Shown: positions 1-64,000, counted from the first letter of the stretch. The stretch is 64,000 nucleotides of DNA from Candidatus Iainarchaeum sp. (GCA_043808155.1 JAZDFD010000024.1:3265-67264); one strand, 5' to 3'. Program-made: numbers and translations. Notes: generated from the letters alone by a model not told the origin.

Positions 1-565
1 CATTCCTTTTTTTATCAGGCCATATTGCAGCAGGATTATTTTTAATATAGCTAATAAGTTTCTCTTGATATTTGCTCATTTTAAAAAAATAACTCTTTTC
101 TATTACTTTTTCTGTTTTCTTTTTATGTACTGGACAACAGCCATCAACTAAATCCTTCACAGTATAATAGCTTTCACACTCAACACAATAGTTCCCTTCA
201 TATTGCCCTTCATAAATGTCGCCCTTGTCATAAAGTAATTGTAATATTTCATTAACCACTCTTTTATGCCTTTCTTCGGTTGTCATAATAAAATCAGTGT
301 ATGAAATGTTGAGGACCTCGGACAATTGTTTAAATAAGTCTGACATTTCCTTAACAAATACAATTGGTTTCTTACCTGCCTTTTCTGCAGCTCTCTGGAT
401 TTTCAAACCATGACAATCTGTTCCCGTGCTAAAATATACTTCAAATCCATTAAGTCGCTTCCACCGCGCAATAACATCAGTTGCTATTTTTTCGTAAGCA
501 TGACCCAAATGAAAAAGTCCGCTGGGATAGTCTATAGCCGTACTGATAAAAAATTCTTTACTCAT
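1..565 (-). CDS. metG: Methionyl-tRNA synthetase, N-terminal part (gene continues beyond the window start)
   Basis: Not in the ORF track because it runs off the edge. My translation of the minus strand from ATG at 565-563 gives MSKEFFISTAIDYPSGLFHLGHAYEKIATDVIARWKRLNGFEVYFSTGTDCHGLKIQ...NYCVECESYY...DGCCPVHKK. It shows the class-I HIGH motif (HLGH) and MetRS-type Cys knuckles. Confidence 0.8.
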   Translation of the reverse strand, partial: MSKEFFISTAIDYPSGLFHLGHAYEKIATDVIARWKRLNGFEVYFSTGTDCHGLKIQRAAEKAGKKPIVFVKEMSDLFKQLSEVLNISYTDFIMTTEERHKRVVNEILQLLYDKGDIYEGQYEGNYCVECESYYTVKDLVDGCCPVHKKKTEKVIEKSYFFKMSKYQEKLISYIKNNPAAIWPDKKRN

Positions 566-611
566 TATACCACGATAACTAACTTATAAAGATAATCTAT
601 TTAAAGCTAAT

Positions 612-1955
612 TTAAGTGAGAATATGATGAGGACTAAGACTCATATTAATATTGCCAAATTTCCTGTTCCTCTCAGTTATATTCTCAACTGCCCCATTCA
701 AGGCTTTAATCTTTGCGCTGTGCTTAATGTAAGATTTTAATGATTGGAACAATTTTAATAAGTATAATTTTCTATTTATTTGAAGTACCCAATAATCACC
801 ATTATGGACATATCCTTCGTGAGTTACATAACCTTTTTTTGCTGAAATGAAAAGTTTCCTGCATTCTATCCCATGTTTAAAGAGAGTCTTACGAATCTTT
901 CGCAACAATTCTTCGTCATAATTACCTAAAGAATAGATTGCTTTATCATTGAGAATCCCAATATGACCTTCTGCATCTGTAAAACCTGCTAAAAAAGAAA
1001 AGAAATGTTTCTCATTTTCAAAAACCCAGTCGGCTGCAACTTTGTCTAATAAAAAACTAAAAGTTAAAGGAAGATTAACACCAATATTCCTTGCACCGAT
1101 TTTATTTTCTTTTGTTATCCAAACAGGGGCATACTTTTGAAACAATGCTTTAATTAGTTCTAGCTGTTCCTCTTTAGTACTGCCACATTCAACAGATATT
1201 GTTTCACTATTTTTATACATTTTTCTTACTCTTAAATCACCAACTCTGAAGCCAATTAAGTAAGCTTTTTCTATTAAATCTCCGCTAAAATCTTGTCTAA
1301 GATGAACAATATGAGAAGACGCCATAGTTCTTGGTTCTAACCCATACGCTTTAAGTTTTCTATACACTGTACTTCTTGAAAAACCGAATTGTTTTTCTAT
1401 TGCCCACGTGGAAAGTCCCTTATTAACATAAAGTTTGATTAAATCTTGTTTTTTAGGAACGTTTGAATTTAAGGAATGTGACGTTCTAGTCTTTATACCA
1501 AATTGCTTAAGCCTTTTCCAAATGCTAGCTTGGCAACAATTAAATTTCTCAGCAATTTCATATGTTGTTAATTTTTCCTTTTCGTAAAATAATTTTAATT
1601 GTGATTTTGTTATCTTTACGTTTATTTTGCTTGATGATCTAATTTTAATTTTATATTCTCTAAGACGATTCAGAATTGTGCAGATTTCACAATTGTATTT
1701 TTTTGCGATTTTACTTGGGGATTGTTTTTTCTTCACATATAAGTCAAATAACTCTTTTTTTGGAAGTTTTATTTTCTTATCTTTTACAAATAATTTTACT
1801 GCTTCGGAAGTAGTTCTAGATTTAATCCCATACAAATTCATCCAATAGCTAATGGTGTTAGGAGTACAGCCAAGCTTTTTAGCTAACTTTGACATGGGCA
1901 GTTTCTGCCTAACATAACGATCTTCAAGCTCATCTTTAGATATTTCAACTCTCAA
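612..1955 (-). CDS. Free-standing LAGLIDADG-type homing endonuclease-like protein with four N-terminal tandem HTH repeats
   Basis: 447-aa ORF. Four ~50-aa repeats lie at aa ~7-58, 66-113, 117-166 and 168-212, each with the pattern L..LY....LS...IAKK.gCs..TI...Lk..GIK.R. They are followed by two LAGLIDADG motifs (YLIGFRVGDL and FLAGFTDAEGHI). No Hint/splicing blocks flank it. Confidence 0.6.
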   Translation of the reverse strand: MRVEISKDELEDRYVRQKLPMSKLAKKLGCTPNTISYWMNLYGIKSRTTSEAVKLFVKDKKIKLPKKELFDLYVKKKQSPSKIAKKYNCEICTILNRLREYKIKIRSSSKINVKITKSQLKLFYEKEKLTTYEIAEKFNCCQASIWKRLKQFGIKTRTSHSLNSNVPKKQDLIKLYVNKGLSTWAIEKQFGFSRSTVYRKLKAYGLEPRTMASSHIVHLRQDFSGDLIEKAYLIGFRVGDLRVRKMYKNSETISVECGSTKEEQLELIKALFQKYAPVWITKENKIGARNIGVNLPLTFSFLLDKVAADWVFENEKHFFSFLAGFTDAEGHIGILNDKAIYSLGNYDEELLRKIRKTLFKHGIECRKLFISAKKGYVTHEGYVHNGDYWVLQINRKLYLLKLFQSLKSYIKHSAKIKALNGAVENITERNRKFGNINMSLSPHHILT

Positions 1956-2215
1956 GCAAACACCATAAAAAATTGGTTTTCTGCAGTTAATAAGATTGTG
2001 TAAGTACTTTTCCGGTGAATTTGAAAGACATTGTAAGAATTAAACATAACAGGGTGGTTTGGATTACTAACTCAGAAACCATAAATAAATAACAGACTTA
2101 TATAATTAAGATTTAAATTTTAAGAAAGAAATTACTCCCAACTCATTCTGAATTCAGCACATCAGAGGAAATGTACTTAAGAAGGCATTAAAAAGGCGCA
2201 TTTGGGGATTTTAGT

Positions 2216-5200
2216 ATGGAGACAGTAGAAACACAAAAAGATTTTACATCTACAGACGAGAACCCATATGTGAACATGTTTGAAATGTTCTTTGAAACTG
2301 TTTATAAAAAAGAAATTGAAAGATTAGTTGAGAATTATCCTGATAAGAGAAGTTTAGATATTGATTTTAAAAAATTAGAAAAATTTGATTTTGAATTAGC
2401 AGATGATTTAATTGAAAAACCAGATTATGTAATTGATGCAGCAAATGTTGCAATTAGGAAAATTGATGTTCCTGCAATTGAACTGGAAGACTTTGCACCC
2501 CATCTGCGATTTTGTAATTTACCAAAAGACCGAATTCCGTTAATACGTGAAATTTCTGCAAAACACTTAAACAAAATGATTGCAGTTGAAGGAATTATAA
2601 GAGAAATCACAGATGTGTTCCCGAAATTAAAAGTTGCAACATGGCAGTGCAGAAGATGCGGAAACACTTACAAAATTCAGCAGGAAGGAAATCAGATAAC
2701 ACAGCCAAGTTTTTGTGAATGCAAACATAAAGATTTTACTTTAGTTGCAGAAAAATCTGAGTTTGTTGATTTTCAGAGAATTCAAATCCAAGAACCTTTG
2801 GAACAGATAAAAGGTAATGAACAGCCTTCGCAATTACACATTTATGTTTCAGATGATATTGTAAACAGAGTTTTTGCAGGAAATAAAACAAAATTCTCAG
2901 GAATTTTAAGATTGTCAGAACCAAAGAAAGAAAAAAAAGCAGTTTACGGAAGATATTTGGAAACAATTCATCTGGAAGAAACGCAAAAAGATTTTGCAGA
3001 TGTTGACATTACTCCAGAAGAGGAAGCAGAAATAAAATTACTTGCACAGGACCCCAAAGTTTATGATAAATTAATTGCAAGTTTAGCTCCTTCAATTTAC
3101 GGGCATGAAATTGTTAAGGAAGCAATTATTATGCAGTTATTTGGTGGTGTGAAAAAAAACATGCCGGATAAATCAACAATTAGAGGTAACATTCACATTC
3201 TTTTAATTGGTGACCCTGGTGCTGCAAAATGTGTTAGCGGTGATACAGAAATATATTTTAGTGATGGAACTATACAAAAAATGCAGGACTTTGCAGAAAA
3301 TATTTTTTCTAAAACAGAAGCAGTTCTTCTGGATGATGGCTTTTATGCGGATAAAACATTTGACATTCCCATAATGGATGAAAACTGCAGGCTGATAAAA
3401 GGGCAGGGTGCAAGAATATACAAACGCAAACCCAATGCAATGTATGAGATAAGAACAGCTACTGGGAAAACAATGCGTGTTACTAATACTCACCCCTTGT
3501 TTGTATGCAAAGAGGGTAAAGTTAAGGCAGTAAGAACTGAAAACTTAAAATCCGGGGAGTTTATCGCAACACCAAGAAAAGTTGATGTAACTGGGGAAGA
3601 CGTGAAATTGCAGAAAGGAAAAAAAGGAAAAACCAATGCGCTTCACATAACTGCTCCTGAACTTTTGGATGCGAAAGTTGCAAGGTTTTACGGATATATG
3701 CTTGCAGAAGGATATGCCCTAAAAAGAAAGAAAGCAACAACTCACATCAGATTTACAAATAATGATGATGATATTATTGAGGATTTTATAAAATGTGCAA
3801 ACATATTTTCAATTAAGCCTAAGGAAATAAACAAAGAAGGTGCCAGGGAAATTGCCCATGACAGCAGAGAACTTGGAAATTTCTTTGAGGAAAATTTTCC
3901 GGAATTGATGATGAAATCTTCAAAAAAAATCATTTCACAAAAAATCCTTCGCTCGAAAAAAGAAATTGTGAAAGAATTCCTAAAAGCATTCATTGAGGGT
4001 GAGGGGCACATTAGCAAAAGAGACAGGACTATTGAAATTACATCTGCAAGCGAAAATATTGCAGACAGACTGCAGGCACTACTGCTACGCTTTGGAATTG
4101 TTTCTTCAAAAAAAGAAATAATGTCATGTGCTACAAACAGCAAAATGCCAAAATTAAGAAAATATTTCAAAATAACAATAGATGGTGAATTTACCTGTAA
4201 ATATATTCGTGAAATTGATTTTATTTCTGAAAGAAAACAAAATCTTGCTAAAAAAGTGATGACTTTAGAAAAGACATTCAACACAAACATTGATGTTGTT
4301 CCGAATATGTCTGAAGAACTTAAATTTATTAGAAAAACACTCGGATTAAGACAGAGGGATATAGGATTAATGCGTTCAACATACCAGCATTATGAGAGAG
4401 GCGACAGAAATCCGGGCAGAGACAAACTGCAGGTAATTGCTGTTGAACTTCTGAAACATTATGTGGATTCAACTATTATTGATAACAAAGTTGAAGATAA
4501 AATACTAAACTTAGTTAAATTAGCAAACGCAGATATTTTTTGGGATAAAATAACGGGTATGAAAAAAATTGAAACTGACGAATGGGTGTATGATTTCGAA
4601 GTAATTGGTACGCACAATTTTATTACAAATCTTGTATTTTCACACAACTCAATGATGCTACTCGCAACAAATAAGATTGCACCCAAATCAATTTACGTTG
4701 CAGGTAAAACAACAACTGGTGCAGGAATTGCAGCAAGTGCAGTAAAAGATGAATTTGGTGAAGGCGGATGGACACTCAAAGCAGGTGCATTGGTTTTGGC
4801 CTCAGGAGGCCTGGCTGCAATTGATGAATTTGATAAAATGGATGCTGACGACAGAAGTGCATTGCATGAGGCGCTGGAACAGCAATCATACCATAAAGAT
4901 TTTGAAATAATGCTTGCTAACGGTGAAACAAAAAAAATAGGTAAACTTGTGGATGATTTAATTGAAAATAATCCTGAAAAATTAGTATTTGGTAAAGACT
5001 GCGAAATTCTGCCTGTAGACGATTTGCAGCTAATTACAACAGATTTTGAAAAAGTTTATCATATAAATGCAGACAGAGTCAGCAGACATAAAGCACCATC
5101 TCATTTTATTGAAATTGAATATTCCAATAGTGGAAAAATAAAAGTTACACCAGAGCATCCAATATTTGTTTTTAATAAAGAAAATTGCTTTGAAGAAGTT

Positions 5201-6334
5201 CTTGCAGAAAAAATAAATGAAAGGATGTTTTGCCCAGCTATAAGAAATAATCATGAAGCAGAGGAGAAAATAGAAGTAATAACTGAGATAAAAAATGATA
5301 ATGGTTTAGAAAAAGAACTTGAAAAATTGGAGAGGTTTATTAGTCCAGAACTTAAATTAGTTTGGGTTAAAAAAGTTGAACGCATTCCTAACACAGATTC
5401 AGAATGGGTTTATGATGTTACAGTTGAACCAACTAAAACCTTTATTTCAGGGGGATTAGTACTCCATAACACAGTTAGTGTTGCAAAAGCAGGAATTATT
5501 GCAAGGTTTAAAACTGAAACATCTGTTTTAGCAGCAGCAAATCCTAAATTTTCAAGGTTTGATCCTTACACTCCTTTCATGGAACAGATTAATTTACCTC
5601 CAACATTGGTTTCAAGGTTTGATTTGTTTTTTATGATTAGAGATGTTTTGGATAAAACAAGAGATAAGGAAATTGCAGACCATATTTTAAGATCTCACAG
5701 ATTGGGTGAAATGCTTTACAGAAGTCAGAAAACAGAAACAACCGATCTTCAGGTTTTAAAAGAAATAGAAGACATAGCAACACCACCGATAGACCCTGAA
5801 CTTTTCAGTAAATATATTTCATATGCAAGGCAACATGTGTTTCCTGTTTTGAGTGACGATGCAATAAAAGCAATCACAGAATTTTATGTTAATTTGAGAG
5901 ATATGGGACGAAAAGAAGGGAGCTATTCTGCAACACACAGACAGCTTGAAGGACTTGTAAGAATGGCAGAAGCATCTGCAAGAGTAAGGCTTAGTTATAC
6001 TGTTGATATGGAAGATGCAGAAAGAGCCATAAGATTATTGAGAACTGCATTACAGGAACTTGTTACTGACCCGGAAACAGGAAAGATTGATTTTGATATT
6101 ATTGCAACGGGACAGAGTCATTCAAAAGTTGCAAGTATGAAAAAGATTCTCGGAATTATAAAAGAAAAAGCCATGGAAATGGATATGGTGCCGGTATCAG
6201 ATGTTTTGGAAGAAGCAAAAACTCAGGGAATTGATAAAGATAAAGCCATGGATTTATTGAGTCAGTTGCAGAAAGAAGGGGAAATCTATAGGCCCAGAAA
6301 CAATTTCGTAAGACCTGTGCAGAGAAATAAGTGA
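2216..6334 (+). CDS. mcm: MCM replicative helicase, interrupted by two inteins (about 704 aa after splicing)
   Basis: 1372-aa ORF. Zinc motif CRRCGN..CEC; Walker A GDPGAAK|S split by an insertion; Walker B AAIDEFDKM; HEALEQQ|TVSVAKAGI split by a second insertion; arginine finger SRFDL; C-terminal winged-helix-like tail. Confidence 0.93.
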   Translation: METVETQKDFTSTDENPYVNMFEMFFETVYKKEIERLVENYPDKRSLDIDFKKLEKFDFELADDLIEKPDYVIDAANVAIRKIDVPAIELEDFAPHLRFCNLPKDRIPLIREISAKHLNKMIAVEGIIREITDVFPKLKVATWQCRRCGNTYKIQQEGNQITQPSFCECKHKDFTLVAEKSEFVDFQRIQIQEPLEQIKGNEQPSQLHIYVSDDIVNRVFAGNKTKFSGILRLSEPKKEKKAVYGRYLETIHLEETQKDFADVDITPEEEAEIKLLAQDPKVYDKLIASLAPSIYGHEIVKEAIIMQLFGGVKKNMPDKSTIRGNIHILLIGDPGAAKCVSGDTEIYFSDGTIQKMQDFAENIFSKTEAVLLDDGFYADKTFDIPIMDENCRLIKGQGARIYKRKPNAMYEIRTATGKTMRVTNTHPLFVCKEGKVKAVRTENLKSGEFIATPRKVDVTGEDVKLQKGKKGKTNALHITAPELLDAKVARFYGYMLAEGYALKRKKATTHIRFTNNDDDIIEDFIKCANIFSIKPKEINKEGAREIAHDSRELGNFFEENFPELMMKSSKKIISQKILRSKKEIVKEFLKAFIEGEGHISKRDRTIEITSASENIADRLQALLLRFGIVSSKKEIMSCATNSKMPKLRKYFKITIDGEFTCKYIREIDFISERKQNLAKKVMTLEKTFNTNIDVVPNMSEELKFIRKTLGLRQRDIGLMRSTYQHYERGDRNPGRDKLQVIAVELLKHYVDSTIIDNKVEDKILNLVKLANADIFWDKITGMKKIETDEWVYDFEVIGTHNFITNLVFSHNSMMLLATNKIAPKSIYVAGKTTTGAGIAASAVKDEFGEGGWTLKAGALVLASGGLAAIDEFDKMDADDRSALHEALEQQSYHKDFEIMLANGETKKIGKLVDDLIENNPEKLVFGKDCEILPVDDLQLITTDFEKVYHINADRVSRHKAPSHFIEIEYSNSGKIKVTPEHPIFVFNKENCFEEVLAEKINERMFCPAIRNNHEAEEKIEVITEIKNDNGLEKELEKLERFISPELKLVWVKKVERIPNTDSEWVYDVTVEPTKTFISGGLVLHNTVSVAKAGIIARFKTETSVLAAANPKFSRFDPYTPFMEQINLPPTLVSRFDLFFMIRDVLDKTRDKEIADHILRSHRLGEMLYRSQKTETTDLQVLKEIEDIATPPIDPELFSKYISYARQHVFPVLSDDAIKAITEFYVNLRDMGRKEGSYSATHRQLEGLVRMAEASARVRLSYTVDMEDAERAIRLLRTALQELVTDPETGKIDFDIIATGQSHSKVASMKKILGIIKEKAMEMDMVPVSDVLEEAKTQGIDKDKAMDLLSQLQKEGEIYRPRNNFVRPVQRNK
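3230..4648 (+). mobile_element. MCM intein 1 (473 aa, LAGLIDADG-containing) inserted in the Walker A P-loop
   Basis: Starts CVSGDTEIYF right after GDPGAAK. Block B VTNTHPLFV; LAGLIDADG motifs FYGYMLAEGYA and FLKAFIEGEGHI; ends EWVYDFEVIGTHNFITNLVFSHN followed by +1 Ser, which restores GDPGAAKS. Boundaries were set codon by codon in frame with 2216. Confidence 0.85.
4886..5470 (+). mobile_element. MCM intein 2 (195-aa mini-intein with no endonuclease domain)
   Basis: Inserted between HEALEQQ and TVSVAKAGI. Starts with Ser (SYHKDFEIML); block B VTPEHPIFV; ends EWVYDVTVEPTKTFISGGLVLHN with +1 Thr. Confidence 0.8.
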
Positions 6335-6365
6335 CTTTAAATAACACTTATTCTCAAACTATTAT

Positions 6366-7097
6366 ATGGCAGAAATAATTCTGGTTTGGAATGTTCACAC
6401 AAATGAAAGTCCTGTTACTCGTGAAATGGCTCTTAAGCTTAGGGAAAATTTAACTGAACGCGGTCACGAAGTCAGAATAATAAAATATCCTGATGAGCTT
6501 ACATTTCAGCATTTATTCAAAAATCTAGAACGCCATAAGGATGAACGGGATAGGTTCAACGCTAATTATGATTGTTTAAATAAAGTTCAAGACTCACATA
6601 TGAATTTCTTAAGAAACTTGGAAGAGGATAACCCTAATTCAATGATAATTGATTTGCACACAACTTGGGATAAACATTATGATTCACTCAAAAAAGGAAA
6701 ACTAAAACCGAAAGAGTGGAAAACTAAAATTTATAATGGTGAGGGTCACTATCGGCAATTCGGTGAAGGTGCAGAAATAGAATTTATCTCATCTAAACCC
6801 ATGAATAAAAAATTAAGCAGAGTATACACTTTAGAAATACCTGCAAAATATAGGGAAGAACAAAGAGGACTAAAACAAGTTTATGAAAACAATGAATATT
6901 TAAAATCAAAACGGAAGGATACATATTTTACTCACGAAGCAAATTTAATAGAAACGCGAGCTGCTAATTATTTAACTCCAATTTTTGTGAGAAAATCAGC
7001 ACATTTCATTGACGGTCTTGCAAAAAGAAGTGTTGGGCATCTTAAAAAAAGAGAGAAAAGTAAACCTAAACACATCATTAGACGGAAATTGCTATAA
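6366..7097 (+). CDS. Hypothetical protein with AstE/AspA (M14-like deacylase)-type motifs
   Basis: 243-aa ORF. N-terminal VWNVHTNESP resembles the HxxE zinc motif, and IIDLHTT resembles the DLHNTT motif of the succinylglutamate desuccinylase/aspartoacylase family. It is shorter than typical members and has a basic C-terminal tail. Confidence 0.35.
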   Translation: MAEIILVWNVHTNESPVTREMALKLRENLTERGHEVRIIKYPDELTFQHLFKNLERHKDERDRFNANYDCLNKVQDSHMNFLRNLEEDNPNSMIIDLHTTWDKHYDSLKKGKLKPKEWKTKIYNGEGHYRQFGEGAEIEFISSKPMNKKLSRVYTLEIPAKYREEQRGLKQVYENNEYLKSKRKDTYFTHEANLIETRAANYLTPIFVRKSAHFIDGLAKRSVGHLKKREKSKPKHIIRRKLL

Positions 7098-7128
7098 CTT
7101 TAAATTACATATGCGTCTTCTTTATTGT

Positions 7129-7944
7129 ATGAATAAAAAATTGATTGCGCAGTTAATTCTGATTTTTTTAATAACACAGGCATTTGGTTTGTTTGTTGCA
7201 TCTGAACTTCTTATAAGTAATACAGAGGTTCCGGCATTTGGAGAAAACAAAAACGATGTAATGAGTGCAGTTTTTCTCTTTGTGTATATTCTCGTTTTTA
7301 CTGGCGCTCTTCTTTTGTTTATGAAATTCTTCAAAGGAAAAGGAATGTTCAAATTACTTGAAGCACTGATTATTTTTTCAACAACGTTAATTGTTGTTGA
7401 TGTTTTAGTTCCAGGAGTGGGATTGCTTTTTGCAGTATTAATGGTTGCATTGAGAAATGTTTTGCCTAATCATATTATGCTGAGAAATGTTTCATCAATT
7501 ATTGCAGTTGTTGGTGCAGGTGCATTAATTGGGATTTCATTAGGATGGTTTCCAGTTCTTGTATTCATGGTTTTGCTTTCAACATACGACATTATTGCAG
7601 TATTCGGAACTAAACATATGGTGACGATGGGTAAAGCCATGACAAAAAATAATTTAGCATTTACAGTTGCAATGCCAACTAAAGAACATACTTTTGAAAT
7701 GGGAACAGGGGATCTTGTAATTCCTTTAACTTTTGCAGTTTCACTAATGGGGTTTGGTTTTGACACATCAGGTGTGATTAATTTGATTCCATCAATACTT
7801 GTTTTGTTTGGGTCATTAGTGGGACTTCTCTGGACAATTGATTATAGTTCCAAACATGTGGGAACAGCATTGCCTGCTTTACCACCTCAAACATTATGCA
7901 TGTTAATAATGTTTGGAATTGCAATGTTAACTGGTTTGTTTTAA
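7129..7944 (+). CDS. Presenilin/signal-peptide-peptidase homolog (A22 intramembrane aspartyl protease)
   Basis: Polytopic membrane ORF with the YD motif (LSTYDIIAVF), GxGD motif (MGTGDLVIP) and PAL motif (ALPALPP). The track ORF starts at 7009 and overlaps the upstream gene, so the ATG at 7129 (MNKKLIAQ...) is more plausible. Confidence 0.75.
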   Translation: MNKKLIAQLILIFLITQAFGLFVASELLISNTEVPAFGENKNDVMSAVFLFVYILVFTGALLLFMKFFKGKGMFKLLEALIIFSTTLIVVDVLVPGVGLLFAVLMVALRNVLPNHIMLRNVSSIIAVVGAGALIGISLGWFPVLVFMVLLSTYDIIAVFGTKHMVTMGKAMTKNNLAFTVAMPTKEHTFEMGTGDLVIPLTFAVSLMGFGFDTSGVINLIPSILVLFGSLVGLLWTIDYSSKHVGTALPALPPQTLCMLIMFGIAMLTGLF

Positions 7945-7979
7945 ACAAATTGTTTTGAGCAATTTGTCAGGCACTTATT

Positions 7980-8489
7980 TTAAGCACCGAAAAATGCAAC
8001 TCTTAAACCAGATAATCCATAATATCCTGCTAAACCAAGAAGTATGTAACGCGGGACTTTTCCAATTAAAGCACCCAGAAGAAATTTTTTAGGATCGTAT
8101 TTTATCAGACCTGCAGCAATACCAATTAAATCAAATGGAAAAGGAGTGAAGGCGCCTAATGCAATTATTGCGATTCCTTTATTCTTTATTCTTTTTGTAA
8201 GTCTTTCAATTTTTAACGCATCTTCAGGTTTTACTTTTTCTAGTCCTTTGTGGCCCATTCTTCCAACTAAATAAGATGTCATTTCTCCAAGAGCTGCACC
8301 CAAACCAGCAATAAAACCTGCAATAAGAACAACGAATAAATCATTGGACATCGCACCAATTCCAAAAATCAGAAAATCAATCGGCACTGGGAATATAATC
8401 GTTGCATTTGCAACCAAAGAAGCTATGAAGAGCCCCAAATAACCAAAATTATTAAAAAGCTCAGCAATAAAGACTTGTAATTCTGACAT
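7980..8489 (-). CDS. Small DedA/VTT-domain (YqaA-like) membrane protein
   Basis: 169 aa, 4-5 hydrophobic helices, N-terminal YLGLFIASLVANATIIFPVP and C-terminal PRYILLGLAGYYG typical of the SNARE-associated/VTT family. Confidence 0.5.
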   Translation of the reverse strand: MSELQVFIAELFNNFGYLGLFIASLVANATIIFPVPIDFLIFGIGAMSNDLFVVLIAGFIAGLGAALGEMTSYLVGRMGHKGLEKVKPEDALKIERLTKRIKNKGIAIIALGAFTPFPFDLIGIAAGLIKYDPKKFLLGALIGKVPRYILLGLAGYYGLSGLRVAFFGA

Positions 8490-8554
8490 AAAGTATCACT
8501 TGACAATAAATTAAATGAACTATATTAATAATACTTTGCGAACGTGAGAATATT

Positions 8555-8959
8555 ATGGAATATGAAAAAATGCTTGACCGTTTATACGAGTCTCTGCCAA
8601 AGCACACTCTGAACAGAGAGAGATTTGAAATGCCTGAGGCTGAATCATTCATTCAGGGAAATAAGACTATTTTGAAGAATTTTGGTGCGGTTCTTAAGAA
8701 AATCAGCAGAGATGAGAAGCATATTATAAAGTATTTTGCAAAGGAAACTGCAACTTCCGTGAACCAGGAAGAAGGACGACTAGTTTTGAACAGAAAATTC
8801 CCTTCGGAGCAGGTTAATAAAATACTTAGAAATTACATCACCCAATTCGTGCTTTGTCCTGAATGCAAAAGACCTGACACAGAGATAGTTGATAAGCACG
8901 GTGTAAGGATGTTGCATTGTGAAGCATGCGGAGCTGTTTCCGCAGTTAAGGGGTTGTGA
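8555..8959 (+). CDS. Translation initiation factor aIF2 beta subunit
   Basis: 134 aa. MLDRLYESLP start and C-terminal zinc ribbon CPECKRPDT...CEACGA. Confidence 0.85.
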   Translation: MEYEKMLDRLYESLPKHTLNRERFEMPEAESFIQGNKTILKNFGAVLKKISRDEKHIIKYFAKETATSVNQEEGRLVLNRKFPSEQVNKILRNYITQFVLCPECKRPDTEIVDKHGVRMLHCEACGAVSAVKGL

Positions 8960-9252
8960 GTATCTATTTCAAAAGTCACAAATCTCCAAAAGGAAATGTG
9001 CTTGCTGTTTGCGATAAGGAACTTATTGGAAAAATTCTTGAAGAAAATCATTTTCATTTTGAAATCTATGAATCATTTTACAAAGGTGAAAAAATCACCC
9101 CAAAGAAACTGAAAAAACTGATTCATGAATTTGATAATATCAATTTAGTCGGGGAAAAATCAGTCGGGATTGCGATTTCTGAAAAAATTGCATCTGAAAA
9201 AAATGTGATAAGAATAAAAAACGTCCCCCACGTACAAATCTTTACAATATAG
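8956..9252 (+). CDS. DUF424-family protein
   Basis: 98 aa. Its GTG start overlaps the aIF2-beta stop (GTGA). LAVCDKELIGK..FYKGE...INLVGE...PHVQIF pattern, and the usual neighbourhood next to aIF2-beta. Confidence 0.6.
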   Translation: MSIYFKSHKSPKGNVLAVCDKELIGKILEENHFHFEIYESFYKGEKITPKKLKKLIHEFDNINLVGEKSVGIAISEKIASEKNVIRIKNVPHVQIFTI

Positions 9253-9264
9253 GAGTTAGATAAT

Positions 9265-9597
9265 TTGGCACATTTTAAAAAAAAGCAAAAAAATCCTGCA
9301 ACAGATGAAGAATTAATTATCCGAATCCGTTTTCCCAGAAAACAGGATAATGAACAGTTTGGTTTTGTTACCCAACTGATGGGCGCTAATCAGATTAAAG
9401 TCAGGTGTGAAGACGGATTGGAAAGAAACTGCAGAATCCCAGGCAAGCTTAAGAAGAAAGTCTGGATAAGAGATGGTGATTTAGTTGTTGTTAAAGTTTG
9501 GGATTTCCAGCCAATCAAAGGGGATATTGTATGGAGATACTTGCCTCCGCAAACCAATCATTTGAGAAGAAAGGGCTTACTTAAAAATCTGGAATAA
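9265..9597 (+). CDS. Translation initiation factor aIF1A
   Basis: 110 aa with an S1/OB fold signature: GFVTQLMGANQIKVRCEDGLERNCRIPGKLKKKVWIRDGDLVVV. Apparent TTG start. Confidence 0.85.
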   Translation: MAHFKKKQKNPATDEELIIRIRFPRKQDNEQFGFVTQLMGANQIKVRCEDGLERNCRIPGKLKKKVWIRDGDLVVVKVWDFQPIKGDIVWRYLPPQTNHLRRKGLLKNLE

Positions 9598-9648
9598 TTC
9601 TTTTTCTTAAAATGTAAAGAATAAAAACTCGAAATTAGTGTGTTTTTT

Positions 9649-10401
9649 ATGGAAGATGAATTTGACTTACGGCAATACGTACCGGAAGAAGACGCGAGAA
9701 AAACTTTTGCAAAAGTTTTTGATAAAAGTACTATTGAAACAATTCACAAACTTGCAACAAAAAGATATTTTGATATTGTAGAATTTGCAATAAGCACTGG
9801 CAAAGAAGCACATGTTTTCAGAGCAGTTGATACATCAGGGAATTTCAGGGCAGTTAAAATTTACAAAACAGAAACTTCTGATTTTAAACACATGACCCAG
9901 TACATTGAGGGCGACAGACGATTTAAGGGAGTGAAAAAAAACAAGAGAGATATTGTTTTTACCTGGGCAAAAAAAGAATTCAAAAATCTTAGTTTACTTA
10001 CAAAAGCAGGAGTAAGAGTTCCAATGCCAATTGCACAGATGGACAATGTTGTTGTAATGGAATTCATTGGAAAAAATGGGGAAGCGTCACCACTTCTGAA
10101 AGATAAGGATTTTCCAGATTCCCAGAAAGTTTATGATTTCATTGTTGAGGCTTTTGTGAAAATGGTTCAGAAAGCAGAACTCGTCCACGCGGATCTTTCA
10201 CAATATAATATCATCAATAATGGCGATGAATTAGTGATTATTGACTGCGGTCAGTCAGTGCTTACTTCACACCCAAAAGCAGAGGAATTCTTTGAACGCG
10301 ATGTGAAAAACATGGCTAATTACTTCCAGAAAATTGGAATTAAAACTGATTTTAAGGCTCTGAGGGCAGCCATAAAGGCAAAGAAGGCTGAATTTTCATA
10401 G
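9649..10401 (+). CDS. RIO-type serine kinase (Rio1-like)
   Basis: ISTGKEAHVFRA (P-loop-like), VHADLSQYNII catalytic loop, IIDCGQS metal-binding loop. ATG at 9649 is preferred over the GTG at 9640. Confidence 0.8.
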   Translation: MEDEFDLRQYVPEEDARKTFAKVFDKSTIETIHKLATKRYFDIVEFAISTGKEAHVFRAVDTSGNFRAVKIYKTETSDFKHMTQYIEGDRRFKGVKKNKRDIVFTWAKKEFKNLSLLTKAGVRVPMPIAQMDNVVVMEFIGKNGEASPLLKDKDFPDSQKVYDFIVEAFVKMVQKAELVHADLSQYNIINNGDELVIIDCGQSVLTSHPKAEEFFERDVKNMANYFQKIGIKTDFKALRAAIKAKKAEFS

Positions 10402-10434
10402 AAGCGTATTTAAAAGTATTGTGAATAGATATAA

Positions 10435-10455
10435 TATATACATATATAGTATATA
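10435..10455 (+). promoter_or_regulatory. Palindromic TA-rich element, candidate TATA box for the KH/top6 gene string
   Basis: TATATAC-ATATATA-GTATATA is a perfect 7-nt inverted repeat around a 7-nt TA spacer. It lies about 35-55 nt upstream of the ATG at 10489. Confidence 0.3.
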
Positions 10456-10488
10456 TTAGAGGAAAAAAGAGCCTTCTTGTGTGGTTTT

Positions 10489-11022
10489 ATGGACGAATTT
10501 GTTAGGATTCCAGAGGAACGGATTGGTGTTCTTGTAGGTCCCAAAGGGGCTGTGAAGCGGGAAATTGAGAAGAAAACAGGCACTAGAATAGAAATTGACA
10601 GTGAGTCAGGGGAAGTGGAAATTTCCTCAAAAAAAGAAGATGCACTTAAATTCTACAAAGCAGTGGATATTGTAAAAGCAATTGCACGCGGGTTTTCCCC
10701 GGAACATGCGATTTCACTTCTGAAAGACAGTTTTATTCTCGAAATTATAAAAATCGCAGAGTATGCTGGAAAATCAGAAAAAGCAATTGCGGCAAAACGC
10801 GCACGCATTATTGGAAAGCATGGGACAGCAAGAGAAGAAATTGAAAACGACACAGGCTGTTTTATTTCAGTGTATGGTAAAACAATTTCAATTATTGGAC
10901 ATGCAGATAAAATTGAAAAAACAAGAAAAGCAGTTGAGATGTTAATGGAAGGTGCAAAACACTCAACAGCATTTGAATTTTTGAAAAAGGATAAAAAGAA
11001 ATCGGATAAATTTGAATTATGA
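10489..11022 (+). CDS. KH-domain RNA-binding protein (archaeal Dim2/Pno1-like)
   Basis: Two KH-like modules (IGVLVGPKGAVKREIE, RIIGKHGTAREEIE) and the conserved position next to the Rio kinase gene. Confidence 0.7.
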   Translation: MDEFVRIPEERIGVLVGPKGAVKREIEKKTGTRIEIDSESGEVEISSKKEDALKFYKAVDIVKAIARGFSPEHAISLLKDSFILEIIKIAEYAGKSEKAIAAKRARIIGKHGTAREEIENDTGCFISVYGKTISIIGHADKIEKTRKAVEMLMEGAKHSTAFEFLKKDKKKSDKFEL

Positions 11023-11046
11023 AATGAACGTAAATGAAATTATTAA

Positions 11047-12783
11047 ATGAAACGAATGAAAAAGGTGACATTTATGGCAGAAGAATTAGAAAAAGAAATT
11101 CCAATAAAAAATATTACTGCAGAGGAATTAGCAAAAGAATTCAAAGAACATTCAGTTGCTGAATTTTTCCAGAAAAACAAACAAATGCTTGGTTTGTACG
11201 GAAAAGTGAGAACACTTACAACAGTTGTTCACGAGTATGTTACAAATTCTATTGATGCATGTGAAGAATCGGGTTTTCTGCCAGATATTGAAGTTAAGAT
11301 TGATGAATTAGGAGAAGAATATTATGAAGTCACTATTAAAGACAACGGTCCTGGTTTAACTGAACAGACAGTTGGAAAAGCATTGGGCCAGCTTCTTGCA
11401 GGAACTAAGTTTCACAGATTAATGCAGAGCAGAGGACAGCAGGGAATTGGTTCAAGCGCTTGTACAATGCTTTCACAAATGACAACTGGAAAACCAATTA
11501 AAGTTATTACAGGAACCGGGAAAGGAAAACCAATTTCACTGGAGCTTACAATTGATCCTAAAAAGAACGCACCCAAAATTACAAACATTAAAGAAGTAAG
11601 TAAAGATTTCAGAGGAACTGCAATTCAGGCAAAATTCAAAGGCGTGATTTACAGAGACTCTGAACAGGGTGTTTTAGAGTACCTGAGAAGAACTGCAATT
11701 GCAAATCCCCATGTTGAGATTTCATTCAGGGCACCTAACGGAACAAAAATTGTTTTTAAAAGAACACAAAATAAAATTCCGAAATTACCAACTGCAGTTA
11801 AACCACACCCAAAAGGAATTGCAGTTAATGAATTAATTTCAATGGCAAAATATACTGATGCAAGAAAAGTTAATTCTTTTTTGAAGAATGATTTTGACAG
11901 AATGGGAAACAAATCATTAGAGGACCTCGCCAAAAAGGTTAATTTTGATTTAAATAAAGATCCGAGACAATTAGCATGGCACGAAGCAGAAGAAATTATC
12001 AAAGCATTTAAGGAAATTGATTTTATTGCACCTAAGGCAGATGGTTTGAGACCTATTGGTGAAGAACAAATAAGAAAATCAATCAACAGTATTGTAACTC
12101 CTGATTTTTTAACTGTGATTACAAGAAAGCCGCAGGTTTATGCAGGTGGATTTCCTTTCCAGGTTGAAGTTGCTATTGCATATGGTGGTGGCGCAGGAAG
12201 ATCAATGGGTGACGAGAAAAAAGTAGAAATTATGAGATTTGCAAACCGCGTGCCATTACTTTTTGATGCAGGGAATGATGCAATAACAAAAGCAGTTCAT
12301 TCAATTGACTGGAAAAGATATGATATCAGAGATGTTGATAATGCACCGCTCACAATAATGGTTAATTTCATTTCTGTGCACATCCCTTACACTGGTGCGG
12401 GAAAGCAGGCAATTGCAGATGAAGAGGAAGTGGTTGAAGAATTAAGACTTGCTTTAATGGATTCAGGAAGAAAAGCAGGTAGATTCATTTCAGGAAAGAA
12501 ACGAGAAAAAGAAATGCAGATGAAAAGACAGCTGTTCTACAAATATATTCCGGAAATTGCAGGTGCTTTGGGAAGACTGACAAAAACAAATGAAGATATG
12601 CTGAAAAAGAATCTCGAAAAAATGGTTCTTGAAAAATTAAAGTTAGATGAAGCTAAAATGATTGAAATTAATGACGAGGAAAATGCAAAAACCAAAGATA
12701 AGCAAGCAGACATTAAGGAAAAGAAAATGGGAATTGCAGAAAAAATCGTTAAGAAAAAAGTGAAAAAAGAAGGTAAAAGGTGA
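11047..12783 (+). CDS. top6B: DNA topoisomerase VI subunit B
   Basis: Bergerat ATPase boxes HEYVTNSIDACEE, KDNGPGL, GQQGIG; transducer domain; K/E-rich tail. The real start may be the internal ATG at 11074 (MAEELEK). Confidence 0.9.
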   Translation: MKRMKKVTFMAEELEKEIPIKNITAEELAKEFKEHSVAEFFQKNKQMLGLYGKVRTLTTVVHEYVTNSIDACEESGFLPDIEVKIDELGEEYYEVTIKDNGPGLTEQTVGKALGQLLAGTKFHRLMQSRGQQGIGSSACTMLSQMTTGKPIKVITGTGKGKPISLELTIDPKKNAPKITNIKEVSKDFRGTAIQAKFKGVIYRDSEQGVLEYLRRTAIANPHVEISFRAPNGTKIVFKRTQNKIPKLPTAVKPHPKGIAVNELISMAKYTDARKVNSFLKNDFDRMGNKSLEDLAKKVNFDLNKDPRQLAWHEAEEIIKAFKEIDFIAPKADGLRPIGEEQIRKSINSIVTPDFLTVITRKPQVYAGGFPFQVEVAIAYGGGAGRSMGDEKKVEIMRFANRVPLLFDAGNDAITKAVHSIDWKRYDIRDVDNAPLTIMVNFISVHIPYTGAGKQAIADEEEVVEELRLALMDSGRKAGRFISGKKREKEMQMKRQLFYKYIPEIAGALGRLTKTNEDMLKKNLEKMVLEKLKLDEAKMIEINDEENAKTKDKQADIKEKKMGIAEKIVKKKVKKEGKR

Positions 12784-12788
12784 TGTGA

Positions 12789-15410
12789 ATGGCAAAAGGA
12801 AAAACTGAGAAAAAAGCAAAAATCAAAAAATCAAGCAAGCTGGATGCATCACCAAAAGAAATCGCAGCAAGATTAGAAGCTTCAGCAAAAGAAATGGTTG
12901 AATCTATTAAGAAAAAACAGGATCCTGAATTTATAACAAAACAGAGGGGCAAAAGCAATGTGAATTTTGATGAGGATTCAGGTCTTATTGAATTAGGTGC
13001 AAAAGAAACAACAAGGAATTTTTTGAATATTGGTCATGCTAAAAAGTTTATGCAGACAACATTAGTTGCTGAGAAAACACATGATTATTTGAAACAGAAT
13101 AAAACTGCGTCAATTCGTGAAATCTATTATGAATTAAAACACACAATAAAAGACACACATGAAAACACATTTGAAGACCAGACAGAAAGTGATTCAGTAA
13201 TTGTTGATTTAGAGCATTCAGTTGACACAATCAGAGAAAAACTAAATCTTCATGCAAATCCAAAAGGAACTCTTTATGGTGACATTACATTAGTTGATGT
13301 TGTTCATAATAAAGACACTTTTAATGCTTCAAAGCTTGGAAGAGGCGGCTGGAGTATTATGAGCCGAATGGAACCAGAAGAAATTAAAATCAAAAAAATA
13401 GATGCAAATTATATCCTTGTTATTGAAACAGCTGCAATGTATGAAAGACTTGTAGAAGAAGGTTTCCCTAAAAAGCACAGGGCAATTTTAGTTGGTACGG
13501 GTGGTCAGGCAGCGCGTGGTACAAGAAGATTGATTCATAGATTGCATGCAGAATCAAAACTTCCTGTTTATGTTTTCAGTGTTGATGGTGAAGAAACAGT
13601 TGTGATTGAAGAAAATGGCTTTATTAGAAATGTTCAATTGAAAGAGCTTATGGAAGGAAAAGATTTGCTGAAAGTTGATGGCATTATAGAAAATGAAAGA
13701 AGTTCACTTAACGCAAGATCGATGTGCTTTAATGATAAAAAAGTTTCTTTTGGGCAAGTAAATCAGGTTATCAGACACCCCATTGTAGAAGATTTGTATG
13801 AAGTAAAAACAGATGTGGGATATAACGTGAAGTTGACAAGATCTCACAGTTTAATTGTTTATGATTCTAAAAAACACGAATTTGTTGAGAAAACTCCTTT
13901 GGAAGTTGATAAGGAAACTGATTTTGCAATTGTGAGCCTTGATGTTCCAAACAATGAAAGTGTAAGAGAAATTGATTTAGCAGAATTTGCTTTAAAACAC
14001 AGAAATGCAAAAATTGAAGAAGATGAAATTGTGAATGTAAAAAATAAAAGAAGTCTTCCAAGATTTATTAAAAAAGAACAACTGAATGATTTTTGCAGAT
14101 TGTTGGGATATTATGCTGCAGAAGGACATACAGGAGATTATGATGTTTGCCTAAGTTTTAATATTACAGAACGTGAATATATTGAAGATGTTAAAGAAAT
14201 TGGAAACAGTTTGTTTGGAATTGATGTAAAAGAGCATAACCCACACAAAACACTTTCACAGATTAAGTTTAATAGCACAATTCTTGCATCACTATTCACA
14301 GAAATTGCTTCAACTGGCAGCAATAACAAAAGAGTACCTGATATTGTATTCAATGTTCCGACATCTGCAAAAAAAGAATTTTTGAAAGGTTATTTTAGAG
14401 GAGATGGTAGGGTTGATTTTAATGAAAAAAAATCTTCAGTTGAATTATGGGCAAAAACTGTGAGTAAAAAGCTTGCTTATGATTTAGTTTTGCTTATTTC
14501 GCAAATTGGCGCAAATGCAACAATTCAATATCCAAAAATTTCAGAAGACGAGCATGAAGTTGAAATAGAAACAGTTTCAGGAGTATATAAAACAAAAATC
14601 ATCGCAAAACAAACGCCATATTTAGTAAGTGTTTCAAATAAAGCAGCTTTGCAGGTGTTAAAAGAAATTGTTGCAGAACTAAGACCCGAAGCAATAGCAC
14701 ATATTGAAAACAATCATATAAAAACTCCAAAACTTGATTCACTGCCAAGAGAATTTGTTGAACATTTTAGAGAAAATTTAAGAAATGAATTTAGAGGAGA
14801 ACTTGAAAAACGATTACCGCCTGCAACGTTCCAATGGCCAAGAATTTCAAAAGAAAAATTAAGAAAACTGCTTGCAGAAAGAGAACTTAGTGAAGAACTT
14901 GAATTACTGAGAAATATTGCAGAAAGTAAAACAACATTTGCAAGAATTAAAGACATTGAAAAAGTTGAAGCAACAGATAAATATGTTTACGATATTGAAA
15001 TGGCTAATACGCACAGATTCTTTTCAAATTTTATTTGTGTGCACAATACAGATGGGGACCCTTACGGATGGTACATATATTCTGTAATTAAGCAAGGTTC
15101 AATGGCGTTAGCAGCACACTCAGGTATGTTATCAGTTCCAGATGCAAAATATATTGGGATGACATTAGATGATGTTAAAACATATGGCTTAGAAAATGTA
15201 ACTGAAAAAATGAAAGAAGGCGACATCAAAAGAGCAAAAGAAATGATGGACTATCCATGGTTCCAGACAAAAGAATGGCAGGCGCAGTTAAAGAAATCCA
15301 TAAGTGAAAAAATCAGAATTGAACAACAGGCACTTGCAAACAAATCATTAGATTTTGTTGCAAGGGAATATCTCCCTCAAAAAATCAAAAAGAAAGATTT
15401 CTTGCCATAA
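12789..15410 (+). CDS. top6A: DNA topoisomerase VI subunit A (Spo11-like), interrupted by one intein (about 383 aa after splicing)
   Basis: SIREIYYELKH (catalytic Tyr region), VIETAAMYERL, GTGGQAARGTRR, LPVYVF|...|TDGDPYGWYIY Toprim motif split by the insertion. Confidence 0.9.
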   Translation: MAKGKTEKKAKIKKSSKLDASPKEIAARLEASAKEMVESIKKKQDPEFITKQRGKSNVNFDEDSGLIELGAKETTRNFLNIGHAKKFMQTTLVAEKTHDYLKQNKTASIREIYYELKHTIKDTHENTFEDQTESDSVIVDLEHSVDTIREKLNLHANPKGTLYGDITLVDVVHNKDTFNASKLGRGGWSIMSRMEPEEIKIKKIDANYILVIETAAMYERLVEEGFPKKHRAILVGTGGQAARGTRRLIHRLHAESKLPVYVFSVDGEETVVIEENGFIRNVQLKELMEGKDLLKVDGIIENERSSLNARSMCFNDKKVSFGQVNQVIRHPIVEDLYEVKTDVGYNVKLTRSHSLIVYDSKKHEFVEKTPLEVDKETDFAIVSLDVPNNESVREIDLAEFALKHRNAKIEEDEIVNVKNKRSLPRFIKKEQLNDFCRLLGYYAAEGHTGDYDVCLSFNITEREYIEDVKEIGNSLFGIDVKEHNPHKTLSQIKFNSTILASLFTEIASTGSNNKRVPDIVFNVPTSAKKEFLKGYFRGDGRVDFNEKKSSVELWAKTVSKKLAYDLVLLISQIGANATIQYPKISEDEHEVEIETVSGVYKTKIIAKQTPYLVSVSNKAALQVLKEIVAELRPEAIAHIENNHIKTPKLDSLPREFVEHFRENLRNEFRGELEKRLPPATFQWPRISKEKLRKLLAERELSEELELLRNIAESKTTFARIKDIEKVEATDKYVYDIEMANTHRFFSNFICVHNTDGDPYGWYIYSVIKQGSMALAAHSGMLSVPDAKYIGMTLDDVKTYGLENVTEKMKEGDIKRAKEMMDYPWFQTKEWQAQLKKSISEKIRIEQQALANKSLDFVAREYLPQKIKKKDFLP
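13578..15047 (+). mobile_element. Topo VI A intein (490 aa, LAGLIDADG-containing) inserted immediately before the Toprim DGD motif
   Basis: Starts with Ser (SVDGEETVVIEENG); block B LTRSHSLIVY; LAGLIDADG motifs LLGYYAAEGHT and FLKGYFRGDGRV; ends KYVYDIEMANTHRFFSNFICVHN with +1 Thr. Boundaries were checked in frame with 12789. Confidence 0.85.
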
Positions 15411-15454
15411 TACACTAGTAAATTATTAATATTAGTAACTACTTCTATTATGCA

Positions 15455-15976
15455 ATGATTGAAATAAGGATACATGGGCGTGGGGGGCAGGGAGTGAAAC
15501 TTGCTGCCAAGATAATTAGCAGAGCTGCTTATCTTTCTGGTTATTATACACAGGATTTTGCAATTTATGGTGCTGAAAGGCAGGGAGCTCCTGTTATTAG
15601 TTCTGTGAGAATTGATAAAAATCCAATTAAAGATAGGGGCTATTTGTTCAATCCAGATATAATCATTATTCTGGATGATTCAATTGATAGTAATGATACT
15701 TTGAAAGGTAAAAAAAGTGACACGCAGATTTACATTAACACAATGCACGAAATGAAAAAAAAGAACACACATGCTTTTGATGCAACAAGTATTGCAATTG
15801 ATAAGATTGGAATTCCGAAAGTTAATGTTGCATTTTTAGGTGCGTTTGTTAAAAAGTTTGATTTGATTTCTTTTAAGAACTTGGAAAAATCAGTAAGAGA
15901 AGAACTTAAATCACATCCAAAAGTAATTGATAAGAATTTAGAAGCTGCAAAAGCATGTTATGAAAAAATGACATGA
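15455..15976 (+). CDS. porG: 2-oxoacid (pyruvate-type):ferredoxin oxidoreductase gamma subunit
   Basis: IRIHGRGGQGV start and gamma-delta-alpha-beta gene order. POR cannot be distinguished from VOR/KOR by eye. Confidence 0.75.
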   Translation: MIEIRIHGRGGQGVKLAAKIISRAAYLSGYYTQDFAIYGAERQGAPVISSVRIDKNPIKDRGYLFNPDIIIILDDSIDSNDTLKGKKSDTQIYINTMHEMKKKNTHAFDATSIAIDKIGIPKVNVAFLGAFVKKFDLISFKNLEKSVREELKSHPKVIDKNLEAAKACYEKMT

Positions 15977-16027
15977 TAAAGTGAAAATGAAGTGAAGTAA
16001 TAAGATGAAAATTGATGAAGTGTTAAA

Positions 16028-16321
16028 ATGAGTAAAATAATTCCGGAAGAAAAACTCAGAAGTCAAGGTTTGAAGGGAGTACCTTATTCTGTTGCAGGTA
16101 AAAATATTCCAAACAGAGGATCCTGGAGAACACACGTCCCAAAGTTTGATGACAGCAAATGCATCAAATGTGGTTTGTGCTGGCTGCAATGTCCAGACAA
16201 TGCAATAAAAGAAAAAAAAGATGGTTTTTATGAATCTGATTCAAGATTATGTAAAGGCTGTTTTATTTGTGCAAAAATATGTCCTGTTAAAGCAATTGAA
16301 ATGGTAAGGGAAAAGAAATGA
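16028..16321 (+). CDS. porD: 2-oxoacid:ferredoxin oxidoreductase delta subunit (2x[4Fe-4S])
   Basis: Two ferredoxin Cys clusters: CIKCGLCWLQCP and CKGCFICAKICP. Confidence 0.8.
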   Translation: MSKIIPEEKLRSQGLKGVPYSVAGKNIPNRGSWRTHVPKFDDSKCIKCGLCWLQCPDNAIKEKKDGFYESDSRLCKGCFICAKICPVKAIEMVREKK

Positions 16322-17535
16322 CTAATAAAAATATTACCACGGGATTGAACAAAATGAAATCCCGTACATATACCGGCACGCCCGATCGGAAGCGGGCAAA
16401 TATAGACATACTGGATGGTAATGGCGTAACTGCACAGGCAGTTTTACTTTCACGCGTTCAGAGTATTCCAATTTTTCCGATTACTCCGCAGACTGAATTT
16501 ATAAAAACAATGGCACAGCTCAAGGAAAAAGGAATTTACAAAGGAGAAATGAATGTTTTAGAATCAGAGCATTCAGTTTTGAGTGCAGCAATTGCTTCGC
16601 AAATGACAGGTGCAAGAACTTTTACATTTTCAGGTTCACAGGGGCTTATGTTGATGCATGAAATGCTTTACGTTGCGTCAGGAACAAGAACACCCATGGT
16701 AATGGTTAACGGAAGCAGAGCTTTGAGTGCGCCAATTACACTATGGCCAGATCATAATGATTTCTTTGACCAGCGTGATACTGGTTGGTTAATGCTTGCA
16801 ACGGAATCAAATCAGGAACTTTTAGATTCGATAATAATTGCTTACAAAGTTGCAGAAAATCAAAAAGTAATGATTCCATTCATGGTGAACATGGATGGGT
16901 TTATACAATCAACAACAAGAACTGAAGTTGAGATTCCTGAACAGAATAAAATTGACAAATTCCTACCGAAGTTAAAACAGCAGGTGAAATTAGATGTCAC
17001 TAAACCAATGACACTTGGTTTAGGTGCAATGGAAGATTACATGTTTTTCAGAAGCCAGCTTCACAAAGTAAATTTAGATGCTAAAAAAGTAATTATGGAT
17101 GCGCATAAAGATTTTGCAAAAATCACAGGACGCAAGTATGATGTGATTGACACATATAAACTGAAAGATGCAAAAGTTGCAATTGTTATTATGGGTGCGG
17201 ATTCCACAATTGCAAAAGCAACAGTTGATGTATTGCGCAAGAAAGGAAAAAAAGTGGGACTTCTTAGAATGAGATTAGTGCGCCCCTTCCCAGAAAAAGA
17301 AATCAGAAATGCACTGAAACATGTGAAACATATTGGTGTTTGTGATCAGAACATAGCTCCTGGAATGTCAGGAATAATGTTTAATGAAATAAGATCTGCT
17401 CTTTATGGCGAGAAACCACTTGTATCAAATTACATTTTTGGATTAGGCGGAAAATTCATTTCAAAAGAAGATTTTGGAAAGGTGTTTAATGAATTACTTA
17501 CAAATAAAAAAGAAAAACGAGCGTGGATAATGTGA
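16318..17535 (+). CDS. porA: 2-oxoacid:ferredoxin oxidoreductase alpha subunit
   Basis: 405 aa. GNGVTAQAV..FPITPQTE..ESEHSVLSAAIA pattern. The start overlaps the porD stop (ATGA). Confidence 0.8.
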   Translation: MTNKNITTGLNKMKSRTYTGTPDRKRANIDILDGNGVTAQAVLLSRVQSIPIFPITPQTEFIKTMAQLKEKGIYKGEMNVLESEHSVLSAAIASQMTGARTFTFSGSQGLMLMHEMLYVASGTRTPMVMVNGSRALSAPITLWPDHNDFFDQRDTGWLMLATESNQELLDSIIIAYKVAENQKVMIPFMVNMDGFIQSTTRTEVEIPEQNKIDKFLPKLKQQVKLDVTKPMTLGLGAMEDYMFFRSQLHKVNLDAKKVIMDAHKDFAKITGRKYDVIDTYKLKDAKVAIVIMGADSTIAKATVDVLRKKGKKVGLLRMRLVRPFPEKEIRNALKHVKHIGVCDQNIAPGMSGIMFNEIRSALYGEKPLVSNYIFGLGGKFISKEDFGKVFNELLTNKKEKRAWIM

Positions 17536-18434
17536 ATGAAAATGAAATCAAAGTAATTAAGGATGTTCCGAAAGAAGAATTAATTACTGGCGGTACTTTT
17601 GCCTGTGGTGGCTGCGGTGCAGTAACAGGAATTAAATTCACACTGAAGGCTCTGGGAAAAAACACAATAATGGTAAATAGTTCAGGATGCATGACTCTAA
17701 CTGCGCTGTATCCATTCACACCTTACAAAGTTCCATGGGTTCACTTGGCAATTGAAAACGCAGGGAGTGTTGCAACAGGAATTTTAATGGGTTTGAAAGC
17801 GCAGGGAAAAGACAAAGATACAAATGTTGTTGTTTACGCTGGAGATGGTGCAACTTATGATATTGGATTCCAGTCATTAAGCGGAGCTGCAGACAGAAAA
17901 GAAAATTTCATTTATGTTTGTTACAATAATAGTTTCTATTCAAACACAGGTTTCCAGAGAACTGGTGCAACACCTTTACTGAGTGAAACTACTTCAACAC
18001 CTCTCCCCAATATACTTCCAAGAAAACACATGGCAAAAATAATGGTTGACCATGAATGTGAGTATGTTGCAACTGCATGTACTTCATACCCACTTGATTA
18101 TATGAATAAGCTCAGGGAGGCATCAAAATACAAAGGAGTAAAATTTATTGATTTGTTATGCCCTTGTGTCCCTGGCTGGGAATTGAAACCAGGGATGAGT
18201 TATGAAGCAGGAAAAATGATGGTTGATACTGGTTTGTGGCCAGTGTACAAAGTTGTGAAAGGACAATTTGAAGTTACTATAAAACCAAAAATGCTTCCAG
18301 TAAGACAGGCATTTGAAATGCAGGGTCGGTTTGGGCATTTGAAAGACGAACATTTCAAACGCATCCAGGATCAAGTTGACAAAGAATGGGCACACTTTGA
18401 GAAAGGGGAATACTACAAAGCCTGCGAATATTAG
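17523..18434 (+). CDS. porB: 2-oxoacid:ferredoxin oxidoreductase beta subunit (TPP-binding)
   Basis: CGGCG Cys motif and GDGATYDIGFQSL TPP motif. GTG start overlaps the end of porA. Confidence 0.8.
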   Translation: MDNVNENEIKVIKDVPKEELITGGTFACGGCGAVTGIKFTLKALGKNTIMVNSSGCMTLTALYPFTPYKVPWVHLAIENAGSVATGILMGLKAQGKDKDTNVVVYAGDGATYDIGFQSLSGAADRKENFIYVCYNNSFYSNTGFQRTGATPLLSETTSTPLPNILPRKHMAKIMVDHECEYVATACTSYPLDYMNKLREASKYKGVKFIDLLCPCVPGWELKPGMSYEAGKMMVDTGLWPVYKVVKGQFEVTIKPKMLPVRQAFEMQGRFGHLKDEHFKRIQDQVDKEWAHFEKGEYYKACEY

Positions 18435-18442
18435 TGATTAAT

Positions 18443-18757
18443 ATGGGTTTAGTTATTGGTTATGTGACTTGCAAGAATTCACAGGAAGCAGAAGGGATTG
18501 CAAAATATTTGTTGGAAAAAAAATTAATTGCATGCGCAAATATGGTGGATAAAATTGAGTCAATTTACAGATGGGAAGGTAAAATTGTTAATGAAAGTGA
18601 AGCATTACTTTTATTAAAAACCGAAAGCACTAAAATAAACAAAGTGAAAAAAGAAATTGAGAAAATTCACTCAAATAAAATTCCATGCATTGAATTCATT
18701 AAAGTTTCAGATGTTAATAAAAATTATGAAAAATGGGTTACTGGGGAATTGAAATGA
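18443..18757 (+). CDS. cutA: CutA divalent-cation tolerance protein
   Basis: About 105 aa with the CutA1 pattern LIACANM....SIYRWEGKI...E..LLLKT. Confidence 0.75.
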   Translation: MGLVIGYVTCKNSQEAEGIAKYLLEKKLIACANMVDKIESIYRWEGKIVNESEALLLLKTESTKINKVKKEIEKIHSNKIPCIEFIKVSDVNKNYEKWVTGELK

Positions 18758-20139
18758 GAAAATACAGCAGAGAACTTGATTGTTTTTTCTATCCCGAACA
18801 TATTGCAATTATTGGTGCAAGTTCGGAAGAAAGAAGCATAGGAAAACAGCTGTTCACTAATTTTATGGGAACTAAACTCAGCAAGAAAACGTATCCTGTA
18901 AACCCTTTTCACAAAAATGTTCTTGGAAAGAAAGCATATGTTTCTGTCAAAGACATTCCTTATGATATTGATCTTGCAATAATTGCAATTCCTGCAAAAC
19001 ATGTCCCGAATGCATTACAGGACTGTTCAGACAAGGGAGTTAAGGGCGTGATAATTATAAGTTCAGGTTTTAAGGAAGCCGGAAATGAGGATTTAACTGA
19101 AAAAATGAAAAAAATAATCCGGGAAAATAAAACAATGCGTGTTGTAGGTCCAAATTGTTTTGGAGTATTAATGCCTGAAATAGGACTTAACACTACTTTT
19201 TCAGTTAAGGAAAAGTCACATCTTCCAAAACACGGAAATCTTTCATTTTTCAGTCAGTCAGGTGCATTGGGTGTTGCAATACTTGACTGGGCATCTACTC
19301 AAAATTTTGGAATTCACAAATTCATGTCATATGGCAATGCAATAGATGTTGATGAAACAGACATCTTGGATCATATGGGACATGATAAAGGTTCGAAAGT
19401 TGTTACTGCATATATCGAAGAAGTCAAACGCGGACGGAAGTTTATGGAGACTGCTAAAAAAGTCTCAAAAAGAAAACCTTTCGTGGTATTAAAAGGCGGG
19501 TCTCAGAAAGCTACACATCATGCAATTTCATCACATACAGGGAGCCTGGCAGGTGACATGAAAGTTTATGAAGCTGTGTTTAAGCAGACTGGAATTGTGC
19601 ATGCAAAAAATATGAGAGAATTATTTTCTTTTGCAAAAATTCTTGAAAATGAACCAATTGCAAATGGTAACAGAACTGCAATAATAACAAACGGTGGAGG
19701 CTATGGAATTGTTACTGCAGATGAATTTACAAAAAATAATTTAACACTTGCGAAATTAAGCTCAGGAAGCATTAAAAAATTAAAACAAATTTTGCCGCCT
19801 GCTGCAGGATTTGGAAATCCAATTGATATGCTTGGTGGTGCAGGTGAAAAAGAATATGCATTTGCAACAAAAACTGCACTTAATGACAAAAACGTTGACA
19901 TGATTGCAGTGCTTGTTTTGTTCAATACACCGACTGTTGATCAGAAAACTGTAAAAGAACTTATTAAAATAAAAAAGACTGCAAAAAAACCTCTTGTTGT
20001 GCTTACATTTGGAAGCGGTTACACACAGCACAGAAAAGATGAATTTGAAAAAGGCAGGATAATTACATATGATTACCCTGATATTGCTGCACGGAGTTTA
20101 GAAGCACTTGCAAAATACTCTGCTTTTGTAAAAAGATAA
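18754..20139 (+). CDS. acdA: ADP-forming acetyl-CoA synthetase alpha-like subunit (CoA-binding/succinyl-CoA-ligase fold)
   Basis: FFYPEHIAIIGAS N-terminus, GPNCFG, SQSGALG and HTGSLAG motifs. ATG at 18754 overlaps the cutA stop (ATGA). No beta/ATP-grasp subunit is adjacent. Confidence 0.7.
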   Translation: MRKYSRELDCFFYPEHIAIIGASSEERSIGKQLFTNFMGTKLSKKTYPVNPFHKNVLGKKAYVSVKDIPYDIDLAIIAIPAKHVPNALQDCSDKGVKGVIIISSGFKEAGNEDLTEKMKKIIRENKTMRVVGPNCFGVLMPEIGLNTTFSVKEKSHLPKHGNLSFFSQSGALGVAILDWASTQNFGIHKFMSYGNAIDVDETDILDHMGHDKGSKVVTAYIEEVKRGRKFMETAKKVSKRKPFVVLKGGSQKATHHAISSHTGSLAGDMKVYEAVFKQTGIVHAKNMRELFSFAKILENEPIANGNRTAIITNGGGYGIVTADEFTKNNLTLAKLSSGSIKKLKQILPPAAGFGNPIDMLGGAGEKEYAFATKTALNDKNVDMIAVLVLFNTPTVDQKTVKELIKIKKTAKKPLVVLTFGSGYTQHRKDEFEKGRIITYDYPDIAARSLEALAKYSAFVKR

Positions 20140-21369
20140 TTACTTTTTAGTTTTGGAAAACATTTCAATAACTTTTTCATTTTCCCCTGCTTCCAGAAGT
20201 TCGAAAATTCGTTCATAATCTAATTCATTTCCAAAGTCAGTCTGGGAAAGATTCTTTCCCAGCAGTTCAAGTCCCAGTACGGAAATTGATTTCTTTGATT
20301 TCTGCAGTTCTCTTAATTCTGCCATGCTTTTTTTGAATGACATTGTTGAAAAATCAGTGGATATTGAAAGGATTGCTTTGTCTTTAAATTTTTCTTTTAT
20401 TTCTGTTATTTTAATGTCTGATGGCGCATAGCCTTTCGCGAGTTTTCCCTTAATCTTTACACGTATCAGTGGTTTCATTGAATCATTATTTGAAAGAAAC
20501 TCAGAAATCTTAGTTTCAAAAATTTCATTTGCCTGTTCAGGAGTTGCGTTATCTAATTTTTCAGAATAATAGTAAAGTTTTCTTTGATTTGGGAGAGACA
20601 TGAACTCTTTGCTCATCATTTGCGTGTCAATCACATAAATTCCTTTTGGTTTTTCAGACTCCAGGTTTTTCATCTGAGTTGTGATTGTGGAACCTGGCAT
20701 TAAGAATTCAATTCCATGCTCTGAAATTTCAGAAGTCCAGTGAAGATGGCCATTGATTATTAAATCAAAATTTTTTGGGAGATTTTCAATTCCAATGGTT
20801 GCAATCATTTCATCTTCAAATGGCAGGAATTCCTTTATTGATTGGTGAAGCATCAGAATATTCTTCGCATCCTTTACTGGTTGCGGATTCCATATTTTTA
20901 AGGCATTTAAAGCCATTTTTTCAGGAACTCCGCCTAATCCATGAATTGCCACTTTTTCAGAATTCTTTTCGAGAACAATGTATTCTGCATGAAGATGGAT
21001 TATGAAACCTGCACTTTCCAAAACATCTAATGCATTACAAAAATCTTTTGACCTGTATTCATGGGTTCCGTGGATTGCAATTAGTGGAATATGATTCAGA
21101 GTAATTTCTTTTGTTTCTGAATTTTTTGTTCTTTTTAGAATGAATGTGCCCTGCGAGTTTTTAATTTCTGAAAGAATTTTAAAAGTTTTTTCCCATGTTT
21201 CCTGATCAGGAATTTGAGTATCAAAAAAATCACCAGCGTGAATTATTAAATCTGGTTTTTGTGAGAGTGCCAAGCTCAATGCATTTTTTGTATTTTCAAA
21301 ACTTTCTTCAAATCGTTCTGTTCCTTTGCCAAAACCTAAGTGCGTGTCTGTGAAAACTGCAATTTTCAT
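20140..21369 (-). CDS. mre11: Mre11-type DNA repair nuclease (calcineurin-like phosphoesterase)
   Basis: Phosphoesterase motifs FTDTHLG, HAGDFFD, IHGTHEY, LHQ and NGHLH; 409 aa. Confidence 0.8.
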   Translation of the reverse strand: MKIAVFTDTHLGFGKGTERFEESFENTKNALSLALSQKPDLIIHAGDFFDTQIPDQETWEKTFKILSEIKNSQGTFILKRTKNSETKEITLNHIPLIAIHGTHEYRSKDFCNALDVLESAGFIIHLHAEYIVLEKNSEKVAIHGLGGVPEKMALNALKIWNPQPVKDAKNILMLHQSIKEFLPFEDEMIATIGIENLPKNFDLIINGHLHWTSEISEHGIEFLMPGSTITTQMKNLESEKPKGIYVIDTQMMSKEFMSLPNQRKLYYYSEKLDNATPEQANEIFETKISEFLSNNDSMKPLIRVKIKGKLAKGYAPSDIKITEIKEKFKDKAILSISTDFSTMSFKKSMAELRELQKSKKSISVLGLELLGKNLSQTDFGNELDYERIFELLEAGENEKVIEMFSKTKK

Positions 21370-22281
21370 TTATATCACATCAATCATTTTGTAAAGCTCA
21401 TTTAACATTTCAGTAGGATATAAAAGCAAGGGTCTGAAAACCAAAATTTGTAATTTTTCATCAGCTTTGCGATATGCTTCAAAACTTTTGTCATCAAGAG
21501 ATGTGTCTGCAATAACAAATGCTTCAATATTTTTTGATTCAATAAGATTTCGCGAGTGCGATAATTCAGTGATTGTGAATTTACGCCCTGCATTCCATTT
21601 TACTAAAGGTTCAATATGGGAAACTATTTTTTCTGTTTCAATTTCAACTACTGGGAAAATGTTACAGCCACGTTTTATCATTATTAATGCTGCTGCAAGT
21701 TCTTCTTTTCTACCTGTGAAAAACATTGCAACATTTCCCTGTGAACCTAATGGGAGACCCCCGAAACATTTTGTTTCTTCAAAATAAATATAGAAATTGC
21801 CTTTTCTGACTTCAGCCAACACTTTCTTATCGGGATTATTGAGATTTACTATGAGATTTAATTCTGAGAATTTTTCATTTATTTTTGAACCCAATAAAAT
21901 TTCCAAATCTTTTGATTTGTGTTCTTTTTCAAGTGATTTTACGCGGACAGCAAAACTGTCATTTTCCTCAAATAAATCCTCAACTGCATCTAAAACTTTC
22001 TCTGTGAAATGTTTTTGATTAGTGAATTTGTGCTGTTCTGCTTCTGCAAATGAGTGAATGCCGACAGTTGTTTTCAGGATTTTTTCAGCTTTTTTGAAAT
22101 CATCTGTGTAAAGATACATTCTTCCGCCTGCTGAGATTATTTTTTTCACAACTGCATTTTCACGCTTCATTGGGAATTTTATGCTGTCTCTGAGCTTGTG
22201 CATGAAATAGCTTCTCACAAAACTGGTTTTGAGTGAGATTTCTGGTGCTGTCTTTATTATGATACAATTTGGACTGAACAT
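21370..22281 (-). CDS. ThiI-like THUMP-domain protein with a degenerate PP-loop
   Basis: The N-terminal ferredoxin-like/THUMP region (IIKTAPEISLKT...FAVRVK) and C-terminal RPL motif (VFRPLLLY) resemble ThiI. Where ThiI has SGGxDS, this ORF reads FFTGRKEELAAALIMIKRG. Its stop directly abuts the mre11 ATG. Confidence 0.5.
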   Translation of the reverse strand: MFSPNCIIIKTAPEISLKTSFVRSYFMHKLRDSIKFPMKRENAVVKKIISAGGRMYLYTDDFKKAEKILKTTVGIHSFAEAEQHKFTNQKHFTEKVLDAVEDLFEENDSFAVRVKSLEKEHKSKDLEILLGSKINEKFSELNLIVNLNNPDKKVLAEVRKGNFYIYFEETKCFGGLPLGSQGNVAMFFTGRKEELAAALIMIKRGCNIFPVVEIETEKIVSHIEPLVKWNAGRKFTITELSHSRNLIESKNIEAFVIADTSLDDKSFEAYRKADEKLQILVFRPLLLYPTEMLNELYKMIDVI

Positions 22282-22423
22282 ATGGAACTAGTTGAGTAAA
22301 AACATTTTAAAGGTCAAAGCATGGGGGTTTAAAACATTTTACTGAAATAAAATAGTTTATGCACAGGCTGTACCGAAGGCAAGTCCAACTGAAAGTTGGA
22401 CTACAGCTCAAGGATGTGGCCTT

Positions 22424-22494
22424 GCTGGACTGGCAGATAGGCTATGCACCCGCCTGCAGAGCGGGAGAGAGGGGTTCGATTCCCCTGTCCAGCT
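22424..22494 (+). tRNA. tRNA-Cys (anticodon GCA)
   Basis: Manual cloverleaf. Acceptor GCTGGAC/GTCCAGC; D arm with GG; anticodon stem CCCGC/GCGGG with loop CTGCAGA; 4-nt variable region; T arm AGGGG-TTCGATT-CCCCT; discriminator T. No encoded CCA; followed by a T-run. Confidence 0.85.
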
Positions 22495-22659
22495 TTTAAT
22501 TTGTATCGTGGCTATAAGCTTTAAAAAACCTTGTAGAGCCAATTATTAGAGCTATTTTTCCTGTAAAATGGAGTAAATGTAGCAAATGAGATATTACCAC
22601 AGTATCGAAGATACTGCATATATTTCGGAGCACCCGTACGAAATCGGGTGGTGATGGAT

Positions 22660-23442
22660 ATGGGTCTTAGACCAGGACATTGTTATAGTGACAAAAAGCA
22701 AGACAGAGCCTATACAAGGTTAGCTGTCAAAGTGCACAGAAGAAATTATATTGGTGCAGCACCTGGGTTAAAAACAAGACAATTTAACATGGGCAACGGT
22801 GCAAAAAAATATTCACACATTGTTGATTTGGTTGTGGATGAAAGTGTAAATGTAAGAGACAACGCAATTGAAGCTGTCAGAATTATGGTTACAAGATACA
22901 TCACAAAACATTTAGGAAAAGAGAATTTTTTTATGAGGGTGAGAATTTATCCTCATCACATTTTAAGAGAAAACAAACAGGCAAAGGGAGCACACGCAGA
23001 CAGAATTCAGCAAGGAATGTCACACGCATTTGGAAAACCAATTGGAAGAGCTGCGAGGGTGAGACCAAACCAAAAAATAGTTTCTATTTTAGTTGAAGAA
23101 CAAAACGTTAATGTTGCAAAGAACGCATTTAAAAGAGTTTTCAGCAAATTGCCCTGTTCAGCACATGTGAGAGTTGGAACAGACGTTGAATCAATCGGAA
23201 CTTTACCCAAGAAGAAAATCAGGGAACCAACAAAAACAAAGGGCACAGGCGGAGTTGCAGAAGCCACAGGTGAAAAGGCAGAAGAAGGAAAAGACGTCAA
23301 AAAGAAAGGTGCTAAAGGAAAGGATACAAAAGCTGAAACCCCAAAAGATGCTAAAGGTAAAGATGCAAAAGCTGACGGAAAGAAAGATGCTAAAGGAAAA
23401 GACGCAAAAACAGACGGAAAGAAAGACGCTAAAAAGAAATGA
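22660..23442 (+). CDS. rpl10e: Ribosomal protein uL16 (L10e) with a ~85-aa Lys-rich repetitive C-terminal extension
   Basis: MGLRPGHCY...AYTR..YIGGAPG...RIYPHHILRENK core. The GGTGGTGA Shine-Dalgarno-like run precedes the ATG at 22660; the track ORF starts at GTG 22648. The tail reads KDAKGKDAKADGKKDAKGKDAKTDGKKDAKKK. Confidence 0.85.
   Translation: MGLRPGHCYSDKKQDRAYTRLAVKVHRRNYIGAAPGLKTRQFNMGNGAKKYSHIVDLVVDESVNVRDNAIEAVRIMVTRYITKHLGKENFFMRVRIYPHHILRENKQAKGAHADRIQQGMSHAFGKPIGRAARVRPNQKIVSILVEEQNVNVAKNAFKRVFSKLPCSAHVRVGTDVESIGTLPKKKIREPTKTKGTGGVAEATGEKAEEGKDVKKKGAKGKDTKAETPKDAKGKDAKADGKKDAKGKDAKTDGKKDAKKK
23347..23439 (+). repeat. 39-nt tandem repeat (2.4 copies) encoding the DAKGKDAK(A/T)DGKK units of the uL16 tail
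   Basis: gatgctaaaggtaaagatgcaaaagctgacggaaagaaa / gatgctaaaggaaaagacgcaaaaacagacggaaagaaa / gacgctaaaaagaaa. Confidence 0.85.
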
Positions 23443-23493
23443 AATTTCTAATTCTGAATAAATTTATATTACATAGTGCCTTTACTATTAGCA

Positions 23494-23958
23494 ATGACTT
23501 ATAAGAAATTTGAAAATACCCTTGGGAATGAAGGGCAGGGTGCATTAGAATATTTAATGACTCATGCATGGGCAATGGTCGCACTTGCAGTTGTTATTGG
23601 CGTGATTATTTTTGTTTTTGGTAATATTTCAGGAAGTACATCTTGTACATCAGATGATACAAAAATAATTTACTATGATCATGCAGTTTCTGAAACTGGT
23701 GAATTGACACTTATTTTGCAGAATGCAACAGGCCGTTCAATTAATGAAGCAAGCACTGTTTTTTCAGGAGATTTTGCAGGTATTGGGTCAGTATCAACTA
23801 TTCCAGTACCTGAAGGCGAACTTTTTACAATTTCAGGCAATACTGATTTAGGAGACATCAGAGAATACAAAGGAAGAATTGAATTATCATATAAAACTAC
23901 AACAGGAATTCAGCACACTGTTAAGATTACCTGCTCCGGGGTAAAAGCTAGTTCTTAG
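23494..23958 (+). CDS. Class III signal peptide (archaeal type IV pilin-like) protein
   Basis: MTYKKFENTLGNEGQGALEYL followed by a hydrophobic helix (AWAMVALAVVIGVIIFVFG), which is the prepilin-peptidase substrate pattern. Confidence 0.5.
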   Translation: MTYKKFENTLGNEGQGALEYLMTHAWAMVALAVVIGVIIFVFGNISGSTSCTSDDTKIIYYDHAVSETGELTLILQNATGRSINEASTVFSGDFAGIGSVSTIPVPEGELFTISGNTDLGDIREYKGRIELSYKTTTGIQHTVKITCSGVKASS

Positions 23959-24019
23959 AATTAATTTTCAATCATGTTTATTAGATTCATTTTTATTGCT
24001 TTGGGAGTGCGTTTAATTT

Positions 24020-25009
24020 ATGCTTGAAATTAATTTGAAAGATGTTGTTAGTGAAATTAAAAAACACAAAGCCAAAATTATAGCAATACAAATACCTGAA
24101 GGTTTGAAAACCAAGGCATTAGAAATTTCTTCTGAAATTGAAAAAAAAGCAAAAGTTCAGACAATTATTTTCACAGACCCATGTTTTGGTGCGTGTGATT
24201 TGGCTGATGTGAAATCAAAAATTGTTGGTGCGGATTTGTTAGTTCATTTCGGGCATACAAAATTCTACAATCCAAAAATTGACACGATTTTTGTTCCATT
24301 AAAAGTGAAATTAAAGAAAAAGGATTTAGAAAAAGTAATTTCAAAATTAGCGGATGCGCTTTTAAATGAAAATGCAAAAAAAGTTGCACTGTGCGGAACA
24401 ATTCAGTATGCAGAATATTTTGATTTTTTGAAGAAAGAACTTAAGAAATCAAATATTGAAGTTTTTATTGGAAAAGGAAACATAACAGAACATGGTCAGG
24501 TACTTGGGTGTAATTATAGTGCTGTTAAAAACGTTGAAAATAAAGCTGACACTATAGTTTATTTTGGAGATGGTATGTTCCATCCTTTAGGGGTTTGGTT
24601 TGCAGTAGATAAAAATGTAATTATTGTTGATCCGATTGAAAATAAAGTGAAAATTCTTGAAAATGAAAGAGATTCTTTTTTAAGAAAAAGATTTGCGCAG
24701 ATTGAAATTGCTAAAAAAGCAAAAACTTTCGGAATTCTTGTTACTACAAAAACAGGGCAAATGAAAAGCAAAAAGGCATTTGAATTAAAGAAATTAATTG
24801 AGAGTAAAGGGAAGAAATCATTTATTTTGGTTTCTGATTTGATTAAACCAGAATATCTGCTGGGAATGAAAATTGATGCGCTTGTTAATACTGCCTGTCC
24901 GCGTATTGGTGTTGATGATTTTTCATATTTTAAAATTCCGATTTTAAATCCAAAAGAACTTGAAATTACACTCGGCAAAAGAAAATGGGAAAATTATGAA
25001 CTGGAGTGA
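24020..25009 (+). CDS. dph2: Diphthamide synthesis enzyme Dph2 (2-(3-amino-3-carboxypropyl)histidine synthase)
   Basis: 329 aa; IQIPEGLK, CFGACD and NTACPRI motifs typical of archaeal Dph2. Confidence 0.75.
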   Translation: MLEINLKDVVSEIKKHKAKIIAIQIPEGLKTKALEISSEIEKKAKVQTIIFTDPCFGACDLADVKSKIVGADLLVHFGHTKFYNPKIDTIFVPLKVKLKKKDLEKVISKLADALLNENAKKVALCGTIQYAEYFDFLKKELKKSNIEVFIGKGNITEHGQVLGCNYSAVKNVENKADTIVYFGDGMFHPLGVWFAVDKNVIIVDPIENKVKILENERDSFLRKRFAQIEIAKKAKTFGILVTTKTGQMKSKKAFELKKLIESKGKKSFILVSDLIKPEYLLGMKIDALVNTACPRIGVDDFSYFKIPILNPKELEITLGKRKWENYELE

Positions 25010-25807
25010 TTATTCATAATCATTACTTTCTGAACTTACAACTGTCCCAATGAATGAGTTTCCGCGGACTGAATTTTCAAAATTATCTAAGTTGTTTCCG
25101 TTAAGGAAAAGTGCTTTAATGCTGGAGCGGCGGAGAATGTTACATGCGGGAAGGTCAATTACTAAATTCTGACCTGGTTTGGATTCTGCTGAGGCAACCA
25201 GTTTCATAAGTTGGTCATAACCTAATTCAGAATACATTTTTGCACGCTTGTTTTTTGACGGGTCTGAGGAGTAAATGCCGTCTACATTTGACAGGTTTAT
25301 GAATTTCCCATTGAGAGATTCTGCAAGCAAGGCAGCAACAAAATCCGTGGTTGCACCAGGGAGAAGACCTCCATAAACAGGAATCTGGCCTGCGTCAATT
25401 AATTCTTTTGCTGAACCAATGTGAGTTAAAACTTCAGGATATGCTTTTTCTAAACCTGCAATCAAAAGAGTTGCATTAACGCGTGTGATTTTTATAGCTA
25501 ATTCATCCATAAAAAAATTATTAGTTCCAAGCTCTTTTGCAGCTGTTAAATAGTCTCTGCAAATTGCCCCGCCGCCAACTACTAATGCAAATTTGTATCC
25601 TTCACTATGCAGTCTTGAAATTGAATCTGCAATTGCGGAAACTTTTTCAGATGATACACCTTCACCTAAAAGAACTGAACCTCCGATTGACACAACGAAA
25701 ATATCACCATACGAAGAAGAGGAATATGAATTAGAAGATGACGAATATGAAGAATTTGAAGATACACTTTCGGATTCTTCATGATTTCCGAACAAATTTT
25801 CAAACAT
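25010..25807 (-). CDS. pyrH: UMP kinase (archaeal PyrH) with a Ser-rich N-terminal extension
   Basis: VVSIGGSVL, VVGGG, GATTD and DGIYSSDP amino-acid-kinase motifs. They are preceded by MFENLFGNHEESESVSSNSSYSSSSNSYSSSSYGD. Confidence 0.8.
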   Translation of the reverse strand: MFENLFGNHEESESVSSNSSYSSSSNSYSSSSYGDIFVVSIGGSVLLGEGVSSEKVSAIADSISRLHSEGYKFALVVGGGAICRDYLTAAKELGTNNFFMDELAIKITRVNATLLIAGLEKAYPEVLTHIGSAKELIDAGQIPVYGGLLPGATTDFVAALLAESLNGKFINLSNVDGIYSSDPSKNKRAKMYSELGYDQLMKLVASAESKPGQNLVIDLPACNILRRSSIKALFLNGNNLDNFENSVRGNSFIGTVVSSESNDYE

Positions 25808-25916
25808 GATAAAACCCCTTCTACGTGCCCGTTTCTAAGCACTTAACTGGGAAATATTTAATAGCTTATGGCAATACATCTTAATATTACTATTGTTTAA
25901 TTTGAACGTGATTTAA

Positions 25917-27161
25917 ATGGAACCCAATTTTGAAGAAGTTGATGAAGCAGAACTAATGCAGTTCAAGAAAAAGCTAGCGAAGCTTAAAACATATCAGGGA
26001 CGCGGCACTGAATTAATTTCGTTGTATCTGCCTGAAGATGTTGACAGAAGTTCAGTAATGGGTCAAATCACAGAAGAAACTTCACAGAGTAGCAATATAA
26101 AAAGTCCGACAACAAGGAAAAATGTTCAGGGTGCGTTAAGAAAAATAAACAACTTCCTGAAGCAGATTGATTTCAAATTACCAAAAAATGGTTTGGCTGT
26201 TTTCTGTGGAAACATCTCTGACATGGAGGGCAAATCAGACATTCAGTTAATGACCTTAAGACCCGCAATGCAATTAAAAGTAAAACTTTACAGATGTGAT
26301 TCAAAATTCTTTTTAGATCCAATGGACCAGATGATTAAGCCGAATGAAATTTATGCTTTAGCAACTGTTGACAAAAATGAAGCAACTATTGCACTGCTTT
26401 CAGGAAAAAAATATGAAATTCTCGGGCATTTTACTTCGGGAGTTGCAGGAAAAGCACGTGCAGGTGGTCAGAGTGCAAAAAGATTTGAACATTTGAGAGA
26501 AGAAGCTGCGCAGGACTTTTACAAACGAATAAGTGAAAAATTGAACGAAATTTTTCTCAAAGATGTTGATAAATTGAAAGGCATGATTATCGGCGGACCT
26601 GGAATGACAAAAACTTTTTTCATTAATAAAAATTTGATTGACCACAGACTGATGAATAAACTCATCGGAACTGTTGATACTGCATACACAGATGATTCAG
26701 GGATTAGGGAAATGGTAAACAAATCTGAAAAACTTCTGAAAGATACAGACATTATGAGAGAAAAATCAATTATCAATTCATTTATGGGAAATGTTGTGAA
26801 AAATAATCTTGGTGTTTATGGTAAAAAAGAAACCGAGGAAGCTGTAATGCTCGGGAAAGTAGACACTCTGCTAATTAGTGAAGAATTGGGTTGGATGGTT
26901 TACAGATATAAGTGTACTGTGTGCGGAAAAGAAAAAGAAATTACTACAAAAGAACCCAAAGAATTTGATCATAACGCAGTAAAATGCGAAAAATGCAATT
27001 CTGCAGTTGAGCTTATGGAAGAAGTTGATTACATAGATCACATGATTGAGAAAGCAAAACAGACAGGCTCAAAAATAAAGCTAATTTCTACAGATACATC
27101 GGAAGGCGAACAATTCCTCGCAGGTTTTGGCGGAATCGGTGCAATACTGAGGTATAAGTAA
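25917..27161 (+). CDS. prf1: Peptide chain release factor aRF1
   Basis: NIKS motif (SSNIKSPTT), GGQ motif (AGGQSAKRF), 414 aa. Confidence 0.9.
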   Translation: MEPNFEEVDEAELMQFKKKLAKLKTYQGRGTELISLYLPEDVDRSSVMGQITEETSQSSNIKSPTTRKNVQGALRKINNFLKQIDFKLPKNGLAVFCGNISDMEGKSDIQLMTLRPAMQLKVKLYRCDSKFFLDPMDQMIKPNEIYALATVDKNEATIALLSGKKYEILGHFTSGVAGKARAGGQSAKRFEHLREEAAQDFYKRISEKLNEIFLKDVDKLKGMIIGGPGMTKTFFINKNLIDHRLMNKLIGTVDTAYTDDSGIREMVNKSEKLLKDTDIMREKSIINSFMGNVVKNNLGVYGKKETEEAVMLGKVDTLLISEELGWMVYRYKCTVCGKEKEITTKEPKEFDHNAVKCEKCNSAVELMEEVDYIDHMIEKAKQTGSKIKLISTDTSEGEQFLAGFGGIGAILRYK

Positions 27162-28418
27162 ATGTCCACAATACACTATTCTACTTCAGCCAAAGGCATT
27201 GGCGGGCAGATAAAACGAAGATATTCTGATTTTATAGTTGAGGAAAAAACACTGGATGGAAAGAAATGTGAAGTTAAGCGATTTATCAGTGATGAAGAAA
27301 TCCAAAAAGACAAAAATGAAATTTTAATTCCTGAAAACCCGGAAAAGAAAGAACAGCTTCATTTAGAACTTGAGAAAATAAACAAGGATTTGAATTTCAT
27401 AATAAAAGATTTAACACGTTATTTGAGATGCAGTAAAAAAAGAATTGGTTATGCTGGTTTAAAGGACAAACGGGGAGTTACCTGTCAGAAAATTTCAATA
27501 TTTGATCCTGATGTGGAAAAATTAAAAGTTTTTGGAAGAGCAGGAGTTGAATTAAGAAATGCAGAGTGGGCAGATGACAGAATTAACATAGGGAATTTGC
27601 AGGGAAACTATTTCACAATCACAATAAGAGATATTTCACTTGAAAAAGAAGAGTTAGAAACTGAAATAAAAAAATGCTTCAAAGAAATGAAAAATGGAAT
27701 TGCAAATTATTTTGGGGAACAGAGATTTGGGGGAATAAGACAGATTACTCACCTTGTTGGAAAAGAATTTGTGACAGGAAATTTCAAAAACGGAGTTATG
27801 CTTTATTTAACATCAACATGTCCTGAAGAACATGATGAAATAAGAAACGCGAGACTGAATCTTGGGAAAACAAATGATTTTGCACAGGCAACAAAAGAAT
27901 TTCCAAAAGAACAAAGATATGAACGTTCAATGATTCATCATTTATGCAAATATCCAAATGATTATGTGGGTGCGTTTGGAAAACTTCCTAAAGCTATAAG
28001 ATATCTTTTTACGCATGCATACCAAAGTTATCTTTACAATAAAATCATCGAGAAAAGAATCGAAAAATATGGCAAAATTGAGAAAATTGATGGTGATGTT
28101 CTGCACAACGGAATTCCGACTGTACCTTTAATTGGTTTTGAAACAAAACTTTCGGAAAGCAAAGCAGGGGAAATAGAAAAACTTGTGTTGGAAGAGGAAG
28201 GAGTTTCCACTGATAATTTCAAAGTCAAACAAATGCCTGAAATTTCATCAAAAGGAAATAAACGTGAGATTCTTCTTTATCCTGAAGAACTGAAACTTAT
28301 TGAAATTTCAGAAGATGAATTCTATGAAGGGAAATTAAAAGCAAAAATCACATTCTATCTTTCAAAAGGAAATTATGCAACAGTTGTTCTCGAAGAGCTT
28401 ATGAAAAGCTCTGCGTAA
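27162..28418 (+). CDS. truD: tRNA pseudouridine synthase TruD/Pus7-like
   Basis: FIVEE N-terminus, GYAGLKDKRGVTCQ catalytic Asp motif, NYFGEQRFG. Confidence 0.85.
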   Translation: MSTIHYSTSAKGIGGQIKRRYSDFIVEEKTLDGKKCEVKRFISDEEIQKDKNEILIPENPEKKEQLHLELEKINKDLNFIIKDLTRYLRCSKKRIGYAGLKDKRGVTCQKISIFDPDVEKLKVFGRAGVELRNAEWADDRINIGNLQGNYFTITIRDISLEKEELETEIKKCFKEMKNGIANYFGEQRFGGIRQITHLVGKEFVTGNFKNGVMLYLTSTCPEEHDEIRNARLNLGKTNDFAQATKEFPKEQRYERSMIHHLCKYPNDYVGAFGKLPKAIRYLFTHAYQSYLYNKIIEKRIEKYGKIEKIDGDVLHNGIPTVPLIGFETKLSESKAGEIEKLVLEEEGVSTDNFKVKQMPEISSKGNKREILLYPEELKLIEISEDEFYEGKLKAKITFYLSKGNYATVVLEELMKSSA

Positions 28419-28450
28419 ATAATAAAAGCTCATAGAGCATTATAGACTCT

Positions 28451-29413
28451 ATGGATTACGACCTTGTGAAATATGTTCTATTTGTTAGTTCTTTTTTGAT
28501 TTCATTAGGCGCAGTATTTATTTTCTCGAAAATCAACAAACAAAACGGGATAATTGGAATTGACATAAACAAAAAAGCCCAGACAATTATTCCTGAAAGT
28601 ACGGGCGTTGGTTTGCTTATTCCTCTGATTTTAGGAGTTGCAGCATATGCTTATCTTGAGGGTTTGAGAATTGGTTTAATTGCATGGATTGTCACGATTT
28701 TTGGTTTTGCTGCAGTTGGTTTTTTAGATGATGTACATCACAAATTTCTCAAGCAGACAATTGGCTGGCAAACGCGTGCAATTACAGTTGTTATTATTTC
28801 ATTAATTTTTTCAGTTCTTTATGCACCTGAATTATTGTGGGCAATTCCCATTGCAGCATTTATTGGAATTATTGCAGGACTTCAAAATACTTTTGCAGGT
28901 CTTAATGGCTGGGAAGTTGGTTCTGGTTTTATAATTTCTGCATTTTTAATGCTCGTGCTTTGGGAAAATCACTTTTTCCTGATTAGCGTAATTTTATGTG
29001 GGGCGATTTTAGGTTTGCTTTTACTCAATAAATATCCTGCAAAAGTATTTCCTGGTGACAGCGGAACATTGATTATTGGTTCTGCAATGTCAGCATTGGT
29101 TGTGCTTTCCGGAGATGTTAAAGCAATGCTAATCACATGTTTGTTTTTCATTCCGCATTTATTTGATTTTTTAATTCTTAAAATGCTGACAAATCCGAAT
29201 GACCCCAGCCAGATGAAAGTACGGCCTTATTCATTAAATGCACAGGGGAAACTTGAAATTCCAAAATACAAAGATGGCAAAATAAAATATGATTTTGCAA
29301 AATTAATAATCAGGATTTTCGGACCTCTGAAAGAATGGCAAATTATTTGTGTTATTTGGGGTGTTGTGATTGCTAATTGTTTATTATGGACTTATTTATT
29401 TGGTTACTTTTGA
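28451..29413 (+). CDS. Glycosyltransferase family 4 (MraY/WecA/AglH-like polyprenyl-phosphate sugar-1-P transferase)
   Basis: Polytopic; GFLDDVHH, NTFAGLNGWEVG and FPGDSGTL motifs. Confidence 0.7.
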   Translation: MDYDLVKYVLFVSSFLISLGAVFIFSKINKQNGIIGIDINKKAQTIIPESTGVGLLIPLILGVAAYAYLEGLRIGLIAWIVTIFGFAAVGFLDDVHHKFLKQTIGWQTRAITVVIISLIFSVLYAPELLWAIPIAAFIGIIAGLQNTFAGLNGWEVGSGFIISAFLMLVLWENHFFLISVILCGAILGLLLLNKYPAKVFPGDSGTLIIGSAMSALVVLSGDVKAMLITCLFFIPHLFDFLILKMLTNPNDPSQMKVRPYSLNAQGKLEIPKYKDGKIKYDFAKLIIRIFGPLKEWQIICVIWGVVIANCLLWTYLFGYF

Positions 29414-30404
29414 AAAGAAATGCAAACCCCATGCTTAAAAGTGTTGGAATAAGCAATCTGAAAACATCAAAAACAATTATTACAACTGCAATTTCTGAAA
29501 ATGATAATTCAATCATTGAAAGAGAAGGCATTGAAAGATATATGTAACCTGCAAGTTCAACAATACCAATACCACGTGGCAGGAAAGGAGTTCTTTCAAG
29601 TATGGAAAGTATCACAAACAAAACAATTACTGATTCAACCGGAATGAAAACATTTGCAGAATAAAATGCAAACAAAAGTGAAAGAAATTCAAAAACCCAT
29701 GAAAGAAAAACAACCGCGGTAATGAATACAAAGAAACTCAATGAAAGTGAACTCAAATAATCAGAATAACTTTCAAAAAACTTTTCCAGCTTTGAAAAAA
29801 TCTTAATTTTTGAAGATATTTTTCTTAATTGAAAAATCATTTTTGAACCTATTTTTTTGTTTATTGGCAAAAGAAATAACAAAGCAGCAAACAAAACAAC
29901 TGCAAAACCTGAGAGCATTGCAAACAACATTAACAGATTATATTTTGCAGTTAAAAGAAACATTCCCAAAAACAGTGCAGATGTTAGTGCAATAAGCATG
30001 AATTTAATTCCCTTTACAAGAAGAGATGCTGAAACAGAAATTGAATAGGGCGTGTTGTGGGATTCTTTAAGATGCAGGGATCTCATGGCTTCTGCACCTA
30101 CCTGAAGAGGTGTAAGAGCGCCATAAACTGCCCGCCATCCTGCAGAAAGCACACTTGAAAACCTTAGATTTGTGCGTTTTTTTAGCACAAAAGCCCATGA
30201 AATTATCCATATTGTGATAGATAACACAAAAAAAAGTGCCCCAAGGGTGCCCAAAACAGGATTTATGCTGGAAATTGTGGTGATTAGTTCACTTTGCCCA
30301 AGAAGACCACTGTTTCCCAACCCCCCAAAATATAGGATTAGAAGCGAAATAAGGGCGAAAACCGCTATCAGAGACACTATTGCAGTTTTTAGGTATTTGT
30401 CCAT
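29373..30404 (-). CDS. Flippase-like / lysyl-phosphatidylglycerol-synthase TM-region (UPF0104) family membrane protein
   Basis: 343 aa, about 8 TM helices; LTPLQVGAEAMR and PRGIGIVELAG resemble the family's P..GG.GE motifs. Confidence 0.45.
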   Translation of the reverse strand: MDKYLKTAIVSLIAVFALISLLILYFGGLGNSGLLGQSELITTISSINPVLGTLGALFFVLSITIWIISWAFVLKKRTNLRFSSVLSAGWRAVYGALTPLQVGAEAMRSLHLKESHNTPYSISVSASLLVKGIKFMLIALTSALFLGMFLLTAKYNLLMLFAMLSGFAVVLFAALLFLLPINKKIGSKMIFQLRKISSKIKIFSKLEKFFESYSDYLSSLSLSFFVFITAVVFLSWVFEFLSLLFAFYSANVFIPVESVIVLFVILSILERTPFLPRGIGIVELAGYIYLSMPSLSMIELSFSEIAVVIIVFDVFRLLIPTLLSMGFAFLFKSNQINKSIINN

Positions 30405-30406
30405 TT

Positions 30407-31027
30407 TCAGGCCCCTAATTTGTGAATCAGATCATTACTTTGACCAACAATGGTTTCTGCATCGCTGTAAAGAAGTTCTGCAAGAGTGAATGTGGCATTA
30501 CTAATGTTAGTGTAATCAGTAGGTGTAATGTAAATTTCATTTTCGTAAAGTTTGATTTGTGATTTTGATAAAGACTTCAAAGGACGTTCTAAAATAATTT
30601 TTACAGCATTTGAAGAATCCAAAAATGCATTGCATTCATCTACTGAAAAATTAATTTCAGAATCATAATTACCCATATTAGAACTGCATGAAACAAGTTC
30701 TGAATCTGCATTTACAACTTTCAAAAAAGTTATTGCATTTTTATCATGGGCAACTAAAACCACTGAAAGAGTTAACATTGAATTAAACATGTAATTGTTC
30801 AGAGCATCATTTTCTTTAAAATCGAAAATAAGCAAAAAGTCATTATTTGTTTTGTATGAATCCAATACATAAGTTAAATCATCAGAGTAAGAAATTATAG
30901 TAATATTATTTCTTTCAAAATTATTTGACGAAGCATAAAAAATAAATGCAAAAGCCACAATCAAAATTAATGAAATAATAATCAATAATTTGTGTGTTTT
31001 ACTAATCATACAATTTAATGCGCGCAA
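30407..31027 (-). CDS. Hypothetical N-terminally membrane-anchored protein
   Basis: 206-aa ORF with one N-terminal TM helix (LLIIISLILIVAFAFIF). No recognisable motifs. It lies between the S-layer gene and the flippase-like gene. Confidence 0.4.
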   Translation of the reverse strand: MRALNCMISKTHKLLIIISLILIVAFAFIFYASSNNFERNNITIISYSDDLTYVLDSYKTNNDFLLIFDFKENDALNNYMFNSMLTLSVVLVAHDKNAITFLKVVNADSELVSCSSNMGNYDSEINFSVDECNAFLDSSNAVKIILERPLKSLSKSQIKLYENEIYITPTDYTNISNATFTLAELLYSDAETIVGQSNDLIHKLGA

Positions 31028-31099
31028 AAGTAATAAAAAACAAACGAAATAATTAGGTCTTATACATAATCAATAACGATTTTTACATCATGCATAAAA

Positions 31100-31139
31100 T
31101 GAAAAAAAAGAAAAAGAAAATTAGGCAAAATGCCTAATT
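31100..31139 (-). terminator. Hairpin plus oligo-T terminator after the S-layer gene
   Basis: On the minus strand, AATTAGGCA-TTT-TGCCTAATT (9-bp perfect stem overlapping the stop codon) is followed by TTCTTTTTCTTTTTTTTC. Confidence 0.5.
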
Positions 31140-34072
31140 TATTTTAATGCTTCAAGTGCAGCAATCAATTCTTGTGCAGCTGTTTTTGTGTCAGATGCTG
31201 TGTAACCTGCAACAATGATGTCGCCGTCTGCAAGCATTTCTGCCACATACTGACCTGGTGAGGTCAATGCTTCTTCAAGAGTTGTGCCGTCGCTTAAACC
31301 TAGTCCAACTGCTAAGTTGTTTACTTTATGTCCACCAATTATGATGTGATTGCCTGCCCTGACATATGAATCATCATATACAAGGTCTCCTGCTGAGACA
31401 ACCGCTGAATATTTACTTGGTGTTGCGACTGCGTCACCAACTCCACAAGTTCCTGCTGTGTAGTTGATTGCACTTACTGTAACTTCTGTACCGCCTGAAG
31501 TTTTACCAGTATCTCCATCTCCGAGACCTGTTAAAGCTTCACCGCCGGATACAACAGTTGTAGTTCCTTCACCATATACAATGAACTTCAATTTCTCTTG
31601 GTTCTCTGGAATAGTGAAAGTCACTGCATCTTCAGTCAACACAGTTTTTGTACCATAGTCTGACCATGAATTCGCCACATATGATGAGTGATTAGTTCTC
31701 ATGTCATATCCTGTAGTACTTCCTCCAGTTGCTCTAAAGACATTTACATCACCGGAGTATGAACTCAAGTTAGTTGACCCTATGTCTGCACCTAATGGTT
31801 TTCCAGTTTCTGTGTTTATGAAGACATTGTAGTCACCACTAGATGAAAGTGCAGTAATGTCTAAATTCTCTGACACATTGAAGTGAGCAACATAGTAAAC
31901 TCCTGTTGAACCACCACCAAATCTAAGGTAATTTGGTACATAGTAGGAGAGTTCTGTTTCTAAGTCTTCGTCATTGTCAGTACCAATGAATGCTACGTCA
32001 CTAGTGTAGTAACCTGAAAGGTTAGTACTGTCTTCTAACAACAGATAGAATTCACCATCAGCTTCACTTGCATAGAATGCATATTCTACAGTGTCATCAA
32101 TACCCGTGGTAGTTAATGAAACTGGATTTGCATAGAATGCAAGACTGGTTGTGTTCTTATCGTCGTAGTAGAATGTGTTCATGTGGTTTGCAGTGTCGAT
32201 GTATTCAGAGTCTGATGGTGCTGTTGATCCACCAAGCGCCTGAGTTGCGAACTGACAGTTACCATCTGCAGTTAATGTAAGTGAGTTGTTGTCTGAACCC
32301 AATGTTGTAATAGTGTATGTTACACCATTGAGGTCCACACTTGCATAGTTACATGTTAGAATTCTACCGTCTAGCATGATTATGTTTGCATCTGCTACTG
32401 TTGCGTTGTCACAATCAACTGTTTTGAATTGCACCAATCCATTAATTGCATTTGTATCTGTTGGTGTTGGATCTGCTACATTCAAATCGAATACTGCTGC
32501 TTCATCACATTTGTAGTAGATTGTGTCGCCCATAAAGCTGAAGCTACTTCCGAGTGATCCTGTTGAACCTGTAATGACAAATGGAACTGCGTTTGCACCA
32601 TAGTATGGTGTTCCGCCATTGTCAGTATATCCAATAGATCCATCGTATGAACTAAAGCTTGGACCGTTGGTAACTGAACCAATCTCGACTTTTACTACTG
32701 ACTGATCAGCTTTCCAACCTTCGAATTTCAGAGTCACAATACCATATCCTGCAGCGTCTTCTTCACCTGCAAGGAAAACCCATTCATTGTTTGCTGCTTT
32801 ATCTGCATCAAATGCAGATTTTTCAGCATACAGTGGGGACTGTGTACTTCTCTTTGAAAGTCCGTTGTTGTTACTCTTAATTGTTATTTTTGTAATTGCT
32901 GTTTCGCTTGTAATTGTCTGAGTTCCTGCTGTGATTTCAGTTACCCAGTAGTCTTCGGTAGTTGAAGTTCTTGTTGATCTGTACGGGTATTCGTGGTTGT
33001 GCTTCATTTTTGCAATTGCTGAACCAGTTGTTACTGAAACTTTACCCTTGTTAGTTGTTGATTCCTTTGCTACTGACTCAATATAAACAACACCCTTTAA
33101 AGGATAATTTCCGCTTGAGTCAACAAATTGGTCGTTTAGGTATGCAGCTGCTGAAGCAGAGTATGTATCTACAAGGTTTCCTTCTTCATCATAAAGTGAG
33201 AAATCTGCCTTATATGTTGCTGTGCTGCCAGTCTCTGTTAGTGAATCGAAAGTTACAGTCATAGTCTGACCTGCGTAGTCTGCATCGCCTTCAAGGTCGG
33301 TTAATGATCCGCCCTCGTAGATTACTTGTGTTTCAGAATCTTTCATCAAAGTTATAGTGTAATCTGGTGATGTTCCGGATACACTTTGAACTTTGAATTT
33401 TTCACCAAAGAGGAAGATGTCGATTTTGTTTGCATCGCCTGATTCAAAAGTTATGGGGATTCCTTCCTGTATTAAAACTTCATAGTTGAAATCGTTTATC
33501 GAACTTGCGGAAACGATTAATTCACCCATACTTTTTGCGGCTTGTGTTTCAAATGCAGCATCTAAATCTAAACCAATTTTTTCTTCAATTCTTTGGTCGT
33601 ATGATGTTGAGTTAATTCTGTAAGTTAAGATTTCATCTTTAAGGAAAGCTAACTTGCCGTCATCTATTTCCAAAAGAAATTCTTTATTTAGTATATTTGA
33701 GGACATAGTGTTGTCATCGTAAGTGTGGCTTGAGTCTGAACTATATGATTCAGTTCCGCCGACTGTTAAGTCAACACTTAATCCTGTTGGGGTTGATTCG
33801 CCGCCTTCAGTACCTGGAGTTAGAACAACACTTTTGTCCATTGTTGCTAATTGTGCAACACGAACAGCAATGTTACCTGCCCAGATATAATCTGAAACAG
33901 CTGCGCCGTTTGAACCACCGACAATATCTACTACGGGTTTACCGTCACTGCCGATGATATCACTTTTTGCTAGATCTGTAAACTTTGCAGTTACCATTGG
34001 AGCAAGTGCTGTACCCAAAAGTGCAGCGCCGATTCCAATTGCAGCTAGCTTTTTGACATTAAGTCTTTTCAT
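31139..34072 (-). CDS. Putative S-layer / major surface glycoprotein
   Basis: About 977 aa. Signal peptide MKRLNVKKLAAIGIGAALLGTALAPMVTA; T/S/G/D/Y/N-rich with many N-x-S/T sequons. A strong GAGGTGA Shine-Dalgarno lies 8 nt before the ATG at 34072, so the track start at 34096 is less likely. Dedicated terminator. Confidence 0.6.
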   Translation of the reverse strand: MKRLNVKKLAAIGIGAALLGTALAPMVTAKFTDLAKSDIIGSDGKPVVDIVGGSNGAAVSDYIWAGNIAVRVAQLATMDKSVVLTPGTEGGESTPTGLSVDLTVGGTESYSSDSSHTYDDNTMSSNILNKEFLLEIDDGKLAFLKDEILTYRINSTSYDQRIEEKIGLDLDAAFETQAAKSMGELIVSASSINDFNYEVLIQEGIPITFESGDANKIDIFLFGEKFKVQSVSGTSPDYTITLMKDSETQVIYEGGSLTDLEGDADYAGQTMTVTFDSLTETGSTATYKADFSLYDEEGNLVDTYSASAAAYLNDQFVDSSGNYPLKGVVYIESVAKESTTNKGKVSVTTGSAIAKMKHNHEYPYRSTRTSTTEDYWVTEITAGTQTITSETAITKITIKSNNNGLSKRSTQSPLYAEKSAFDADKAANNEWVFLAGEEDAAGYGIVTLKFEGWKADQSVVKVEIGSVTNGPSFSSYDGSIGYTDNGGTPYYGANAVPFVITGSTGSLGSSFSFMGDTIYYKCDEAAVFDLNVADPTPTDTNAINGLVQFKTVDCDNATVADANIIMLDGRILTCNYASVDLNGVTYTITTLGSDNNSLTLTADGNCQFATQALGGSTAPSDSEYIDTANHMNTFYYDDKNTTSLAFYANPVSLTTTGIDDTVEYAFYASEADGEFYLLLEDSTNLSGYYTSDVAFIGTDNDEDLETELSYYVPNYLRFGGGSTGVYYVAHFNVSENLDITALSSSGDYNVFINTETGKPLGADIGSTNLSSYSGDVNVFRATGGSTTGYDMRTNHSSYVANSWSDYGTKTVLTEDAVTFTIPENQEKLKFIVYGEGTTTVVSGGEALTGLGDGDTGKTSGGTEVTVSAINYTAGTCGVGDAVATPSKYSAVVSAGDLVYDDSYVRAGNHIIIGGHKVNNLAVGLGLSDGTTLEEALTSPGQYVAEMLADGDIIVAGYTASDTKTAAQELIAALEALK

Positions 34073-34191
34073 GTTTTGTTTCACCTCACATCTCATAAAA
34101 AATAAGGTTAAGTTACAGGGACCCCTGTCTTAGATCATAAATTCTCTAATAGGCAATTGTAACTAGACCCAGTATCTTAAAACCCCGTGGG

Positions 34192-34202
34192 TATTTAAAT
34201 AG
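34192..34202 (-). promoter_or_regulatory. Candidate BRE/TATA box of the S-layer gene
   Basis: The minus strand reads GCGAAAACTATTTAAATACC about 120-130 nt upstream of the ATG, implying a long 5' UTR that contains the hairpin ACAGGG-GT-CCCTGT. Confidence 0.3.
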
Positions 34203-34367
34203 TTTTCGCTTTCGAAAAGCAATATAAATGCTTCTTTTCAGGAATAAAGCCCAAAATACGGGTTTTGTTGTATTGGGCATCGTCAATTCACGAATATAAA
34301 ATATACTTATTGTCTATACTATAAATACTATAAAGAATACTATAAAGAACACATCTGGTAATTATTA

Positions 34368-35006
34368 CTATTTTTTGAAAATATTCCTGTGAAATCTTTC
34401 AAGTTCTTCTCTGTTCATTAATTTTGTAACATACTCTGTATACTTATGAAGCATTTCTGACAGATCAATTAAACCATCCTGCAAATCATGTGCAGTGAAT
34501 TCCATTTTTTCTGGTTTAATAATTTCAAGTGACGCAGGTGCGTAAAACATTACAAAGTGCATTAAAGTTGTGAAGTCTCTTACTGTTAAATTAATTTCTA
34601 AATAAGAAGAATAATATTCATCTTCTTTTGTGATTTCTGCTTTTTCAACTGAATAAATTGTAAAATCTTTTTCTTTGTTAAGTGCAATTTCCATTTTTGA
34701 AAGTTGATGTTCAAGAAGTGTTTTTTCAATAGCCTGCATTTCAATAAAAGCATTAAGTCTTAGTTTGAAAGAATCATCTTCACTTATTCTTTTTCTTCTT
34801 TTCACTTCCTGACTTATATTTTCTTTTAATTTGTATTTTGTGGGATAGCCTTCCTTTACAATTACGTCTAGTTTTAGCAATCCACTAAGCTCCTGCATGA
34901 GCTTGTCATAGGGTATATCCAGCTGTTTATTCAGTTCTTCAGCTGTTTTAGAACCATACATCAACAGCATTGCAATTCGTTTTTGTTCCTCAGTAAAGCG
35001 AGTCAT
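34368..35006 (-). CDS. Winged-helix DNA-binding protein with a C-terminal domain of unknown function
   Basis: N-terminal EEQKRIAMLLMYGSKTAEELNKQLDIPYDKLMQELSGLLKLDVIVKEG fits a wHTH. It sits directly upstream of, and co-directional with, the S-layer gene. Confidence 0.45.
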   Translation of the reverse strand: MTRFTEEQKRIAMLLMYGSKTAEELNKQLDIPYDKLMQELSGLLKLDVIVKEGYPTKYKLKENISQEVKRRKRISEDDSFKLRLNAFIEMQAIEKTLLEHQLSKMEIALNKEKDFTIYSVEKAEITKEDEYYSSYLEINLTVRDFTTLMHFVMFYAPASLEIIKPEKMEFTAHDLQDGLIDLSEMLHKYTEYVTKLMNREELERFHRNIFKK

Positions 35007-35058
35007 AACTCAAAAGAGGTTAAAAACATTTTAAAACCATTGTGTGGTTAAAATTACT

Positions 35059-35388
35059 ATGTTCCCAATACTAGATGTAATTCCGGAACTCGTGGGAAAT
35101 GAGCTTGGGTCCACGATTACTGACACTGCAGCTGAGGGTGCAGCACAGCTTGTTGGAAATCCGCTTATTTTTGTCGGCGGGGTTGTTCTGATTTTAATTG
35201 CAGTTCTTGTTTTTGTTACACTTAAAAAAATATTAGTTAATTCAGTTCTGGGATTAGTTGGCTGGGTAATTGTTGTTATGCTTTTGCATATTGACCTTCC
35301 GTTTATTCCAAGTTTAATTATAAGTGCAATTTTTGGTTTAGCTGGTTTGGGTACACTTCTTTTACTGAGATTCTTTGGTTTATTTTAG
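35059..35388 (+). CDS. Small membrane protein (BofA-like?)
   Basis: About 110 aa with two or three hydrophobic helices. LVNSVLGLVGW....AIFGLAGLG resembles the pro-sigmaK-processing-inhibitor BofA family, which also occurs in archaea. Weak call. Confidence 0.35.
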   Translation: MFPILDVIPELVGNELGSTITDTAAEGAAQLVGNPLIFVGGVVLILIAVLVFVTLKKILVNSVLGLVGWVIVVMLLHIDLPFIPSLIISAIFGLAGLGTLLLLRFFGLF

Positions 35389-35419
35389 AAAAAGAATTAT
35401 TTAGTTACAAAACATTTAA

Positions 35420-36448
35420 TTACAAAATAATGTTTGATTGTGTTTTGCATTTTTTGCATTTTCCATCTGAATCTAATTCTTCAAAAGTTAGTGAATAACC
35501 ATTTCTGTTTATGAGAATTGCATTGCATTTACTGCAAACTGTACTAAGTTCAGAATTCACATTCCCAACATAGACGTTTTTCAGACCGGTTTCCAGTGCG
35601 ATATCACGTGCTAATTTGAGCTTTTCAATCGGCGTAGGTATGAGGTAATTCAGCTTGTACATTGGGCTGAATTTTGAAAAATGAAGTGGCATTTCAGGAT
35701 TGATTTCATAAATGAATTCTGAAATTTCTTTCAGTGTTTCTGTGTCATCATTGTAACCTGGAATTATTAATGTAGTTACTTCTGTGTGAACTTTTTTCTC
35801 GTTAAAGAATTTTATGTTTTCTTTTACAAATTTCATTTTTGCATTTCCCGCGATTTCATTGTAGAATTTTTCACTTCCTTTCAAATCAATATTTATTGCA
35901 TCAAGGAACGGCGTGATTTTTTCTGCGAGTTCTTTTGTCATATAACCATTTGAAACCCAGACATTGTACAAATCATTTTTCTTTGCAAGTTTCATAATTT
36001 CAAGTGCGTATTCTGCAAAAATCGTTGGTTCAGTGTAGGTGTAGGCAATTCCGTCTGCTTCTGAATTTAGGGTTTTTTCAATAACTTTTTCAGGCTCAGT
36101 GAAAGGAACTTTGTTCAGAGTTTCTTCATTTCTTACCTGTGAGATGTTATAGTTCTGACAATGTTTGCAGAAGAAATTACACCCCAATGTTGAGATGCTC
36201 ATGCAATGCGAATCCGGTCTGAAATGATAAAGCGGTTTTTTTTCAATTGGATCAACATCAAAAGTTATTGCTTTTCCATAAACTAATGAATATAATTTGC
36301 CTTCATTATTTTTTCTTACTCCGCAGAGTCCTATTTTTGATTCAGGAATTGTACATCTTCGATTGCATAAATTACACTGAACAATTTTGGACTCTTTTTT
36401 TTCATAGAGCATTGCTTCATGCAGTTTTTCTGAGTTCATTTCAGACAT
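35420..36448 (-). CDS. AmmeMemoRadiSam-system radical SAM enzyme
   Basis: N-terminal Cys cluster CNLCNRRC...CGVR, DPIEKKPLYHF, and radical SAM CNFFCKHCQN (CX3CX2C). Confidence 0.8.
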   Translation of the reverse strand: MSEMNSEKLHEAMLYEKKESKIVQCNLCNRRCTIPESKIGLCGVRKNNEGKLYSLVYGKAITFDVDPIEKKPLYHFRPDSHCMSISTLGCNFFCKHCQNYNISQVRNEETLNKVPFTEPEKVIEKTLNSEADGIAYTYTEPTIFAEYALEIMKLAKKNDLYNVWVSNGYMTKELAEKITPFLDAINIDLKGSEKFYNEIAGNAKMKFVKENIKFFNEKKVHTEVTTLIIPGYNDDTETLKEISEFIYEINPEMPLHFSKFSPMYKLNYLIPTPIEKLKLARDIALETGLKNVYVGNVNSELSTVCSKCNAILINRNGYSLTFEELDSDGKCKKCKTQSNIIL

Positions 36449-36477
36449 ATTTATGAACGCTTAAGATTATTAGTTTA

Positions 36478-37767
36478 ATGACTACTAAATCTGTTATGAA
36501 AGAGTTTGATTCTGACCTGCATTTTCACGGGCTTTATTCAGGAGGCGTAAGTAAAAATATGCTTCCTGCTGTGATTGCGGAACAGGCTCAGCTTAAGGGA
36601 CTGGATATTGTAAGCACATCTGATATTTTACATGAGAAATGGAATTCTCAATGCAAAAAAGAACTTCTGGAAGAATCTAATGGTGTGTTTAAACACAGAA
36701 AATTTGATACTTATTTTATTTTAGGGACTGAAGCAGAAACAAATGACCGTGTGCATCATTTAATTTATTTTCCTGATTTTAGTTCTGCTGAAAATTTGAA
36801 AAAGAGTTTAGAGGGAAAAGGCATTTTTGATTCAATGGGATGCGGAAGACCGAGAATCAGAATTAATTCTGAAGAACTTACGGAAAAAGTAATTGATGCA
36901 AATGCAATCTTGGGACCAGCACATGCATTCACACCTTATTTTTCAATTTATGCACATCATAATTCAATGAGTGATTGTTATGGTTCAATGAAAGATAAAA
37001 TTTCATTTATGGAATTGGGTTTGAGTGCAGACACTTTTTTTGCAGATAAAATTTCAGACAATCATAATTATGTTTTTTTAACAAACTCAGATTCGCACAG
37101 TCCCTGGCCCCACAGAATTGGGCGTGAGTTTTCAAGAATTAAAATGTCAGAACCGAGTTTTAAAGAATTAAAAAATTCAGTTGAAAAAAGAAAAGAGAAT
37201 TTCATTTTAAATGTGGGTTTTGATCCGCGTGAGGGTAAGTATCACTGCACAGCATGTATTTCATGTTTTGAAAAATATTCGTTAAAAGAATCAGAATCCT
37301 TGAACTGGAAATGCCCAAAATGTAAAGCAGTAATTAAGAAGGGTGTGCGTGACAGAATTCTTGAATTAGCGGATTTGAAAAAAGAAGCACACCCAAAATT
37401 CAGACCAGCGTATATTCATTCAATTCCGTTAGCAGAAATAATTCAGATTGCTTATGGTGTGAAAGGAGTGAATACTGCCAAAGTGCAAAGTACATGGATG
37501 AAATTCATTGATTCTTTTGGTTCTGAAATTAATATTTTAGTTGATGAGCCAGTTGAAAACTTAGAACGCGTTGATGAGTTGGTTGCAAAAAAAATTAATT
37601 CTTTCAGAAAAGGTTTTGTTCATTACATTCCCGGCGGCGGTGGAAATTATGGTGTTCCAATTATTTGCAATTCAAAAGAAGATTTTGAAAATAAGAAAAA
37701 TGAATTAGCAGAAAAGCTAGAGTGTGCATCGGAGAATAAAAAACAGAAAAAGTTGGGTGAATTCTAA
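36478..37767 (+). CDS. endoQ: Endonuclease Q-like PHP-domain nuclease (TIGR00375 family)
   Basis: SDLHFHGLYSGGVSKNM...LKGLDIVSTSD PHP N-terminus, SDSHSP, and Zn finger CTAC...CPKC followed by GVRDRI. About 430 aa, like archaeal EndoQ. Confidence 0.65.
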   Translation: MTTKSVMKEFDSDLHFHGLYSGGVSKNMLPAVIAEQAQLKGLDIVSTSDILHEKWNSQCKKELLEESNGVFKHRKFDTYFILGTEAETNDRVHHLIYFPDFSSAENLKKSLEGKGIFDSMGCGRPRIRINSEELTEKVIDANAILGPAHAFTPYFSIYAHHNSMSDCYGSMKDKISFMELGLSADTFFADKISDNHNYVFLTNSDSHSPWPHRIGREFSRIKMSEPSFKELKNSVEKRKENFILNVGFDPREGKYHCTACISCFEKYSLKESESLNWKCPKCKAVIKKGVRDRILELADLKKEAHPKFRPAYIHSIPLAEIIQIAYGVKGVNTAKVQSTWMKFIDSFGSEINILVDEPVENLERVDELVAKKINSFRKGFVHYIPGGGGNYGVPIICNSKEDFENKKNELAEKLECASENKKQKKLGEF

Positions 37768-38540
37768 CGCACATAAGTCAAATCTTTATCATTTTCTTCT
37801 ACTCTGAGTTCTTCTAATTGTTTTGAAAGCTGAGTGAATGTTTTTTCAATTTGTTTTGCTTCTTTTTCTATGTTTTTCATGTCAATTTTAAAACCGTGCA
37901 TTTTCACAAGAAGTTCAAGAACTTTTTTTGCAGAACCGTGATCACCATAAATTAACTGAGAATTTGTTTCGCCCATTAAACATGCACCTTCGATTTTCTG
38001 GATTTTTGCAGAACCTAAAATTAAACCTGCGGCACCAGAAATAAGCCCTTCTTTTTTGTCAGTTACTGCACCCAATTTTGAAAGTTCATCAAGAAGTTTT
38101 TTAGAAGTTGCAGCTGCAATTACGCTTGGTTCTTTGTCAATTCTTCTGTCACCAATGTTTATTCCTGCAAGAGTATAAATTTTAGTTACACCTAAAATTT
38201 TTGCAACATTTACTATTTGTTCTGCAAATTCATAATGATTGGAAGTTGTACCTGCTCTGAAATCAAGACTTGGCTGAACAGGACCGACTAAAAACAAAAA
38301 ATCTTTTCCGTTTAAATTGTAATGAAAAATTTCATCAATAATTAAATTTATGAGTCCGTTTTTTGTGTGCACACTTGGAGGGAAGGAATCAGAATAAATT
38401 TCTGCAATTTTCTGAGTTTTGAGCTGACTCATTAAATAATCAACTGCAATTTTTCCCACAAGACCTATTCCGGGGAGCCCAGTAACTAAAACCGCATCTT
38501 GGAATTTCTTTTCTGTGAGTAGTTTTATTTTTGTAACCAT
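37764..38540 (-). CDS. PAC2-family proteasome assembly chaperone-like protein (PbaA/PbaB family)
   Basis: VTGLPGIGLVGKIAVDYL N-terminus and GAAGLILG motif; coiled-coil tail. Confidence 0.6.
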   Translation of the reverse strand: MVTKIKLLTEKKFQDAVLVTGLPGIGLVGKIAVDYLMSQLKTQKIAEIYSDSFPPSVHTKNGLINLIIDEIFHYNLNGKDFLFLVGPVQPSLDFRAGTTSNHYEFAEQIVNVAKILGVTKIYTLAGINIGDRRIDKEPSVIAAATSKKLLDELSKLGAVTDKKEGLISGAAGLILGSAKIQKIEGACLMGETNSQLIYGDHGSAKKVLELLVKMHGFKIDMKNIEKEAKQIEKTFTQLSKQLEELRVEENDKDLTYVR

Positions 38541-38560
38541 TTTATCACTAATCTCTAATG

Positions 38561-39334
38561 CTAATTTGCACGTTCAAATTCTGCAATTGCTTTGCCTGAT
38601 TTGAAATCATCAACAACAAGTCCTGAAACGTATTTTAAAACACGCTCAGCAACTTTGTAATCTGGTGAGGATACTTTTATAACATATTTTCCCGAACCAG
38701 AATAATAAATATCAATATGTGCATCTTTTGTTGATTTTTCTGCTTTTGATAATGTAGATTTTATTTTTTCAACACCGTTGGGTGCAGTAGACTGCAAAGT
38801 GAAAACACCTTTTACAGTTTTCATTGAAATTGAGACATTCTTTTCCACAAGATCGAGCAGTGGTTTTTGCCATTCTTTAGGAATCATTTTAATTGCATTT
38901 TCTTTTTCAGTTGCAATTTTCTGAAATGCATCATAAAGTGTTTCGTATTCTTTAATTAATGGTTCAGCAACCGCATCCCATGCATCATCAAACTCTTTTT
39001 TTTCATTAGTTGCTAAAAGTTCAATTAATCGTGTGTTTCTTATAAGCTGTTTGTATTCTTCGATTTTTAATCGTTGGATATTAGGAGAAACTTTGGTAAG
39101 TGATAAATCAATCTGATTTTTTTCCGGAGAAATTGCGATTACTTTTGCAGCTCTCATCTGGCCTTCTTTAGCAAAATTTCTTATGTTTTTTACCCAGCGT
39201 GAAGCTACTTCTGAAATATGCACAAAGCCTTTCTGGTTATCATATTCTAATAACTCAGCAAATACTCCGTAATCCATTACTTTTGTAATTTTGCATATTA
39301 CAATATCGCCTCTTTCAGGAACATCTTCATTCAA
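38561..39334 (-). CDS. Translation initiation factor aIF2 alpha subunit
   Basis: S1 domain (GDIVICKITKVMDYGVFAELLEYDNQKGFVHISEV), 257 aa. Confidence 0.85.
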   Translation of the reverse strand: MNEDVPERGDIVICKITKVMDYGVFAELLEYDNQKGFVHISEVASRWVKNIRNFAKEGQMRAAKVIAISPEKNQIDLSLTKVSPNIQRLKIEEYKQLIRNTRLIELLATNEKKEFDDAWDAVAEPLIKEYETLYDAFQKIATEKENAIKMIPKEWQKPLLDLVEKNVSISMKTVKGVFTLQSTAPNGVEKIKSTLSKAEKSTKDAHIDIYYSGSGKYVIKVSSPDYKVAERVLKYVSGLVVDDFKSGKAIAEFERAN

Positions 39335-39344
39335 ACTTATCCCC

Positions 39345-39539
39345 TTATTCCATTTCCTTTACAACTTTTGCTTTGAGTTCAATTCTTGAAGATTTACTTT
39401 TTGCAAGAAGCTGATTGCAGGCATTGCATTTCACATCAGACGCTGCTGAATTGAAAATTGTCTGTTCATTGCCGCAACCACTGCATTTTACTCTTATGAA
39501 TTTTGTTTTTGGGTTTGGTATTAAATTATCATTACTCAT
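39345..39539 (-). CDS. rps27e: Ribosomal protein eS27 (S27e)
   Basis: 64 aa; zinc ribbon CSGCGNEQ...CNAC. Confidence 0.85.
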   Translation of the reverse strand: MSNDNLIPNPKTKFIRVKCSGCGNEQTIFNSAASDVKCNACNQLLAKSKSSRIELKAKVVKEME

Positions 39540-39609
39540 AGAAAAATTTCGGTATTAAGTATTTATAAAGGGTATGGCGTGTTTCCGAAGTATTTCGCTC
39601 ACGATTTCA

Positions 39610-40158
39610 TTAAGCATCCTGAACTAATTTTCTTGATTTTAAAAGAAGTGCTACTTTTTCAGGGATTGTGACTTTTTGACCTTTTGAAAAAGGACCGTAT
39701 TCTTTCATGTCACTCCCGACAAAAGAGGGAATTTGTTTAAGAACTTCAACTTTTGTTTCGGTGGGTTTTGTTTTAGTTGATGATTTTTTGTTATTATTTG
39801 ATTCAAATATTTCGCTTAGAAAACCTCTGTGTTTTTCAAGAATTTTAAGCATTTCAGTGTAGGTTTTTTTCTCTTGTTTGCACATATTCTGTTCAGAGGT
39901 TTCTCCTGTTCTTGAAGCAGTTAACGCTTTGTTGAGAATTTTCTTTTCTCTTAATGAAAAAATTTCATCAACCATTTTTTTTAAGTTTGTAAAATCTCTT
40001 GCTTTAGTTATAGAAAAATCTTTGAGACTTTTTATGTATTCTTCTTTTTCTTCGCAAATGAATTCATTCAGCGAATCATAAAAATTAGGTTCAACTTCAA
40101 CTAAACGCGAGGTGCTTTTTTCCAATCTGTAAATTCTTCTTATTTCATCATAATCCAT
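39610..40158 (-). CDS. GINS subunit (Gins51/Gins15-like)
   Basis: N-terminal helical A-domain (IRRIYRLEK...FYDSL..), Ser/Thr/Lys linker, C-terminal B-domain (IPSFVGSDMKEYGPFSKGQKVTIPEKVALLL). Position directly downstream of priS. An alternative GTG start lies at 40173. Confidence 0.6.
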   Translation of the reverse strand: MDYDEIRRIYRLEKSTSRLVEVEPNFYDSLNEFICEEKEEYIKSLKDFSITKARDFTNLKKMVDEIFSLREKKILNKALTASRTGETSEQNMCKQEKKTYTEMLKILEKHRGFLSEIFESNNNKKSSTKTKPTETKVEVLKQIPSFVGSDMKEYGPFSKGQKVTIPEKVALLLKSRKLVQDA

Positions 40159-40169
40159 GTCCAAAAAAA

Positions 40170-41399
40170 TCACCTTAATTCTGCAGCACCTCTTGCAATC
40201 AGATAAATTGCAAGATACTCCGGGAGTGAAACTTCTGTATTTTCAAACTTCCCAAAGCTCTTTCCTTTAAACATTAATTCAGGTGCTTTGTTAATAAAAA
40301 CCCTTATCTCAGAGTCTGAGAAAACCAAAGCATCTGTGAAAGGATCGAATTCTTTCAGTTTTTCCCTTTCAATTGTTTTTGCAAGAAGCCCTGTTCCTCC
40401 GTGAATTGTGTCAGGAACTCTTACAATTTTGTGCATATCAATTGAGGTCTGTCTGTCAATGTCCAGTGCGACTTTTTTTCTTATGTGTTCTAAAAGTGCG
40501 TTCCAGAATTCAAGTTCTTTCGGGGTTCCTGAGGAAAGTAGAACATTCTGTTCCTGAATTTTTTTAAGTAGCAGTTCTTTATTGGGGATTAATTTTTTTG
40601 CTTTTATGACAGGTATGTTTCCTGCTTCTGCAATTGTTGATAAGTCATTTTCAGTTAAAAATTTAACAAGCGCTTCTGAAATTCTTTTTCCCCAGCCAAA
40701 ACTTTGTTTCATATCAGGACACAGCATCATTTTGTCTTTTTTTACAAAACCCAATGACGGAAAATTAAGATTGTTTGCAGTTAAATAATCCAGAAGTTCA
40801 ATTCTTGCTGTGTGGCTTAAAGTGTGAATTGCTTCATTTCTAATGTGCACGTGATAGCCTGCATTTCCTGAAAAATTAACTGTTAAACCAGTGAATCCAA
40901 AATCATTTTCTAAAAAATCAATTAATTTGAAAACTTGTTTTTTTGTTTCATTCAGACAGTCAGGACAGAACCATTGTGTTACTGATACGCGTTCTCCGCA
41001 GTTTGTGCATTTCTCCGGGTTTCCTGTTCCATCCAAATTACAGTTTTCACATGCCCAGGTATCATGTTTGTCTTTGCATTTTGTTTTTATGTCATCAGCA
41101 TCAAACTCGTAAATTAAATCTGCACCCTGAAGTTCTTTTGTGTTCATTGGTCTTTTTTCAGGAAATTTATAGTACGCGGAAGATGCAGAAATGTAAAAAG
41201 GCACGTCCTCGCGCAAAAAAGTGTTTAATTCATCATAGTTTTTGAACACCACATGCCTGTTTGAAATTTTTTTACCGTATGTTCCAAAACCAAATTCTCT
41301 TGTTTCTGGTTTTGGCGGTTCATTAACTGTGTTATTTTTGTAATAACTCTGAAATTTTTCTTTCAGGAATGTTTCTTCTCGTTCGCTCACTAACATCAC
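40170..41399 (-). CDS. priS: DNA primase small (catalytic) subunit PriS
   Basis: Catalytic LIYEFDADD, zinc knuckle CENC...CTNC..CPDC, GNAGYHVHI and RVPDTIHGGTG motifs. Confidence 0.85.
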   Translation of the reverse strand: MMLVSEREETFLKEKFQSYYKNNTVNEPPKPETREFGFGTYGKKISNRHVVFKNYDELNTFLREDVPFYISASSAYYKFPEKRPMNTKELQGADLIYEFDADDIKTKCKDKHDTWACENCNLDGTGNPEKCTNCGERVSVTQWFCPDCLNETKKQVFKLIDFLENDFGFTGLTVNFSGNAGYHVHIRNEAIHTLSHTARIELLDYLTANNLNFPSLGFVKKDKMMLCPDMKQSFGWGKRISEALVKFLTENDLSTIAEAGNIPVIKAKKLIPNKELLLKKIQEQNVLLSSGTPKELEFWNALLEHIRKKVALDIDRQTSIDMHKIVRVPDTIHGGTGLLAKTIEREKLKEFDPFTDALVFSDSEIRVFINKAPELMFKGKSFGKFENTEVSLPEYLAIYLIARGAAELR

Positions 41400-41474
41400 G
41401 CTTCTTTTGTTTGTATTTTACTTTTATTTTTGTTTTTTCACTCTTCTTTGGTTTGTTTGTTTATTTTGTTTTTT

Positions 41475-42521
41475 TCACGCGTCCTTAGTTTGTTTTTCAT
41501 TTTTCTTTTGTTTGTTCTTTTTTTCTTTTGCGAGTTCTCTTTTGTAATAACTTAAAGGATGTTTTACATTGCAGGTTTTTGAATTGCACAGAGTATATTC
41601 TTTTATTTTGACACAGCTTGGTGGTGTGTATTTTGTTCCTTTTTTCCCTGCAATTCTCTCAACCTGGTATTTTGTTGTGCTTTCTTTGTAATTGGGTGCT
41701 TTTTTGAAAATTTCAATTATTTCAGAACTTGGCATTTCAATACCTGCAAGGAATGTGGCAAGAAAAAAACGTGCAGAATGCGATATATTTTTTCCTTCCA
41801 GAATTGAATCATAAATTTCCGAAACACATGGGGGAAAATATTCTGGTTTTATTTTTCCTGTGAATTTGAATTCAGTATATCTTTTTTGAGATGCTATAAC
41901 ATCCAGTGCTAATTCTCGTGACATTGTTTTGAATTTTGAAGGCACATTATTTATGTCTGCGGGAAGTGAATCATAAATTCTTGTGAAAACTAATTCTGAG
42001 ATAAATCTCATGAAATCATTTTCATCCACATATACTTTTCCTGCTTTTACTTTCTGGTTTACAAGTTTCAAATAGTCTTCATTGAAATTAATTTTCAGAT
42101 AATCAAACAAATCCAAAGTTACAAAGAAATTCTCATCATTAGAAAGTGAAAATTTCAAATCCAAATCATCTGCTAAGTTGAGCAGAATTTCATTTCTGTT
42201 TTTCTCTTTTGAAAGATAATTGAATGTTGTTTTTGAAACCATCATTGCGAATTTTTCATTTAATGATGATTTGTTCAGGAAAGAAAGCAGAATTTTTGCA
42301 ACAGGGAATGCTAAAATTTCATTTTTTAAAAGTTCAGAGTGATTTATTTCCTCAACTTCGTATTCTTTTCCAATTGCAGCTAACTCAATCATTACTTTTG
42401 CACGTTTTATGGTTTCTATGGGCACCTCTTCCAGAGATAGATTCATTTCTCGGAGTACATTCTTCGCAGTGCGTGAAAAAGGGTATTTCTGAGAGAATTT
42501 GAGAGCTTCCACTGCAGCCAT
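41475..42521 (-). CDS. priL: DNA primase large subunit PriL
   Basis: 348 aa. Fe-S domain cysteines (FPPCV...; PPSCVKIKEYTLCNSKTCN). Adjacent to priS. Confidence 0.75.
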   Translation of the reverse strand: MAAVEALKFSQKYPFSRTAKNVLREMNLSLEEVPIETIKRAKVMIELAAIGKEYEVEEINHSELLKNEILAFPVAKILLSFLNKSSLNEKFAMMVSKTTFNYLSKEKNRNEILLNLADDLDLKFSLSNDENFFVTLDLFDYLKINFNEDYLKLVNQKVKAGKVYVDENDFMRFISELVFTRIYDSLPADINNVPSKFKTMSRELALDVIASQKRYTEFKFTGKIKPEYFPPCVSEIYDSILEGKNISHSARFFLATFLAGIEMPSSEIIEIFKKAPNYKESTTKYQVERIAGKKGTKYTPPSCVKIKEYTLCNSKTCNVKHPLSYYKRELAKEKKNKQKKNEKQTKDA

Positions 42522-42591
42522 GAATATATAGTGAATTGAAGGGTTTTAAAAGAATTCTAAGTGGATTTCCTGTGAATTTTTTCATCAGTAT

Positions 42592-43086
42592 TTATAATTT
42601 CTTAATTGCATTCAAAAGTAGAGTATATTCCGCAAGCATTGCTTTTTGCAGTTGAGGATTTGTTACGTCTCTTTTGATTCTTTCTATTTCCCTATTTATA
42701 ATAGCAATATTGTCTGTTTTCCCTATGGTCAAACCCAATTTTTCTGCAAAGTTTAATAGCATAGTAAGTCTTTGTTCATCAGGATTACGCATAATCTTGG
42801 TCAGCTGAGCTTCTAACTTTGGACTGAGTAAAATGAACTCACTAGTTTTTTCTTGTTTGGGAGGTATGCGTTTTTTTCTGGCGGGTGTGCTTTGCTGTGG
42901 TTTGGTGCGTGTGCTTTGCTGTGGTTTGGTGGGTGTGCTTTGCGGTGATTCGGTACTGGGGGGTAAGTTTAATGATTCCATAAGTAGTTTAGTTTTTAAG
43001 CGATCTAATTTTTCATCTGCCGCCCGAGGCCTTTGCACCTTTGGCTTCGCGTGTGGTAGGACTTTTTTTATTTTTGGTTTTGGCAT
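42592..43086 (-). CDS. Hypothetical basic protein with a P/Q/T-rich octapeptide repeat
   Basis: 164 aa. MPKPKIKK basic N-terminus, repeats QSTPTKPQ/QSTRTKPQ/QSTPARKK, helical C-terminus. Co-directional within the priL-PCNA string. Confidence 0.4.
   Translation of the reverse strand: MPKPKIKKVLPHAKPKVQRPRAADEKLDRLKTKLLMESLNLPPSTESPQSTPTKPQQSTRTKPQQSTPARKKRIPPKQEKTSEFILLSPKLEAQLTKIMRNPDEQRLTMLLNFAEKLGLTIGKTDNIAIINREIERIKRDVTNPQLQKAMLAEYTLLLNAIKKL
42885..42956 (-). repeat. 24-nt tandem repeat x3 (third copy diverged) inside the hypothetical gene
   Basis: Plus strand: gtgtgctttgctgtggtttggtgc / gtgtgctttgctgtggtttggtgg / gtgtgctttgcggtgattcggtac. Confidence 0.85.
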
Positions 43087-43126
43087 GTGTATATTAATGC
43101 ACAGTAAAATAAAAAGCTTTCTAGAA

Positions 43127-43855
43127 TCAGAGTATCATATGCGCCAGATGGAAAACAATTGGTGATTTTCCAATAATGTAGCTTACGCGCATTGGGGCAT
43201 CCGTTTTTAGTTCTAATGTGATTTTTTTGGTTGGGTCTGCTTCTTTTACAATGTTCTGTAAGAAATTAAGTGAAAATTTAGTTGTAACGTCTTTTGTGCT
43301 TTTAACTGAGATTTTACTCGCCTGTTTTGCAATTGATTTTAAGGTTCCCTGTGACCCCTTGGCACCGATTGAAAATTCATTTTTTTTAACATTTAAAACA
43401 ACTGAGCTTCCGAACAATGAGGCGTCTTTTAATGCTTCTTTCAGAATTCTTGCATTGATTTCAACTGTGGCATCTGCTTTATGCTGAGGTAAATTCACTT
43501 CGTCATCCTTAACATCAATCAGGGGGATCCTGAATGATCTGTTTAGTTCACCTTCCAGATCAATAAGGAAATCTGAATCTGTAATTGTCATTTTTAAGTT
43601 GTCTTCCGGAAGGATTCTGTTCATTATTTTGCTGAATTCATTTAAATCAAGACCAATGAAAGACGGTTCAACCTTATACTTGTCAAAAACAGACGGCTCA
43701 ATATGTAAATCAATTAAAACAACCTGGCTTGGGTCCATTGCTTTGAAGAAAACACCTTTATCATTGAATCGGAAATTGCCCTCACCTAAAAAGCCAGAAA
43801 TAGCATCAATTGGTTTTTTCCAGTATTCAACTTTCTTATTGCCTAGTTCAATCAT
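43127..43855 (-). CDS. pcn: PCNA sliding clamp, paralog 2
   Basis: 242 aa with the PCNA pattern: AISGFLGEGNF.F...G....AMDPSQVVLIDL, LKEALKDASLFG, LAHMI C-terminus. Confidence 0.8.
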   Translation of the reverse strand: MIELGNKKVEYWKKPIDAISGFLGEGNFRFNDKGVFFKAMDPSQVVLIDLHIEPSVFDKYKVEPSFIGLDLNEFSKIMNRILPEDNLKMTITDSDFLIDLEGELNRSFRIPLIDVKDDEVNLPQHKADATVEINARILKEALKDASLFGSSVVLNVKKNEFSIGAKGSQGTLKSIAKQASKISVKSTKDVTTKFSLNFLQNIVKEADPTKKITLELKTDAPMRVSYIIGKSPIVFHLAHMIL

Positions 43856-43922
43856 TGTAATCAGAGATACTTATGTCAAGAAGGATTTAAATTGGTTTTC
43901 TCTTTTTGAAAGAGTTTTCAGT

Positions 43923-44666
43923 TTACTGCTCAATTCTTGGTGCTAAAAAATAGGTAATTTGTGCATCTCCAAGAGCATAGGAGATTTTTACGGGTGCGTT
44001 GGTTTTAATGAACAGTTTTATATCTGAATCAGCAGGTGCAGCTTTGAGCATATCTGCCAAATATTCCAAAGGGAACATGCTGTGGGATTCCTGTTTAATG
44101 TTCAGTTCTTTCAGAGTTTCGTCATTCTTTAAAGTTTCATTGTAAACAGTTCCTTTGCTTGAGTTTGCCTTTACAAAAAAGGATTTTGAATCTGCACCTA
44201 AAGAAACATGAGTGGATATTAATGATGCGTCTTTTAATGCATCCTGAAGAACTGATGCTCGTAATGTAAGCTCAGCATCAAATTCAATCTTTGGATTGGG
44301 AATTTCATTTGAATTAATGTCAAGCAAGGGCATGACAAATTTACGTGATGATTTTCCCTTAAAAAGCAGAGAAAGCGAGTTTTTTTTATCATCAAGTTTT
44401 ATCTCAAGTTCATCTCCTGCTTTTGTGCGTGAGAGAATCTGTTTTAAGTATGCAAGATCCATTCCAAGTTTCGTCTTTTCCTTAACATGGAATTTTTTAA
44501 ATGCTTTTTTGCCCATTGTGAAATCAATCATTGAAATCTGACTGGGGTCTGTTGCTTTCAAAGTTAAAGTATCATTTTCTAAAACAAAATCTGCTTCATC
44601 AATAAGGACTGCAATTGCGTCAACGCATTTTTTGAAGTTCTCTGCTTTTTCAATTATTAATTCCAA
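43923..44666 (-). CDS. pcn: PCNA sliding clamp, paralog 1
   Basis: 247 aa: FKKCVDAIAVLIDEADF....TL.LKATDPSQISMIDF, LQDALKDASLIS, YFLAPRIE C-terminus. Confidence 0.85.
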   Translation of the reverse strand: MELIIEKAENFKKCVDAIAVLIDEADFVLENDTLTLKATDPSQISMIDFTMGKKAFKKFHVKEKTKLGMDLAYLKQILSRTKAGDELEIKLDDKKNSLSLLFKGKSSRKFVMPLLDINSNEIPNPKIEFDAELTLRASVLQDALKDASLISTHVSLGADSKSFFVKANSSKGTVYNETLKNDETLKELNIKQESHSMFPLEYLADMLKAAPADSDIKLFIKTNAPVKISYALGDAQITYFLAPRIEQ

Positions 44667-44718
44667 AAAATCACCACTTTACTATAACTATTAAACTAGA
44701 CAATGAATAAAAACATTC

Positions 44719-45444
44719 CTAACAAATGCCCCTGTAATTCTCGGGGAGATTGCCAGTTATTATTACACTTCCCAAATTATCAAAAAGCCATAGCTTTACA
44801 CAGCCCACAAAAGGAATTTTCAGTAATGCTTTTCCATCAAGTTCTGAAACAGGTACGGGAAACAGGGAAATGCATTGTTTGCTGGAAATTGTGCATTCCT
44901 GATCAATCACATTATTGTTATCGCCTTTTGTAACAACATAAGTCCCGTCTCCAGCATTCAATTTAGCCATTACCCTGTGGATTATTGGCTGCTGTCTGAG
45001 ATTTGAAAAATAAACTACGATGTCATTAGTTGTGTTAAATGGAATTTCAGTTCCATTTTTGAAAATAATTTTTTTTGAGACATAATCTGTGTTTGCAACA
45101 TCATTCAAATATGTATTTTGTAAAGTTCTTGTGTCAATATCAACTTCAGGTGCAACAAGTGTTGCAGGTGTTGTTCCCTGTAAAACAATCACATCGCCTC
45201 TGTAATAAACTGGTTCCATTGAACCACTGACTACAATAACCATCGGACTTGATGTGCCCAAAACAAATCCTAAAATAGAATAGATTGCTAATGCAAAAAC
45301 AAATGCACTTACAATATAAACAACCCATGAAATTAGTTCATTTTCATCTGGATTTAACACAGGCATTAAAAAAAGATCAACATAATGGAACGGGTCAAGG
45401 TATTTTAAAAATCCCAATTTTGCCTTTATCGCCTTTAGACCCAT
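44719..45444 (-). CDS. Signal peptidase I (archaeal/eukaryal S26B Sec11-like)
   Basis: SGSMEPVYYRGDVIVL (catalytic Ser), IIHRV, TKGDNN. Confidence 0.75.
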   Translation of the reverse strand: MGLKAIKAKLGFLKYLDPFHYVDLFLMPVLNPDENELISWVVYIVSAFVFALAIYSILGFVLGTSSPMVIVVSGSMEPVYYRGDVIVLQGTTPATLVAPEVDIDTRTLQNTYLNDVANTDYVSKKIIFKNGTEIPFNTTNDIVVYFSNLRQQPIIHRVMAKLNAGDGTYVVTKGDNNNVIDQECTISSKQCISLFPVPVSELDGKALLKIPFVGCVKLWLFDNLGSVIITGNLPENYRGIC

Positions 45445-45469
45445 TCAATCACATCAAGAATATGTGAAC

Positions 45470-45745
45470 TCAGCTTAAACTTTTCTTTGAATTTTGTTTG
45501 AAATCTGCGAGTTCTTTTTCGATTTCTGAAATTGCATCAGTTAATGCTTTTTTTGCTTTTTTACCTTTTGTTTTGAGAATGAATTTTGAATCCGGATCCA
45601 TAGGATGTTCTAATTTGTACGAAACAAATTCAACACTTGAATCACTTAGAAGTGTTTCTCTCAGAAGGTTTGGCACAGTGTGCCTTGTTTTTTTCATTAT
45701 GAATTCCAAATGTTCGGGTTTATCAACTAATATTTCAATCTCCAC
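45470..45745 (-). CDS. rpoL: RNA polymerase subunit Rpo11 (RpoL)
   Basis: 91 aa; LEFIMKKTRHTVPNLLRETLL....VEFVSYKLEHP pattern. Confidence 0.7.
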   Translation of the reverse strand: MEIEILVDKPEHLEFIMKKTRHTVPNLLRETLLSDSSVEFVSYKLEHPMDPDSKFILKTKGKKAKKALTDAISEIEKELADFKQNSKKSLS

Positions 45746-45787
45746 AATCTCACCTAGTTTTTCTTATTTTTCACAACACTATTAATC

Positions 45788-46351
45788 CTACTTTAACATA
45801 TAATCATTTGCAATTTTTCTTTGTTCGTTACTTGCGCAACTTCTGCACTTTAATTGCTTTCCAAATAAATATAATGGTTTTCTGCATTTTTTGCAGAATG
45901 CTTTTATAACACCTAATTCTTGTTCGTTTGTTCTTAAATCTATCCCATATGGTGCATAAAATGAAACTTTTGCTTTTACAATGTCCCCAATACCAAAAAA
46001 ATCACCTAGTTTTTCAACATATTCGCGACTTATGTTTCTTACAGGAATTGCAGCCATTGCACTAGGCACAACTCGTTTTTTTCCATCTTTTTCTGCAGCA
46101 AAGATTTCAACAAATACTGAACTTGGTTTAAGCATTGAAACTCTCACATAAACAATTGTTCCAACATCTAACATCTCAATATTTTTCATTTTTTCAACAG
46201 ACACTGATTTCTCAGTGGTATCAATTTCCGACTTACCAAGACTATCAGAGCATACATCGCCTTCATCAGATACATAAGTATTCTTTCCCGGCATGTACTC
46301 TTCTTCTGTACTAAGAAAATCCCCTGGAAATGCAATATTTTTATCAGACAT
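45788..46351 (-). CDS. csl4: Exosome subunit Csl4
   Basis: N-terminal FPGDFL..EEEYMPGKNTY, S1 domain, C-terminal zinc ribbon CKKCRKPL....CRSC. Confidence 0.75.
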   Translation of the reverse strand: MSDKNIAFPGDFLSTEEEYMPGKNTYVSDEGDVCSDSLGKSEIDTTEKSVSVEKMKNIEMLDVGTIVYVRVSMLKPSSVFVEIFAAEKDGKKRVVPSAMAAIPVRNISREYVEKLGDFFGIGDIVKAKVSFYAPYGIDLRTNEQELGVIKAFCKKCRKPLYLFGKQLKCRSCASNEQRKIANDYMLK

Positions 46352-46474
46352 AAAAAAATCCTCGAAAAACAGTTAATATTATAACTTCATAAAATTATAC
46401 TTATGGTAAGTTATATAAAACAAAGGGTAGAAGCTAAGCTTGAAGCACATAGGGACGTATAGAGGGAGATTAGA

Positions 46475-47359
46475 ATGGTTTTGGAATCATTAACTGATGT
46501 GCATTTCATCAGGAGAAACCCTGTTGTTATGCTATTTCTGGCGATTGTTGTTTCATCTGTGGGCATGTGGATTGCTTATTTTACTTTCCCGGAATCTGCA
46601 TCAGTTCTGGCTATTGCTAACATTGCGATTGCGTTAGTTCCCATAATGCACAGGCTCTTTGTTGTGGAGGAAGTCTGTGAAATTATGAGCCCAGGGGGTA
46701 CACTTGGTTTTCTGTCAAGACATGGCTGTGCTCTGAAAATTTATACTTGGCTTTTTATTGGTTTGATTGTATCCTATGCTTTTTGGTATGTTGCAATGCC
46801 AATCGAAGTTAAGGAAAGTGTATTTGCACAGCAAGATAGTGAACTTGATAAAATTTCAGATCTTAAAACTCAGTTAACAGGAAATGCGTATATGCCAATA
46901 ACTGCCTGCGATAAAGATTTCTGGTGCTGGTTCCAGATAGTGATGTATAACAATTCCAGTGTTCTGCTTTGGGCAATTCTGTTTTCATTTATTTATGGAG
47001 CGGGAGCTATATTCCTTATCAGCTGGAATGCATCAATTATCGGGATTGTTGTTGGCAGAGACATTATTGGTTTAGTTGCAAGCTATGCACATTTGGGTGT
47101 GGGCTGGGATCTTGCTGCAGCTTACATGCACGGGCTTTTCAATGCCTTGGGATTTTTGCCTCATGGTTTGCCGGAAGCACTTGGTTATTTCATTGGAGCA
47201 TTTGCAGGTGCAATTATTTCAGTTGCGATAAGTAAAAGACAATACAGAAGCAAAGAGTTTGAAACAATTGCAAAAGATGCATTTATTCTGGTTTTAATTG
47301 CATTGCTTTTCATATTAATTGGTGCGTTAATAGAAGCTTATTTGTTAATTTCAATGTGA
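46475..47359 (+). CDS. SpoIIM-like (DUF95) integral membrane protein
   Basis: 294 aa, about 6 TM helices. LPHGLPEALGYF and IGALIEAYL motifs are typical of the stage II sporulation protein M family. Confidence 0.45.
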   Translation: MVLESLTDVHFIRRNPVVMLFLAIVVSSVGMWIAYFTFPESASVLAIANIAIALVPIMHRLFVVEEVCEIMSPGGTLGFLSRHGCALKIYTWLFIGLIVSYAFWYVAMPIEVKESVFAQQDSELDKISDLKTQLTGNAYMPITACDKDFWCWFQIVMYNNSSVLLWAILFSFIYGAGAIFLISWNASIIGIVVGRDIIGLVASYAHLGVGWDLAAAYMHGLFNALGFLPHGLPEALGYFIGAFAGAIISVAISKRQYRSKEFETIAKDAFILVLIALLFILIGALIEAYLLISM

Positions 47360-47406
47360 ATCAGTTTCAAAATTAATTTTCAGAATTAGTTTCAGGTAGG
47401 AATTTT

Positions 47407-48390
47407 TTAATCCTGAGTGAGGTTTTGTTTTTTCCTTGATTTTTCAACTGCTTTGTCTACGAATTCTTCAATTAATTGTTTGTAGGGTTCGATTTGTTTT
47501 TCAAAGTTTTCAGATTCTTTTCCTTTTGTTCCAATTCTGTCGGACATGGACGCGGCTAAATTTGAAAGTTCAACTGGAAAAAATATTTTTGTGCTTTGCC
47601 CTTTTGACATTTCTTCCAGTGCTTTTATGTAATAATAATTGATTGCGTTTTGTGAAAGATTTTCTGTTGCATCTTTTACTGCTTCAATTTCTGCTTTGTG
47701 CGCATCTGCCTTCTGTAATCTTGCTAATTTTTCCTGAACAGCTGCTTTTTGTTCGTGCATTGCATCCATTACGATTTTTGGCACATCCACATCTTTGATT
47801 TCCACTGATGCAATGTCAACACCCCAGTTTCTTGAGATTAAAATAAGTTTTTCTTTTAGTGCAGCATTTAATTTTGGGAGGTTTGCAATAATCTCTGAAA
47901 GAGTCATACCGCCCATAACATCACGGATTGTTGAAATCACATAAAGTTTTACTGCGTCTCTGAAATCTTCAACTTCAATAACTGAGTTTATTACTGACTG
48001 CGGGTCAGAACTTACTTTGAGGTAAATTATTGCATCAACTCTCAGCTCTATTGAATCCTGAGTTATTACATCCTGTTTTGGCACATCTAATGTGTGGGTT
48101 CTCAAATCTACGTGTTTGTGATTTTCAATAAAAGGAATCATAAAAGCCCAGCCTGGACCCCCGACTCTGTTGACTTTACCAAACCTGAAAATCACTGCTC
48201 GTTCATATTCTGTAAGAAGAAGAATTATGTCAAATTTCCAGAATATGAAAAGAAAGACTGCTAAAAGTCCAATCCACAGCAAATTGTCAGAAATCATCTG
48301 AATGTTTACGATTATTGCTGCAATAATCATAAGTACAAATAAGACTAAAACAATGAAAATTATCTTCTTAATTCCTGATTCTGAAGCCAT
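47407..48390 (-). CDS. SPFH/band-7 (stomatin-like) protein
   Basis: N-terminal TM helices, then EYERAVIFRFGKV...GPGWAFMIPFIE...; Ala/Glu-rich coiled coil. Confidence 0.8.
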   Translation of the reverse strand: MASESGIKKIIFIVLVLFVLMIIAAIIVNIQMISDNLLWIGLLAVFLFIFWKFDIILLLTEYERAVIFRFGKVNRVGGPGWAFMIPFIENHKHVDLRTHTLDVPKQDVITQDSIELRVDAIIYLKVSSDPQSVINSVIEVEDFRDAVKLYVISTIRDVMGGMTLSEIIANLPKLNAALKEKLILISRNWGVDIASVEIKDVDVPKIVMDAMHEQKAAVQEKLARLQKADAHKAEIEAVKDATENLSQNAINYYYIKALEEMSKGQSTKIFFPVELSNLAASMSDRIGTKGKESENFEKQIEPYKQLIEEFVDKAVEKSRKKQNLTQD

Positions 48391-48468
48391 AAAATCACGC
48401 CAAATGCGAAAGGTAAATATATTATACTAATTGATAGTTTATATATATTGTCTTTAAAGGGATATTAA

Positions 48469-49695
48469 ATGGCTGAGCAAAAACGCGTACTGGTAATGTG
48501 CATTGACAGGGACGATGACCTGGGCAGAAAAACAACTATTCAGGGACCTGTTATAGGCAGAGAAAAGAATCTTAATGCAGCCACTGCTTTGGCTTTGCAA
48601 GACCCTACAGAGGCAGATGCAAACACAATGTTTGCAACTGTTAAGAAATATGATGAATTAAAGAAAATTTATACGGATATTGAAATTGCTACAATTACTG
48701 GACACGGGAAAATAGGGTTTCAGGCAGATAAAAAAATAAATGAACAGCTTGATTTTGTGTTTGAACAGTTTCCTGCAGATTCAATTGTTTTGATTACTGA
48801 CGGCATGGAAGATGACCAAGTAATCCCAATTCTTCAGGGGCGTGCAAAAATAATTTCAAAAGAAAATGTAATTATAAAACAGGCACAGGCTGTTGAATCA
48901 ACTTATTACACTATTAAAGAAGTACTTAAAGACCCTGATATTGCAAGAATTGTTTTTGGAATTCCGGGTTTGGTTCTTTTACTTTATGTTGCACTTGGAA
49001 GTTTCTCATTGCAGATAATTTCATTTATTTTGGGTGCGTATCTATTGCTTAAAGGATTTGGAATTGAAGAAAGAATTCTCAGAGCCTTTAAATACATTAC
49101 ACAAACAGTTTCAATTCACAGAATTTCATTCCCATTTTATATTGGAGGCGTAATTATTCTGAGTTTTGGTGTGATTACATCATACAATACTTACATATCA
49201 AACACAGCAACTGATTTGATTCTTCAGATTGCAAGTTCATTGCAACCGATATATGCATTTGCAACATTGAGTGTATTAACAATGATTTTGGGACGATGTA
49301 TTGATGTGATTAATATAAAGAAGGCTTACAGATTGAGAAAATATTTTATGATGTCTATTTCTGCGTTAATGATTTGGTTAATTTTTGATTCTGCAACATT
49401 AGTTGTTCTTAGGCAGGCAGATTTGAATTGGTTTTTATTTACGATTGCAATTTCATTTGCAGTTCTTTTGGTGTCATACAGAGTTTCAGCAATTATTGAT
49501 GTGAGAAAGAAAATAACAAAATTGCTTATTGGTTTGCCGGTTTACAATGAAGAAGGAATCTGGGTTGGCAAAGTTTCTGAAATAAATAAAAAAACTGATT
49601 CAGTTACATATCAAGATATCAGAGATAAAACAGAAAAAAGTGCAAAAAGAAAACAGTTTTTACTCCGCGACGGAAGAATTCTTATACAGCGATAG
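48469..49695 (+). CDS. DUF373-family membrane protein
   Basis: [43 protein letters not shown] soluble N-domain, then about 7 TM helices. Confidence 0.6.
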
Positions 49696-51112
49696 TTTTC
49701 TTAGCTACTTTTTTTAGAATTTTTGGTTTTTCGATTTTTTTAACTGTACTTATTATATTTGTAAGGCTTTTTATCATCGCATTTTTTCTGCTGTGTTTTA
49801 CAAATGCATTATTCAGAACATCAGTTAGTGTTTTTACGGGAATTATTTTTATTTTCTTCAGTTCAGATGCAGACAAAATAATATCTTCAATATTTGATGC
49901 AGGCACAATTAATTCCTCAAAACCTGCTGCAATTGCGGCTAGTGTTTTTGCAGTTACTCCGCCTACAGGCAAAACATCACCCCTAACACTTAATGAACCT
50001 GTCATTGCAAGGTTTTGTTTTATTGGGATTCCTTCCATTGCAGAAATTACTGCAGTTGCAACTGAAACAGATGCTGAATCGCCCTCAACACCCTCATAAG
50101 ATTGTAAGAACTGAATATGAATATCATGTTTTGAAACATCTTTTCCTGAAATCTTTTTTATGATTGCAGAAACATTCTGAACTGCTTCTCTTGCGATTTC
50201 CCCTAATTTGCCTGTTGCAATTAATTTTCCTTCAGATTTTGATGCCGCAGGTGCAACCTCTGCCTCAATTGGCATTACAATACCAGCGGAGCCGTCCACA
50301 AAAACTGCTAAACCATTTACCCGTCCAACAACACTTCCGATGCTTTTGTAGACTTCGTAATCTTTTTTTTGCTGAATCATTTCATCAACCATCTGCTGTT
50401 CTAAAGTTCTTGCAGACATTTTTGCCTGATAGAGATCTTCAACATCAACAAACTCATGGCCTTTTTCTTTTGCAATGTCTCCTGCTGCTCTTACAAGTCC
50501 TCCGATGTCACGAAGTTTCAGAGTTAATCTGTTCTTTCGTCCTGCTCTTTTCTTTGCTTCGAAAATTATCTGTTCGACTGCTTCTCTTGTGAAGTGCGGG
50601 ATTTTTCCATCTTTTTTAACTTCCTGTGCAACTAACTGAACTAAATTGTCTCTGTTTTCTTTTGTGTCAGGCATATCAACATTCATGTAAATTTCATAAC
50701 CATAACCGCGTATTCTTGAACGTAAAGCAGGGTGAACTTTTTTCAAATCATCATAGTTCCCTGCTGCAACCAAAACAAAATCACATGGGACTGCTTCTGT
50801 TCTTGTCATTGCACCACTTGACATTTCTGATTGCCCTGTAATGGCATATTTCTTTTCCTGCATTGCAGTAAGAAGTTCCTGCTGTGACTTCGGGCTTAAA
50901 GTTGCAATCTCATCAACGAAAAGAACACCTCCTGAAGCTCTGTGAATCATTCCGGGCTCAACTCTTAAGTGTGGTGGTGTTCCAAGACCGCCTGAGTTAT
51001 GCACTAAAATGTCTTCTACAAAAAGGTTTCCAGTTTCTGTTGTGACATTATACACGTGTCCTTTAAAATCACGTTCAGATTTAGATTCAAATTTAGATTT
51101 ACTTGCTTTCAT
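49682..51112 (-). CDS. lonB: LonB protease C-terminal fragment (Walker B to protease domain) preceded by a 39-aa C-intein
   Basis: The ORF begins [39 protein letters not shown], then [30 protein letters not shown] (Walker B)...; protease Ser in EGDSASVS. Confidence 0.85.
50996..51112 (-). mobile_element. Split-intein C-half (IntC, 39 aa) of the LonB intein
   Basis: Blocks F/G read [20 protein letters not shown] with +1 Ser. The pattern matches the C-termini of the three contiguous inteins in this window. It sits at the very N-terminus of its ORF. Confidence 0.75.
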
Positions 51113-51137
51113 GATATATAAATACAGGAGTGAAAGG

Positions 51138-51145
51138 AATAAAAA
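51138..51145 (-). promoter_or_regulatory. Candidate TATA box for a (near-)leaderless IntC-lonB transcript
   Basis: The minus strand reads TTTTTATT at about -33 to -26 relative to the ATG at 51112. No Shine-Dalgarno is visible. Confidence 0.25.
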
Positions 51146-51190
51146 GGTTGTTTTCAGCTTTTGTTAAGTTTTGATTTTTTTAGTGTCGAA

Positions 51191-51292
51191 TCATTCTGCA
51201 ATTACTAAATTTAAGGAAAACATAATGAATCTTACAAATAAGTAAAGGTATGCAGTCAGACCAGTTAAAGCCATTGCAAGACCGATTTTCAT
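51191..51292 (-). CDS. Possible 33-aa hydrophobic micro-ORF (not in the track)
   Basis: My translation is MKIGLAMALTGLTAYLYLFVRFIMFSLNLVIAE. The ATG lies 8 nt after the stop of the upstream 230-aa ORF. Single TM-like segment. No further support. Confidence 0.2.
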   Translation of the reverse strand: MKIGLAMALTGLTAYLYLFVRFIMFSLNLVIAE

Positions 51293-51300
51293 TTTTAAAC

Positions 51301-51993
51301 TCATAAATGTTTCTCCAATGATTCAAGACATTTGTCTATTGAAATTTTTTTGAATTCTTTTAAATAAGATGTTAATGTAGATTTTTGTTCTAATATTGTT
51401 TTCATAAAAATCTCATCTAAATTGCCGGGGATAAAGTTAATAATTTTGAAAGTATCTATACCTGGCTCTCTTAAATAAATCGCTGCCATGGATTTGTATA
51501 ATAAAATATCAGTATGATTGAAACCTAAATCAACTAAGAGACATGTATCATTAGAACGGAAAATATTGCCGGCACTTTCAAAAGCAAAAAACCAGTCTGC
51601 TTCACCCTGAAAGTAATCATCAATAAGCAGATATAAAGCAAATTTTTGGGCAATGTTATTTGCATCAACATTATAGAACTCATAAATACTTTTATCCGAC
51701 CAGTTTTTATCATTAGACCAAACATCATCGACTATTAAATGAGTTTCAAATCCTGCAAGAAATGCTTTAGAGTATTTATCTGCATTAGAGATTTCGAATA
51801 TGGACTGTTTTCCTTCAACCTCATGGGTTATATTTCTATCAGTAGAATTTATGTATCTAATATCGGGTGCGATGGCTCCAAAAAAATAGTCGTCGATGTT
51901 ATCATAATTTGAAATTATTGATTTCTTTTTAAGTCTACTTAAAATTAATTTTGCCATCCATTCATGAGTAAATAGGAAAGCCATATACAACAT
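51301..51993 (-). CDS. Hypothetical protein, possibly a zinc-dependent phospholipase C-like hydrolase
   Basis: 230 aa. His/Asp pattern FTHEW..., GAIAPDIRY, ETHLIVDDVW is reminiscent of the Zn_dep_PLPC family. Located between the two halves of the LonB split intein. Confidence 0.3.
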   Translation of the reverse strand: MLYMAFLFTHEWMAKLILSRLKKKSIISNYDNIDDYFFGAIAPDIRYINSTDRNITHEVEGKQSIFEISNADKYSKAFLAGFETHLIVDDVWSNDKNWSDKSIYEFYNVDANNIAQKFALYLLIDDYFQGEADWFFAFESAGNIFRSNDTCLLVDLGFNHTDILLYKSMAAIYLREPGIDTFKIINFIPGNLDEIFMKTILEQKSTLTSYLKEFKKISIDKCLESLEKHL

Positions 51994-52040
51994 CAGTTTG
52001 TATAATTTATATTGTTTCTGGTACAGGATTCACTAATAAT

Positions 52041-53213
52041 TTATGTCAAGTGGATAGTTTTGCTTTGTTCTGTTTCTACTTTTAGCAGTTCTTTTCCAAG
52101 TTTTTGCTTTTTTCTTTTGTATTTTATTGCGATTTCAATTTGTTCATATGTGCGCCTTTTCTTGTCTTTTGCATAAATCAAGGGGAAAACACTATCAAAG
52201 AATAAAACTTTGTGAAAATGTGTTCGAAAGAAAATTCTGAAACAATGGCTAAAATTACCATCTTTTCTCAGTGTTTTCTTGCTGAAATCTTTTCTAATAT
52301 TTGGAGTTGTGTCAACACCAACAGATTTGCACAATCTTTTAAGGCTTTTAAGAAAGGTGATATGCTTGCCCTCAAGTTTTTCAATCTTGCTTAAACCTAA
52401 TGTTAAATTTGTGAAACGATAATTTCCGCGATTGTCAGATCTCCAAGAAGGAACAGAAAATTCCGAAGAAATTAAGCCATCAAGAAATGCTATTCTTATT
52501 TTTTTGCTTAAGGAAAGAATATTTTTTGGAGGCATATAGGGGGTTGAAACTTTGTCACCAACTGGCACTCCCAAAGCAACAAACAATCTTATGGCAGCTC
52601 TGTCAAAAGTTCTAATATTATAAGAGTGACCATATTCGCCACCCTCCACTATGTTAATTTTATTTTTAACAAAAGGAAATATCTCGATAAGATTTTCTTT
52701 GAAAATTTCAATATCTTCGATTTTAGAAGAAATAAAAGCCAGTGTATTTAATCTTATATCAATTCCGCCATCCCCAAACAACATACCCATAATTCTAAAT
52801 ATTTCTTTTATGTGCTTGTGTTTTGTAGTAAGAGGCAGAAAGCCTGCTTCTTTTAGTTTGTCAACAGTTTTCAAAGGAATTGGTTTTCCTCTTTTATTAG
52901 TTCTAGTGTGCCACCATCTTATTCTTCCTTGTGGAACTCCTAATATTTTTGCACATCTTTTGTAACCAAAACTTGGATTTTCTTTAACCAATTGCAGATA
53001 TTGCTTGTATTTTTTGCAGGATTCAATATCATAATCGGAATATGTGTTAATGATGTCTTGCTCTGTTACCAACTCTCTAGCTGTCATATAAAAATTACGA
53101 TTTTTGCATTTATAAGTGCTTTGAGAGCACATTTCCGGTAAACTCCAGTCAAGACTTATTCCAAGTTTCTTCGAAGAATAAGACTCATCTAAAATTAGCA
53201 ATTGCAGAAGCAA
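52041..53213 (-). CDS. Free-standing LAGLIDADG homing endonuclease-like gene with an N-terminal HTH
   Basis: LAGLIDADG motifs IMGMLFGDGGI and IAFLDGLISSEF; HTH-like YKRCAKILGVPQGRIRWW. The ORF start is ambiguous (Met at 53213, 53132 or 53087). The first 29 nt overlap the end of the IntN ORF in another frame. Confidence 0.65.
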   Translation of the reverse strand: MLLQLLILDESYSSKKLGISLDWSLPEMCSQSTYKCKNRNFYMTARELVTEQDIINTYSDYDIESCKKYKQYLQLVKENPSFGYKRCAKILGVPQGRIRWWHTRTNKRGKPIPLKTVDKLKEAGFLPLTTKHKHIKEIFRIMGMLFGDGGIDIRLNTLAFISSKIEDIEIFKENLIEIFPFVKNKINIVEGGEYGHSYNIRTFDRAAIRLFVALGVPVGDKVSTPYMPPKNILSLSKKIRIAFLDGLISSEFSVPSWRSDNRGNYRFTNLTLGLSKIEKLEGKHITFLKSLKRLCKSVGVDTTPNIRKDFSKKTLRKDGNFSHCFRIFFRTHFHKVLFFDSVFPLIYAKDKKRRTYEQIEIAIKYKRKKQKLGKELLKVETEQSKTIHLT

Positions 53214-54216
53214 TTACTTTAATCTCTTCAAGAAGAATTAGATTATCTCTTTCAGAAATATTTTCTGCTTCTTTGCTTTCTTTTGAAGTGAAGACTTTGT
53301 GTTCTGGAGTTAGAGAAACTGTTTTTTCTCCGACTTTAATATCAACTAGCTTACCTTCAAATGGTTGTCTATTTAAAGAAAGAATTCTTGAAACAACTGG
53401 CTTTCCTTCTTTGTAACCTATAGTATAAAGCTCTTCTCCTGGGGGGAGCATTACTGCTTCGTAGTTCTTCTCGTTTCTTTCAATTAAATGTTTATATTTG
53501 GAATTGATGTGAGACCATAATTCAATAAATGTAATCTCCTCAAATTGAGCTCCTTTTCGCAAATAAAGCTTGGAAAAGCCGTAATTACACTGAAGCGGGT
53601 CATGTCTAACGTCCCCAAGCAATGAACCTGCTCTTGCACCAGTTCCTTCAAAAAAGGGAGCAATTTTTTTCTTATCATTATCAATCAAAAGTTTTGGTGA
53701 TTCGTTTCCCACTTTTGTTCTTAACTGAGACCCCAGCATTGTTCCGACAACTAAAAATCCGCCCAAAATAATCATTGCTGCAAATACAACATCCGGCACC
53801 CACCCCATTTGCCATACAACACTTGCTAAAATAAACCAGCCAATTGGAAGAATCAAACTAAACAATCTCATATTGTCTTCTTCTTTTTTTGATTCAAGTC
53901 TTTCTTTCTGCAGAATTTTCTGCCCTTCACCTGCTTTTACAACTTTTACTTTTGGGTTGTTTGGGTCTGCAGCATTCGGATACATTAAAACATCGTGTAA
54001 TTTCTGAACTGGGAGAATTTCAGCCATTCCCTGTGCTAACATTGATTTTCCAGTTCCCGGAATACCCACAAGCAGAACATTTCTTTTTTGAGCTGCTGCT
54101 TTTTTTATTAATTCAACACTTTTTTCCTGACCCAAAACCTGATTTATGGTTTTTTCAGGAACATGAATTTCAGCAGTAGTTTTGTAATTTGCAGGGATTT
54201 GTGACATATAATACAT
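53185..54216 (-). CDS. lonB: LonB protease N-terminal fragment (Walker A plus membrane anchor) fused to a 134-aa N-intein
   Basis: VLLVGIPGTGKSMLA (Walker A), two TM helices (LILPIGWFILASVVW / VVFAAMIILGGFLVVGTMLG), GTGARAGSLLGDVRHDPLQ, then CNYGF... and a stop. Confidence 0.85.
   Translation of the reverse strand: MYYMSQIPANYKTTAEIHVPEKTINQVLGQEKSVELIKKAAAQKRNVLLVGIPGTGKSMLAQGMAEILPVQKLHDVLMYPNAADPNNPKVKVVKAGEGQKILQKERLESKKEEDNMRLFSLILPIGWFILASVVWQMGWVPDVVFAAMIILGGFLVVGTMLGSQLRTKVGNESPKLLIDNDKKKIAPFFEGTGARAGSLLGDVRHDPLQCNYGFSKLYLRKGAQFEEITFIELWSHINSKYKHLIERNEKNYEAVMLPPGEELYTIGYKEGKPVVSRILSLNRQPFEGKLVDIKVGEKTVSLTPEHKVFTSKESKEAENISERDNLILLEEIKVIASAIANFR
53188..53589 (-). mobile_element. Split-intein N-half (IntN, 134 aa) of the LonB intein
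   Basis: Cys1 is codon 210 (TGT at 53589-53587, checked). Block B SLTPEHKVFT. The ORF terminates with no C-terminal splicing blocks. Confidence 0.75.
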
Positions 54217-54261
54217 TAATTAATAAGAATGAATTAAAAAACTTTGGAATGCGTATTAATT

Positions 54262-55182
54262 ATGAGTGAAATGAAATTAGTGTTTTTAGGGACTGGTGCG
54301 TCAAATCCTACGAAAAAAAGGAATCTGAGTAGCGTAGCTTTGAAATTTAACGGAGAGTGGTTACTCTTTGATTGCGCGGAAGGAACCCAAAGACAGATGC
54401 TTCATACAAATGTAAGTTACATGAAAGTGAATCATATTTTTATTACTCATTTCCACGGAGACCACATTTTGGGTCTGCCTGGTCTGGTTGCAACAATGGC
54501 AATCCATGAAAGAGAAGAAGATCTGCATATTTACGGCCCTAAGGGTGTGCGTAAACTTATTGGTTCCCTTATGAAAGTTGCAGGAGACCAAATGACTTTC
54601 AAAATTAAATATCATGAAGTTCCACTAAATGGTGGCGAAATATTAAAAGATGAAAATTTTTCTGTGCGATCTGTTCCTCTAAAGCACAATACAAAATGTT
54701 TTGGTTATGTTTTTAAAGAAAAAGATAAAGAAGGAAAGTTCATGCGCAATAAAGCAGAGGAACTTGGAATTCCTGTTGGGCCATTGTACAGCAAACTTGC
54801 GACTGGTGAAAATGTAACAGTTAACGGGCAAATTTTCAGACCCGAAGATGTAATGGATTATTCAAAAGGCAAAAAAGGCAGAAAAATTTCTTATATTGTG
54901 GATACAATGCCAAATGAAAAATATTTCAAAGCAATTGAAGATTCAGATTTATTAATTCATGAATCAAGTTTTGCAGATGAGTTGGAGAAACGTGCCAAAG
55001 AAACATCACACTCCACTTCAAAGCAGGCAGCAGAAGTTGCAAAAAAATGCAATGTGAAGAGATTAATTCTTACTCATGTTTCTCCGCGTTATAAAAATGA
55101 CAAAGACATTCTTGCTGATGCGAAAAAAGTTTTCAAAAATACTAAAGTTGCGGAAGATTTTTTAATTATAGAAATTAAGTGA
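54262..55182 (+). CDS. rnz: Ribonuclease Z (tRNA 3' endonuclease)
   Basis: LVFLGTG, ITHFHGDHILGLPGL (HxHxDH), SH.S and LTHVSPRY metallo-beta-lactamase motifs. Confidence 0.8.
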   Translation: MSEMKLVFLGTGASNPTKKRNLSSVALKFNGEWLLFDCAEGTQRQMLHTNVSYMKVNHIFITHFHGDHILGLPGLVATMAIHEREEDLHIYGPKGVRKLIGSLMKVAGDQMTFKIKYHEVPLNGGEILKDENFSVRSVPLKHNTKCFGYVFKEKDKEGKFMRNKAEELGIPVGPLYSKLATGENVTVNGQIFRPEDVMDYSKGKKGRKISYIVDTMPNEKYFKAIEDSDLLIHESSFADELEKRAKETSHSTSKQAAEVAKKCNVKRLILTHVSPRYKNDKDILADAKKVFKNTKVAEDFLIIEIK

Positions 55183-55187
55183 TACAT

Positions 55188-55745
55188 ATGTTGGGGCCAA
55201 AAGGAAGGAAAGTTAATCTTAAAAAAACAACAAAATCAAAAACCAAAGCAACATATGTTGGCGAAAAAGAATATTTAGGTTATGATATGGAAGGTGAGGT
55301 TCGATCTCACGAATTCAAAATCGGAACAGGGCAGAAAAATAGAAGTGTATTTCTTGCAGTTAAAAAATATTACCCTAATTTTACATCGAAATATGTGAAA
55401 GAACGTCTTGAAATAATGCAAGAGCTTCATGCACTTAACAGAATGAGAAAAAAGATGGGTGAATCAACATTGAGACTTTTTTCTACTTTTCGGATTATTG
55501 AAAAAAAGGGTGAACCACACATGCTTGCATCAAGTATATTGAATGCGCAACCATATGACCTGACACGCGAGGAAAAAGGAGATTGGTTTAAAGATGCAAG
55601 TAAACAACTCAAAATTCTTCATGAAGAAGGATATATTGCAAACACAGAAGCGTTTCTCCCTTACAGAGACCCCAAAACAAAAAAAATAGTTGCTATAATT
55701 GGTGACTCAGGTGGAGTTAAAAGAAAGACCCCTACCAAAAAATAA
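55188..55745 (+). CDS. Hypothetical basic protein
   Basis: About 185-aa ORF with Lys-rich termini. No motif I can assign. Confidence 0.4.
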   Translation: MLGPKGRKVNLKKTTKSKTKATYVGEKEYLGYDMEGEVRSHEFKIGTGQKNRSVFLAVKKYYPNFTSKYVKERLEIMQELHALNRMRKKMGESTLRLFSTFRIIEKKGEPHMLASSILNAQPYDLTREEKGDWFKDASKQLKILHEEGYIANTEAFLPYRDPKTKKIVAIIGDSGGVKRKTPTKK

Positions 55746-55747
55746 AA

Positions 55748-56437
55748 TTACTTCATAGTGAAACTTTCCCCGGGTTTTAGAATTATGGGTTTTGTTTTAA
55801 GGATTGATTTTTCTATTTTTGCTTTGAATTCACGCGGGTCTGCTTTTATTGTTTTGAAAGTGTTGTAGTGCATTGGAACTGCATATTTTGGTTTCATTGT
55901 TTTAACAGCACGAACCGCATCAACAACATCCATTGTATTTGCACCACCGATTGGAAGTAAAGTGATGTCTGCATGGATTCCTGCAAACTGATCAATCAAA
56001 GAAGTATCACCTGCGTGATAAACTGACTGACCTTTGTGAGAAATTAAATAACCTAAAGGATAAAACGAACGGGGATGATGAGCATCCTTTGCAGTAATTT
56101 CAACATGGTCTAAAATAATTGTTTGATCCCGGCAAATTGAATGTAATTTATTTTTTGGGAGATTCAACTGATTTAGAATACTGTCATGAGCAACAATTTT
56201 AGTGTCATTTCCCAAAGCAAACTTTTCAATTGCTTTCTGATCAAAGTGGTCAAAGTGTTCGTGCGTTATTAAAATTGAGGAAATATTCTGAAATGTATTT
56301 GTGTTTGTAACACATGGAATCAGCCTTTCAAAAGTAAGATCATCAGTATTATGATTAATGTACGGGTCTATCAAAAGATTTATCCCAGGGAAAGAGACCC
56401 TGAAAAATGAATGACCTAAAAACTGAATCTTAACCAT
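55748..56437 (-). CDS. Metal-dependent hydrolase, MBL fold (UPF0173-like)
   Basis: MVKIQFLGHSFF start, ITHEHFDHF, HAGDT, PIGG. The internal Met at 56437 is preferred over the track start at 56491. Confidence 0.7.
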   Translation of the reverse strand: MVKIQFLGHSFFRVSFPGINLLIDPYINHNTDDLTFERLIPCVTNTNTFQNISSILITHEHFDHFDQKAIEKFALGNDTKIVAHDSILNQLNLPKNKLHSICRDQTIILDHVEITAKDAHHPRSFYPLGYLISHKGQSVYHAGDTSLIDQFAGIHADITLLPIGGANTMDVVDAVRAVKTMKPKYAVPMHYNTFKTIKADPREFKAKIEKSILKTKPIILKPGESFTMK

Positions 56438-56567
56438 ATGCTCACAAACTGCGTTACTATAAAATAAATAGGGGGCAGTGAATTTAAACACAACGCAGAA
56501 AACAACTTATTAACAGAAAGAAATAATAATCTAAAAGTGTTATAATAAATGAAAAATCGTGAGTGTA

Positions 56568-57365
56568 ATGAACAAAAATCTGTTTAGAATCGTGGTTTTA
56601 ATTGCGATTTCTGCGCTTTTAGTGAATAATGTCTGTGCACTTAGTTATTCAATTCTAAATCACACTATTGAAATTTCAGTTAATGACACAGGAAATGCAG
56701 ATGTTGTTGAGAGATTTAAGTTTTATTTTCCAAGTATGGCACAACGTGAAGAATTCAAACAAACAAGTCAAACCATAGGTCTTGATTTGGAAAAATGGGA
56801 AACGCTTGACCCTAAAATAACAACCTACATTGGGAAAGGCAGGTATACTATACAAAATATAAGCGTTGGTTTTGATGAAAGCTCGGAGTCACTTGAACTT
56901 AAATATTCTCTTCTTGAACCAATAATGGAAAAAATTGAAGAAACTTCAAGAGTTACGAAATATTCATTAAAAGCAAATGCATTTTCTGCTTCATTTGATG
57001 CAGGTGATTTGTGGAAAATTCCTGTTAATACAACAATAAGACTTATTCTTCCAACTAATACTGAATTAACAAAGACACCAAGTCCGGAAGCATCAATATT
57101 TGAAAATAAAATTGCATGGGAAGGATACAAAACTTCAAACAAACTTGAATTGGAATATGATCTCATAAAAGACATTGCACCCACTTTTGACATTGCAAAA
57201 GTTTTATTGAGTTTGACTTCCAGCAATTTGTTTATTCCTGTAATCGGAATTCTTGCACTTGTTGCAATTGTTATTTATGTGAAACGCAGTGAAATAAATT
57301 CAAAAATTGAAAATTATGTTATTAAACATTCAGAAATTGTCCCTGACGAAGAACATTTTGAATAA
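56568..57365 (+). CDS. Hypothetical exported protein with a C-terminal TM anchor
   Basis: N-terminal signal-like helix (IVVLIAISALLVNNVCA) and C-terminal helix (LFIPVIGILALVAIVIYV). Confidence 0.4.
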   Translation: MNKNLFRIVVLIAISALLVNNVCALSYSILNHTIEISVNDTGNADVVERFKFYFPSMAQREEFKQTSQTIGLDLEKWETLDPKITTYIGKGRYTIQNISVGFDESSESLELKYSLLEPIMEKIEETSRVTKYSLKANAFSASFDAGDLWKIPVNTTIRLILPTNTELTKTPSPEASIFENKIAWEGYKTSNKLELEYDLIKDIAPTFDIAKVLLSLTSSNLFIPVIGILALVAIVIYVKRSEINSKIENYVIKHSEIVPDEEHFE

Positions 57366-57387
57366 TCACGTTAATTCTGTTTTCTTG

Positions 57388-57882
57388 TTAGCTCTGCCGT
57401 CTTGTTAATTCTGAACCGCAAACATCACAAATTTCATTTTTCGTGTCAGGACTGAATTTTTTCCCGCAGGATCTGCATTTTACTGAAAAAGAAATTATTC
57501 TTGAGATTCCTTTTTGGGAAATTGAATTATATGGGATTTTCAGTAACTTCAGGAAATTTTGAATTGAGTAATCATCAGTTAATACTTTGAATTCCTTTTT
57601 TGAGTCATAGAATTCTGATGCAAGTGCAATAAGACTTAGGTCTTGTTTGCTCATTTTATTAAATCCGTGCTTTGAAACATTTTCTGAAATTTTTTTGATT
57701 GTTTCTTCAGAAGGATCCTGGATTTTTAATATGCCCTGCGCAAGTGCATTTTCTGCAATATATTTTATTGACATTTCTTTCAATTCTGAAAAAATCAGAG
57801 AGGTTGTAATATATTTATTTTCAGCTCTGAATTCAAAATTTGGGCTATTTATAAGTGCCGAAGCATCTAGTAAATAAAGCAT
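57388..57882 (-). CDS. nob1: Nob1-like PIN-domain endonuclease with a zinc ribbon
   Basis: MLYLLDASALIN PIN start and C-terminal CRSCGKKF....CDVCGS. Confidence 0.6.
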   Translation of the reverse strand: MLYLLDASALINSPNFEFRAENKYITTSLIFSELKEMSIKYIAENALAQGILKIQDPSEETIKKISENVSKHGFNKMSKQDLSLIALASEFYDSKKEFKVLTDDYSIQNFLKLLKIPYNSISQKGISRIISFSVKCRSCGKKFSPDTKNEICDVCGSELTRRQS

Positions 57883-57969
57883 AATTCAATTATACTTAAT
57901 AGTCTTTTATAAATAACCCTCTTATATATAGAAATAGAGTTATAGAAAATAGAGGCAAAAAGTGAGAAA

Positions 57970-59454
57970 ATGAATACCGAAGATGTTGCAGCTTCACTGA
58001 GTGGAATTGAGGTTTCAGTACTCAAAGTGCTCAAAGACGGAACCGAGAGAAATGAACATCAAATTGCAGAAGACGGTAAAATAAATCTGGATTCTGTCAG
58101 ACGTGCAACTGCATGGCTTGGTGAAAAAAAACTTCTTGATGTAAGTGAAATGAAAGAAGTGATTTTTAATTTGAGTGACGAAGGTAAAAAAGTTGTTGAC
58201 TCTGGTTTGCCGGAACAGAGAATGCTAAAAGTGCTTTCTGGAAAAGGGAAACTGAATTTTAAAGAAGCACTTAAGAAAAGCAACCTAGATGGCAGGGAAT
58301 TTAATGTTGCACTTGGTTTGAACAAAAAAAATGCATTTATTATTGTTTCAAAATCAGGAAATGAAACATTTATTGAACTTACAGAAGTTGCAAAGGAATT
58401 TATGCAGAACGGAACAGACTCTGAAAAATTTCTGAGAGAAATTAAATCGGAAAGTAAAACAAAATCTGCGCTTTCTGAAAAAGAAACAGAAGTTGCAGCT
58501 GAACTTTTGAAAAGAGGACTTGTTATTGAAAAAACACAGACAGAACGAACTGCAAAAATAAATTCAAATGGAAAAGACGCATTAGATTTTGCTTCAAAAA
58601 ACAAATCCCGCAGTTTCAATATTGAAGGGAAAGTTCCTGTTTTTAATATTGGCAAGAAACATCCCTATATTCAATTCTTGCTTCAGATAAGAAGAAAATT
58701 AACAGAACTTGGATTTAAGGAAATGAGCGTACCATTAGTGGTTACAGAATTTTATAATTTTGATGTTCTTTTCCAGCCTCAAAATCATCCTGCAAGAACC
58801 TGGAGTGACACTTATCAACTGAAATATCCTAAAACAGGAAAACTTCCAGATAAAAAAATTGTTAATGCAATAAAACAGGCACATGAAACCGGAGGCAGAA
58901 CAGGGAGCAAGGGGTGGGGTTATGACTGGAGTGAAAGTGTTGCATCCAGATTAATGCCTAACGCACACGGTACTTCCGGAAGTGCAAGACAAATTGTTGA
59001 GGGCGTTGAAATTCCCGGAAAGTATTTTGCAATTTCCAGATGTTACAGACCAGATGTTGTTGATGCAACTCACTTAAATGAATTCAACCAGATGGAAGGG
59101 TTTATTGTTGATGAAAGTTTTACTTTCAAAAATCTTCTCGGAATGCTGAAGCAGTTTGCAATAGAAATTGCAGGCGCAGAAAAAGTGAAATTCTATCCTG
59201 ATTATTATCCATTTACTGAACCCTCAGTACAGCTGAGTGCAAAGCATCCTGATTTGGGATGGATTGAATTTGGTGGTGCGGGAATTTTCAGACCTGAAAT
59301 GACAGAAAATCTCGGAGTTAAAGCCCCCATACTTGCATGGGGTTTGGGGATTGACAGATTAGCAATGTTCAAACTTGGAATTAATGATATCAGATATTTA
59401 TTCAGTCAGGATTTGGAATGGCTGAGAAGAAGCAAAGTAGTGAGAGTAGAGTGA
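57970..59454 (+). CDS. pheS: Phenylalanyl-tRNA synthetase alpha subunit
   Basis: FQPQNHPAR (motif 1/2 region), RCYRPD, GFGIDRLAM-like GLGIDRLAM (motif 3). Confidence 0.9.
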   Translation: MNTEDVAASLSGIEVSVLKVLKDGTERNEHQIAEDGKINLDSVRRATAWLGEKKLLDVSEMKEVIFNLSDEGKKVVDSGLPEQRMLKVLSGKGKLNFKEALKKSNLDGREFNVALGLNKKNAFIIVSKSGNETFIELTEVAKEFMQNGTDSEKFLREIKSESKTKSALSEKETEVAAELLKRGLVIEKTQTERTAKINSNGKDALDFASKNKSRSFNIEGKVPVFNIGKKHPYIQFLLQIRRKLTELGFKEMSVPLVVTEFYNFDVLFQPQNHPARTWSDTYQLKYPKTGKLPDKKIVNAIKQAHETGGRTGSKGWGYDWSESVASRLMPNAHGTSGSARQIVEGVEIPGKYFAISRCYRPDVVDATHLNEFNQMEGFIVDESFTFKNLLGMLKQFAIEIAGAEKVKFYPDYYPFTEPSVQLSAKHPDLGWIEFGGAGIFRPEMTENLGVKAPILAWGLGIDRLAMFKLGINDIRYLFSQDLEWLRRSKVVRVE

Positions 59455-59464
59455 GGAATTAGAT

Positions 59465-61108
59465 ATGCCCACGGTAGAAACATCAAAAAAAGATTTGGAA
59501 AAATTGTGCGGAATGAAATTTACAAAAGAGAAATTAGAGACTGCACTACTTTTTGCAAAAGGTGAATTAGATGGGATTGACGGAGATACTCTGAAAATTG
59601 ACATTAAAGATGCAAACAGACCTGACCTCTGGAGTATTGAGGGAATTGCTCGTGTGATAAAAGCAGGTTATGGTAAAAGTAAGGGAGTTCCGAAATGGAA
59701 AATGAAAAATTCAGGTGTTGATGTTTTTATTGAAAAAAGTGTTTCGAAATCACGTCCCTATATTACATGCGCAATTGTGAAAAATGTCAGAGTTACTGAA
59801 GACCTTTTGATTCAGATGATTCAGCTTCAGGAAAAAGTCGGCGATAGTTATGGCCGGAAGAGAGCGGAAGTCGGAATCGGGTTATATGATTTTGATAAAT
59901 TAAAACCTCCGATTTATTACAGAGGTTATAAACCAAAAGATCTTGAATTTGTTCCTTTGGAATTTAAAGTTCCAATGCGACTTGATGAAATTTTAATGAA
60001 ACATCCAAAAGGAATCAAATACGCGCATTTGCTGAAGGGCAAGGAAAATTATCCTATTGTGATTGATTCTGCAAATGTCGTTGCTTCAATGCCACCTATA
60101 ATTAATTCAGAAACAACTGGGAAAGTTGATGACAAAACTAAAAATATTTTTATTGAATGCACTGGTTTTGACTGGGAAAGGGTAAATGTTGCACTGAATG
60201 TAATTATTTCTGCATTTTTAGAACGCGGGGCACAAGTAGAAACAACAAAAATTCATTTACCAAATGGTAAAGTTAAAGTTACACCTGATTTCACACCGGG
60301 AAAAATTAAAATTGATTTGAAATATGTGAATAAAATTTCAGGTTTGGGTTTGAAGATAAATGAGGTTGTGAAACTTTTGCAGAATTCAAATTATGATGTT
60401 AAGGCAAAAGGCAATTCATTAGACGTGTCTTATCCTGCATATCGTCAGGATATTTTACATCCAGTTGATGTTGTTGAAGATATTATTATTGCATATGGCT
60501 ACAATGAAATTGAGCCTGAACTTGTGAAAGTCTCAACAAAGGGAAATGAAAGCGCCGAAGCAATTGAAATTGATTTAGTAAGAAATGTTTGTGTTGGACT
60601 GGGTTTGCAGGAAGTTCTGACTTTTACATTAGTTTCTAAAGAAGCTCAGGAAACTAAAATGAATCTTAAGGATGTTAAATTTGTTGAAATTGAAAACCCA
60701 GTATCTGAAAACTGGTGTGTATTTAGAAAAAGTATAATTCCCGAGATTTTGAGTTTCCTTGCAACTAACAAACATTCGGCATATCCCCAGAGATTGTTTG
60801 AGATTGGAAAAACTGTTCACATTGACAGCAAATCTGAAACATGTGTTACGGAGAAGAATCTTCTTACGATTGTTATTACAGACAATAAAACTAATTTCAC
60901 AGAAATTAAATCAATTATGGAAACAATTGCCCAGAACTTTGGCTGGAATTATTCAGTTGAAAGAAAAGAACACCCAAGTTTTGAGAAAGGGAAATGTGCA
61001 GCAATTAAAATTGGAAAGCACAAAGGAGTTCTCGGTGAAATTTCAAAGGATGTTCTGAAGAATTTCAATTTAAGTATACCGGTTTCAGTTTTAGAAATTG
61101 AACTTTAA
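59465..61108 (+). CDS. pheT: Phenylalanyl-tRNA synthetase beta subunit
   Basis: 547 aa. MPTVETSKKDLEKL start, B3/4 and B5 domain pattern. Adjacent to pheS. Confidence 0.9.
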   Translation: MPTVETSKKDLEKLCGMKFTKEKLETALLFAKGELDGIDGDTLKIDIKDANRPDLWSIEGIARVIKAGYGKSKGVPKWKMKNSGVDVFIEKSVSKSRPYITCAIVKNVRVTEDLLIQMIQLQEKVGDSYGRKRAEVGIGLYDFDKLKPPIYYRGYKPKDLEFVPLEFKVPMRLDEILMKHPKGIKYAHLLKGKENYPIVIDSANVVASMPPIINSETTGKVDDKTKNIFIECTGFDWERVNVALNVIISAFLERGAQVETTKIHLPNGKVKVTPDFTPGKIKIDLKYVNKISGLGLKINEVVKLLQNSNYDVKAKGNSLDVSYPAYRQDILHPVDVVEDIIIAYGYNEIEPELVKVSTKGNESAEAIEIDLVRNVCVGLGLQEVLTFTLVSKEAQETKMNLKDVKFVEIENPVSENWCVFRKSIIPEILSFLATNKHSAYPQRLFEIGKTVHIDSKSETCVTEKNLLTIVITDNKTNFTEIKSIMETIAQNFGWNYSVERKEHPSFEKGKCAAIKIGKHKGVLGEISKDVLKNFNLSIPVSVLEIEL

Positions 61109-61458
61109 ACGTTTTTTGGAGCATCAGTTAGAAGTTTTCTAATTATATCGTAATCTTCCTGTTGTCCTGCACTTAATGGCTGATTTTCATTTTTTATTCT
61201 TTCAAGACTTTCAAATGTACTCTCAAGCTGCATTCTCAAAAGTCTGAATTCTATTTGGGATTTTGAATCCTTTAAACCACCATTGAAATGTATTTTGGTT
61301 AGTCTTCTAAAATCATTGTAAATCGGAAGATTTTTTTTGTCATTTAGGCGTTGCTCTGGTTTCGTAGGCGATCGTTCGATTCTTTTTTTAAAAGACATAA
61401 GTAATATTTTGGGATATATGTTATTAAAACAATTTAGTCTGCTTTTCATCTGTTTCAA
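61105..61458 (-). CDS. Small hypothetical protein (basic N-terminus, helical C-terminus)
   Basis: 117-aa ORF; the start is possibly the Met at 61398 (MSFKKRIERS). By eye it resembles the neighbouring ORF 61580..61936. Confidence 0.35.
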   Translation of the reverse strand: MKQMKSRLNCFNNIYPKILLMSFKKRIERSPTKPEQRLNDKKNLPIYNDFRRLTKIHFNGGLKDSKSQIEFRLLRMQLESTFESLERIKNENQPLSAGQQEDYDIIRKLLTDAPKNV

Positions 61459-61579
61459 TTGGTTCTGGTATTTCAGGGAGTTGATGAAAAAGTGTTGGAA
61501 AACTTTGGGTGATAAATCCCTGTAACTATTTTAGAAATAGAACTTTAAATTGAAATTCTGAAAATAAGGAAATTTACTT

Positions 61580-61936
61580 TTACCCAAGAAGTTCTCTTAG
61601 TTTACCTAAAAATGTGATTTCGGGAGGTGTCAATTGACGTTCTTGTTTAGCTTTTTCCAGTCGTATGCGCTCTTGGTTGAGGCTGTCTTCAAGTATTCTT
61701 ATTTCCGCTCTTTGGGCGATTGATAAATGCATTCCACGATTTAGAAGACTTTCCAATTTTTGTATATCTGATTTTTTCTGTTGCATAGCCTCTCGCATTT
61801 CGTCTGATTTTAGCCCTTCTGTTCCTCCTTCTAAATGTTTCCCTTCTGGAGGTCTGGCACTCTTTCTGACCGTCTTGTTCCGGCTGCTTTTTCTCGGCGG
61901 TTTTTTAGGTGGTTTCATTGGTCTACGTCCTGGCAT
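61580..61936 (-). CDS. Small hypothetical Pro/Lys/Arg-rich protein with a coiled-coil C-terminus
   Basis: 118 aa: MPGRRPMKPPKKPPRKSSRNK..., then a heptad-like helical region. Confidence 0.4.
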   Translation of the reverse strand: MPGRRPMKPPKKPPRKSSRNKTVRKSARPPEGKHLEGGTEGLKSDEMREAMQQKKSDIQKLESLLNRGMHLSIAQRAEIRILEDSLNQERIRLEKAKQERQLTPPEITFLGKLRELLG

Positions 61937-62008
61937 AATATCACTAGTATAATAATGGTTAATGAGTTATTAAAAACTTTCGTTAGCTGACTAATAAGTT
62001 AAAGAGCA

Positions 62009-63469
62009 TTAAAACAGCTTGGTCTGTTTGTGTGCTTCCTCTTCAATTTCATTTTCTTCAGCTTCAGTTTCCGCAGTTTCAGTTTCTTCTGGTTCAAAAT
62101 TTTGCAATGACCTCTCCGAAACTGCTGCAGGGGATTTTCCTTTTGCTAATTGTTTTTCAGAGATTCCGGACAGTGCTTTCCTGCGCTTTGTGAAATTCTT
62201 CAGTCTGATTTCTTCTGCTTCTTCAAGTATTTTCTTGACTTTTTTTGTTGTTGGTTTTGTGTTCATTAGAAATGCCAATTCTTTTTCATTTAATTCAAAT
62301 TGTGCAGTGTATTGTGCAGCCAATTCTTTGTTTTCAAAAAACATCTGCAAGTAAGGTAAATCATAAGCCATAACTTCGCGGGAAGAGGTATGGATTTTCT
62401 TTCCGATTTTTGTGCCTAATTCTTTTTTCATTGCGCGCAAAGCACGTGAACCAGAAAGTTGTCTCAGTAAAGTTGGGAACGTATACATAACAAAATCATA
62501 GTATTCATTTTCTTTTGCGAATGCAACTCCGGAACTCATTAAATCAGAAGAATATCTTTTGTAGCCCCAGTACTGACGTTTGTAAATTCTGCCATTAAAA
62601 ATATCTGCTCTTGAAAGTGCTGCAAAAGCTCTTGCGGCATCTTCATTATTAGTGTACTGCCGCGGAATGTTTTCTTCAACCCATGCAGATAATAAATCTC
62701 CTGAAACAGAACTCTGGAATGTGTTTTGTCTTATTTCTTTGAGATCTTTTCCTTTGAAAATTGATTTCATTATTTTGAAAATATTTTCCTTGCGTTCTCT
62801 GTAACCTAAACTTTGCACATCCGCCATTGTGATTTCCTTTTGGTTCATTGAAAGAGTTTGTAAATCCAAAAGAGCAGCTCTGAAATCCCCGCCTGTGTTT
62901 TTTGCGAATTCTTTAATTGCTTCAGGATCATAAGTCATCAGTTCAGTATCTAAAATTTCACGCAATCTTTTTGCAATTGAAAGATAATTTATTTTTTTAA
63001 ACTCCAGTGGTTCTGCATATGTTCTCATTGGCGCAAGTTTCTGATCTGCATAAATTTCATTTGCAGTAAGAATTATCGGATTTTTAGATTCTTTTAAAAT
63101 TGTGATAATTGAACCTGCACCGCCTCTGTCTTGTGACTGCAAACCATCAACTTCATCCAGAAGAATTAATCTTTTTTTTCCGGAGAATGTTGCACCCTGA
63201 GATGCTGCACCTGCAACTTTATCGATTATGTCTTTTGTGCGGAAATCTGAAGCATTCATTTCAAAAAGTTCCCAGTCATAAAGTTTTGCAGTGAGAATTG
63301 CCAAACATGTTTTTCCCACACCTGGCGAGCCGTGTAAAAGCAATGGTTTCTGTGGTTGCCCTGAGGCCCATGCATCAGCCCATGCTTGCACTCTTCTGGA
63401 AATTTCATCATTTCCGATAAATTCAGATAAATCCTTTGGAGAATATTTCTCAGTCCATATTTCACTCAT
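62009..63469 (-). CDS. rfcL: Replication factor C large subunit
   Basis: IWTEKYSPK, HGSPGVGKT (Walker A), LLDEVDG (Walker B), acidic C-terminal tail. The Met at 63469 is preferred (MSEIWTEKY). Confidence 0.8.
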   Translation of the reverse strand: MSEIWTEKYSPKDLSEFIGNDEISRRVQAWADAWASGQPQKPLLLHGSPGVGKTCLAILTAKLYDWELFEMNASDFRTKDIIDKVAGAASQGATFSGKKRLILLDEVDGLQSQDRGGAGSIITILKESKNPIILTANEIYADQKLAPMRTYAEPLEFKKINYLSIAKRLREILDTELMTYDPEAIKEFAKNTGGDFRAALLDLQTLSMNQKEITMADVQSLGYRERKENIFKIMKSIFKGKDLKEIRQNTFQSSVSGDLLSAWVEENIPRQYTNNEDAARAFAALSRADIFNGRIYKRQYWGYKRYSSDLMSSGVAFAKENEYYDFVMYTFPTLLRQLSGSRALRAMKKELGTKIGKKIHTSSREVMAYDLPYLQMFFENKELAAQYTAQFELNEKELAFLMNTKPTTKKVKKILEEAEEIRLKNFTKRRKALSGISEKQLAKGKSPAAVSERSLQNFEPEETETAETEAEENEIEEEAHKQTKLF

Positions 63470-63538
63470 AAGTATATTTTTAAGCATAAAACAATTAAAT
63501 GTAGTTAGGGTTTGGAAAACAAAGGTGATTAGGTGGCG

Positions 63539-63916
63539 ATGGGGGAATTTCTTGCAAAATTAGATCCAAAAATTGTGGATGGTAATTATTGGATTTGCAC
63601 AATTAAAACTCATTCAGAGGTGCCTGAAAATGCAATTGCAACTTTTAAGGAAGAAAAAGGAATTAGTATTATTCTTAAGCAAGAAACAAAACCTGAATTT
63701 GAATGTACTGAAGCAAAAGCAATGATTTCAGTTGGAATTGAGACTCCTCAGGGAGCCGAAGCATTTCTTTCAAAAATAATGAGTGCAATTGCAGAGGCAG
63801 ATGATTTGTGCACATATGTTTATTCTGCCTATTATCAAGATCATTTATTTGTTCCAAAAGAAAAAGCAGAAGAAGTTATTGAAGTTTTAAATAAATTGAA
63901 AAGCAGGTATCACTAA
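63539..63916 (+). CDS. ACT-domain-like small protein
   Basis: About 125 aa. WICTIK...FKEEKGISIIL...YYQDHLFVPKEKAEEVIEVL resembles ACT_7/CASTOR-type regulatory domains. An AGGTG Shine-Dalgarno precedes the ATG at 63539. Confidence 0.4.
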   Translation: MGEFLAKLDPKIVDGNYWICTIKTHSEVPENAIATFKEEKGISIILKQETKPEFECTEAKAMISVGIETPQGAEAFLSKIMSAIAEADDLCTYVYSAYYQDHLFVPKEKAEEVIEVLNKLKSRYH

Positions 63917-64000
63917 AGATTAAAAGCGTGGGGCTATGAAGCAAGACATGAAAAAATTGTAATAAACAAAACTATAAATCCTGAAATGCTTATTAAATTC

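Follow-up and report, generated by a model that had tools for sequence, protein, structure and literature searches.

Naturally split inteins are exemplified by cyanobacterial DnaE and Nanoarchaeum equitans PolB, whose halves are encoded far apart, and to our knowledge no endonuclease gene lies between the halves of either. Fractured genes were described by Dassa et al. 2009 (NAR 37:2560, PMC2677866) at 26 loci, bacterial or phage-like, in marine metagenome reads; these loci encode enzymes of DNA synthesis and repair, and their GIY-YIG or Vsr-like endonucleases are thought to have invaded an intein (PMC2677866). The nrdA gene of phage Aeh1 is likewise split by a mobile endonuclease gene, its product being made from two polypeptides, which reportedly assemble non-covalently, without an intein and without formation of a peptide bond (PMC3045599). 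Ten inteins have been counted in LonB proteins (PMC4760082), and no paper describing a split LonB intein was found in the literature.

The window analysed here comprises 64,000 nucleotides from Candidatus Iainarchaeum sp., for which the initial annotation had reported a lonB gene fractured at an intein, a free-standing LAGLIDADG gene separating the two intein halves. Every test run bore this out, and translation of the window confirmed all ORF positions, all on the minus strand (Table 1). Three contiguous inteins elsewhere in the window were also confirmed; MCM contains two of them and Top6A the third. Judged from sequence, lonB of this DPANN archaeon (Iainarchaeota/Diapherotrites-like) is very probably a fractured gene whose product would be remade by protein trans-splicing. 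As in the loci of Dassa et al., a conserved enzyme gene is divided into two ORFs that have stayed at their locus in the original order and orientation, and the break is bordered by the halves of a split intein; the flanking tRNase Z-like and DUF373 genes are syntenic with those of relatives. It differs from those loci in its host gene, which encodes an archaeal membrane protease, in its LAGLIDADG endonuclease and in its passenger genes. With DnaE and PolB it shares a split at the site of endonuclease insertion, a long N-intein (IntN, ~100-130 aa), a short and basic C-intein (IntC, ~36-40 aa) and an essential host protein broken inside its catalytic module, whereas the lonB halves lie 2.1 kb apart (up to 4.9 kb in relatives) with an endonuclease gene between them.

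Table 1. Features of the fractured lonB locus (positions counted from the first nucleotide of the window)
Feature	Position	Strand	Evidence
lonB N-extein, 209 aa	53590..54216	(-)	ORF, translation, Pfam Mg_chelatase/AAA N-terminal matches
IntN (N-intein), 134 aa, with TGA stop at 53185..53187	53185..53589	(-)	ORF, Cys1, TPEH block B
Promoter-like element ahead of the endonuclease gene: TACCGGAAA ... CAAAG ... TTATAAA	53109..53140	(-)	Conserved motif
Double-motif LAGLIDADG homing endonuclease gene (predicted), 348 aa, N-terminal helix-turn-helix region	52041..53087	(-)	Conserved start, motifs, predicted fold
PLC-like all-helical protein gene, 227 aa, passenger	51301..51984	(-)	PF00882, homologues
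Hydrophobic (membrane) peptide gene, 37 aa, passenger	51191..51304	(-)	Conservation in relatives
TATA-like motif CCTTTTTATT, upstream of C-half start	51138..51147	(-)	Position shared with relatives
IntC (C-intein), 39 aa, N-terminal part basic, with blocks F/G	50996..51112	(-)	Translation, conservation
lonB C-extein, 437 aa, with stop	49682..50995	(-)	Pfam Lon_C, LonB_AAA-LID

The N-half ORF (53185..54216, 343 aa) carries Walker A (GIPGTGKS) and two hydrophobic helices, which in the translation form a membrane hairpin within the extein, between Walker A and Walker B, and it runs from ...GDVRHDPLQ straight into CNYGF.... The C-half ORF (49682..51112, 476 aa) opens with a 39-aa leader and continues with SGGLGTPPH..., Walker B (VLFVDEI), the LonB AAA-LID (Pfam E 2.7e-9) and the Lon_C protease domain (E 7.9e-32), whose Ser-Lys dyad, the Ser of GDSAS and the Lys of GGVTAK, can be read from the translation. 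Together, Pfam matches and translation give the architecture of an archaeal LonB: an AAA+ module, a membrane hairpin, the LonB LID and Lon_C. Against uninterrupted LonB genes, the N-extein is 59-70% identical to the N-terminal part, the alignment stopping exactly at residue 209, and the C-extein is 70-78% identical to the C-terminal part from its residue 1. The alignment with intein-free orthologs proposed in the initial annotation places the junction DPLQ/SGGLGT (slash, splice site) exactly in 32 uninterrupted lonB alleles of related genomes. The LonB inteins of Euryarchaeota (Pab, Pho and Pfu Lon) interrupt the same host protein with a bifunctional intein of LAGLIDADG type in the ATPase module; they are, however, contiguous and cis-splicing, and the likeness does not imply that they occupy the same DPxQ/SGG position. 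A scan for the pattern HN/SGGLGTP gave hits in DPANN and in a few MAGs labelled Methanosarcinales, and none in Thermococcales.

IntN begins with Cys and has block B in SLTPEHKV. Among 120 homologues of the N half, position 1 is always Cys (58) or Ser (62), TxxH is present in 117 with the other three truncated, and a stop follows 24-40 residues past TxxH in all. The terminal Asn of IntC is found in 25 of 25 C-halves, preceded by His in 20 of them, and the +1 residue is Ser in all (VHN/S in the window); IntC identity across loci is 64-89%. The Intein_splicing (Pfam) match of the window is weak (E 0.004, below the gathering score), and HINT support from the single sequence is statistically modest. 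When IntN and IntC were fused and searched against the PDB, NrdJ-1 (E 8e-4), KlbA (E 1.7e-3) and VMA were among the best matches, and inteins accounted for the four best hits and for five out of six in the list (E from 8e-4 to 0.7). The nucleophile, block B, the C-terminal Asn with Ser+1 and the HINT homology point to a class 1 split intein, which would be expected to splice in trans. Median dN/dS was 0.31 for IntN and 0.17 for IntC, and 0.18 and 0.09 for the exteins, with dS near saturation in most pairs; the cleanest pair (L029/L030) gave 0.14 and 0.10. By these ratios the intein halves are under purifying selection.

The same residues bear on the possibility that the LonB halves assemble non-covalently and that the intein halves, instead of splicing, do no more than dock the two chains with high affinity. 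In favour of this, 5 of the 25 C-halves have lost the penultimate His and end in SN, CN or KN; many active inteins, though, do without this His. The residues that serve only the chemistry, Cys/Ser1, TxxH, the terminal Asn and Ser+1, are nevertheless conserved throughout. Phage Aeh1 NrdA is a reported precedent for rebuilding an enzyme from its fragments with no splicing step (PMC3045599), but it has no intein, and we regard non-covalent assembly as improbable here.

That the halves are separate polypeptides is indicated by the stops, by the intervening genes and by a separate conserved start and promoter motif for the C-half. Relatives use TAA, TGA and TAG to end the N-half, their spacers are between 66 and 1345 nt long, the reading-frame offset relative to the endonuclease start is random (8/8/5), and some of them carry unrelated genes between the lonB halves, in part on the opposite strand. 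The TATA-like motif CCTTTTTATT precedes the start codon of the C-half by ~25-35 nt and coincides in position with gcaaCCTATTTAATaatttt, a sequence strongly conserved ahead of IntC in most of the fractured loci; this conservation suggests that the motif acts as a promoter. The endonuclease gene has a TATA box at 53109..53115, ~25 nt upstream of its ATG, and the upstream element conserved in 15 aligned loci (TTCACCGGAAA-N8-10-CCAAAG-N-GATTATAAA) may be an archaeal BRE/TATA promoter.

Joining of the pieces on the ribosome by translational recoding or bypassing is a formal alternative named by Dassa et al. (PMC2677866). The gap that would have to be crossed, 2.1 kb here and up to 4.9 kb in relatives, nevertheless contains genes that are conserved in their own right and that in some relatives lie in part on the opposite strand, and regularity of frame and stop codon is absent; the random frame offset and the varied stops and spacers therefore exclude recoding for practical purposes. 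An assembly or sequencing error in a gene that truly holds one contiguous endonuclease-containing intein might be suspected from the IntN and endonuclease ORFs, which are 97 nt apart in different frames, and from the contiguous inteins known at the lonB site (L040, L041, L047 and L050). The PLC-like and peptide genes, however, separate the endonuclease from IntC, and therefore no single frameshift restores contiguity; equivalent stops moreover occur in >100 independent assemblies with varying stop codons, spacers and frames, and such an error is hardly credible.

The LAGLIDADG ORF had been placed at 52041..53213. It does encode a predicted endonuclease, but its true start is the ATG at 53087, which 21 relatives share, and with this start the gene stays clear of the N-half ORF. 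The protein contains the motifs LFGDGGID and AFLDGLxxSE (AFLDGLISSE in the window); of their two catalytic acidic residues, D106 is invariant, and E209 is invariant among 24 locus sequences and nearly so among 40 homologues from databases. In Pfam the window protein has no match at E<=1, and LAGLIDADG_3 matches 9 of the 24 relatives (best E 7.7e-5). Its AF2 model (pLDDT 94.4) has the pseudo-dimeric alpha-beta-beta-alpha-beta-beta-alpha fold, and each of the 50 best Foldseek hits is a LAGLIDADG enzyme, with I-Tsp061I first (E 2e-8), the best structural matches being I-Tsp061I, PI-SceI, the TliVMA intein and I-DmoI. Motifs and predicted fold place the middle gene among the double-motif LAGLIDADG homing endonucleases; its 103 homologues are nearly all free-standing and 320-390 aa long. 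IntN, endonuclease and IntC are colinear with the contiguous inteins of L040 and L041 at the same site, the alignment having 158 identical columns and its breakpoints falling on domain borders, in agreement with the suggested descent from a full-length endonuclease-containing intein. Since its homology to the endonuclease domain of these contiguous inteins spans the whole protein, the endonuclease would have arisen by fission, and not by the invasion proposed for the endonucleases of Dassa et al.

We hypothesize that two separately transcribed genes yield a membrane-anchored LonB-N-IntN (343 aa) and a soluble IntC-LonB-C (476 aa), whose IntN (134 aa) and IntC (39 aa) would pair into one HINT domain. 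Canonical class-1 protein trans-splicing would then begin with an N-S acyl shift at Cys1, after which Ser+1 would attack and the terminal Asn would cyclise, joining ...HDPLQ to SGGLGTP... in a 646-aa LonB with Walker A and Walker B on one chain. The endonuclease gene would descend from an intein that was once contiguous at the lonB site and contributed its endonuclease domain, and the gene product presumably cleaves uninterrupted lonB alleles, so that repair could copy in the whole cassette. To this cassette a two-gene passenger module, encoding a PLC-like protein and a small membrane peptide, would have been added.

The proposed survey of empty, split and contiguous alleles covered 80 loci from GTDB species representatives and found 32 uninterrupted, 26 fractured, 18 N-half-only and 4 contiguous loci, the N half of the N-half-only loci ending as in the fractured ones. 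More than 120 distinct N-fragments of matching length (320-390 aa, 50-64% identity) are present in Iainarchaeota/Diapherotrites MAGs, and an independent scan for the HN/SGGLGTP pattern gave 50 further split C-halves. The view of the locus as a snapshot of an intein breaking up does not hold, because the arrangement occurs in at least 44 of the 80 species-level loci and in the 50 further C-halves; the comparison of these sequences argues that the fractured lonB is a widespread arrangement of long standing, kept by selection.

Stop codons and foreign ORFs inside a gene are the usual signature of a pseudogene, and loss of LonB might be tolerable in reduced genomes. That lonB is decaying, a remnant of an intein-containing gene disrupted by insertions, is nonetheless very unlikely: both halves are full-length with every motif intact, the promoter motif and start codon of the C-half are conserved, and dozens of species share the break, their exteins and intein halves alike showing dN/dS well below 1.

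Close relatives of the fractured lonB loci differ by the clean presence or absence of the whole cassette. The fractured L004 and the empty L080 have flanks 80-87% identical and differ at the junction by a clean indel of 2.5 kb; MAG JBDRLP01 carries fractured and contiguous lonB alleles on different contigs, and empty, fractured and contiguous alleles are interspersed in the extein tree. In Micrarchaeota the lonB halves can be unlinked, lying on different contigs in one MAG (L053/L158), and the LonB split-intein family therefore spans linked and dispersed states.

What had been described as an unrelated ORF of 230 aa is present, but it encodes a PLC-like protein (PF00882, E 4e-7) whose homologues begin at codon 4, giving 227 aa, downstream of an earlier in-frame ATG at 51993. 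The 64 homologues (~227 aa) all fall within the same archaeal lineage, and the AF2 model (pLDDT 86.9) had no significant match in the PDB. The possible micro-ORF proved to be a genuine conserved gene for a hydrophobic peptide, and its start overlaps the stop of the PLC-like gene (ATGA). The idea of acquired cargo is supported, as the two genes sit elsewhere in the genome in other relatives: the PLC-like gene is inside the lonB gap in L012, L015, L017 (two copies), L021, L032, L036, L081 and L083, and elsewhere in L082, L174 and L175. At L014, where a PLC-like gene was looked for and none detected, the peptide gene stands right behind the endonuclease gene. It lies directly 3' of the PLC-like gene in L081, L082, L021 and L083, a variant form occurs in L012, L017 and L036, and in L174 it is annotated at 42 aa.

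The lonB locus of the window consists of five successive genes on the minus strand (49682..54216, by ORF reading), with an endonuclease gene and two cargo genes placed between two halves of the protease, each of which is joined to one part of an intein. Residues 1-209 of the N-half form the N-terminal part of an archaeal LonB, with the Walker A motif GIPGTGKS, two hydrophobic helices and the end GDVRHDPLQ, while residues 210-343 (IntN) begin with Cys, include the intein block B motif SLTPEH and run into a TGA stop 33 residues further on. Beyond IntC, the C-half continues with SGGLGTPPH, Walker B, the LonB AAA-LID domain and the Lon_C protease domain (Pfam). The neighbours of lonB are a tRNase Z-like metallo-beta-lactamase gene and a DUF373 membrane protein gene, and lonB of relatives has these two genes beside it as well; the remainder of the window is ordinary archaeal chromosome, and no second lonB was found elsewhere within the 64 kb.

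Positions of the split lonB locus, its upstream motifs and other intein-related genes in the window
Feature	Position	Strand	Description
LonB N-half	53185..54216	-	343 aa; ends at TGA
Shared motif upstream of endonuclease gene	53109..53140
TTCACCGGAAA box	53132..53140	-	candidate operator
Endonuclease gene	52041..53087	-	348 aa; two LAGLIDADG motifs
Two-gene cargo module	51191..51984	-	specific to this archaeal lineage
PLC-like gene (ORF3)	51301..51984	-	227 aa; weak but above-threshold match to Pfam Zn_dep_PLPC
Small peptide gene	51191..51304	-	37 aa, hydrophobic; its ATG overlaps the PLC-like stop
LonB C-half	49682..51112	-	476 aa; IntC is the first 39 aa
MCM gene	2216..6334	+	two contiguous inteins, at least one bearing a LAGLIDADG domain
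Top6A (Topoisomerase VI subunit A) gene	12789..15410	+	one contiguous intein
Free-standing ORF	612..1955	-	447 aa; several helix-turn-helix domains and a LAGLIDADG_3 domain

A search of 5.8 billion proteins returned homologues of the N-half in more than 120 distinct clusters from Diapherotrites/Iainarchaeum metagenome-assembled genomes (MAGs), all of the same length (320-390 aa), with 50-64% identity and 92-97% query coverage, and all homologous N-halves terminate 24-40 residues past TxxH. The exact N-half of the window has no entry in the contig index searched. Among 80 loci from species-representative genomes, 32 carry an empty, uninterrupted lonB reading DPLQ/SGGLGT (the slash marks the junction), 26 are fractured like the window (an IntN of 122-138 aa ends at a stop and lies 1.6-4.9 kb ahead of IntC and the C-extein), 18 show the same N-half and stop on a contig or locus that ends ahead of any C-half, and four bear unbroken inteins at the identical site. 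Because the empty alleles are continuous exactly there, the intein junction is fixed to the residue. Assembly error, frameshift artefact and recoding are ruled out by the relatives, which use all three types of stop codon at the end of the N-half, have spacers of 66 to 1345 nt between that stop and the endonuclease start, and show a random frame offset between the two genes (8/8/5). The 802-aa N-protein of the related locus L081, which as an IntN-endonuclease fusion would cast doubt on the window stop, was rejected as such; the protein holds a further contiguous intein, located in the P-loop, and L081 too is split at the DPLQ site. Both the break in lonB and its junction at DPLQ/SGGLGTP, as proposed in the initial annotation, are borne out by these same-length N-halves, fractured loci and intein-free alleles.

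When IntN and IntC of the window were fused, the best matches among all PDB sequences were inteins, i.e., NrdJ-1 (E 8e-4), which is among the 'fractured gene' split inteins, MJ0781 KlbA (1.7e-3) and three VMA inteins, with TPEH pairing with TPDH and ILVHN/S with the C-terminal block. Concatenation of IntN, endonuclease and IntC gave a colinear full-length alignment with the contiguous inteins of loci L040 and L041 (~495 aa, 158 identical columns), in which both breakpoints lie at the borders of the endonuclease module. Position 1 is Cys in 58 and Ser in 62 of 120 N-halves, TxxH is kept in all but three truncated ones (117/120), and the C-halves have a terminal Asn (25/25), mostly as His-Asn (20/25), and always Ser at +1. 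The median dN/dS (Nei-Gojobori) is 0.31 for IntN and 0.17 for IntC, with 0.18 and 0.09 for the adjoining exteins, and the least saturated pair, L029/L030 (dS ~0.57), gives 0.14 and 0.10 for the two intein halves. The PDB matches, the conserved splicing residues and the low dN/dS support the claim that the sequences at the break are intein halves. HMMER, run exhaustively over 1.8 billion representatives, found IntN in 31 clusters only; in matched proteins with a full N-terminus, some of them split and some contiguous, it occupies about residues 235-390 of LonB-like proteins, and this confinement to one position therefore marks a site-specific intein family. The names of the clusters with contiguous IntN-bearing proteins were uninformative.

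IntN is of a Cys1 type (C[HN]YGFNxLY, 58 of the 120 N-halves) or a Ser1 type (SxIDExKFVV, 62 of 120), a division that also takes in L012, L017, L036, and L037; the types do not track the extein tree, and dN between L012 and L037 is 0.14 in the N-extein, 0.06 in IntC and 0.62 in IntN; this sequence comparison suggests mosaic inteins made by recombination. The contiguous inteins closest to the fractured family (L040:10613-12100 and L041:6092-7573) start with Thr (DPLQ/TFFPDT), an unusual intein nucleophile, and end in AN or SN, not HN.

Residue conservation and the established class-1 intein chemistry point to association and trans-splicing of the halves. The N-half would be held in the membrane through the LonB hairpin with IntN facing the cytoplasm, the C-half would be soluble, and the basic N-terminal part of IntC, whose net charge ranges from +2 to +8 among family members, would combine with IntN into a HINT fold. 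Cys1, which is the sole cysteine of the intein in the window member, Ser+1 and the terminal Asn would then yield a 646-aa LonB. Walker A and Walker B reside on different halves, so neither half alone should hydrolyse ATP.

Upstream of the endonuclease gene, 15 loci share TTCACCGGAAA-N8-10-CCAAAG-N-GATTATAAA, with a TATA box ~25-30 nt from the ATG that occupies 53109..53115 in the window, and the IntC start is preceded at about -37 to -24 by gcaaCCTATTTAATaatttt in most fractured loci and by its counterpart CCTTTTTATT at the same place in the window, 51138..51147. By motif and position, the elements ahead of the endonuclease and the C-half look like archaeal BRE/TATA promoters of leaderless or short-leader mRNAs. 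Several relatives hold unrelated genes in the gap between the halves, part of them on the opposite strand. In Micrarchaeota, many split C-halves have neither an N-half nor an endonuclease gene in the 3-5.5 kb upstream of them, no C-half occurs within 10 kb of the N-half, and MAG PFPF01 carries the N-half (L053, PFPF01000034.1) and the C-half (L158, PFPF01000006.1) on different contigs; the LonB halves in this group appear unlinked (further loci L088, L099, L112, L133-L136, L139, and L142). With promoter-like motifs, foreign genes in the gap and halves on separate contigs, the halves are thus independent genes. The TTCACCGGAAA box is situated ~20 nt upstream of the endonuclease TATA box, is conserved in the aligned loci, and could be an operator for the helix-turn-helix domain of the endonuclease itself.

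The ORF between the halves had been described as a LAGLIDADG ORF of 52041..53213; motifs and fold uphold its class, and the start is moved from the TTG at 53213 to the ATG at 53087, which stands directly ahead of a conserved xLVxEQDIINTYS in 21 relatives. The family alignment contains LFGDGGID and AFLDGLxxSE, with Asp invariant and Glu invariant or nearly so, and an N-terminal helix-turn-helix-like region GYKRCAKxLG..GRxRWWH. Of 24 family members, 9 have a Pfam LAGLIDADG_3 match; the window protein has no Pfam match at E<=1, and sequence searches against the PDB, single and profile, gave chance matches only, so a fold search was needed. The best 50 structural matches in the PDB to the AlphaFold2 model (40 homologues, pLDDT 94.4) are all LAGLIDADG enzymes, including I-Tsp061I (E 2e-8), PI-SceI, the TliVMA intein endonuclease domain and I-DmoI. 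Almost all of the 103 homologues in the database are free-standing (320-390 aa), and the endonuclease domains of the L040/L041 inteins align with the window protein end to end at ~30% identity. The latter therefore seems to be a domain of the intein itself that has become free-standing, whereas the GIY-YIG or Vsr-like endonucleases of the original fractured genes are thought to be invaders of an intein (PMC2677866). Most fractured loci keep the gene whole; it is broken into fragments in L001, L029, and L034, survives as a remnant in L009, and is absent from L008, L017, L033, L037, L081, and L083; such decay with intact splicing halves is expected once the element is fixed.

A DNA pattern scan for HN/SGGLGTP over species-representative genomes detected 73 LonB loci with an intein at the site (split IntC 50, contiguous 22) in MAGs labelled Iainarchaeota, Micrarchaeota, Woesearchaeota, Nanoarchaeota and, in a few cases, Methanosarcinales. 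All three kinds of allele named in the initial annotation, contiguous, split and empty, occur at the site in relatives, and they are thoroughly interspersed in the N-extein tree. The fractured L004 and the empty L080 are 80-87% identical in both flanks, and a clean indel of 2.5 kb between them falls precisely on the junction; the pairs L033/L073, L021/L066, and L047/L061 differ in the same manner. Between close relatives, the cassette is therefore acquired or lost as a whole, which is the pattern expected of homing, or of recombination with an empty allele that reverses it. The colinearity with the L040/L041 inteins supports the proposal that a full-length intein broke up to give this locus, but the locus is no snapshot of that process, as the fractured state is old, widespread and maintained rather than transitional.

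At least three intein insertion sites are present in lonB of this lineage: the P-loop (GTGK/C...HN/S, contiguous, in L081), DPLQ/S, and a third at about residue 71-80 of the C-extein, with a contiguous intein bearing a distantly related LAGLIDADG domain. L081 (3540-9939) has inteins at all three; the other loci of this observation are L007, L009, L012, L023, and L008. The fractured allele L016 and the contiguous-intein allele L047 occur on different contigs of MAG JBDRLP01, which could reflect mixed strains within the bin or a second copy of the gene.

The 64 homologues of the PLC-like protein are all ~227 aa long and all belong to this archaeal lineage. The gene lies inside the lonB gap in the window, L012, L015, L017 (two copies), L021, L032, L036, L081, and L083, and probably also in L093, L097, and L120; it lies outside the gap in L082, L174, and L175, adjoining a PLD-like gene and gatCAB in the last two. 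In both contexts it is followed, with stop/start overlap, by a gene for a membrane peptide of 37-42 aa, and the two therefore form a two-gene module. The PLC-like protein gave a good AlphaFold2 model, predicted to be all-helical, which has no significant structural neighbour in the PDB. With passenger genes inside it, the cassette might allow inteins to mediate the transfer of cargo. We tentatively propose, as a possible reading that we hold at somewhat below even chances, a cargo-carrying composite mobile element together with a path in one host protein from contiguous to fractured intein, endonuclease loss and unlinked halves. If so, genes between the intein halves would be copied into an empty lonB at each endonuclease cut, and the split intein would serve to carry cargo horizontally, in this case the PLC-like protein together with the small membrane peptide.

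Fractured genes and split inteins are already known. In the searchable literature, we found no description of a split intein in LonB, no work on inteins of Diapherotrites/Iainarchaeota and nothing relevant on DPANN split inteins, nor any fractured gene that carries passenger genes or a LAGLIDADG endonuclease; the contiguous LonB inteins on record there are all from Euryarchaeota. With these loci, split inteins gain a natural family of large size and diversity, in a host protein and a domain of life for which the literature searched describes none. About half of the family combines Ser1 with Ser+1; any of these that lack cysteine would be of use, as cysteine-free split inteins are wanted for protein ligation tools. 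At one site in one lineage there are empty alleles, contiguous inteins with their endonuclease, fractured alleles whose endonuclease is intact, others in which it has decayed or is missing, and unlinked halves; with all stages side by side, the long-discussed idea that split inteins arose by fission of bifunctional inteins can be tested directly through comparison. Genome-reduced DPANN archaea appear to rely on post-translational ligation for a key quality-control protease. The split lonB and endonuclease genes are publicly annotated as 'ATP-binding protein' and 'hypothetical protein', so that LonB in these genomes may be wrongly taken as truncated or missing. Together with lonB, MCM and Top6A bring the number of inteins in the 64 kb to four, and the free-standing ORF at 612..1955 is a further stand-alone LAGLIDADG-type gene of the same genome, in a position unrelated to any intein.
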